Assembly: GCF_009914755.1 (NCBI RefSeq)
Contig: NC_060925.1
Length of the DNA stretch: 64,000 nucleotides
Source of the DNA: the human T2T-CHM13v2.0 reference genome, Homo sapiens
Reading direction: 5' to 3' (one strand)
The position numbers and the translations under genes were made by a program. Positions within the stretch are counted from its first letter, which is position 1, and the number at the start of each line of letters is the position of its first letter. Under the pieces are notes generated by a model. The model saw nothing but the letters and a program-made list of their open reading frames with translations. It was not told the origin of the DNA and searched no databases. Shown here piece by piece: positions 1 to 64,000 of the stretch.

Positions 1-560
1 CAAGCTTTTTAAATTTACAGAAACTTGCTTTCTTGCCCAGCATATGGTTTATCTTGATAAAAATTTATGTGTGGTTGAAAATAATATAAATTTTTTGGAG
101 GGATGAAATGTTCCACAAATGTCAATTAAATCAAGTTGGCTGACAGTGTTGTTCAGGTCTTCTATATACTTGGTGACTTTCTGTCAATTTCTTCTATCAA
201 TTGTCAAAAAGCAAATGTTGAGGTTTCCAACTACAACTGTGTTTGCTTACTGCTTCATTTCTGTCAGTTTTTCCTCTGTGTATTTTGAAGTTCTGTTATT
301 TGCCACATACACATTTAGAATTGTGATGTCTTTTTGATTAATTGCTCCCTATACTATTATGTGAAGCCTCTTTTTTATTCCTGGTTATATTCTTTATTTA
401 AAATCTATTTGTCTGGTGCTAATATAGCCACTCTAGCTTTCTTAGAAGTGTCTGCATGATATGTCTTCTTCCATCTTGTATTTTTTACCCTATCTGTATC
501 TTAAAGTGTATTTCTTATAGATAACATACAGTTGACTCTTGCTTTCCAATCAACCTATAG
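1..560 (-). mobile_element. Old L1M ORF2 fragment
   Basis: T-rich antisense L1 endonuclease-region-like sequence (e.g. aatatagccactctagctttc). Confidence 0.6.
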
Positions 561-747
561 ATGACCAATACCAAATTAATCTGTGTTACTAAAAATCAAA
601 AATTGTGTCTCCCTAGTCTCATTTGGGGTCGATACTATAATTCATCATAACTCAAATATATCAATGCCCAATATGTATATGAGGTAAAGACAATGACTCA
701 TCATTAATAATGGCTAATAAACAGAGATATTTCTAACTAACACTTTC

Positions 748-1225
748 TTTTTTTTTTTTTTTTAAATTTATTTTTTTATTGATAATTCTTGGGTGTTTCT
801 CACAGAGGGGGATTTGGCAGGGTCATGGGACAATAGTGGAGGGAAGGTCAGCAGATAAACAAGTGAACAAAGGTCTCTGGTTTTCCTAGGCAGAGGACCC
901 TGCGGCCTTCCGCAGTGTTTGTGTCCCTGATTACTTGAGATTAGGGATTGGTGATGACTCTTAACGAGCATGCTGCCTTCAAGCATCTGTTTAACAAAGC
1001 ACATCTTGCACCGCCCTTAATCCATTTAACCCTGAGTGGACACAGCACATGTTTCAGAGAGCACAGGGTTGGGGGTAAGGTTATAGATTAACAGGATCCC
1101 AAGGCAGAAGAATTTTTCTTAGTGCAGAACAAAATGAAAAGTCTCCCATGTCTACTTCTTTCTACACAGACACGGCAACCATCCGATTTCTCAATCTTTT
1201 CCCCACCTTTCCCCCCTTTCTATTC
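748..1225 (-). mobile_element. 5'-truncated SVA (SINE-R portion plus poly(A) tail), young hominid type
   Basis: Poly-T 748-763, then tttattgataattcttgggtgtttctcacagagggggatttggcagggtc...catctgtttaacaaagcacatcttgcaccgccc, the classic SVA 3' end; TSD ctaactaacactttc at 733-747 and 1266-1280. Confidence 0.93.
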
Positions 1226-1226
1226 A

Positions 1227-1269
1227 CTGGTTTCTCTTCAGACCGAATAAATCTTTCGCCTTTTACTAA
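1227..1269 (+). pseudogene. U5 snRNA 5' fragment (approx. nt 6-48, including loop I GCCUUUUAC)
   Basis: ctggtttctcttcagaccgaataaatctttcgccttttactaa matches the U5 snRNA 5' half (CTGGTTTCTCTTCAGATCGCATAAATCTTTCGCCTTTTACTAA) with two mismatches. Confidence 0.88.
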
Positions 1270-1343
1270 CTAACACTTTCAATTATTTAAAACAAAAGGC
1301 AAGCAAAGTTCACAAAACTAAACTTGTTCAAAACATAGTTTCC

Positions 1344-1503
1344 ATATCATTAGGAGATATACCTAATGCTAAATGACGAGTTAATGGGTGCAGCACACCT
1401 GCATGGCCCATGTATATATATGTAACTAACCTGCACATTGTGCACATGTACCCTAAAACTTAAAGTATAATAGTAATAAAATAAAAATTAAAAAAAAAAC
1501 AAC
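1344..1503 (+). mobile_element. Very short 5'-truncated L1PA 3' end
   Basis: taggagatatacctaatgctaaatgacgagttaatgggtgcagcac...cctaaaacttaaagtataat plus A tail; TSD aacatagtttcc at 1332-1343 and 1504-1515. Confidence 0.9.
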
Positions 1504-2139
1504 AACATAGTTTCCTTTATGACTCCCAGGATCTCAGGCCAGCTTAATCCATTTGACATACTGAATTAACACCTTAAGTGAGTCATTGCATTTTATAAAT
1601 CAATTGGACATCTAGCCTAACATGATTAAAGTTAATCTCATTGGTAATGTTGACTTTTAAAATTCTGATTATTGCCCTACTCCCCTGTTTCTCTGAGCTA
1701 TTTTAAAACTGTTTTATCTATCAATTGCTCTGCTGTATTTTGATGGTTAATGAAACAGAATTTAATACACTCAAGCCACGTCATCTAGGTCCGACCAACC
1801 ATGGTACCATCTCATGGGGAAAATGGCCTTAAACTGAGCTCATTTTGATACTTCAGTGAGAAAACCTGACTATCCTGGGGTTCATGATTCTTTATAACAA
1901 ATAGTCATTCCTAATGCAAATGTTATGTACCAAAAGTTTGCTTCATCTTCCCATAGTAGTGGTGTTAAAAATGGTGGCTAGTTTCCAAGGCTAGATCACA
2001 TGAACCTACCTAATGGAAGATAAGCCCCAAAAAGGAAAGTGTCATAAAAAGAAGTATTGTAATTTCGATATTAGTACTTAAATATATTGAGAAAGATAAA
2101 ATTTCATTTTTAAATGTTGTCTATTCATCTTAAACATCA

Positions 2140-2460
<321 letters not shown>

Positions 2461-4188
2461 TTAAATATAGAAAAATAAAAAGACAAATGGGGGGTTTCTG
2501 TATAAACACTTTTGCAACCTTCTGGACACTTGCAAGATATTACAAGGTTAATGAACGTTTCTTCATTACACATATTAACTCTAGGAGTTTTGACTTTGCT
2601 CTTCCTAGACAGAAGTGTTGCCTAATAATGCTGCTTAAATGATACATTTAAAAGAAGACACTCCAATTATGCCAGTTACTGTTATTTATGTGTTTGTCTG
2701 GCAGCTAATATGTTTTAAAACAAATAATTTTCTTAATTTTAAAATATGAATTTGAAGGTCTTATTAAATAAAATGCAAGGGTTTTAGCTGAATTTCTATC
2801 CAATTTCAGCATACTCAAGGTTAGAAAGTCATTAATGAAATCCGTTTTAAAACCCTATGTATCGAGGGGAAAATCTTTAAACACACAAACATAATATTTC
2901 CCATGAAAAAGATATCAAGAAAAGCAACATTTATCATAGTCTAATTTCTAATATATCCTAATGCTTTTTATAAACATGACAGAAAGTTATCTCCTAATAT
3001 AGGGTGAGTTTATTCCTTTTCTCTGACTTTTGTGGAAGTAGAAAAATAAAGAGTATGTACGGCTGCCATCACCATTGTTAATCAAGCATGAATCAACTAT
3101 GAGACTGGCTAATTATTTGTAGCCAGGTTTCTTCCACAATGAGTTCTAGGCAGCTCTTAAATGAATTTATTAGGCACCTCCCCCTCAAGATTTTAATGCC
3201 TCATAAACACAATGATGAAGATGTCTCAGTCATACTGAAATGAAATGAAAAGCCTACTTTAGATGAGGATCTATTTTCATATATAAAAGCAAAGTTATAA
3301 GTGAATTTAAACTTTTGGTATTTATCCAGATTATCCTCTCTGTAGTCCTGTCTTCTTGCCCAGCTGCAATTAAGAGCTTCCCTATTTAGGTTTCCTATTT
3401 TGTTAAAACCAGGAAACTGATCTACAGAAGGAAAACAAACTCCATCAAAACACATTATAAGTTCAACTCAAAACAGCACTGCCTATGAATCCTCAGGGTT
3501 GCTGAACACAACTATTCTTCTTCCCTGTCATAAGCCTCAAAAGCACTCCAAATACTGCATTTCAGCAGCCTCAGATGTTGACCTTTGAAGGCTGAAACCT
3601 CATCACACTCCAGGCTTGGGAGTACTGAGCCTTCAGCTCTCACCCAAGGCAACTGAGGCACGCACCAGAAGCCCTCATTTGTCTCTCCGGGAAGTCAATA
3701 TTAAACCCTATGCTTTTTAGGACATATCATCTCCAACCTGGTTACATCTATTTCATCCTACCAGAAAAAGCCAGCGAATTGAAATGTTAAAAATAATGAC
3801 TACTGCACATTTAGCTATGCAAAATGAGATATCATTCCAGGGCTACAGATATCATTGCAATACGGCAGGTCTTTTATTTTTTATTAGAGTAATTCAAAAA
3901 TATTATATGACTTTATTATTTTATGATCTTTGAACCCATGGACCTCCTCCTCCCTCGTTACATGAACCCATTAAACCTTCCCAACATCACTGGACTGGTG
4001 GCAAGTTTCCAGTTCAGTTGCCCTGCACAGCGTACTTGTGATAGACATGGTGAAACTATTTATTGGTGGTCACCAAGTTCAGCTGGGAAGGTGGACTGGG
4101 TGGCAACTTTGCAGTGTGATATCTAGAATACTGGGAATGGTGGATACCTCCCTTCCACCACTCCAAGAAAAGATCACTTCCTCCAGAA

Positions 4189-4434
4189 TGGGCAAGGACT
4201 AGGGTGAAGCAAGTAAGGCACTGAACTTGGGGGTAGGAGGGTAGCGTGCAGAATTTAAGGAGGTGTCCAAAAACTTAGTAATTAAGATAAATAACATTTT
4301 GATGCAATCTTTTCAAAAGTAAAAAATTAACACAGAGAAATCATGATGAGGGAAATATCAAAAATTTTAATAAAAACTGAATTAGAGCCTGCACTTGCAT
4401 GATTCAGCCTCTCTCCTCACCTAACCCTGGCCCT
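4189..4434. mobile_element. hAT-type MITE remnant (MER96/MER91-like)
   Basis: Terminal inverted repeats gggcaaggactagggtgaag ... ctcacctaaccctggccc around an AT-rich core. Confidence 0.55.
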
Positions 4435-7400
4435 TCTGGACCGACCTAGTGATCCCAGAAATTTCACACTTCAGAAGCCCCTCTTTTTACATCATTGTCT
4501 ATAATGAACATGCAAATTTCTGAGAGGAAGCAGCGTATTAAATCTCAGCAAATTATATATAATATAATATAATACGTCATAACATTATAGGCTAATGTTT
4601 ATTAGCCTACCAACTGCCTTCCAGAAAACAGATTTTGAGGGGGCTGGAAAGAAAACAAGGATTACTGGTTCTCTGTCTTTGGGGTACAACAAATGGGGCA
4701 GCAGCAAGTTAAAGCCCTTTCTGTTGCTGATTTGTCCAAGACTAAAGCCACCGTTGCTGGTTTCATACTCAAACAAGATTTCATTTGCTGTACATTCTAG
4801 ATCCTGGACATACGGGGGCGCTTCCAGGCCACAGATAAGGCTTAGAATGACTTTCTGCTTTTTTAACTTCCAAAATTCATTAGACTCTGTTGCAGCCCCA
4901 AGGAAAAAAGCGTAGAATTTTTCTCGGCAGATATATTCAGCCCTTATAGGTTTTACAGCTGCTGTGTATTTATCTAACTATGGAGGATTTGTAAAAAATG
5001 CCTCCAATTCAAGAGGACCTATAAAAACTTTCATAGTGCTACAAGGTGAGTACTATGCAGTCATAAAGAAAAATGATGATGATGATGATAAGGCTACCAG
5101 TTATTTTTGCCATGGCCATCACTTCAAACAACTTCATAATTTATAGGATGAGTTATAGTATTTTATCTGAATCTACAGTCCCTTAAAATTATAAAGATGC
5201 TTATCTTAAACATCCAATAGATTACTTTTTAAAGTAATTGTAAGGAGTGACTCAGACCACCAATGCCAAAAATTACACAACAAATAAGAATTTATTTTGT
5301 AATAAATTTTGTTCAAAAATTTTTTGTAAAAAACAGTTCTGTTGCTCCAATGAGATTTCCCCTTCTATATCTAAATACATATTCTCTCTCTCTCAAACAA
5401 ACAAACAAAAAAATTGTTTATTATTAAATTAAATTCAGTACAAGTTTATGTGTTAAAAATATCAAATAATCTCTTGATTGGAGATTTTTCTCGTTTCAAA
5501 GTGTCTAAAGATGAATGAACGTGGTGTTCATTTCTTAACCTTTTCTGTTTTTATTTTTCCTGATCCTACAAAAAAATTTGCAAAGAACATATTAAATACA
5601 GATCTTCTGAAACTAAAGGCTAATTTTAAGCTTTGATGCTTAAATGGAAACAAAGTTATTTTCCTAGGAGAGAGATAAATGTTTAATTCAACTCTGGAAA
5701 ATTCATAGACTATCCCCAAAGTGAAATGAACAAGGTCAGGTCATGCCAGTAGGAATGCAATCCATGACTGTATATCAAGGAAGGAAGAGCTCATACTGAT
5801 CATTTACAATCCTACAAAACTAAACTTTTAGACACAATATGATTTGCCTATGACATAAGACTTCATATAAAAACATAAAATAATGCAGAACGGAATATGA
5901 AAACAAATTCAAGAGATAAAAGGATTGATGAGTGTCCCTACCTATGTTGAGAGAAATTAATTTACACATCCATGTTTTGACTTTGGCGTCCTTAAGGAAA
6001 TAGAGGCAACATGTATGTGTATATAATATACACTTTTCTTACAGTAGAGATTATGTGAAATGCAGAGGATGTTTCAGGTTGATGAAGATGAAATTAAGGT
6101 GCTTAACAAATATCAATAAATGTAATACACTAATAGGCAAACTCTTTAAAAAATTATAGGCTGTCGAAACGCTAGGAAAAGAATTTCCTAGAAATTATTT
6201 AATGGAGGGGGGATAAGCACCATTAAATTGAAAATTTGAGAAGAACTTGGACAATTTTTATGTTGATTTTTAGATCACCTCTTATGCTTTCTTTATGCTA
6301 ACAACTTAGCTGGTTTCATATTGCCATATACTAAAATTTTCCATATCAAAAAATTGCTAAGATAATGGCTAATCAGTTGTTCATTCAAATGTTTCCTTTC
6401 TTTGTTCTTACACTACACATTAAAAAACATGAATGACTGCTCAGACAAATTCAAGCTCCACACTTAGATATGTGTAAAATAGCCTACTCCTTTTAAATTC
6501 AACCTTGGAAATGCTAGTTGTGCTTAGATTAATCCTTTGACAAACCTGTAAAATAGAAAGCATGACATTAGCTCACATGGGACGTAATTCTAGACCAAAT
6601 TTCAGAGTTCTGTAGTCACTATGTTGGCACTTAATTAAGGAGTAGGCTCTTCAAAAATACCTTCCAAATCAATCTTTTCCAGAAATGTTTCTCTGCATCT
6701 TGAGAATTTGCAAAGTTCTTGTGCCACTTATAAAAACAGAAATATTCTATTTACTAAAGGCTAGAATTTGAAAAGTTAGCATTTGATATTAAAAATTCTT
6801 CATTTTTTTCCTGCAAGAGTTGAAAAATTAACTCCTTGTGACTGAATACATTAATACACTAATGTATTGTGTTATATGTTTTTATAACTGTTACAATCTA
6901 AACAGAAATCAGAAAGATTATTTTATTTATGTATAAAATTATCAAATAACTTCAGATTTTTGGAAGACAACTAAAGGGAAAAATATTAAGGAAATATAAA
7001 TATTGAATTGCAATACAACTAATTAGGTAAGCTGATAAGTTGTTCACAGTTTAAAATGTTGAGCCATTCAGTCATAGTCATTGTAAAGACATTTCGCTCT
7101 AACTAGGACATTTTCAAAACAAAACTAAGTATAGCTCCATTATTCAACTTAAGGGCATTAAATGAGAAAATGCAGAATGTGTTCAAAAAATTTTAAAGGA
7201 CTATCCAACTTTGTAGGATGCAAAAAACTCAGGACTTCAGGAATAAACAGAATACATAGAAAATTATCCTGAAAAGTGTAAATGGAGAGACGTTGACAAG
7301 GCTATTACAACTGACCATTCCTGAACTAAGAGAAAATTGTTCTGAGGATTACATATTTTTAGCTTTTAATGTCACGCTAACCTATTCCAGATGATATGAT

Positions 7401-8819
7401 ATTTCTCATGAGAAATACTAGATTCCTAAGGAAATAAACAAGGTGTTTAAGAAGAAGACATTGAATTTTATATTCTTTAATTTGTTTCTAATTCATTTTA
7501 TACATTTAGAAAAAAATATTGAGCACACAAATTCCATGTCACTTTCATGTTAATTTGATGTGTAAGTTATGTTACAGGACACAAAATTGATACTATGAAA
7601 GTAAATAAATGTGCTCAAGTTAAGTATTTAATTTGTAACATTCTTATTATTATACCAAATATGTTATTGGTTCTACAAGAGAAAAGTTAAATCACTGAAA
7701 AAGTACATTGAAAGTTTGGCAATCAAATGTTTTCTTTTAAGTATATTTCAAGTTTGAAATTGATTAGTGAGTCTCCTATTTATTAACTACAAATTGAAAA
7801 TTGCCTCCTTTAAAGAGTGCCAGGCAACCATGACTAATCTAAAAGTTTTAAGAAATGTAATGAGATTATGATATCGGTAAAAAATTTGTAATTAAAAGTT
7901 TATTTGCCTAACAAATACTCCTACAAGCAATAACCACTATCAATGATTTATTTTCTTTTAGCCACTGCAGCAAAATGTTTGGTTGATGTTCTCAGCCATC
8001 TTGCAAATCGAAAGTAAATATCTACATAGAATTACATTTATCTCAACGCTGTTACTGTGAAACTAATAACCATATAAAATGAATTCATTTTTTCTCTAAT
8101 ATAATGAAATACCTGCCTTATTTACAATGTTTATTATTTGGGTGATTTTTTAATGGCATCTACATCTTCACATTGTTTTTTCTGTGAATTAAATTATGTG
8201 TCCCAAACAAAATTATATTTGTTCAGGGACTAGTTAAAGATGAATGGAAATTTTCTATATTCTGAAACGTGAAGAGACCTTAATACTCAAGATTTCAGTC
8301 TATCTCTTGGAAACTTTTTGTAGTCTTTCTAGAATAAAAGTACCATAAAAATTATTACCTTAATGTCCGAAATTCTTTATAGCTATTGCTGTAGCTGATC
8401 TTTAACAGAAGAAAACGTGAATGAAACAATGACCTAATCAATAATGTAGCAAAAAGTGCATGCACAAACTCTAGGTCCCTTTTAAGTTATTTTGCTTTTC
8501 TCTCTGTCTGATGCCAGTTTTTTATCTGACTTATTATGTGAGCTTTTCTGTGTGCACTTACAGTGAATAGTAGCTGCTAAAATGTATAGATAATGATTGT
8601 CTCTCCACATTTAAATGGTAAATTCCAAACAGAAAGTTAAAGGTAATTTACTGGCATTATTGCCTGAATCCTTTCTAACCCCTTGGGATTAAGGATAATA
8701 AGAAAGACTTTATCACAATAAAAGTGTTTCAATTTTTTTTCAAAGCATAGATTGTGAGAGCTAGGTCATCAATGATATTTGAGGATAATCAACATTTCAT
8801 ACATTTGCTGCCATCTTTT

Positions 8820-9100
8820 GAGAAGCAGTGTTAGCCTCATAGTCAAGAGTGTGAGCTCTGGAGCAAGACCACCTAGGTTCAAGTCCTGGCTCTGTCACTT
8901 ACTAGCTGATGAATTCAGGCACATTCATTTCCCTATGGTTCAGTTGTCCTCATCTATCAAAGAGGAATAAATGATGATGACCTCATCATTCAATGACCTG
9001 CCTCATTGAATCACTGTAGGAATTAAATGAGTTTAAACTGTGAGAACACCTTAAGACAGGGAATGTCTGGAATGTACTAAGCACTCTATATGTGTTTACT
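8820..9100 (+). mobile_element. MIR
   Basis: ctaggttcaagtcctggctctgtcacttactagctg...tcagttgtcctcatctatcaaa MIR core. Confidence 0.7.
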
Positions 9101-10814
9101 GGTTTTTAAAAAATTACATGCTTTTTGTGAATTTGCACTTAATCTTATCAGAGTAGCAGTTTTATTATCCCAATCTTGCAGATGTTGGGTATCATCACTC
9201 TGCCTTTGTTATCACTAGTCTTTAATACCTTATCACAGCAAAAGGCAATAACTAGGAGCTCCAACTTTTCTTTCAGATTTTCCTCTTCCCTTTGCAACTG
9301 ATTAACTGTTTAAGTCTTACTGTGAAAAACCAGCAAGGAACAACTCACTTGTGCTTTTGCTTTTAGCAACTGGGTTGGAGATAAGATGACCATGATTTAT
9401 GATAAAAAAATAAAAGTGCTTAACCCAGACATCTTATTAACAAATGTGGTTACTGTTAAGACATGTAATTTTTTTTTCTGTTATCTTATTCACATGCCAT
9501 GAAGAATTCCAGCTCGGAATTAGGGTTTTTCAAGGCATGAAATATCTGACAGTAAAGGGTCAAAATAGAAAAGTATATACTCCCCTGTCAAATAATATTC
9601 CAAAATAATATTGGAAAGTATCAGACAGGAATGAAAGTATCATTTGTTAATTCATTCAGGACATATTTAATGATTTCCCATTATTTCACAGGGCAAACTG
9701 GAATTCAAAGCAGAACTTATAAGAGTGGTAAAACTTTATAATAGTGTCTAGGAGCAATTTTGTGAGCTCAGATTAAACCTTTTCATTGTCACCAAGGAGT
9801 CAACCTAAAAGCCTATGAAAATGATGTTCATTTTGTATTCTACCCTTACAAAGTTCTTATAGGCCTATAGTAACAGCTATGACTCCTGACCCCCGCACCA
9901 AAAAGTAAGGCACACGCTTGGACTAAGTCGGTTAGGAATAGGAATGGATAAATAATGGGGCAATACAAAGATCCCTGGTCAACTTCACAGTCTGTCATCT
10001 AGGTGCTCCGGTTTTTAACATCTTCTGCAACCTTCGGGAAACAGAACAGATCATCGCAATCTACTGTTTTTTTTTTTTTTTCCTCTAAGAAAATGCCCAT
10101 GGAAAAGTGCTGGATGTCTTGCAAATCTGTTATCGCAATGCAAAATCACACCGAGTTTCTTTAAGAATCACAGTGCATTCCCTCTCTCCCAGAACTAAAT
10201 AAAGCCTGCCTTGGGAAGCAATTCAAAACTGGAATTCTGCTTCTACATTGCTCAGTTACCCAGGCAGCTGAAGCCTTTGAACAGGTCTCAGAAAGTCCCT
10301 CAAATACAGTCTTTTTAGGTCAAATGAGAACAGTCCTGTTAAGTCATACACTAATTCCTCTCTACAAACAGAAGTCTGGTTAATTCTCAGGGAGCTAAGA
10401 AAAAAAACAAAGATCCTCTTTCTTCCAGAAAAATTTTTTTTCTTAAAAAAACTATACCATTATGGTTTTTTTTACTTAAACTCTAAGGACAAAATTTTTT
10501 TAAGACTTCCATTGTTGATTAAAATAATATTTTATTATAATATTAAGCAAATATGCAAAAACATAAAATTAGGTTATATATTTTAGATCATTTATAGCTC
10601 TAAAAAGAAACACATTTTAAAATGTAATGCCAACAAAAAATTAAGCGAATGACATTACTTTAATGTGATAAATCATATTTTGCTAAAACAAAATCCACTG
10701 CCCACAATGTAAACATGGTGCTGACGTTATGATGGAGAAATTTCTGGATTAGCATGCCCAAATTATTATGTACTGGGTGATGAATTCATATTTCTGTATC
10801 TACCCTCTATGTAA

Positions 10815-11045
10815 ACTGGAGTTCTGAAGTAAGGCTGCCTTAGTTCAAATCCCAAAGCTGTCACTTCCTATGTTCTGAATGTGTGACGATGGGCAAATTA
10901 CTTAACATCAATGTGCCTCAGTTTCCACATCTGTAAACTGGTCATACTAATAATAACACCTACTTCATAGGGCTCTTGCGAAGCTTATGGGGGGTAAGCA
11001 TAAAGTACCTGGTATACAGTCAGTACTCAATTAATATTAATTATT
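10815..11045 (+). mobile_element. MIR
   Basis: gggcaaattacttaacatc...gtgcctcagtttccacatctgtaaa MIR core. Confidence 0.7.
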
Positions 11046-11444
11046 ACCTTTTATTACCTTGAGCTCTGCATAATAAGTCTGCAAAGACTCAAGCCTTACT
11101 TCAATAGACACAGCAGACAATGGGTAGTGGAATTTCAACTTCCTCAGGGAAAAAGGAACTAGCCCAAACCAGGTTTTTTACATAAAGCCACCGGCTTGGT
11201 TTGCACACACAAGAATGAAGGCTGGAGTTACCACGAGAAACAAGTTGCTTTTTTGGAAAACAGGTGAAGACGCACCCACCACCAGACCCTGCTCATGGAC
11301 TGGGACTCAGACTGTAATTTCCCAACATGAAAGCCACTGAAGTAAAACTGCTTCTGAATTGGGGTCACCTGCACCATCAGTTTCTTTTCTACTGAATTAT
11401 TTCCATCCACATAAAAGTATCACTTAATATTTCATACATAATAT

Positions 11445-11745
11445 GTCTTTTATTGTAGTAAAGTGTAGTAACATAAAATTTACGATATTACCATTTTAAC
11501 CCTTTAACCATTTTTAGATGTACAATTCTGTGGCATTAAGCACATTCACATTGTTGCACAATCATCACCACCATCCATTTCACTTTTCATCTTCCCAAAC
11601 CAAAACTGAAGGCCCTTTAAAAATTAGCTCTTCATTCCCTCTTTTCCCAGCCCCCAACAACCACCATGCTACTTTCTGTCTCTATGAATTTGACCATTCT
11701 AAGGACCTCATATAAATGGAATCATACAATATTTATCCCTTGTGT
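11445..11745 (-). mobile_element. L1MB-like 3' fragment
   Basis: gtggcattaagcacattcacattgttgcacaatcatcaccacc...ctactttctgtctctatgaatttgac, typical antisense L1M 3'UTR. Confidence 0.7.
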
Positions 11746-11749
11746 TTTT

Positions 11750-12700
11750 TAAACAAAATGCCTTCTCTTGACACCATATCTCCTTCCAATCGTGGCCCTA
11801 TTTTTCTGATCTCCACCAGAGTAAAACTTTTAGAAAAAGCTGTCTGTACTTGGCTCTACTTTCTCCCTTCTCATCTTCTCTCCAAGTTACTTTAAAGGGA
11901 CTTTCATCCCAAATATTGGTCAAATATTGACAAAGCCAATGATCAATGCTTTGTCCTTGTATTACCCAACCCAACCCACTCAGTAGCATTCGAAAGGTCT
12001 GACCACTGTCTCCTCCTAGAAACACTATCCTCTCCAGCCCTCCCTGACTGTAAACTTGCCTGGTTCTCCTCCTACCTCATGGCTGCTCTTCCTCCAGCTT
12101 TTTTGTTGGCTCCTCCCCCAGCTGCCAGATCTCCAAAGGTCAGAGTGCCCCAGGGCTCCGTCCTTGATTCTCTTCTCTTTTCCATGCACGCAGTGCCACT
12201 CAAAGCCTTGGTCTGCATACCAGTGTCAGTCCATTAACTATTTGTTACCAGACTGCAATGACAGAAATACAGAAACTGACTAAGCCTTTAGAAAGTTCTA
12301 ATCGCAATTTGACAGTATATGTTTCTGTTGTTGTATCTAAGAATAAAAAATTAGGCTTGAATTTGAATACCTTTTTTAAATAGTTTATATTTCATTTTTA
12401 TAATGATTTATACAATTGTATTTTACAAAGTATTGGTTTGCATCAGATTGGATTAGAAAAATAAAACTGGTCCTTCCCCACAGACAGTTTTGAGAAGCGC
12501 TGATCCACATTATTTCCTGGGTGATGTCATCTAGCCCAATAGTTTTTAATAATATTTCTATGCTGATCATTCTCATAATTTATGTCATCATCTCTGACCT
12601 CTTCTGTAAGCTCCAGACTTGGATATCCAACTGCCTACTTAAAATCTCCACTTGGATGTCAAGTGGGCATACAAACCTTAACATGAACAAAACAGAACTA
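11750..12700 (+). mobile_element. L2 fragment interrupted by a hAT-Charlie MITE (12191-12502)
   Basis: L2-like ctccagacttggatatccaactgcctacttaaaatctccacttggatgtc; inner element bounded by TIR-like cagtgccactcaaag / tttgagaagcgctg. Confidence 0.55.
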
Positions 12701-14414
12701 TTAAATAAACAACAAAAAAGAGTCAAACAATAAAAATAGAAGTTTATTCCTTGAAAAGTCTCATAAAATAATCTGCACTAAATCACAACAGGGGAAAAGA
12801 GAAGACAAAATAAGCAATATGAGAACAAAGGGGCTGGTAACTATACATCAGTAGAGATTTTAAAATAGGAGTACACTGTGAACAAGTTTACTAAAATAAA
12901 TTTGGAAAATGAAACATACAAATGCCTAAAAAATATAAATTACCATAATTGACGCAAAAATAAAAAGAAATAGAAAACCTGAACATACCAATAGCCATTA
13001 GGGAAACTAAAAAGTCATTCAAAAATCTGCTCCTATCCCACACCAAAAGGGTATAAGGCCTAGACAATTTTACAAATGAATCTAACCAAACTCAAGCAAC
13101 AGATATTTCATAAACTATAATTTATAATTGTCATGTCTTCCTGCTCAGTTGACATTTATTATTATATAATGTCAAAAACTATCACAAGAGATATAGAAAG
13201 ACATTATTTCATAATAAAAGGGTCAATTCACCCAGGAAGATATGACAATTATAAATATATCCATCCCCAACATCACAGCACCTAAATATATAAAGCAAAC
13301 ATTGACAGAACTGAAAGAGAAATAGACACAAATGTAATAATAATAGGAAACTTAAACACCCCACCTTCAATAATGGATAGAGCATCCAGACAGAAAAACA
13401 ATAAGGAAACAGCAAATTTGAAGAGCATTATAGATAAAAATGGACCTAACAGACACATGTAGAACAAATTTAAGAACACTGCAATCATACCAAGTATCTT
13501 CTTCAACCACAATGAATGAAACTAGAAACAACAGAAAAGGGAAGCTAGAAACTCCATAGATATGTGGAAATTAAGCAACACATTCTTGAATAACCAATGG
13601 GTCAAAAGAGAAATGAAAGGGAAATTAGAAAACACCTTGAAACAAATAGACATGAAAATAAAATGTACCAAAACTTACAGGAGGCAGCAAGAAACGCATT
13701 ACCAAGAGCAAAGTTTATGGCAATAAACCCCTATGTTAACAAAGAAGAAAAGTCTCAAATTAACAAACCAACCTCAAAGAACTAGGAGAACAGACTAAGC
13801 CCAATTTCAGCAGAAGAAAGGGAAAAATAAAGATTAGAGTATAAATAAAATAGAAAACTTTTAAAAATCGGCAACACTTTTTTGAAAAAACATCAATAAA
13901 GTTGACAAACCTTTGGCTAGGCTAAGAGACAAAAAGAGAAGACTTAAATAAAAAATGGAAGAGCAGTCATTACAACTAATGCCACAGAATTAAAAAGAAT
14001 AAGAGACTACTATGAGCAATTATACACCAACAAATTGGATAACTTACAAGAAATTGATAAATTCTTAGAAACACACACCCTAACAAGACTGAATAATGAA
14101 GAAATTGAAAATCTGAACAGACCTATAACCAGTAAGGAGATTGAATCAATAATCAAAAACCTCTCAATAAAGAAAAGTCCAAGACCAGATGGCTTCACTG
14201 GTAAATTTTACCAGACATTTAAAGAAAATTTAACATCAATTCTTCTCAATCTCTTCTAAAAAAAATTGAAGAGGGGAGAACACTTTCCAACTCTTTTGAA
14301 GCCAGTGTTACCCTAATGCCAAAGCCAGACAAAGATATTACAAAAAAAAAGAACCTACAGACCAATACTCCTGATAAACACAAATACAAAAATCCTCAAC
14401 AAAATATTAGCAAA

Positions 14415-14715
14415 GGCCAGTTGTGGTGGCTCATGCCTGTAATCCCAGCACTTTGGGAGGCTGAAGCTGAAGGATTGCTTGAGGCCAGGAATTTGAAACC
14501 AGCCCTGGCAACATAGCAAGACCCTGTCTCCACAAAAAAAATTAAAACTTAGCAAGGCATGGTGGCATGTACCTATAGTCCCAGCTACTCAGGAGGCTGA
14601 GGCAGGAGGATCACTTGATCCCAGAAGTTTGAGGTAAGAGTGAGCTATGATCACACACTTACACTCCAGCCTGGGTGACAGGAAAGACCCTGTCTCAAAC
14701 AAAACAAAACAAAAC
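14415..14715 (+). mobile_element. AluJ-like inside old L1
   Basis: TSD aaaa(t/c)attagcaaa at 14401-14414 and 14716-14729; (CAAAA)n tail. Confidence 0.9.
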
Positions 14716-15212
14716 AAAACATTAGCAAACTGCATTAAATAGCACATTAAAAGGATCCTACACCATAACCAATTTAGATTTTTCCATGGAATGCAAAGTA
14801 TTTCAACATACAAAAATTAGTGTAATATACCACATTAACAGAACGAGGGGCAAAAAACACACGATCATGTCAGTAGATGTAGAAAGAGCATTTGGCAAAA
14901 TTCAACACCCTTTCATAACGAAAACTCTCAACAAACTAGGAATAGAAGGAGATTTCAACATAAAAAAATTACATATGAAAAGTCAGTTAACCTTATACTC
15001 AGTGGTGGAAAATTGAAAAGTTCTCCCCCTAAGATTAGGAGCAAGACAAGGATGCCCAGTCTAGCTACTTCTTTTCAACACAGTACTGGAAGTTCTAGCC
15101 AGAGAAATTGGACAGGAGAAAGAAATAAGTATCTAAATCAGAAAGAAAGAAGTAAAATTATCTCTCTTTGCTGATGACATGATCTTATACATAGAAAATT
15201 CTAAAGACTGTA

Positions 15213-15213
<1 letters not shown>

Positions 15214-15251
<38 letters not shown>

Positions 15252-15261
15252 AGAGAGAGAG
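15214..15261. repeat. (CA)n then (GA)n microsatellite
   Basis: Direct reading of sequence. Confidence 0.9.
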
Positions 15262-15288
15262 AAACTGTTAGAACTAAGACAAATTCAG

Positions 15289-20802
<5,514 letters not shown>

Positions 20803-21449
20803 AGAATTAAGACAAATTCAGTAAAGTTGCAAGATACAATATCAACATATAAAAGTCAGTTGCATTCTACACACTAATAATGAACTATGTAAAAAGGAAA
20901 TTAAGAAAATAATCCTATTTGTAATAGCATCAAAAAGAGTAAAATAAGCTTACAAGCTTAACAAAGAAAGTGAAAGATTTGTACACTGAAAACTACAAAA
21001 CAACGATAAAAGAAATAAAAGAAGACACAAATAAATGGAAAAACATGCCTAGTTCATGGACTGGAAACTTAAGATTGTTAAAATGGTCATACTATCCAAA
21101 GTGACCTACAGATTCAATGCAATCCCTATCAAAATGCCAGTGGCATTTTGAAATAGAAACAACAATCCTAACTCATATGGAACCACAAAGGACTCCAGAT
21201 AGCCAAAACAATCTTGAAAAAGAGCAAAGCTGGAAGCATCGTGGTTTTTATTTCAAAAATATATTATAAAGCTACGGTAATTTAAAAAGTATGATAGTGG
21301 CATAAACACAGGAACATAGGCCAATGAAACAGAATACAGAGCCTAGAAATAAACACAGAGCCTAGAAATAAATCCATTCATTTGTGATCAATTGACCATG
21401 CCAAGAATACACAATGGGGAAAGAATAGTATCTTCAACAAACGGTTTCG

Positions 21450-21740
21450 GGGCCAGGCACAGTGGTTCACACCTGTATTCCCAGGACTTTGGGAGGCTGA
21501 GGCTGATGGATCACTTGAGCCCAAGAGTTCAAGACCAGCCTGGGCAACATGGCGAGACCCTGTCTCTACAAAAAATGCAAAAGTTAGCCAAATGTGGTGG
21601 CACACGCCTGTGATCCAAGCTACTCAGGAGGCTGAGATAGGAGGACTGGCTTGAGCCTGGGAAGTAAAGGCTGCACTGAGCCATGTTTGCACCACCGCAC
21701 TTCAGTCTGGGTGATAGAGCAAGAGCCTGTCTCAAATAAA
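21450..21740 (+). mobile_element. AluJ-like inside old L1
   Basis: Alu dimer flanked by degenerate aa(c/t)aaacggt repeat. Confidence 0.88.
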
Positions 21741-23279
21741 TAAACGGTGTTGGGAAAACCAAATATCCACATGCAAAAGAATAAAATTGGAACCTTAATT
21801 TACACCATACACAAGAATCAATTCAAAGTAGATTAAAAAATTAAATGTAATATCTAAAAGAGTAAAACCCCTATAAGAAAATATAGGGGAAAACCTCATG
21901 GCAGTGGTCTTGGCAATAATTTCTTGGATGTGACATTAAAAGTACACACAACAAAAGCAAAAATAGACAAGATGAGTTACATCGAACTAAAAAGTTTCTG
22001 CACAGCAAAGGGGACATTAACAGAGTGAAATACAATCTACAGAATGGGAGAAAATATTTGCAAGCCATATATCTGATGAGGGGTTAATATTCAAAATATA
22101 TAAGGAACTCCTTCAATTCTAGCAAAAAGAAAAAAAAACGCTCAATTTAAAAATGAACATTTCTCAAAAAAAGACATACAAATGGCCAATACTTATATGA
22201 AAGGATACGCAACATCACTAATCATCAGAGAAATTCAAATCACAGTAGGTATCACCTCACAGCCATTAGAATGGCTATTTAAAAGTAAATAAATAAATAA
22301 CACGCATTGATGAGGGCATAGAGAAATTGGAACCCTTGCATTTTGTTGGTAGGAATATAAAATGATGCAGCTGCCATGGAAAATAGTATAGAGGTTTCTC
22401 AAAAAAATAAAAACACAACTACTATATGATTCAGCAATCACTTCTGGGTGTTTATCCAAAAGAACTGAAATCGAGATCTCAAAGAGATATTTGCACTCCC
22501 ATGTTTATTGCAGCATTATTCAGAATGGTCAAGATGTGGAAACAACCTAAATGTAAATGGATGAATGAATGGGTTTTTTAAACGTGGTATAGACATACAA
22601 GGTCGTAATATTCACCCTTAAAAAGGAAAGAAATTCTGCCACATGCAACAACATGGATGAACCCTGAGGACATTATATATGCTAAGTGAAATATACCAGT
22701 CACAAAAGAACAAATACTTCACGATTCCACTAATATGAGGTATCTAAAAATAGCCAAACACATAGAAACAGAGAACAGAATAGCAGTTGTCAAGGACTGG
22801 GTGAGAGAGAAATAGAGTTGCTCTGCAACAGGTATAAAGTTTGTTATGCAAGATGATTGAGTTCTGGATATCTGTTGTACAGCATCATGCCTACAGTTAT
22901 CTATACTGTATTGTACACTTAAATATTTGTTGAGAGGGTAGATGTCATGTTAAGTATTCTTACTACAATTTAAAAAATTAAAATGATTTCCACATAAGCA
23001 ATAATAGTTGGGTGACGTGTATTTATACTAACAGATAAGAATTCTTAATCTAAATTGATATGGTAATTTAAATAATTTTTATTTCTTTCTTATTTCATAA
23101 GAATAAAAGGCAAATATACAAATATGCAAAACAAAAAAGAGTGAAAGCTGTTCATAGAATCAATAGAAGGGCTCAAGAAAGAGCCCTAGACTGGGCTTCC
23201 AAGAAAATCTACAACTGCAGCATAGAACCTTGCTACAAAGCGATCTCTGTCTCGGCCATGTTTTCAGAAAGCCAATCTG

Positions 23280-24600
23280 CCATCTCCCGTTCATATTATG
23301 AAAATTCAATGCCATTTCTATCAAAACTCCACAGGATATCTTTGTGTATGAAAACCTATAAACAGATTCAAAAATTTATTTGATAGTATAAAGATTCAAG
23401 AATAGCCAAGTCAATTTTCTAAACAGATTACTAGCAAACACTTTCACGGACAACTGCAGTTCAGGAACATTTTGAAAGGGAATATCTAACTTCCAGTAGT
23501 AGGGAAAGTGTGAGAGAAGGAGCATGCCTTAAGATATAATTTAAATGTCTTAGAGGACCTTTGCTTCCGGCAAATGCAAACCAGGACATTCAGGCCAACT
23601 CTTCTGCTGAGGACAACTAGAAAAGTGGAAATTTAAATCTGCTTAGAGGCAATAGAGAACTATCAAGCAAATGCAGAATTACCAGTTTAGGAGATGGGGG
23701 ATGAGAAGGTGCAGGAAAGTAAGCCCAATGTTTGGGATTGCTTGTCCCTAAGAACTCCTGGGAAGTTTTGTGTCACTTTGGAAATTCTTGCAGTTTTAGG
23801 GAGACAGGTATTGGAGTGAGAGTTTGCCAACAGGTGAACCTGATAAACATCCCTTGCATTAGATTAGAATCTTAACAGGATTCATTTAGAAGTAAGTGTA
23901 AACCAGATGTAAATAGATCCTTACAGAAGAGCAATTCAGCTAGAATCCTCTCAGTCTGTAACATTGGATTGAGATGATCCAGCATTGTTAGTGCCCCCTG
24001 GATAACTGGGAAAAGCAAAATGATATCCTTTCTGTGATAAAATAACATCAGTCTAGCCTCAAATTATTTATACAAAAAAATTTTGCCAAACAATGTGAAG
24101 CATACAACCAAAAATAAGCAGACAAACAAGAAGACAATGTGACATGAATAAAAACCAAGAAGGAAAAAACTAGAGTAAATAAATATCAACAAGGACTTCA
24201 GTTATTATAGTTTCAAAGACAGTCTTCAAAATAAATAAGTTCACAAGCTCAAGAAGATGAAAGCATGAAAACTTCAGCAGAGAACTGAGAAAAATATATA
24301 TGCATGTACCTGAAGAAACAAATGAAAATTGAAAAACTAAAAAGTAAAATAATTAAAATTGAAAACTTGGTGCCTGAGTATAACAGCTTTTACATACACT
24401 TAAAAAGATTAGTAATGAGTTGGAAGATAAATCATAAGAAAATATTCAAAATAAAGCATGGAAAGATAAAGAGATGGGAAACAGGTGATAGGGTATATGA
24501 AAGGCACAGTGAGAAGATTTAACATATGAATATACCTAGAAGGGAAGAAGAAGGAGAATGGAAAAGAAGCAATACTTGAAGACATAATAGCTGATGTTGT
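23280..24600 (+). mobile_element. Highly diverged L1M fragments (ORF2 piece plus 5'/ORF1-like piece)
   Basis: aaattcaatgccatttctatcaaa...aagaatagccaag; A-rich ORF1-like gaagcaatacttgaagacataatagctga. Confidence 0.5.
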
Positions 24601-24696
24601 CCAGGCTGAAGTCCTGAGCTCAAGCGATCCAAGCGATCCACCCACCTTGACCTCCCAAGGTGCTGGGATTATAGGCATGAGCCACTGCACCTGGCC
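24595..24696 (-). mobile_element. Alu monomer fragment
   Basis: cctcccaaggtgctgggattataggcatgagccactgcacctggcc. Confidence 0.8.
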
Positions 24697-26754
24697 TCCA
24701 ATGCAATTTTATAAAGCTTTCCCAATTAGTGAAGTGCCAGATGTTACAGCTTCTTACTGTAATGACTTGTCGTATTTAATAAATTAGTCGTATCTACACA
24801 TACAAGCAGAACCAGCAGAAACTTTTCTTGACTCGGGACCTGACTTAATTATTCTTTGAAAAGCTTTTTCTGACTAAGCTCACCATATAAATAATCTACA
24901 TGCCATTTAGTCAGACTATCTGCAGCTTGGCCATGTTCTCTGTCTTGGTTCTTAAGTTGTTACTGTTTTAAATTACAGATCCTTTGAGAACCTGATGAAA
25001 GCTATGAGTCCTCTCTGCAGAAAATATACACATGCGCATATGCATAAATCTGGACATATGCTTTCAAGGACCCCCTGAAAGACCATCTGTGGACCCCTTA
25101 TGGAGCCCATGAACTCTCAGGTAAGGGTGTCTGTTCTAGTTTTCCTTCATGCATTTTGAGCATCTCTCCTCCCCACCCCACCCCCACCCCCACCAACATA
25201 CATACACATATACACAGTGGACTAAAGATCCGCTGAAGGTTTCTTTTGCGTTTCATCTAACATCGGTGAGTACATATGATAGGCACTTAAAACTCTTGCT
25301 ATAATGGAAAAACATAATGAGACAGTGTGCCCGCATTTTGAATTACCCTTTTTTCCCTGTAGATTTTCACTAGCTTGCCCCAAAATTAATGAGGTTTCAT
25401 GTTGTGTTTACAAAACAAAACAAAAAATAAACAAACAAGGAGCCATCAAGGCTTAAACTGGACAGCAGAATCTCCCAGACTCTGACTCCTGTAAGATTTT
25501 GGAGATAAGCTTTAGGGAAGAGATCAGGAAAGGCGCATGGAACTTGGAAGGGGAAAATGACCTGGCATCTGGTTAGAAGACATAGAGAATAACAACACTG
25601 CAAGTTATGGCCCTTCACAGTTTTTAAAAACACTTTCACCTACAGTATCTTACCTGATAACCCCCACCTTAACCTGGAAGGCAGGCAGGGGCAGATCTCA
25701 CCCCTTCCATTTATTTATTAAAAAACTCAGGTCCAGAATGGTTTCATAAACACCCAAAGTCACCCAGCAGCCTTAAATGGAAGGGTACAAACTTGAGTGT
25801 AGAGCTTTGGACTCTAATTCTGCGTTCCCTACATCATGGAAGAAGTCAAGAAGAATGTGGAATTATTTAAAAAAAAAAAAAACTGGCACATACATTCATG
25901 GAGGAGGAGACGGGCTTATAAAAAAGCCCTTTCAACTAAGTTGCATGAAATGTTATTTTCAGTTATCGTATCAGGGCATCTGGCTATTTTCAAAATTCTT
26001 AACTAATCAACCCCTGTCTTTAAAATGCAATTGTCCATGTATTCGTCACAGAGGTTTAATCATTTGTGAAGAATGAAACGGCCATATCTTTATCTAACGC
26101 CATTGTAATCACTTTTGGGTAAACAGTCTGGAGCCATTTGTATAGGATAATAAGTTCAAAGTTGTAAAATCTGGAAATGTTTTACCACTAGAATGCTGCT
26201 ATAGGCATTTCCCATTTTGAACCACAGCTGTCCTCACCCACAGTCACATCTTGCAGGTCACAGCCTCTTTATGATGACCCACATAGTGACCAAACCAATT
26301 CAGAAGCTATCCATGTGAACCGTAAAAGGTAACCCACCCCCGTTTCTTTTCTGATAGAGATACAACCCCCTTCCTATCAGTTCAGCTTCACACAAGAAAT
26401 GTGCTCTCTTCCTGGCTATGCTTATTCGGTACTTTGTGCTTTTCCCCACAGTGGGGAAACTGGCATCAAAGAAATTCACCAGGCTGACCCTGTTTTGGTC
26501 ACAAAACACGGGAATAGGAGAGAGAGATCTTTTCTTAAAGCACTTGGAGATCCTAAATGCCAAAGTACGAACTATGAGAGGCCAGCAAAATGGAAGATAT
26601 TCATGTGTATTTTTGGTAGACACCTACTATATATTGACCACCATAACTTTTTCTAAACCTCTTAATAGTCACGGATCCTGATTTTTTAACAGATGAAAAG
26701 ACTGAGATTCACAGAAAGAAGAGGGAATTCATATGCGTTAAAACTTACGATAGG

Positions 26755-27345
<591 letters not shown>

Positions 27346-27529
27346 TTAATAGAGGTTAAGTGATGTGTCTAGAAACACATAATTGACCAGTTAACAGATC
27401 TAGCATTTAAGGTTTGTCTAAGTTCAAAGCCCATGTGCTTTCCATTACATAAGTTATTTCTAAATTTCAATCATTCAAATACTATCTTCATTATTTGTTC
27501 CAAAATCATGTACCACATACAGGATTTTT

Positions 27530-27770
27530 TAAGAGGGATCATGGTTTAGTGGGTAGAACGTAGTTCTGAAGTCACCCCTGCTAAGTTCCAGTCCCAGTGC
27601 TGCCTCTTACTAGCTTTGTGACCTTGGCCAACTGACTTGACCTATGCCTGTTTCCTTATGTTTAAAATGGGGGTAAACAGTAGTACCTACCTCAGGGTTG
27701 TTTTGAGGATTAAATGAATTAATATATGTAATGCATGCACTGTAGTAAGTGTTCAATCCATTAGCATTAT
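27530..27770 (+). mobile_element. MIR
   Basis: cttactagctttgtgaccttggcc...gaggattaaatgaattaata. Confidence 0.7.
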
Positions 27771-28922
27771 TTCAGAATTTCTTTTAAATTAGGCTTTTGC
27801 TATGTCAGTAAATGTATTAAAGGGGGAGGTTTTTATAGCACAACTATGAAATTACAAGTTTGATGTGACAGCTATATTTCCATAAACATTAAAATAAGTA
27901 TGTAATATTCAAAGACAAGATATTCAGTCAGGTATCACCTAAAACTCATCTCTCATACACAGGTTCTGTTTTGAGAATATGACCCCACACTAGGCTGTTT
28001 TCTACCAGTAGAAAGAATATACAATGTTGGATATTTAAAGCTTGAAGGTAATCCATAGAAAGTAGTTACAAGCTTACTAGATTTATGCAAAATGAGAAAA
28101 AGGAAAGAAAACCAAAGAGGAGAAATGGAATACAATGGAACAGATGCCAAAACCATTTAGCAAAGGAAAGAAAAACCAGTTTGGGCAAGGTTCCTGTTTC
28201 CATGGACTCAACTATCTCATGGGAAGAGCAGGTCCTGAAAGAACACAAGTAGCCTTCAAAACAGACCTTAGGCCTATCTCCTGACATTGGGGGCACAAAG
28301 AGGTCCTGTGTGATGGAACTAAAATGGGGATACAAGTCCAGAAAGAATCAATGCAAGAACACAGGCAAAGAATGTAAGAGAAAAAAATCTTTAGACAAAC
28401 AAACAAATCAGCAGGAAGCTAAAGGGAAATACAGTTAGCCAAGAATAAAATCAAAACACTCATCATGTGCCACAGCTGTACAAACAGAGAAGGATAACAC
28501 AGCAGAAGAGCAAGAAACCCTCAAGACTCTCAAGAATAAGGCCAGGAAACTCACAGCATGAACCATGGAATCCTAGGGTGGACGTGCTGGAAAGGAGATC
28601 ATTCAGCCCACTTTCCTTATTTGACAGGGAGAAAAGAAGGCCCAGGCTGAAAAGATATGCCCAAGACTCAGAAACCAGGGGTTCTTTCTCTAAAGTCAGA
28701 TTCCACATCCAAAATGTGACAGCAAAATAGAAATTCATTGTTTCATCTGAGGAAAAAGGAGAAGTCGCCTAAATGGGCGAGAGAAACTCAAGACCTGATT
28801 CTCAAAGAGACAATCATTTAATCTTCTTTTTAAGTTTTTACTTCTCAAAAAAAAAAATGGGATTTACAATAAACTTGATTGAAAACAGGTTACACAAAAG
28901 TTGAAAGGATGGAATTAAAATA

Positions 28923-29121
28923 AGAAGGAAGGAAGGGAGGTGGGAAGGACGGAGAGGGGAGGGAGGTGGGGAGGAGGGAGGGGGGAGGGAGGAAGGTGGG
29001 GAGGGAGGGAGTGGGGAGGGAGGGAAGGAGGGAAAGAGGGAGGAAGGAAGGCAGGAAGGCAGGAAGACAGGAAGGGAGGGAGGGAGGGAGGGAGGGAGGG
29101 AGGGAGGGAGAAAGGGAGGAG
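28923..29121. repeat. Polypurine GGGA/GGAA low-complexity tract (~200 nt)
   Basis: Almost exclusively G/A with many G3-G6 runs. Confidence 0.9.
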
Positions 29122-29585
29122 ATGACATAGGACCACATGGTAAAAGATGTATTAAGTAGGCAAAATAAATCCAGGGCTTGTGGCACTTGTTAAGGACTTA
29201 AAAAATTAAGAAAATACTTGAGGCTTCCTAATATAATGCAAATATTCTGTTATTTCCCCCAAGCCTGATTTGCAGTAAAATTTTGCATAATAGTTTTAAT
29301 CTATTTAAGTCCATTTTTCCACCTGTAAAGTGGATGGAACTCTGCCCACCACCTTGCATGAGAGTTTTAGTATGAGATGACAATGTATACTGTTTAGCCC
29401 CAAGTATTAATGAGGCTATAAAAACTCTTGAACATAGATAGATTTTTCCCTGATTTTCACAAAATATCTTTGTCTCCTTCAATATAAAACACAGAGAAAT
29501 TATTTTAGATAGATAAAACAGCCTATAACATGGATATATAACATGGATATCAATTTAAAATATTGTGATTCTTGAACTATGACTT

Positions 29586-29850
29586 GGGCCTGTAATCCCA
29601 GCACTTTGGGAGGCCGAGGTGGGTGGATCACTTAAGGTCAGGCATTTGAGACCAGCCTGGGCAACATGGTAAAAACCCGTCTTACTAAAAATACAAAAAT
29701 TAGCCAGGCATGGTGGCGTGCACCTGAATTCCCAGCTACTTGGGAAGCTGAGGCAGGAGGCGGAAGTTGCAGTGAGCTGAGGTCTCGCCACTGCACTACA
29801 GCCTGGGCGACAGAGCAAGACTCTGCCTCAAAAAAAAGAAAAGAAAAAAG
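29586..29850 (+). mobile_element. Alu with short internal right-arm deletion
   Basis: gaggcaggag joined directly to gcggaagttgcagtgagc. Confidence 0.85.
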
Positions 29851-29989
29851 AAATACGACTCGGGAATCCGTAAGAATTAAAGACAAGGCTGGAACAATAT
29901 ACACTCCCCATAGGGACTATCAATTGGTAATACAATTCCATGAACAGACTCATGTTTGCCAATGAGAAAACAAGAAAATTACAATACTA

Positions 29990-30500
29990 TGAATCAGTTA
30001 GGAATGCTTCTAGCTTCAAGTAACAGAAGACTTTCTAACAATGTATTTAAAAGAGTACAAGTTTACTCTTCTCCTATGAAGAGAAGCCTAGAGATCAGCA
30101 GCTGCTGACTGTGGTTACACAGCCCAGCAACATCACAAACTGCATCCCTGTGATCAATTTCTTTTTTTTTTTTTTTGTCTTTTCCCTTCTTTTGGTCACA
30201 AGATGGTTATCATAGCTCTGTGCATGTAATCTGCATTCAAGTGAAAAAGAAGAGAGAAAGGGAAATAAGAGTTATATCTCTTCTTTTTGTGAAGAAAAAA
30301 AATGAAGGCCTTCCCAGCACTCTCTCTTTCCCAAACCTAAAAACTCCTGCATTCTTGCCATCAGCCAAAACTGCCATATGGGAATCCCGAACTGCACGTG
30401 AAGCTGGGACAGTAAGCAGGTGGCATTTCCAGCCTTTACAGTGGAGGCAGGCAGGAGAAAAGGGAATTGAGAATGGGGATCTAAGTAGCCCAACAACAAA
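29990..30500. mobile_element. Old ERVL/MaLR-type LTR remnant
   Basis: atcagttaggaatgcttctagcttcaagtaacagaagac...agcctagagatcagcag resembles old LTR33/MLT1 families. Confidence 0.4.
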
Positions 30501-32316
30501 TTTTGTTATAGTTCAATGTTTCAGCTCAGTGCAAACTTCCTTTTCATTCAAGTGAGGGCTGCATTCTCAAAACGTCTTTAAATGAAGTTAATATGGCAAG
30601 TATGCATTTTTGGTTATTCTTTTGTACCCATGCCTATTTTTTGTTGTCGTATTTTGCATCCTTTTGATGTTATTACTAGTCATTCATAAACCAGAACACT
30701 CTCCCTGAACAATGGTGTTGGGTATCTAAAAAGTTCCCGGATAGGAGAACTTTTCAGTGTGGGACTAGAAGAGGACTTAAAACCTTATTTATGAAATTTC
30801 AATTGAAGGCAAAGGTGAGAATGAAAGGCCTAGTAAATATTATACATCCACTAAAATAAACCTACAAAGAAAGTGCAAAGTGTAAGCGATAGTAATAATA
30901 ATTATACATTGTAAATAAGTAATAAAGGTGCCATGTTTTTTCATGCTATCATCACTTGCTTGCTAGAAAAGGTCCATGATCTCCCTAATTTTGAAAATAA
31001 GTTGTTGGTACATTTTGAGTTGTTTTCTTTAACAGATAGTCCTCTTATTGCAATGTGCTTTTTTTCTGAGCCAAGTGTTGAATGCTTTTCCAAGGTTAAC
31101 ACATGGCTATGTTAACCCCTAACTTCCAGGACTCACCATTCAGTCTCACCCCAGGCCACACATCTAGGCTTTTATCCCCTTAGCCCCTCTCCTGGTCTCT
31201 GCATTTCAAAGTCCCTGACCTTGCCTACTCCTGGCTCCTCTGACGCACATGCAGTCCCAAGGCCAAGGTTTCATTTCCCTCATTTGCTTTTATCTTTCCT
31301 AAGAAGTCCATGCAAAGGGCTCTAATTCTGCTCTGTCAACTATATCCTTGTCTCTATTCCAAATACCTAGCTCCCTGTTCTTCCAAATTACCCTCGCGGG
31401 AGTTGACACGCAATTTGCATGTTCTAGAATCCAAATTCTCCCAGATATTGAAAAGATATACAGAAGCAAATCTTCTTATGTTAGAATTTAGTGGAGTAAG
31501 AACTTGTAGTTAAGGACAGATTTACTGTATATCTAAAGTACTTAGAGCTCTCATAGAGAAGAGCACTGTGGAGAAAGAGGGAAGACCACGTCTCTGCTGC
31601 ATGACCTGCCTCTAAATGCATGACTTGCTTTCCAGAGAACTGATGAGATCGCCATGAGGTGTGGTTGCTTTCATAAGGAGTAGGCTGTTCAAAAACATTA
31701 AAAAGTCCAGAGTTTTCGCTTGCCCAGCAGTTCAAAATGCAAGCCCTCTTTTATGACAAGGCAATTATGAATTCTAATGAACAACTTTTAGATAAGGGTG
31801 ACAACGAATAGGCACCCCACATTTCAATACCAATCAATAGCCTCAGTTCTGTAGGAGTCATTCCCTTGGATCTACTGAGCTTCAGCCTCTGTCTTCCACC
31901 ATACGTTACTGCTTCAAGAAACCACTTCACCTTTTCCCCAGTTTGCTTTTCTCCTTCTTCTTGTGATGTGTCAAGGCCAAATGCTGAAGAGAATCCAGTG
32001 GCTAATAATATAAAAAAAGAAGCATTGCTGGTCAGGACATATCATATAGCATTGGTCTTTGAGGAGACTGGCTTGGATATGCTGACCAGGTTATGACTTT
32101 AGAGAAAGTTATTGTCCTCAATAGTAGTTAAACCAACACTTTTTAATTAAACATCAATCGTGTGTCCATCCCTATGTTGGGGACTTCGGTAGATTCTGAA
32201 GTGGAGGGCATCACAGAATAGTGAAAAGGGCAGAGGCACTGAAATCGAAAATAGCTTGGCTCTAATCCTGGCTCCACTGTAGCTGAGTTGAACAACGCAT
32301 TTCAATTTTCTGAGCT

Positions 32317-32617
32317 GGCCGGGCACGGTGGCTCACACCTATAATCCCAGCACTTTGGGAGGCCGAGGCAGGCAGATCACCTGAGGTCAGGAGTTTGAGA
32401 CCAGCCTGGCCAACATGGCGAAACCCTGTCGCTACTAAAAATACAAAAATTCGTTGGGTGTGGTGGCACATGTCTGTAATCCCAGCTACTTGGGAGGCTG
32501 AGACAGGAGAATCGCTTAAACCCAGGAGGCAGAGTTGCAGTGAGCCAAGACTACACCACTGCACTCCAGCCTGGGTGACAGAGGGAAACTCTGTCTCAAA
32601 ATAAAATATAATAAAAT
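32317..32617 (+). mobile_element. AluS inserted in a MIR
   Basis: Alu dimer; tctgagct repeated on both flanks; MIR pieces on both sides. Confidence 0.9.
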
Positions 32618-34108
32618 AAGCTCTCTGAGCTTTATTTTCCTCATTAGTAAAAAGGGAACCGACTCTTCAGGGATTTTGTGAGGATTAAATGAGATCATAT
32701 GTACAAGTCAAGTACCTCCCACATAGAGGTACTGAGTCAATGTTATTATTTTTATGATTATTAATATATATTTTGTGTTCTCAAGAAAAAAGCTATTTAT
32801 TTGAAGATATCAAACATATAATCAAATATTAAATGGATTAGTAGTAGCAATAAGTGTCATTGGAATCAGAACTCAAGAAAATATTTATGAGATTAATACT
32901 ATTTTTAAATAACTTTTTCATGATATTATATAAGTAGTATATACTCATTATAGGAAACTGGGGACAGAGAGAGCAAAAAGCATAAAGAAGAAGTGTTTTA
33001 GGGACATTAAGACAAAATCCACACATACCTAATACCAGAAAGTGTCAGAGTTATGCCAATGGTACTTAAAACTTATAAGATTTTCTAAAGGAAGTAAAAT
33101 TTATCAACAAGAGAGTAGATATTTAAGTTGATATGGCTGCATAATGGAATACTATATAACTGTTAATAAAAATGAGGTAAATCTTTATGTCTTGTCTGGG
33201 AAAGATCACCAGAATATATTGTTAATTTTTAAAAGCAAGTTGAAGAACAAACCATACGTGGTTGTTTTGTTAAACATGTTTTCCTCTGAGATTTGGCTTT
33301 CTCTCACTTTACTTGCTCCTGCACTCTTTTGTTCTATTGCCACTTAGTAATAAAAAAGGATCTAAGAAAGGCAAAAAGAACATATAAAGGGAGGTGACAA
33401 AGGAAAGCAGGAGATGTCACAGAGCTCCAAAATAAAACAAAGAATACTTTCTTATCAATGAGCAAAGAGGCTAAAAACATCTGTTCCAATGTGATGGCCT
33501 GAAATGGATGTGGGTGTGGTAGCCTGAGTCCCGGGCCGTGTAAAGGGGAGATAGGAGGCCTGCCCCGCTCTGTGCTGTCGCCTCTTGGGAACCACAGATA
33601 ACTCACTTGTAGCATTCTTTCCACTGAAGTGTTGAGCATCACTCAATAACTGTGCAGCAAAGCCCCAGTGGAATGTTGATATCGAAGAATAAAGAAAATA
33701 CCTGCTTGATGGAATGTGAGATGAGAAGTAAACTAAGCTTCACTGTTTACATTCATTAATTCATTCATTCATTCAATGAATTCAACAATATTCAATGTGT
33801 TCAGCAAACATTCATTGATGAGCAGATAGCCAGGATGATAACCCGGTCCCTCACAAGCGGTGTGAGCTCCCGTGCTATGATGCACACTGTGGCCGGACTC
33901 TCTCTGGCTCTGTTGTTTGACACCATCATAGCAGTAAGCATGACAGTAACGGCTGCAGTAACGTAAGATTATTTCCTAGAAGTCAATACAAAGGAAGAAA
34001 TAACCTTATGCATCTGGCAGGCCTTCTGATCATGATACTTAAAACTTAAAAAAAAAAAAAAAGTCACATGATGCAAGGAAATAAAATGAAGCAAAACGAG
34101 AGAATGCA

Positions 34109-34420
<312 letters not shown>

Positions 34421-34769
34421 GAGAGAGAATGCATTTGATCCATGTCTTAAAATCGGAAAGCCATGGAGGCCAAACTATACAGAAGGACTCAACAAAAATA
34501 GCTAAGTTTTTAAATCACTATTTGTCAGGAACATGCATTATCTCATTTAATCTTCACAGCACCCCTGGGAGGCCAGGTATAGACCTCACATATAAAATGT
34601 GGAAGATACTGATGCCTCAAAAGGTGGAGTAACTTTCCAGGGTCACATAGCTTCTAAGTGTCCTTTCAGCCAGGATTTCAATGCGCATAGCCTGCTTCAT
34701 TAAAATGTACCACAAATATATTAAGTACTGAGAACACACTAAAAAGAAAAGTACACCCCTGGCATCTGG

Positions 34770-35640
34770 AAACTGATACTATACAAGACCTTGGTGTTGG
34801 TGGGACTGGCCTGGCTCTCACAGCTAAGCCATTGTATTCCCCTGTGGAGCACAAACCATCTCTCAGAACACCAGCACCAGACAAGAGGCCACTGTGACTG
34901 TGATGAAGTGAGGTGAGAAACAAGATCACTCTGTAATACCATCTCAGCACAGACAAAAACAAGAGCACTGTGCAAATCCCTAAAATCCCAGACCCCACCC
35001 TGGATAAAATGAGTGACAGCAGCCTCAGCCTACCAAAGTGCTGGGATTACAGGTGTGAGCCACTGCAGAGGGAGGCAGAGGCAGGAAGATCACTTGAGCT
35101 CAGGAGTTCAAGACCAGCCTGGCAACATAGCAAGACCTTGTCTCTGATAAAAAAAAAATCAGAAAAACTAGCGAAGAGTGGTAGTCCAAACCTGTAGTCC
35201 CAGCTACTCAGGAGGCTGAGGTGGGAGGATCACTTGAGCCCAGAAGGTCGAGGCTGCAGTGAGCTATGGGCCTGCCGCTGCACTCTAGCCTAAGCAACAG
35301 AGCTAGACTCTGTCTCAAAAAAAGAAAAAAGTGACAACTGCTCCCAGTTAAAACTTGAGCCTTGCTTCATTCCTCCCCGCTTCCCTTAAAGATAGGATTT
35401 ATTAAGATACCTGGTCAGAGTTATCCCCACTTGCTGACAGCATCCAATCCAAAGCAAAGCCTCATTTCCTTTAATCCTCCCCCAAAATCACCTAACATGA
35501 ACCCAAATCCTCAAGTTTGTGAACACCCTCTTGCTGATATGCCCCGTGGTTCCCCATGGTGTACCTTCTCCTCTTGGCATCAATTATTAAACCCAACTCA
35601 TTCAACCACAGGTGTGTTCGTCTCTAGCTGGAAGGCATTG
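34770..35640. mobile_element. ERV LTR remnant interrupted by an Alu
   Basis: LTR-like CCAAT and poly(A)-type motifs (catccaatcc; attaaacccaactc...caggtgtgttc). Confidence 0.45.
35022..35329 (+). mobile_element. AluJ-like with inverted 5' segment
   Basis: 35022-35066 is the Alu 5' end in antisense; 35070-35329 is the remaining Alu in sense with A tail. Confidence 0.8.
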
Positions 35641-36433
35641 ACAGAATGGAGGTTCACCCAGAGTCAGCTGAAGACTTCGTTGCCTCTGACTGGAACCCTG
35701 GACTCAGTAGCCCTCTAGCAATTGACATTACTGTTCGAGATGCCACCTGTGTATGGCTGGGAGGTGAGGTCCTGTTGTATCAAGCCCTGGTATTTTGTTG
35801 AAGCCCTTCAGCATTGAATTGTGTTTTCTTAGAAATAAGGGCCCTTGGAATTTGGGGGTGGAGAAGCAGGGTTCTGCGTCCAGGTCTGTATAGTTCTTTG
35901 GTAAAGTCATGTAATACAGCCTCTGCCATTTCAAATCTAACTGGGTGCTGACACTCAGGCTAATCTACACCATATATTTTTGACATTTCACGAGTAGTGA
36001 GTTAACAATTGGAATAACTCTGGCTCAAATTTTACTTATTAATTAAAGTTGGCATTTAAAGAAGATTTGTTAATAGCATTCATAGAACATTCAGAGACCC
36101 AGGCTCTGTGTTGAGCGTTCCGCATTTCCTTTAGTCTGCACGACAATCTCATGAGGCAGGAAATCTAATTGCCTCCATTCCACGCATGGCACAAATGAGG
36201 CCCAGAGAACTTTTGAAATTCTCTGGCAATTTACTTTCACAGGTCAAATAACTAACAAATAGTAGAGCTAGGATTTGAAAGCAGGCAGATTTCAAGACCA
36301 GAATGTTTAAACCTTAAACTATAGTTCATAGTATGTATTGATTTTTATAATAAAATCTCTCTGTAAACACTTTCCTATAACTTAACATTAGTCATACCAT
36401 GGGTCATGTCTCCCCACTCAGGAAGTGCTGTAA

Positions 36434-37123
<690 letters not shown>

Positions 37124-37988
37124 TGACCATGTGGTGAAAATATGAGATAAAGGAAAGTCCACCCTCTTTTTTGCCTCACACAAGATGAGAGAGGCCATGG
37201 CTCTGCTTACGCTCATGGGATATGTCAATATCAGAGTGTGCTCTGGAATCAGGACACTAGTCAAGGAAGGTCGCAGTTGGTCATCCACAGGAAGTCAGCT
37301 TTGGGGCAAAATGACACACTCACATAGAAAAGGAAGTCAGCCAGAAAGAGAAACCAGAAAAGAAATAACTTGGTAAGTGTAATGTAAAAATCAAAAAGAA
37401 AAAAAAAAGAAGAAGAAAGACTTTTGGCATAGAAGAAACAGACTACTCTATAATACTCTCTCCCCAGCTCATACAAAACTCGATTCACTAGCCTATAGAG
37501 AAAATGCATCCTTGCACCCTCTCACATTCTAACTTCCTTAGGTATCTTTGTGCTCTGCTTGTCTGCTGAAGAAGATAAACCCTGGGGGGTGCTGGGGTGA
37601 GAAGGAAACCACAGTGACAGGCTGGGGGAGTTTGTCCCTCCTCCTGGAGCAGAGGGAAGCAAGAGGGTTGACAAGAGGAAGTTTAGGGGTGGCTGGGAGC
37701 TGGCCAAGAGGCTCCTGCAACAGTACAGGCTGAGGTGATACAGCTGAACCTGAGGAACAGGCAGGAATGGAAAGGAGGCGCTGACATGAGTAGTACTTTG
37801 CAGGGAGCATTAGTTGAGCATAATGATGAGTTAGACATAGGATAAGAGTAAAGGCAGCATTAAACATGGCTGCAAGGTTTGAGCTGGTTTGTGGGGATAA
37901 GCCAGGGGGTAAGGGGGAATCTGGGGCAGCTGTTCCCACTGAAAGGAACAGAGAAGAGTCAAGGAAAGCTGATTTCAAAATTAGGATA

Positions 37989-38409
<421 letters not shown>

Positions 38410-39888
38410 ACAGTGAGTCCTTCTCTGATGGAGCTCAGCATCCTGGGCAGGACTGGAGATGCTAGTGGCTCAGTGCGTGTCAGGTGAAACGCTCTGTACA
38501 GAGCAACATAGAGCAGCTGAGGAAGATTTTTGGAGAAAATTGTCTTCTGAAAATATTCTATTCTTGGCATTTCCCCAATTTGCCCTCTCACACTCCTCCC
38601 ACCAAAGCTTTAAGGGCAATTGCCTAAAGAATTAAAACTAAGCTCTCAATTCAGAAGGTCCTTTCCCCTCTTTCTCCACTCGCTGAACCACTCCAGGGCT
38701 GATTTCAAATGCCAGCTCTCCTGTGAAGCTGTCTTTGACTCTTCATTCTTTCTTCTTCACTTTCACCCTGTTGCTTATACTACCATTTAGTGCTGTTTAG
38801 CATTGATGTTTAATTAATTGACAAAATGGAGTTACCTAGATGGCAGGAGGCAGGATAAGAACAGGAAAAATATGAATGCCAGATTGAAAGTGTGAAAGAA
38901 TAAGATCCATTGACATTTAAATCTGTTCTCATATGCATCATCTCCTTTAATTCCTACAACGCTGTGGTAGGTACCACAGGTTTTCATCATTAGCCTCATT
39001 TATAAATAAGAAAACTGAAGCTCAATGAAGTTATAGAATTTGTTCAAAGCCTGTAACTACTAACACCAAGAGTTGAAATTTTCCTTCATTCTTGTGTTTG
39101 TTTCATTCATTCATTCATTCACTCAGTAAATATTTATGGAGCTACCACTATGTGCCAGGTACTGTTCCAAATACTGTGATAGGGGCTGAAGAACACAGTG
39201 GTGGATTATGTAAAGCCTTATCTAGTGAGAGAGACTGAAAATAAGTGAATGCATAACTTAATGTTACAACATAATAGTGGTATGAAAAAAATATTCTGCA
39301 GGGTAAGAGACAGAGGGTAGGTGGGATTCTCTGTGGAATAGAGAGTCTGTACTCTAACTCCTGGGTTCAGTCCTCTGCTTCATCCTACAGACTCTTATTG
39401 TTGAAAGAAACTGATAGTCATGAAATGTCGTGTAGCCCCCTTTTATTGCAGACGCTACCCAGGGGTTGGAATGTGCACATTTGAGCACCAGAACGCATCC
39501 AGCACAAGGTTATCTCAGCAATCACAGGCTATACACAGCTGCCCTTAAACTCCCACTAAGTTGCACGGCCTTACTTAAGTTCACATGTGGACTATAAACT
39601 CCTTGAAGACAAGAATCACTTGCACACACTTTGCAATAAGTGTATGCTGATAAATCAATTAATTGATAAAAGCAATTGAAAAAACTGGAAGATTGTTCCT
39701 CTAATCCAACATTTATAAAGATTACAGTCAACCCATTGGAGATATTTCAAATCCAGAGACCCTCTCCAAAATAAGCCAGGCCTCTCTATCTTCCCTGAAT
39801 CCAAACAGCTTTCCCTTCTACACGAAGCCTACTGAGCCAAATCGGTCAGAGCCCAGGGCCAAAACGGTCTTTCTAGAAAACCAAATCA

Positions 39889-40156
39889 GGGCGGGGCATG
39901 GTGGCTCATGCCTGTAATGCCAGCACTTTGGGAGTCTGAGGAGGGTGGATCACTTGAGGTCAGGAGTTCAAGACCAGCCTAGCCAACATGGTGAAACCCC
40001 GTCTCTACTAAAAATAAAAAATTAGCCGGGCATGGTGGCGGGCGCCGTTAATCTCAGCTACTCAGGAGGCTTAGGCAGGAGAATCGCTTGAATCTGGGAG
40101 GCGGAGGTGGCAGTGAGCCCAGATGGTGCCACTGCACTCCAGCCTGGGTGACAGAA
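39889..40156 (+). mobile_element. AluS lacking A tail
   Basis: Alu dimer body. Confidence 0.88.
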
Positions 40157-40348
40157 GAAGGGGTGTGAAGGAGACTAGCAAAACAGAAAAACAGAAATAG
40201 GCCCAAATTATTAAAACCAATCCAAGGAGTTACTGAATAATAAACTTACCAGGGTAAGTGACAAAGACAAAATGAGTTCTGCTACTTTCAGTTATCTGTT
40301 TAATTGCCACAGACATATCTCAGTCATGTTTCTATTTTTTAAAAAAAT

Positions 40349-40354
40349 TTTATT
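40349..40354 (-). terminator. Distal polyadenylation signal AATAAA
   Basis: Minus strand TGTAAATAAA; TGTATGTA near 40400-40393; downstream TTTTGTCTTTGT at 40272-40261. Confidence 0.65.
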
Positions 40355-41687
40355 TACAGCACCATTGAACATCTTTGAAAGGTATGCTCATGTACATACA
40401 TTACTGGGGGATTCACATGCAATTATTAATGAGTTATTTAAACTTTATGTCTTAGAGTTTTGACAGTTCTCTCAAATGTGAGGATTGCAACTCTAGCAAA
40501 ATTGCCTGTGAGGACAGGAGGAGAATTTTAAGCAACAAAACTCCACAATACTGTAACATAACCTCAGATCTCCAGGAAGAGGTCACTCTCCCTTGAAAAT
40601 CATCCTTTCCGGATTGTTCTCATTAGAGTGCAGAGTAGGTGCAGTGTCTGGCATGGCTTTGTACTAAGAGGTGACAGTTGATCATCTAGCAAACATTCAA
40701 GAAAGTTCCATGTAAACAAAAAGGTACGAAATAAAACACATGAAAAGAGAAGCACCAGAAAATGACTCGTCTGCATTATCTAAACTCCAGATGGGTAAGA
40801 ACATGCAGATTACATTGAGGATTATCTTTCAATGCAATTTCCACTTGAGAAACTAAATTCCTGGTTTGACAACCTCATTTCTACCTGTGGCTACTCAAGG
40901 GTAAATAAACTAAGAAGCACAAATACGTGACACTTTATCAGGTGCATGACTTCTATAGAGCAGGCATGCAGTCCGCGATCATTCATCCAAACTCAAAATT
41001 CAAATCAGGTCATGTTTCTTCATTTTTTCTACATCAGTTTTTTTTTTGTTTTTTTTTTTTGCAGTCTTTTACTACAGGAATGTGAAGATATATTTAAAAA
41101 TAGAATACTTTAAAATCAGGAAATGTATTTTGCTCTCTTGAAGAAAATAGATATGATTTGGCAAAGGATAAAATTAGCCATAAATGATAAAGATTTTTTT
41201 AACATCTGAACTTGTCATTAGCACTAAGATGAGCTGCTTACCAGGAACTAAGAAGAATTAACATCATCAAGTTTAAAATCGATCATTTTAAATATGAAGG
41301 AGATTTAAACATCTCAACCCCATGAATCAATTGTGCTGATAACTATCCAGTCTCATTGGATAGTGGGCTCATCAAATTGAGGATATTCAGGAGTTAAAGA
41401 GATCAGCACAGAAGAGTGAGACCAAATGCTTTTTCTTCATTTCATTTACTGTTATAATGACTGATGAGTATAAAGGGATTTATAAGGGCTTTTCATTTCA
41501 AATTACATTTTTCTTTAAATATCCAAAGTTCTTATGTGGAAACAACTGCAATTTTTATGAATAGGCTGGTCTTGCCTTTAAAAATATGTTTTTAAAGAGC
41601 AAATTCTGCAGAATTAATTATTAAAAAGACTATGGGACTTTGGAGAGGCTTTCATTAACATTGTCCCTAAACTACCCTTAGTTCTAC

Positions 41688-41900
41688 CCAGTGGCTCAGA
41701 ACTTGGGGCAATTTTTTTTCCCAGGTTATATGTGGCAATGTCTGGAGACATTGGTTGTCACAACTTCGGGGGACAGTACCGGCATTTATGCATAGCGGTC
41801 AGGGGTGCAGCTAAACATCCTACAGTACACAACCCACACATCAGGAGCAAGAACACATCCAATTCAAAATGTCAGTAATGCCAAGACTGAGAACCCCTGG
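41688..41900. mobile_element. MER20-like hAT MITE in 3'UTR
   Basis: ggcaatgtctggagacattggttgtcacaact...caaaatgtcagtaatgccaagactgagaaccctg. Confidence 0.75.
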
Positions 41901-42437
41901 AGTAAGCCTCACAAAAGCTCTTATGACCTCACAGGGCAGCTGTCTTATTGTAATCCCAAATCTACCTCAGTGATTTCCTTGACATTCAAAACACCTGTCT
42001 CTACTGAACTTTAGAGTTCTTGATTTACCACCACTGGAATTTGCTCTACCAATGGCAAAAAAAAAAAAAAAAAAAAAAAAAGAACTAAATATGGAGAATA
42101 TTCTTAATTCTTCCTCAAATAATGTCTCCCTACTTTATTGACATTTTATCAAGAAGAGAGTAATTTTATTTTCTGTCAACAATGGAGCCTGTGGGTATTC
42201 ATAATGGCCCAATATCATGAAAAAAATTAATTATATTTTCAAAAACAATGTTGAGAGTCAGAAAATGAAACAGACAGTATTTCCTATGGCCAATGCTAAA
42301 ATAATGTGGAAAGGACTGTTTCTGTAGAAACAGAAGTGCAGTAGGGCCGTGTAGAAGGCCAGGTGAGCACACAGGACAACTGGTCCCTGAGCTGACACAC
42401 AAAATATGCCGTAGACTTTAAAAATTATGTCAGTTCT

Positions 42438-42746
42438 GGCCGGGCGCAGTGGCTTACGCCTGTAATCCCAGCACTTTGGGAGGCCGAGGTGGGTGGATCA
42501 CAAGGTCAGGAGATCGAGACCATCCTGGCTAACATGGTGAAACCCGGTCTCTACTAAAAATACAAAAAATTAGCCGGGCATGGTGGCGAGCACCTGTAAT
42601 CCCAGCTACTCCGGGAGGCTGAGGCAGGAGAATGGCGTGAACCCAGGAGGCAGAGCTTGCAGTGAGCCGAGATAGCACCACTGCACTCCAGCCTGGGCGA
42701 CAGAGCAAGACTCCGTCTCAAAGAAACAAACAAACAAACCAAAAAA
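42438..42746 (+). mobile_element. AluY in SLC30A10 3'UTR (antisense to mRNA)
   Basis: AluY diagnostics (gagatcgagaccatcctggctaac, gaatggcgtgaacc); TSD aaaattatgtcagttct at 42421-42437 and 42747-42763. Confidence 0.93.
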
Positions 42747-43685
42747 AAAATTATGTCAGTTCTTTAAAAAAAGGCGGGGAGGAGGGGATTTTCTGTAAAT
42801 AACCTAAGTATACAGGAGCACCAAACTGAGTGCCAGTGTTTTTCTAATCTTAAAGGAAAACAGTGCTGTTTTAAATCTATTTATCAGCTGCTACTGCCAC
42901 CAAGCAGGGCTGATTTAAAGGGAAAAAGAAAACTCTTGTATTTCCTTGGGAGAATTAAAAGGCAGGACAATTAAAGAGAGAGTGAAACCCAAGTGAAAAT
43001 AGCATACAGCAGGCATCACAGTGCCACAGGTGGCAAATGCAAGCCACTCAACCCAATACAAAATTATTGCACTTAGCATGATTGGACATTATTAAATGCA
43101 GTCAGCCAAACTGTCTTAAAAAGGTATTACTTCATATTGACTCCAGGCCATAATCTGGTATAACTGTCTATCAAGATACTTTTCTGAAGTTAGGTTTAAT
43201 TACAGTGGAATTAAGTGCCTTTTCTTACCCAGAAAAATATTTTAGAGATTAAAGAACAGTGTTTAAGTGCAAACTAATATCCATTCCTTCAGCCAGTTGC
43301 ACAAAAACTGTGAAATTATAATTTTCCCTTTTAATAAAGGCAGAATGATGTGAAATCAAATTAGACCTTCAAATTTGGAAGTCAGAGAAAAATTTCTTTT
43401 TTGGCTCTAAGGAATTTCAACCAATGTTTATGTAGGAGAATCTGGCCCACTGATCTCCATGCCAAGTTTCTTAAGAGGATGCACTGTTTTGTGTGAGTAC
43501 ATGCCACACTTTTAATACTAAAAATAGAAATTCTTACTTATTAACCCCTTTGAGCTTATAAAGGGCATATAACCTAGCCCAATAAGCTCCTAGAAATAAA
43601 AACATTTTTAGGCATTTTTCTATTTACCTACTTCACAGCCAATTTAAACTCAGATAATACATTTTCAAGGAATAAAGAATTTCCT

Positions 43686-43816
43686 GGCCAGGTGCAGTGG
43701 CTCATGACTGTTCTCCCAGTGCTTTGGGAGGCCAAGGCGGGAGAATCACTTGAGGCTAGGAGTTCAAGGCCAGCTGGGCAACATAGCGAGACCCTGTCTC
43801 TACAAAAAAAGAAAAA
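43686..43816 (+). mobile_element. Alu monomer (FLAM-like) in 3'UTR
   Basis: Left-arm monomer plus A tail; aatttcct on both flanks. Confidence 0.8.
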
Positions 43817-45335
43817 AATAATAATTTCCTATCCTACGGATCATAGCTGCTTATTTATTTTAGCCTTCAAATTTAGGACTAAGATACATTGTTTAAATAT
43901 GATGTTTGTTCTGTGGATGCTGCCTTCATTATCAACCCAGCACCTCTGAAAAACCCTGTGCAGATTCTGAACAGGACTTTACACACTAAGAGATGGTTAT
44001 TTTCAGACAATCTTGCAGTCTACCAGAGATGATACTAGTTGTCTAGTGAGGCACTTCCCATTTTCTCATACCTGTGAGACTGTTCTGATTTAAATACTGA
44101 TGTCTGAGCAATGTGTTAAAAACATGACAGATGCTTCTCTACTACCAACATAGTTTGGTTATGGGTCTGAATCCGATTATAAAAATTTTATTTGAACTTG
44201 GTAATATGGATCAGCGACATGAAAGAAAATTTTAAGTTCCTCAAAAACACATTAAAGGCAGCAATTAAGCTAATTCTCATTTCTCCCTTGGGCATCAACT
44301 TTTTCATTGAGTTACTAGTTGACAACTATAATAAATACTTTAAAATATGTCTAATTAAAGAGAAGGCAGTCTAGCTTATTTATTTCACAAGAATTAACAC
44401 TCAGTGTTATGCATTCTGCTATCCCAGGAATACTCTTTTCTGGTAAATGCTGCATAGATCAATGCAATCATATGAAAGAAAATTCAAACGAAATTTGGAA
44501 AAATAAGTAAATCATTATCAAAGCACTAAATGAAAACAGCTCCAACTATACTGACTCTAAAAGACAGTATATGAGTATTTGTGTCATACTTAAGGAAACT
44601 GAAATATTCCCTCACTTCCATGGAAAAAAATGTATTATATATTTAAGCATTTGAAACATTCTATAGCTGCAGTTCAGTTCACAGCAGAAAGTAAACATTA
44701 GTTTTCTCTCACCTCACAAAATGTAGAGATGGCCAACGCCCTCCTACTAACCTTTACCTCCTCTAGAATGTTCTGAGAATATTTTCTACCTTAATAGTTA
44801 TTCATTTTATATTTATTCAAAAATGAATCAAAGAAAAAAGATATTTCTTCAGTGCCAGAAATACTTAACTTGCCTCTTTTATGATCGTTAAGGGGATTGG
44901 GAAAAATACAGCTATTGTGGTACTTTAGTTTTTTCAATGTATTTAAGCTATGATCTCACCTGAGCATTAGCTAGAAGTTCTAATCAGTTTAGAAACAAGA
45001 ACTTCTTTGAACACTGTATCCGCAGCTATTGAGCCCCAGTCCCAGACTTTAATGTCCCTGATATATACACTAGTGCAGTTTGCTTTAGAAAATGCATGTT
45101 CAAGCTGAAACAGTCAAAGAGCAGCATGAGACACCCAGGGGAATGGAAAGGAGTTAGTTACATAAAAATTCACAGACACGTTTAACTAAAATCCCAAACA
45201 GCCAACCCCTAGTGAACACAGAGCATGCATGCTGCAAGTCTAGTCTGGGCCTACAACCCAGAAAGCTCTTTTTGTGAGCCAAGCTTGTGGTTCCAAAGTG
45301 CCTCGTCTATATGGTCTGATTATGTGAGTACCAGA

Positions 45336-45835
45336 TTAAAAATGCGTTCTGTTGACATAACATTGGTCCTCCTGAGTTTTGTTAAGACTTTGTCCGTGGT
45401 CACTCAGACAGCTATCCAAAGACACTTCAATAGCCACTTCTCTTGCGTCTCTTCTACTGAGGCCATCACTTCCGTATGTGTCTAGAGAGGGCCCACCATT
45501 GTGCTCAGCACAGCCATTGACGTGAGCCAGAGGCAGTGCCCCGGGGGGACAACACAGCTGCTTAGCACAGCCCTTGGAGATGCAGGGTGAGTTGCAGAGC
45601 AACAGTAAGTCCTTCTGCTCCAGGGGTTCCTTCAAGTCCACATTTTCAAACTGGATGGTCACATTGTGGATTCCCGCATGGTGGAAGATTTCTCGAATTT
45701 TTGTGCTGGCATCTTGATATCCCCTGTCCTTAGGATACTTGATGTGCAGGGTGGCAATAATCTTTCCACTTACAAGTTCCCAGATGTGCACTTCATGTAC
45801 ACTGCTAATTCCAGGCACAGCAGAGAGTTTACTCA
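45336..45835 (-). CDS. SLC30A10: SLC30A10 exon 4 coding part (cytosolic C-terminal domain to stop)
   Basis: Acceptor tcttctctgttatAG|TGAGT; SVHEVHIWELVSGKIIATLHI...HNVTIQFE CDF C-terminal motif; TAA at 45338-45336; four exons total 1458 nt = 485 aa + stop. Confidence 0.97.
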
Positions 45836-46855
45836 CTATAACAGAGAAGAGCAAACAAAAGCCAAGGTGAGCGCTGCATTTGAAACATGGAACTACCGGA
45901 GGGATATGGTTCCGTTAAGCATTCTCACCAAAATGGCTGCCTACTTACTACGAACAGCTGGAAGAAATTAGTTCTACCTCTGTGGGTACATTTGCCCTTA
46001 ACCTTCTTTCTCCACACATTGTTAGTCCACACAAAGTCATTTAAGAAAGTAAGTCTAACAACGACAAGAAAAAAGTCCCCAGGGTTGCTGAGTATACAAG
46101 GGAATGGACACTTGAATGAACTTCCCATAGTAGGATAAAGTGCAATGCCTTTTCTTAAAAGGGATGATTTGGCAACATGGATCAAAAAAAACCTTTCCTA
46201 GCAATTCTAGTACTAAAAGTTTAACCTAAAAGAAATAACCAAATATGTATGTACAAGAATGGTTTGGACAATGCTCCTTGTGTTCATTAAAAAGATGGAA
46301 CCAACAAGGAAATAGTTAAATCAATGATGTAATGGAATAGGATATAGTTGTTTAAAAGTAAGTTGCATATTTAAGGATATGAGAAAATGTACATAAGGTA
46401 TTTTTAAGTGAAAAAGCAAATTGCTAAACTGTGTGTATGGTATGATCTTTCTTTTTACACCGCATATAGAAGAAAATATTAACAGTGGTAGTTTCCATGG
46501 TCAAATTATGAAAGATTTCTATTATCTCATTTAGGCTCCTCTGTATTTTCTATACTTTCCAAAATGAGTATGTATTTAGAGAGATGGTATTCAGTGCTGA
46601 TTTGAGCAAAGGCTTTGCAGTCAGCTAGTTTGAATCCTAGTTTAGACATTTACTAACTGCATGACGTTAGGCAATTACCTAACCTCTCTGTGCCTCAGTT
46701 TCCTTATCTGTATAATAGAAATGATAATAGTACCTTTTTGTATTATTTTAAGGATTAAAATGAATTATTATAAGTAAAGCACTTGGAACACTTACATTTC
46801 TAGCATGTAGTAAACGCTATGAAAATATTGCTATTGTTATTACTATCTTGTGGGG

Positions 46856-47170
46856 TTTTTTTTTTTTTTTTTTTAGAGACAGAGTCTTGCCCTGTCTCCC
46901 AGGCTGGAGTGCAGTGGCATATTTATGGCTCTCTACAGCCTCAAACTCCAGGGCTCCAGTGATCCTCCCACCTCAGCCTACTGAGTAGCTGGGACCACAG
47001 GCACACACTACAACCTTTACTTTTTTATTTATTTATAAAAAATAATTTTTTTATTTTTCTAAAAATGAGGCCTCACTATGTTGCCCAGGCTGGTCTTGAA
47101 CTCCTGGCCTTATGCAATCCTTCCACTTCAGCCTCCCAAAGTGGTGAGATTACAGGAATGAGTCACAAAA
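46856..47170 (-). mobile_element. AluJ-like in intron 3 (MIR adjacent at ~46585-46840)
   Basis: Poly-T followed by antisense Alu body. Confidence 0.85.
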
Positions 47171-47543
47171 AGTAGCCCTCTATTTTTAAAAATATCTGTT
47201 TTTAAATATATTACTTTACTAAAAACATATCCAGTATATATCACAAATTTCTTTGTATATGTTTATCTTATTTCCTCAATTGGGAAATGATCTAGCTCCT
47301 GGGAAGGCAAAGGCAATGCTGTATGTCTGCTCTTCTGTCTCCTTCCCTCTCCCACCACCTGCTCTGCCTGCAGCTCTGGGCAGTGTTGTGAGAGACACAG
47401 TGACTTGCATGCCCGCATTAACTAGAAAGCAGGGTCTAGAATATGAATGATTTGTGTTTTTAGAATAAGGAGAATAAAATAAAGTTCTTGGCAGAAATGG
47501 CCTTATTTGAATTAAAATAAATCTTTGACATGAAAGTAAGTAG

Positions 47544-47983
<440 letters not shown>

Positions 47984-48140
47984 TAATAGGCTATAAAACA
48001 TATGATGACATCTCTACCACCTGGTGATTTAAGGTGTTTCAGAATACATAACTCAAACACTGCTCTTAAATAATGCTTGTCCTTTGGCCTGAATAACATT
48101 AAATTGAGAGTGGTTCTGGATCAAAATTCAGTCTACTTAC

Positions 48141-48380
48141 TCAGCTCTTCCATGTTGACTCCTTTTGGGACCATCTGTAGCAGAATGGCAGCGGTCTCCT
48201 TGATAAGCGGGAAGGCAGATGACAAAATGATGATGACCATGAGGACAGTCAGGCTGGGGTCAATGTAACACTGCCAGTTACACGGGTCCTCACTCTTCAG
48301 GGGAAGCACATAGAATATGATGGCCGTGATGACCACAACCACGGACCCCAGGGCATCTCCCATCACATGCAAAAGTACAC
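48141..48380 (-). CDS. SLC30A10: SLC30A10 exon 3 (240 nt, TM5-6, H244xxxD248)
   Basis: VLLHVMGDALGSVVVV...YIDPSLTVLMV...LLQMVPKG; acceptor ttcctggcAG|GT, donor CTGA|GTAAGT. Confidence 0.97.
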
Positions 48381-49379
48381 CTGCCAGGAAGAAAGACTAC
48401 TGCAGCACAGATGCAAATCTGGAAGCCACGTGACACTCACTGACTTGGGTGTCCGGGTATATGAATATCTGTTACCATTTGGAGTTTTTTGGTTTTTGTT
48501 TTGGTTAGAACAGTAGGATGAATCAAAATAATGGCAACTACTTCTTAGGAAACAAAACCCCAGGCCACCATCGCAGGACTCAGAGTACCTTGGAAGAGCA
48601 ACAGCCTAGGAAGATTCTGACCTGCAGGAAGAGCGACTGTGCCGTCTCACTGGGCCACATCGCTACCACTCACCACCCATCAAAGGGCACCAAGCTGGAA
48701 AACAGGGGCTGTGCAAATGATTTCTTTTTCTTTCAGACAATCATCTGTGCTTTACGTTGTTTTAAACATGTTTAAGGGGAGAGAGAACAAGTTGTATTAA
48801 GAGTGTTTAAAACAAATTGTCTTTTTTCTACCTTGATCCACTTTCCCCTTTCCCTGTAAGCATTTACCTACTTTGTATTTAGTCTGTGGTCATTTAAATG
48901 GCATTTGGTTTAAGAGGTGTCCAAGAACAGGGACTCTGGCAACATTTCCATTGCATAAAGAGCCATTTATCACAATAAAATAAAATTAAAATTCTACAGA
49001 TAATACTAAAAATTGTGGGTGCCTTTAATTAAGGGAATTGTTTCTAAAGATATTGATTATGATATAGAACACATGCATTCCTCAGCAAAGATTTGAGTGC
49101 CCAATTGTTAGCCAAAGACTAAATTGGGATTCAGTAAGTAAATTAGGTAAAAATTTGGTCAGAAAAATTATAAAATATAAACACAAAGTTTTGGGTTTTG
49201 GTTTTGGGGGATTTTGTTTGTTTTTTACAAAAAGCAACATCTGAATCTTGCAATTCAAAGTATAGTTTGCAAACCAGCAGCATCAGCATCACCTAGGAGG
49301 TTGTTAGAAATGATGCATCTCAGGACCCACCTCAGATCTGTAGAATCTGAACCTGCGTTTTAAAAAGATGCCCAGGTGA

Positions 49380-49724
<345 letters not shown>

Positions 49725-50604
49725 CTAGAAGAAAGCATATATATTAAGAAAGGGCTGCTTTGTCTCTCCATGTATTCCACAGACTTATGCAGTAGAATTA
49801 ATAATAATCCAAATTACTAACAACTTACTCATGGCTAAGACTAAACAGTCTCATTTGGAAGGTGCTTTAATTGAGCTAATTCCTCCTCTTGGCAACAACT
49901 CCACAATTCTAAATAACATCATAGGTAAAATGGCATGTGAACACTAAATGTAATTTGAGGCAGTTGCCTCAAATTTTCCCCAAAAAAATACAGGAATAAA
50001 AAGAATTCCCATATTTCCTTTTGGATGAGTGTTTACTTATGATAATAAGATCTTGATTCAATATATACATTAACATTCTCATTTTCTAATGCTGTGCTCC
50101 TTTCTCCCAACACCCCACCCCCAAAGGAGCTTTTAACTCCCCAGTCCCTGTCCTGAACCACTGAAGGGAAACTCAAAAATACTTTGTTCCTCTACAAGGA
50201 GCTAAGAATCGAAGCTTTAACTTGCTTCAGGACAGTACAAAATGCTACCATAAAAATATGAAAGCCTAATATCTCCTATACACATGTGATGTCATGTTTA
50301 CTGCGTGAGACAGTCTGTTATTCTCTGATTGTCTCATACATGTTAGGTCCATTTCCTCCGTAAGTAACATGAGGATCAGGGCCATACTCCAAATTGCCTT
50401 TGTTTATATAATAGCAATGTAGGCATTCAATAAAACAGTAGCTTCTGGTTGATTGTCATAACTCCTATGACATACAGTAACTCTTGTCTTTAATAATAAT
50501 AACTATTATTATTATTATGCTAACTAACACATATGCTCCAGGCATTGATTTAAGCGTATTATACTTACCCATTAAGTCCTTTTAAGGACTGTAAGGTGGT
50601 TACC

Positions 50605-51190
50605 CTTGTAAAAATAAGTAATGCAAAATCTAAGCTGTTGGAACTCAAAAGTATTTTGAGCCTTCAAGGAATGTGAATTACAGGGCCTGAGCTACGTGAC
50701 AGGCAGCTGTAAGCTGTTGTATGTCTGAATTCAGTCTTTTTCCTTACCTGCATTGCTCTGTAAAATGTTGTAAATGGCAAAGGGCCCCAGGGAAGACCCC
50801 CTTCTCTCTTCCTGTTGATTTTCATTCTCCCTCTTACCTTTTTCATACAAGACATCATGGCTATCACAGTCCCTTAATATGGAATGTTAAATACACTCTT
50901 TTAAGTTGGAAAGGAAATGAAAACCAGCTATAAAGAAAACAAGCCGCGTGGAAAAGAAAACAAATTGTAACTAATTTTTTTAACTACTAAACCAGGCTTG
51001 TATACAAAATGTTGTAACCCTGCTAAATTTCTTTGTCTTATATATAAGCAAGAATTTAGCTTTTAACTTTGGAACCCTATCCCCATTTCTCTGGAGTGAT
51101 GAGTCCCGGAATGGCCATTGCCAACTTTTCACTTGAATAAACTCTGGAAAACTGGAATCTGACCCTTTTGATTATTTATGGCTGGTACTC
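50605..51190 (+). mobile_element. Solo ERV1-like LTR in intron 2
   Basis: TATA-like cttatatataagc and aataaactctgg poly(A) signal in LTR arrangement, interrupting MIR/L2 sequence. Confidence 0.5.
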
Positions 51191-51755
51191 TCTTCATTTT
51201 ACAAATGAGGAAACTGAGGCACAGAATACATAAGTAACTTGTCCAAAATCACACAACTAAAAAGTGTTAACTGGGGATATCAATCTGGGTGGTCTGACCA
51301 GAGATCTACTGTGCATCCTGCCTCATGTAAGTTCTAAAATTCAATTTCAGCTTTTCCTTCTGAGAAATCCCACTATTACCCCCTAAGAATTACATAAAAT
51401 AGTAACTTTTGAACTTGTTTTTCCCATAATCCACAGTAAGAATTATGTTTTGCATCCTAGCACAGAGATACAAATTGCAACAAATAATTCATGGGAAAGC
51501 AAAACTCATCCTTATATATGACTTCTTAATATTATCTATTCTATTTCATTCAATTATAATTAATTTTCTACTAAACTAATTCTAGGGCCCAAATTGTCGC
51601 AGCCTTCAGTTTGAAAAACTGTTTAAAGCAGTATCCCACTCAATTCCTGACATTTAATAATGCAATGTATCTTCTGGCTGCCCATGCAAAGATGAAGAAG
51701 GCCTGGTCATGACCATTAACTACAGTGCACTGGCAAAATTCTGTGGGGTGTCTCT

Positions 51756-52165
<410 letters not shown>

Positions 52166-53632
52166 AAATGGAAGATTCTAAGATAAATACATCGATAATC
52201 TCCTCAGGGAGGAAAAGAGTCTCCTGTGATGAGACATCTCAGGAAAGTCTTGTTGAGAGGTAGGTAATTTGGGCAGGACTCTGGAGAGGAGACAGACTTC
52301 AACAGGCAACCACAGGAGAAGGCATTTCAGACAGAAACACCTCACGGGAGACTCGTGGGAAACTGAAGATGGAGGACGTGCTCGTGGGGCAACGCTGGAG
52401 GCTGACGTGCTAAATTTGGACTCACAGACCCTGACGCTGTTGCTATGAGCCAAAGACCTTATGAGAGTCAACCTCTTTGAGGAGCAAGATTCTCATCTGT
52501 GAAATGGGGTAGTAATAATATCTGCCTCACCTCCCTCAGAGGCTAGTTCTGTAGAGTATGTAAAAAAATGTCTGAAAACCCTCTGAGAATGACCAAGAGG
52601 TGATGATAATGATAACAGGCACCATTTGTTGAGTGGGTCCTCTGTGCTATTCTAACCACCCATGTGATCCGCACAACACAGTGATGTTGGTCCTATTATC
52701 TCCATTATATAGATGACGGGACTGAACATTAAAGAGATGAAGTTCCTTGCCCAAGGTCACCTAGCTAGGAAAAGGGAGAGGCAGAACTCAAACCAGATCT
52801 GCCTGATCACAGGGTGTAAGTGCTTCTCACCTCACTACAGATGTACATTAAATGTTGATGGGTATGCCGGGAGACAGTGAAGAGCTGATGGGGGAGGTGA
52901 GGCCATGAAGGGGTGAAGAGAAGGGCAGAAATGTCTAGAAAGGAGTATTGGCACCGGAACAGCAAGCTCTGAATGTCAGCAGTGTTTAGACCATACCCTG
53001 TATGCGGCCAAGGCTTTGAGCAGACTCCGATGTGATCACATCTATGATTCAGAAAGATAAATCTGGCAGCATTATCTGAGACATAAAGAGCACCACTTAG
53101 TAGACAACTCAATCACCTGCTAAGTTACAATGCTCTCAAGGTAGCTTTGCAAAGACAGCAAACCTCTGTACTTGGCCCTCACTTGCTGCCTTTAGATTAA
53201 AACGAAACCCCCAAAAAACGGGCATATAACATAAATTGGCAATTTGACACAAGTTGAAATCTGATGTGTCCCAGCACTTAGGAAAGCCATCAGTGCTGTT
53301 GAATTTGTTGAATGACTGGAAATAGTGCATTTGCACTGGGCAAATGGTAATGAAAAACTGAGATCTTTCTTATTGGAATTACAAAGAAACATCTCATCAA
53401 AGGGGATTTCTTTTCAAGGGATGTCAAGATGGCTATTCATCTATTTACACCAAACTTTAAAAAGCTAATTGTCTTTCTGACATATTGTTACAACATTTTT
53501 AATACATCATGTTTGATCCTATTAAATAAAATTGACCACTACAAAGCACATTGATGAGCATTTTAAGAGGATTGTGTTTTTACCATACTTTACAGTAGAA
53601 GACAGAGTGTGTTCCTTAGAACTCATTTGTTT

Positions 53633-53942
53633 GCCAGGCACGGTGGCTCACGCCTATAATCCTAGCACTTTGGGAGGCCGAGGCCAGCGGATTACCTGAG
53701 GTTGGGAGTTCAAGACCAGCCTGGCCAACATGGCAAAACCCCGTCTGTACTAAAAATACAAAAAAAATTAGCCGGGTGCAGTGGCGCGCGCCTGTAATCC
53801 CAGCTACTCTGTAGGCTGAGGCAGGAGAATCGCTTGAGCCTGGGAGGCAGTTTGTGGTGAGTCAATACCACGACACTGCACTCCAGCCTGGGCTACAGAG
53901 TGAGACTTCATCTCAAAAAACAAAACAAACAAACAAACAAAA
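53633..53942 (+). mobile_element. AluS
   Basis: aactcattt on both flanks; (CAAA)n tail. Confidence 0.9.
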
Positions 53943-55077
53943 ACTCATTTTTTAAATTCCCATTGGAATAAGAGAAACAGTAAAGAAAGTGAAGAAATTG
54001 TTTTTGTTCACAGAGATCCCCGTAAGCTGTTACCTCTGCAGATCTGGAGAGTGGGACACAGTCCTGTTTTCTAAAGCAGTTGCTTAAATGTTAGAAATAT
54101 AACCATTCAGTGGACTGTGTACTAGAGAAGCAAGCCCTGTCTGGAGTCTAGAGGCAATGTGTGATCATGGAAAGGGCCAGAAATGTGATGTAGGAGCCCA
54201 GGATTCCAGCCTTGTCTCTGCTATGAGCTGGGGTGACTTGGGGAAGTCGTCAAACTCTCCGCACCCTGCTTCCTCATCTGTGAAGTGAAAGGTTGAAGTC
54301 CAATTTCCCTAAGGTCCTTCTAGTTCTAACATTCTGTGATCCTTCCCTGAACTGTGGCTCCAAGATAAGAACACAGCACCAAAGGGGAGGCCAGCCTCAC
54401 ACTTAGCCGGGAATATGGAAAGGCTCCTATTAGCCACAGTACAGGTACTCATCAAAAGCAGCAGGAATGATCTCAGCTAACACGGAAGCACTATGGATTG
54501 AGCCCAGCAATTCCGCCCACTAATTAAACGATAATTGTATCCACTCAGTAAGATTAATGTGACTACCAGTTCACTCATTCATGAATGGTACCAGGGACAA
54601 AGTACATACTCAATAAAAATGTTAGCTAGTTTTCCTACTATAAGCCTAAACACTTTATATGTTTCATTTATTTCAAAGCAATCCCATAAGGTGGGTACTG
54701 TTATTATCCTCATTTTAAAGATGAGGGGATTGGAGGCTTAGAGAGGTTCAATAACTTGCCCAAAGTCACATGGTTCTTAAGTGGCAGAGCCATGATTCAC
54801 ACTCAGGCAGTTTGAAGCCAAATCCCAACCTTTCAGCCACCGCACTATTCACCTCTATCAGAAGCTAAAGGTGCACTGGTGTCAGTCCCTGTAAACCAAA
54901 GGCCCAGCCAGGTATAGCAAGGCATTCTACTACTGACATTTTTCTACCAAGAAACTTCAATAGCTTAGGACTAAAATTTGGCAAGTTCATACAAGTTTCC
55001 CAAACAAGATCACTATAACTATGAGGGCCTACTCTTCTTCTTCTTTGCATCAATCCACCTACCTATTCTCTTTCTCA

Positions 55078-55853
<776 letters not shown>

Positions 55854-56880
55854 TAAAGGATGATTTTTTTTTCATTACAGATTCTCTTTTAAAAGCTCAC
55901 TACTAAGCTCTTTCAGAGAGCAAATTCCCCTGTTGCCTTTAAATTTGTTTGATTAATTTAGAAATTTTTAGGAGATCATATGTTATTGTTGTTATCTTCT
56001 GGATTTTCCCTATAGGTTCACTCTGAGAATTCCTTTGTAAAACAGATGTGAGACACTCAAAGTGAAGGTATCTCCTGAATTATTAATTTTTCATTGTATT
56101 ATTTCCATCAAAGCCCCACTTACAGGCTTTCCCCAAACCACAGGAAAGTAGAGGGTTGCTTAATCCTTGTTGGAATTCTCAAAGTCAAAATTGGGGATTA
56201 ACCCCTTCTGGGATCACTCTGAAGCAAAGTCTATGCCCAAGAAGTTGGAAGGGAGAGATGTTGGCTACAATGGTGTCCAGCGAGAAACACATCTCAAAAA
56301 GCCCTGGGCTGACCTTAGTCCAGTGCTTCCGACCTTGATCACATGGTGAGAGGCTAGCTAGGTGCTTGCCTTGGGCCTCACCAGAACACTCCCTTTGGTC
56401 CTGGGAGTGGAGGTTTTAGTGAGCCAACGGTCCCTTCACAAAAGCAGATTTCTGGCAGAAATAGCTGATGCAATAGGGTCACTCAGCAATGCGAGATAGG
56501 GCATAACCTTGGATAGCAGCTCACCTACTCTTTTCCTACCTTTATCAAAATCAATTCAATTAAAATGGGTTGCATGATTTGTTAGCAATATCCACGGACC
56601 AGTAAAACCAAGTAAAGTAGTAACACAATATTAATATGTGCAGCTCTGGAGCAGGCAGTATTAGCATGGGTCTCAGTGGAGCTAAGATAAATCATTAGCA
56701 ACCAGTTTCTCCCTCAGGATCAATGCAGTGATTACGAAAGAGAGTTGGGTCATAGTCTATGCATGTAACTGGCCTACTTTCAAACACACCTTTGCCTTAT
56801 TAAAAGTCAAACAGAAATAAACAACACAGTCCATGTGTGTCATAGAAAGGGATTTCAAATAGGCCCAAAGTCAATCCTAC

Positions 56881-56958
56881 CTCTGATATTCAGAGCTTCA
56901 GACTTTTTCTCTTTTTTCATCATGTCTTCTGGCTCATTCTGGGTGTTGAAGGAATCAC
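56881..56958 (-). CDS. SLC30A10: SLC30A10 exon 2 (78 nt, GDSFNTQNEPEDMMKKEKKSEALNIRG)
   Basis: Acceptor tttgaatgcAG|GTGATT, donor AGAG|GTAGGA; in frame with exons 1 and 3; ends in the ZnT-typical 'LNIRG' before TM5. Confidence 0.95.
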
Positions 56959-57650
56959 CTGCATTCAAAGAAGAAACCTTGTGTTGTGTATAAGTTCTAC
57001 AAACAAACAAAAAAAAACCAATGGACTCAAAATAAAGTTTTGTTATTTTAAATTTCTACTAGCTTAAGGGAGACCCTTCTGCACACCCACAGCTCAGAAC
57101 AGTACATTTTGGCCTTGAAATAGCCTTGTGATCCACCTTTGGACTTCATTCACACATCCTTTCAAGTTAAAACAAAAAGAGGGTGAATGGGAGCCCACCT
57201 GCAGCCCCTAAACCCGTAACACCCAAGAAGACAAACGGATGGGCAAAGAGGGGGGGAGAACAACAAAATTCAGACAGCAAGTAATGAGAGGGAGGAGGGG
57301 TTGGAGAGTCCTGCCTGTTGCCCAATAATAGTGACCGATTTCCAAGAAAATCAATACTCATATACAGAGAATAGGGTAAGGGAAAAGAGGCCAGGGCTAC
57401 CCGAGGATCCAGGAGAAAAAAGAAGGGATGGGGAATATGTTAAATTGGCAGAAGAGAAGTAAAGCGGGATTGTAAAGGGAATGGATTTATTAAAAAAAAA
57501 AAAAAAAAAAAAACAACAACAACAACAACAACAAAAAAAAACAGAAAAAAAGCATGCAGAAGAAAAAGAGGGCGTGGGGTGAGAAGAAAGGGACCGGGTG
57601 GGAGGAGGAAGGAAGGGCCAAGCGGTCCAAAGGATGCAACCGAAAGGCAC

Positions 57651-58290
57651 CTGCTACGTTTGCGAACACGGTCGCCCCCTTCTCCCGCTTCCTTTCCACC
57701 GAGGTCCCCCGGAGGGTTACGGCCGAGTCCGAGCCTGGGGCTGTCGGGTCCGCCGCGCGCCGCGGGTCCTCCGCGCCCTGAGGCCCCCCGAAAGCGCCGG
57801 GGACACAGCCCTCCGCCAGCTGCTGCCGCTGCTGCAGGCGGCGACTGCGTCCCCGGAGGCAGCACGCGAACCAGGCGGCGCAGTCCTGGAAGATGAGCAG
57901 CCCCACCACGTTGACCAACAGCCCCAGGACGCCGACGATGAGCACCAGCTCGGGGTCATCGATGCGCTCGGGCCGGGCCAGGCGCAGCACGGCCTCCACG
58001 AAGATGGTGAAGCAGAGCGCGGTGAGGAAGACCGCGTTGCTCAGCGCGCCCACCACCTCGGCGCGGGCGTAGCCGTAGGTGGCGCTGAAGCCCCGGGTGG
58101 GGCGCCGGGCGATGTAGCCGGCGCTCAGGCCCACGCACAGCGAGATCAGGTCGGAGAGCATGTTGAAGGAGTCGGAGAGCAGCGCGATGGAGTTGCCCAG
58201 GTAGCCGGAGACCAGCTCCGCCACGAAGAAGGCGACGGTGAGCACCAGCATGAAGAGCAGCCGGCACGTCTTGCCAGAGTAGCGGCCCAT
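57651..58290 (-). CDS. SLC30A10: SLC30A10 coding exon 1 (aa 1-213, TM1-4 and cytosolic loop)
   Basis: ATG at 58290 gives MGRYSGKTCRLLFMLVLTVAFFVAELVSGYLGNSIALLSDSFNMLSD..., a CDF/ZnT signature with N43xxxD47; 640 nt; donor CAG|GTGCCT at 57651/57650. Confidence 0.98.
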
Positions 58291-58431
58291 CTCGCCACCA
58301 GCCCCGGGCGCCCGGCGCCGCCCAGGGGAGCGCAGCCCACCCCGCGCGCAGCCACAGGTGGGGGGCGCGGCGCGGATCCGTGAGGCCCGGTACCCGCCTC
58401 CCAGATTGTCTCGCCGGCCCTGCCCCACCGC

Positions 58432-58439
58432 TTTTTATA
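58432..58439 (-). promoter_or_regulatory. TATA box of SLC30A10 (TSS expected ~58405-58411)
   Basis: TATAAAAA embedded in GC-rich DNA ~145 nt upstream of the ATG. Confidence 0.8.
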
Positions 58440-59352
58440 ACGCGAGGCCGAGCGCCACCAGTCCCCGCACGTCCAGAGTCTAAAGGAGTGGCGGGGGCAG
58501 TATCTGAACAGCCCGTGCACCGCCTCCCGCGGCCCTTTTCCCCTCCCTCGCGGCCTGGGCCTGACTTGGCAGGTGGCCACGAGCCGATGTCTCTCTTTGT
58601 GGGACAGGACTGTGCAGAGAGGGGCGCTGCGGAGGAGAGGGGGCGTGTCTGGACGTCAATCTTCACAGACTCCCTCCCCATGCAGAGGTGGGATTCACCC
58701 AGACACCCCGCTTCTCCTGGCCCTCAGGGTCGCCAGTGTCCTGTTGACTCAGTCATAAGGGCCTTGGCTGCTGTGGGGTGTGTTCGCTGCGGTGGACTGG
58801 GACACCTTCGCGTACGTGCCCATAGGCACCTTGCGGTGCAGATTCCATATTAATCAGGTGCAAGGCCCCGGAGCACAGGCTTGGGGCAACTTGCCCTTGA
58901 GGGTGCTTCCTGCTTTTCATTTCGTGAAATGTGACCTCATCCGCCACTCAGCCCTCCACCCTCATTCCACTAACCCCAGGATAAAGCTATTTAATCCTCT
59001 CTTGTTCCTCACAGCCATTATAAACGGTGCAGGATCGTTCCTATTACCCACTCATGGCACAAGATCGTCCCCGTTCCCCTTCAGGATCTTCGCTGTCAAG
59101 GCTTCCTTCCCTGGGTGAATCGCAGGCAGCCCTCAGGAGAGCAGACCCCACTTCTGTAAGCATGCACTCCTGCCTAGCACTCGAAGGCTGGTCTACTTTG
59201 TGGTAGACACAAGTCCCTTGGCCGCCAAAGAAACCAGGGCTGACCTCCTCTGTGTACTTGTCTCATTCTTCATTGAAGAGAATATTCTACTCACCCCCAC
59301 GTGTCCCTGACAGCATGACCTGATACGCAGTACAATCGACTGACCTACATGA

Positions 59353-59671
<319 letters not shown>

Positions 59672-60038
59672 AAGACTCTTCTATTGACAACAGGCTGTGT
59701 TCCAAATAAAAGTTATCCAGAAGGTAACTGTCTCCAGGACTCTGGAAGAGGCTGAGGAAGGGACCCTTGAAGAAGGGTGTCTGCTGCTGGTCTCTTCCTG
59801 CTGTGGAGGTTTGAGAGGCCTGGCTCCTAGGTTTCTTTGTTGGTTTCTTTTGTTGTCTCATTATCTCATCCCATAGAGGATTTGAAGGTGCAGTCTGGTC
59901 ATCTCTATTCTCCTTCCCCATCCCTAGCCCCTGAACTTTAACCATTCCTGAAAAATACACATGTAGTTTTGGCTTAGAAATGAATACAAATGTCTTATTC
60001 CAAAAACAACAAAAAACAAACAAACAAAAAAAAAACAC

Positions 60039-60352
<314 letters not shown>

Positions 60353-61318
60353 CTAACCTCTAGCCCTATTCATTGTCCTTAGCCTTGTAAAACATAACCT
60401 TGTCTTTCAGTATTTCTGAGGTCCATAACAGCCATGCTAAAGCATCCTTGATCCAAGTCCCACCTTACACCAGATAAGCCTCCAAACTCAGAGCTTATTA
60501 AATATTTGCACCTCCAGGAAAATATCCTTATATTGAGAATTAGAGAAAATTGATCATTGGAAGTATTTTCTAAAAATCAACATAAAAATAATCAATAATG
60601 TAGAGGTAAGAAGATATAGACTACGGTATTTTTCACTAGTGTAAAATGGGAATAATAATAGTATAGGGAAGATTAAATGAGTTAATATGTGTAAAATGCT
60701 TAAAATAGTGCCTGGTACACAGTAAGCACTCAATAAATGTTCTATTATTGTTGTCAATAGTATTAATACTACAGCACATGTGTGATGGAATTACTATTGA
60801 ACAACAGATGAGACACTCTAATAGACAAAAGAGATTTATCAGAGTACTGTAGCCATTGCTGTTTCTGGCTTAGACTGTCTTCAAACTGTAAAGCTTCTGA
60901 AACATTTAATATGACAGCAAGCAAAACAGTCAAAATAAGTGAGGGAAGCCTGGTGGAACTAAACTTGACAAACTAAAGCATTCCTTGCTAATTGCATGTC
61001 TTTGTCATTCACCACTGAAAGAAAACCTGAAATCAGCAGAAATGTATCACTGGAGCAAATTGCCCAATTATTTTCCTAACCAAAGGCAGATAAGAATTGT
61101 GTCACTGCCCCAGGAGTGCAGTGGATGGAACCATAAAGCCAGTGGCTGAGGAAGCTGGAGGAGCTGGAAGTGGCAGAGGCAGCCTGCCTGGGGGACCCAT
61201 TCCTGACTTTAAGAAAGGGTAAGTGTTGCCAGATGGTGTCAATAAAAAGCACTGTAGAAAAATGTTTGTACTAAAACTACACACACACACACACAGTATA
61301 TATAAAGTTAATTGATAA

Positions 61319-61632
<314 letters not shown>

Positions 61633-61915
61633 AGCATTTTATACTTAACAGCAAATTGTGAGGTTTAAATAGCTTTTGTTTATTGATCTCTTACTCTGCC
61701 CAACCCTGTGCTGAGAGTTTTATAAGCATCATCTCATTTCTTCCTCATCACAGCCCCATAAAATAAGTACTATTTTATAGGATAGAACCTGAGATTTTAA
61801 GTAACTTACCCAAGACCACACAAGCTGTAAATGATTGATAGATTTGAGCTCTGAACTAGGCATCAAACTCTAGAGCTTACACCCTTTGCTTCCAGATTAT
61901 ACTAACTCAATCATC

Positions 61916-62129
<214 letters not shown>

Positions 62130-62554
62130 TTTAATGCTTCTTTTGTTCTAAACAAATGAAATGGTTTTTAAAAGTTCTCTTAGTATTGGTGCAAAACTTG
62201 ATATGCTACAATTCACAAATTCAGAGATTATGACACTAAAAATTATTTTTATACTGGTATTTGACCAGAAATTAACAATTAGTTTTTTTTTAGAAACTGT
62301 AAAAGCATCTGTTTTTGTTTTTAGTTCTACTTGACAAGAGATGACATTGCCTTTGGAGAAGAGAATGGACATCTTTCCAAAGCACCAAATTCTTATTGTG
62401 GATGAAGTCAGCTCCTCATTGGTGAATTTATATAATGTGTACGTCTGTAACCTTTTGTACAAAGGTAATTTTTGTACCCCAAAAGTATGCATATTGGGCC
62501 TCCAAGTTTTTTTAGAATCCATTAAACTTAAGAGATTCTTGACTTGAGTAACCA

Positions 62555-62585
<31 letters not shown>

Positions 62586-62631
62586 GTGATGGAGGCATGA
62601 GATGTGCAAAAGATTAAAAATGAGGTAGTGA

Positions 62632-62968
<337 letters not shown>

Positions 62969-63720
62969 CTATATTTATAAGGGAGTTGTGATTTGCAGCC
63001 CACCTAGAACGAAGCAGCTCTAATATGAATGTAAAGCTGTGCCCATCAGCCTGCAGTGTCCTCACCCAAACGCCACCTCCATGGTTTCTTCAAAATGCCA
63101 CTTGTTCTTGCAACGAAAGAGTATGTCTCCTAATAGCCCTGGCCCAGGAAGTGTTAGGAGCACGAGCATAGCATCACGTGATACCACCTACTTACTGAGA
63201 AAATACCAGACTCTAAATAATTTTAATTTTGCACTCACTTTGAGAAAATTTAAAAGGCAGAGTAGCGCTGCAGTTAATAATTTGAGCTTTGGAGTCGGAC
63301 CGATTTGGAACTAAATCTGGGCTGTGCTTCTCACTTGCAACTGCTCTTGTGACCTGGGGGACACGTTCCTTACTAAACCTTCTCTTTCCTCACCTGTGAA
63401 ATAGGGATAATAATAGTATCTACTTCATGAGGTTGTCATGAGACTTAAGTGGGAAAAGGTATATAAATTGCTTGGGATAGTGCCAGGTTCATAAGAAAGG
63501 CTCAGTGAATATTAACAAAAAATAACCATCACCTGGAGTTTTAAATCCAAGTTTAGAGAGACAGCAGAATATTTTCCTTCACCAAAGGATTCGCTAAGGA
63601 TTACTTTTAGAGAAAATACACATTTAAGAATTTGTTTACAGATCCATCTGGGGAGCAGTGAAGTTTATGAAGACATAAGATAAAACATGTTTAAGTTTCT
63701 GCAATTAGAAGAGAAGTATA

Positions 63721-64000
63721 GGCCAGGCGCAGTGACTCAACGCCTGTAATCCCAGCACTTTGTGGGGCCGAGGTGGGCGGATCACCTGAGGTCAGGAGTT
63801 CAAGACCAGCCTGGCCAACTTGGTGAAATGCCATCTCTACTAAAACTGCCAAATAAAGGCCGGGTGTGGTGGCTCACATCTGTAATCCCAGCACATTGGA
63901 AGGCCGAGGCGGGTGGATCATGAGGTCAGGAGATCGAGACCATTCTGGCTAACACGGTGAAACCTCGTCTGTACTAAAAATACAAAAATTTAGCCAGGCG
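63721..64000 (+). mobile_element. Alu left arm (63721-63857) followed by an AluY-like element (63858-end) at its A-rich linker
   Basis: Second ggccgggtgtggtggctcac starts in the linker; runs off the window end. Confidence 0.85.

What the first reader, a model, noticed from the sequence alone, without database searches (positions are those of the whole stretch)
733..1280. SVA / inverted U5 snRNA chimera inside one TSD: apparent twin priming in trans
Seen: a 15-bp TSD (ctaactaacactttc, 733-747 and 1266-1280) encloses a minus-strand SVA 3' end (748-1225) and a plus-strand U5 snRNA 5' fragment (1227-1269). The target reads TT|GAAA on the element strand, an L1 endonuclease-type site. The last 4 nt of the U5 match (CTAA) overlap the start of the right TSD. 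Known: L1-made chimeric retrogenes such as U6/L1 are normally co-oriented, and twin priming normally inverts part of the same RNA. Inference: the second-strand 3' end (...GTTAG-3') paired with CUAA just 3' of U5 loop I and primed cDNA synthesis on a second RNA, and the two cDNAs were then joined. This would be a spliceosomal RNA captured in antisense during SVA retrotransposition.
Basis: partly seen in the sequence, partly recalled or inferred. Interest (0 to 1): 0.85.

Follow-up and report, generated by a model that had tools for sequence, protein, structure and literature searches.

The report
Known-type inverted U5/SVA retrotransposition chimera
A young SVA retrotransposon fragment and a back-to-front piece of U5 spliceosomal RNA were pasted into human chromosome 1 in one event, and this kind of event, with this mechanism, was already described in 2015.

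Summary
An exact 15-nt duplication (733-747 and 1266-1280) encloses three things. They are a T16 tail (748-763), a minus-strand 5'-truncated SVA 3' end (to 1225) and a plus-strand U5 snRNA 5' piece (1222-1269, U5 nt 1-48).

First, U5 was copied to its first nucleotide. It belongs to a variant lineage whose 5' end begins ATTCACTGG. ATTC (1222-1225) is shared with the SVA end, which explains base 1226. Second, CTAA (1266-1269) is shared by U5 and the duplication.

This is not new. Doucet et al. [quoted passage not shown] Those copies are truncated in the same loop, show target microhomology, and were explained by the same model. Two 2025 preprints add more cases.

I examined 124 U5-like loci in this genome. 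Four further clear inverted U5/L1 chimeras and one probable one share this architecture. Only this locus involves SVA, so it is probably the published SVA case. I could not read their coordinate table to confirm that.

Verdict: already known, low interest.

The parts
733..747 (.). Left copy of the 15-nt target-site duplication. Its 3' end (747|748) is the primer from which the SVA poly(A) was copied.
748..763 (-). T16, the poly(A) tail of the minus-strand SVA copy.
764..1225 (-). 5'-truncated SVA 3' part (SINE-R region), antisense on the + strand.
   Evidence: 99% over 766-1225 to all 39 other listed copies. Match ends at 1225 in all 39 other listed copies. Eleven of 11 fetched copies read differently beyond 1225. 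Composite SVA layout in one related copy.
1222..1225 (.). ATTC, a 4-nt microhomology shared by the SVA end and nt 1-4 of the U5 variant. This is the cDNA-cDNA joint.
1222..1269 (+). U5 snRNA nt 1-48, 3'-truncated at the 3' edge of loop I. It belongs to the variant lineage with 5' ATTCACTGG and CGAAT.
1266..1269 (.). CTAA, a 4-nt microhomology between U5 nt 45-48 and the start of the TSD. This is the inferred priming site.
1266..1280 (.). Right copy of the TSD. The first-strand nick lies at 1280|1281 on the + strand (..CTTTC/AATT), which reads TT|GAAA on the SVA strand.

Best explanation
This is one LINE-1-mediated insertion that used two RNA templates.

1. The L1 endonuclease nicked the + strand at ..CTTTC/AATT (1280|1281).
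2. That 3' end primed reverse transcription of an SVA RNA from its poly(A) tail. This gave T16 and 462 nt of antisense SVA.
3. The opposite strand was cut 15 nt away. Its 3' end (...GTTAG) paired with CUAA (nt 45-48) at the 3' edge of U5 loop I.
4. That end primed a second cDNA, which ran to U5 nt 1.
5. The two cDNAs were joined at a 4-nt microhomology (ATTC), and fill-in produced the 15-nt duplication.

Shown here: the parts, their orientations, both microhomologies, the site asymmetry, and the recurrence elsewhere. Inferred: the order of events, the enzyme doing the second priming, and that it was one event.

This is the twin-priming chimera class published by Doucet et al. 2015, probably their U5/SVA case.
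For: - One exact 15-nt TSD encloses both parts, and no second TSD exists.
- The parts lie head-to-head. The U5 3' end abuts the TSD with a 4-nt overlap, and the U5 5' end abuts the SVA truncation point with a 4-nt overlap.
- The A-rich endonuclease-type site appears only in the SVA orientation: TT|GAAA there against TT|CTAA in the U5 orientation.
- In the two searches that spanned the junction, only the window itself matched across it (40 of 1319 and 40 of 55 candidates scored).
- I examined 124 U5-like loci. Four others have the same layout, namely TSD of 15-20 nt, T-rich run, antisense L1 3' end, sense U5 ending at nt 40-47, then TSD overlapping the U5 end by 3-5 nt. One further 7-copy paralog family has a weaker TSD (12 of 15).
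- The inserted segments at those loci match a + strand RT-bearing LINE in the window in reverse orientation, 3' end next to the TSD.
- In all four clear cases the A-rich site is seen only in the L1 orientation.
- The U5 end point shifts with the target sequence (nt 40, 46, 46, 47, 48), as priming by annealing predicts.
- Loop I is also the usual end of simple U5 retrocopies. Of 124 loci, 101 end at nt 35-56. Of those, 70 have a repeat abutting nt 1, against 3 of 101 in a control stretch.
- Published model and cases: PMC4476161 (section 6 read), and passages in two 2025 preprints.
Against: - No orthologous or haplotype empty site could be examined, so a single event is inferred from structure only.
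- The U5-side cut (..GTTAG/AAAT) is not wholly unlike an L1 endonuclease site, so which strand was nicked first is not settled.
- U5 differs from its nearest variant copies by one base (C at 1243). The Rfam score (31 bits) is under the family's 40-bit cut-off because only 51 of 117 positions are present.
- I could not read Doucet's Table S1 or Fig. 1B, so identity with their SVA case is unproven.
Confidence: 0.85

Rival explanations
1. A preformed partial U5 cDNA, or U5 fragment, was captured by end-joining at the 5' end of an ordinary truncated SVA insertion. The target 3' end did not prime on U5.
For: Joints with 4-nt microhomology are also typical of microhomology-mediated end joining. The structure alone cannot show which polymerase made the U5 cDNA.
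Against: Across the five clear loci the U5 end point moves (nt 40-48) and each time coincides with bases shared with that locus's own TSD. That is expected for priming by the target end. It is not expected for a ready-made fragment with a fixed end. Orientation is always U5 3' end toward the TSD.
Confidence: 0.08
2. Two separate insertions took place. A simple 3'-truncated U5 retrocopy with this TSD came first. An SVA later landed exactly between the left TSD copy and U5 nt 1. The reverse order is the other form of this rival.
For: Simple loop-truncated U5 retrocopies flanked by TSDs are common: 70 of 101 loop-truncated copies.
Against: The SVA has no TSD of its own. The sequence left of its T run does not recur after 1225. 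Its T16 starts directly at the end of the shared TSD. The same coincidence would have to have happened at four or more other loci.
Confidence: 0.04
3. The U5-antisense stretch was part of the source transcript, by 5' transduction or splicing from a locus where an SVA lies next to an antisense U5 copy.
For: SVA transcripts are known to carry flanking sequence (recalled, not tested here).
Against: Only the window itself spans the joint in the two genome searches (only 40 candidates scored in each). None of the other 123 U5-like loci adjoins SVA. The U5 stretch ends exactly at its nt 1 and at a target microhomology.
Confidence: 0.02
4. Template switching of the reverse transcriptase from SVA RNA to U5 RNA, as in U6/L1 chimeras.
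For: Such switching to U5 exists. C3:40514055 has U5 nt 1-83 followed by co-oriented L1 sequence, matching a position-83 case in PMC4476161.
Against: Switching gives co-oriented parts. Here they are inverted.
Confidence: 0.01

Closest known systems
Inverted U5/L1 and U5/SVA chimeras formed by twin priming (Doucet, Droc, Siol, Audoux, Gilbert 2015, Mol Biol Evol 32:1815; PMC4476161; section 6 and passages read)
   Same: One TSD around both parts. Opposite orientation. U5 3'-truncated in loop I (their positions 36, 48, 43, 46; here 48). Microhomology to the target. L1 endonuclease site only in the retroelement orientation. Same proposed mechanism.
   Different: Nothing in kind. I could not confirm that this locus is their SVA case, because the coordinates are in an unreadable PDF and figure. 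Added here: the U5 copy reaches nt 1 of a variant lineage and joins the SVA through a 4-nt microhomology.
[quoted passage not shown]
   Same: The 3' end of the second cut strand primes reverse transcription, and the two cDNAs are joined by microhomology.
   Different: There both primers use the same L1 RNA. Here the second template is a different RNA.
Simple 3'-truncated ('tailless') U5 retropseudogenes
   Same: Priming inside U5 loop I through a few shared bases. Of 124 loci in this genome, 101 end at nt 35-56.
   Different: There the first nick primes on U5 and no second RNA is involved. The TSD abuts U5 nt 1.
U6/L1-type template-switch chimeras (Buzdin 2002/2003 and Garcia-Perez 2007, as cited in PMC4476161)
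   Same: An snRNA copy and a retroelement inside one TSD, made by the L1 reverse transcriptase.
   Different: Those are co-oriented, with the snRNA usually full length at the 5' end.
Somatic antisense U5/L1HS insertion in human brain (bioRxiv 10.1101/2025.10.07.680917, passage read) and the comparative catalogue of Law and Burns (bioRxiv 10.1101/2025.02.02.635956, passages read)
   Same: 3'-truncated U5 antisense to the retroelement. Twin priming is invoked. In the catalogue, 80% of U5/L1 chimeras are antisense.
   Different: Partner is L1, not SVA.

Membership tests
Twin-primed inverted snRNA/retroelement chimera (Doucet 2015) | A single TSD encloses both the snRNA piece and the retroelement | tested here: met
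   Exact 15-nt repeat at 733-747 and 1266-1280, and no second TSD.
Twin-primed inverted snRNA/retroelement chimera (Doucet 2015) | Opposite transcriptional orientation, 5' ends facing each other | tested here: met
   SVA is on the minus strand with its T16 at the left. U5 is on the plus strand.
Twin-primed inverted snRNA/retroelement chimera (Doucet 2015) | snRNA 3'-truncated in a single-stranded loop | tested here: met
   U5 ends at nt 48. Loop I is model positions 36-46 in the Rfam structure line.
Twin-primed inverted snRNA/retroelement chimera (Doucet 2015) | Bases shared between the snRNA truncation point and the target site | tested here: met
   CTAA at 1266-1269 belongs to both.
Twin-primed inverted snRNA/retroelement chimera (Doucet 2015) | L1 endonuclease-type site in the retroelement orientation only | tested here: met
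   TT|GAAA in the SVA orientation against TT|CTAA in the U5 orientation. The consensus itself is taken from PMC4476161.
Twin-primed inverted snRNA/retroelement chimera (Doucet 2015) | Single event: empty orthologous site with one TSD copy and neither part | not testable with these tools
   No primate or pangenome assemblies are on hand.
U5 spliceosomal RNA (Rfam RF00020) | Score at or above the gathering cut-off (40 bits) | tested here: not met
   31 bits, E=6e-4, positions 1-51 of 117 only. It is a fragment, not a gene.
U5 spliceosomal RNA (Rfam RF00020) | Sequence identity to bona fide U5 genes | tested here: met
   95% over 43 nt to both chr15 U5 loci, which are the best Rfam hits at 113 bits. 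98% over 45 nt to a variant copy.
SVA retrotransposon | High-copy element whose full copies show hexamer array, VNTR, SINE-R part and poly(A) | tested here: met
   2188 candidate copies, with all 39 other listed copies at 99%. A related copy has a 37-nt VNTR and a GAGAGG array. The family definition is recalled.
Template-switch U/L1 chimera | snRNA and retroelement co-oriented | tested here: not met
   Inverted.

The most novel reading that the evidence does not exclude
The locus may be an uncatalogued example. More interestingly, the U5 RNAs captured this way may come from a particular germline-expressed variant lineage (5' ATTCACTGG with CGAAT).

That lineage has five retrocopies among the 124 loci, and two of them are inverted chimeras. 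No matching full-length gene is present in this assembly. This would hint that a specific U5 pool, perhaps one not assembled into snRNPs, is what the L1 machinery meets at integration sites.
Probability: 0.1. Interest if true: 0.3.

Novelty: already known. Interest (0 to 1): 0.12.

Why it matters
It is a clean textbook example showing that the L1 machinery can copy a second, unrelated RNA from the other side of the staggered break, and that U5 loop I is a favoured landing site. It adds no new principle. Its value is as a well-resolved case, with both joints explained to the base, and as a check that the published class is reproducible in the T2T assembly.

Tried and rejected
- Rfam scan of 500-1600 found no U5. 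This was rejected as evidence of absence, because a half-RNA is only scored as truncated at the ends of a stretch. The narrow scan found it.
- Doucet's supplementary Table 2 is a species-comparison matrix. A search of the readable supplement for SVA, twin, chr1 or the TSD found nothing. Table S1 is in a PDF that cannot be read here, and Fig. 1B is not held. The main text holds no coordinates.
- For five other U5 copies lacking an adjacent TSD, I searched 7 kb upstream and found no convincing distant TSD. They are C1:178931284, C12:97442322, C1:231613843, C2:9716056 and C20:55036160. They remain unclassified.
- The last 13 pattern hits could only be fetched with 200-nt upstream flanks. Four are paralogs of the C20 chimera, one reaches the U5 3' end (nt 115), one ends at nt 81, and the rest look like simple retrocopies by eye. 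No distant-TSD search was possible for them.
- I did not assign an SVA subfamily, because no reference set is on hand and I built no consensus.

Full report
**What is there**

The window lies at chr1:219,108,001-219,172,000 of T2T-CHM13 (hub note; confirmed as G000:C1). The 15-mer ctaactaacactttc occurs exactly at 733-747 and 1266-1280. It is the top direct repeat of window 500-1600, with spacing 533. Between the two copies lie three things:
- sixteen T (748-763);
- 462 nt that are the reverse complement of the 3' part of a high-copy element (764-1225);
- 48 nt of U5 snRNA on the plus strand (1222-1269).

**The SVA part**

Window 766-1225 matches all 39 other listed genomic copies at 99% over its full 460 nt. 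Only 40 of 2188 candidates were scored. A query spanning the joint (1150-1300) matched all 39 other listed copies at 100%, but only over 1150-1225. Only the window itself matched across the joint; 40 of 1319 candidates were scored. In 11 of 11 fetched copies the element continues CACAAA.. after the base equivalent to 1225, whereas the window reads ACTGG...

One of these copies shows, beyond the shared part, a 37-nt-period tandem array and a GAGAGG hexamer array. That is the composite SVA layout seen from the antisense strand. The family definition is from recall. The 99% identity to many copies indicates a young insertion. I did not assign a subfamily.

**The U5 part**

A 1.1-kb Rfam scan found no U5. 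A scan of 1216-1272, which lets Infernal score a 3'-truncated match, gave RF00020 at 31 bits, E=6e-4, model positions 1-51 of 117, window 1222-1272 on the + strand. This is below the 40-bit cut-off, as expected for less than half of the RNA.

A whole-genome BLAST with 1222-1290 gave:
- 98% over 45 nt to a full-length U5 variant copy at C1:209,612,886-209,612,930 (E=7.6e-13);
- 96% over 48 nt to C10:6,506,553;
- 95% over 43 nt to both chr15 U5 genes, which are the best Rfam hits in the genome at about 113 bits.

In U5A numbering the match ends at nt 48.

The first nine bases, ATTCACTGG (1222-1230), are identical to the 5' end of four other U5 retrocopies. Those four also share CGAAT or its CpG-decayed forms. 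ATTC (1222-1225) is common to the SVA end and to U5 nt 1-4.

**Geometry**

On the SVA (minus) strand the empty site reads AATT|GAAAG.., a TT|GAAA variant of the L1 endonuclease site. On the plus strand the nick is ..CTTTC/AATT (1280|1281). The left TSD copy followed directly by T16 is that primer plus cDNA of the SVA poly(A).

The second cut, 15 nt away on the minus strand, leaves ...GTTAG-3'. Its last four bases pair with U5 C45-U46-A47-A48. The minus strand then continues with the complement of U5 A44 and runs back to nt 1. By the Rfam structure line, loop I is positions 36-46, so the primer sits on the last two loop bases and the first two of the stem's 3' strand. In the U5 orientation the site reads TT|CTAA, which is not A-rich.

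**Is it one event?**

There is no second TSD. The sequence left of the T run does not recur after 1225, and the sequence left of U5 nt 1 does not recur after 1269. A template switch would give co-oriented parts. A transcribed source would predict other loci with the same joint, and none was found (with the caveat on scored candidates). The empty-site test in other primates or haplotypes could not be run.

**Recurrence in this genome**

A 29-base degenerate pattern for U5 nt 7-35, with up to 2 mismatches, hit 122 places, and 0 in the reversed control. I saw all 122, plus two 3-mismatch extras, which makes 124 loci.

| Class | Count |
|---|---|
| Reach U5 nt 100 or beyond | 15 of 124 |
| Truncated | 109 of 124 |
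| End at nt 35-56 | 101 of 124 |
| Of those 101, direct repeat (score 9 or more) abutting nt 1 | 70 |
| Same test on a control stretch 100-150 nt upstream | 3 of 101 |

So priming inside loop I is the normal way U5 retrocopies arise.

Four further loci have the window's architecture, with L1 in place of SVA:

| Locus | TSD (nt) | Antisense L1 (nt) | U5 nt |
|---|---|---|---|
| C8:56,817,254 | 17 | 90 | 5-46 |
| C1:103,314,491 | 18 | 803 | 5-47 |
| C6:22,501,306 | 20 | 399 | 9-40 |
| C9:92,637,435 | 15 | 3967 | 6-46, or 1-46 by the ATTCACTGG 5' end |

In each, the TSD overlaps the U5 end by 3-5 bases. A T-rich run follows the left TSD. The right TSD is followed by a site that is A-rich only in the L1 orientation.

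A fifth case has an imperfect TSD (12 of 15) and about 2.5 kb of L1. It is present in seven paralogous copies: C20 twice, C21, C22 twice, C14 and C15.

The intervening segments all align in reverse orientation to a long + strand element of the window (about 16.9-20.8 kb), with their TSD-proximal end at that element's 3' end. That element carries an RVT_1 remnant on the + strand, at 28.3 bits against Pfam's cut-off of 29.6, E=1.7e-6. The name L1 is recalled.

None of the other 123 loci adjoins SVA. One locus, C3:40,514,055, is the co-oriented type, with U5 nt 1-83 followed by sense L1.

**Literature**

Doucet et al. 2015 (PMC4476161; section 6 read in full, other passages by search) screened the human genome. 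They report seven U5 copies associated with retroelements. [quoted passage not shown] They are 3'-truncated at positions 36, 48, 43 and 46, all in the same loop. They show complementarity to the insertion site, and the endonuclease consensus appears only in the L1 orientation. The authors propose twin priming on U5 (their Fig. 1A, steps c' and d').

A 2025 preprint reports a validated somatic antisense U5/L1HS insertion in brain and cites the same model (10.1101/2025.10.07.680917, passage read). Law and Burns state that all U5 in U5/L1 chimeras are 3'-truncated and 80% are antisense (10.1101/2025.02.02.635956, passages read). Kojima 2010 (PMC2912911, passages read) describes twin priming and notes 3'-truncated ncRNA retrocopies.

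Coordinates of Doucet's cases are in a PDF supplement and a figure that I could not read. Because this is the only SVA-linked U5 among the 124 loci, it is probably their SVA case, but this is not shown.

**Verdict**

The phenomenon, mechanism included, is already in print. Interest is low.

Noticed in passing
window 1222-1269; G000 C9:1908663, C6:5791849, C10:6506559, C9:92637435; gene-like copy C1:209612819-209612931 (-): Five U5 retrocopies share a 5' end ATTCACTGG plus CGAAT. No full-length U5 locus among the 124 examined has this exact form. The nearest is a full-length copy 9.5 Mb away on the same chromosome. It reads ATTACACTGG, and its upstream flank resembles that of the chr15 U5 genes.
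   Followed up: partly
124 U5-like loci of G000: Position 3 of U5 varies among the 124 loci: ATA in 42, ATG in 14, ATT in 10. I did not test whether this reflects source-gene variants or copying errors near the cap.
   Followed up: no
G000 C20:30376559, C20:31092539, C21:2588814, C22:4327731, C22:12267197, C14:9515951, C15:14908558: One old U5 (nt 6-41)/antisense-L1 chimera is present in seven near-identical copies. It was evidently spread by segmental duplication.
   Followed up: partly
G000 C3:40514055 (-): U5 nt 1-83 is followed directly by co-oriented L1 sequence. This is the template-switch type, and it matches the position-83 case mentioned in PMC4476161.
   Followed up: partly
window 1344-1507 (+): A short L1 3'-end fragment on the plus strand begins about 60 nt downstream of the right TSD. 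It is a separate, older element.
   Followed up: no
window about 16880-20787 (+): A long LINE-1-like element sits on the plus strand, with a reverse-transcriptase remnant at 18040-18495.
   Followed up: partly
G000 C11:12880423 and C3:112067948: U5 copies end at nt 43 and nt 36 and are followed at once by a long T run and a sequence I recall as antisense Alu. This looks like later Alu insertions into the T-rich U5 loop.
   Followed up: no
G000 C12:125032138 (-): U5 nt 1-42 is followed directly by a stretch I recall as the 3' part of an Alu in the same orientation. It may be a U5/Alu template-switch chimera. No TSD was established.
   Followed up: no
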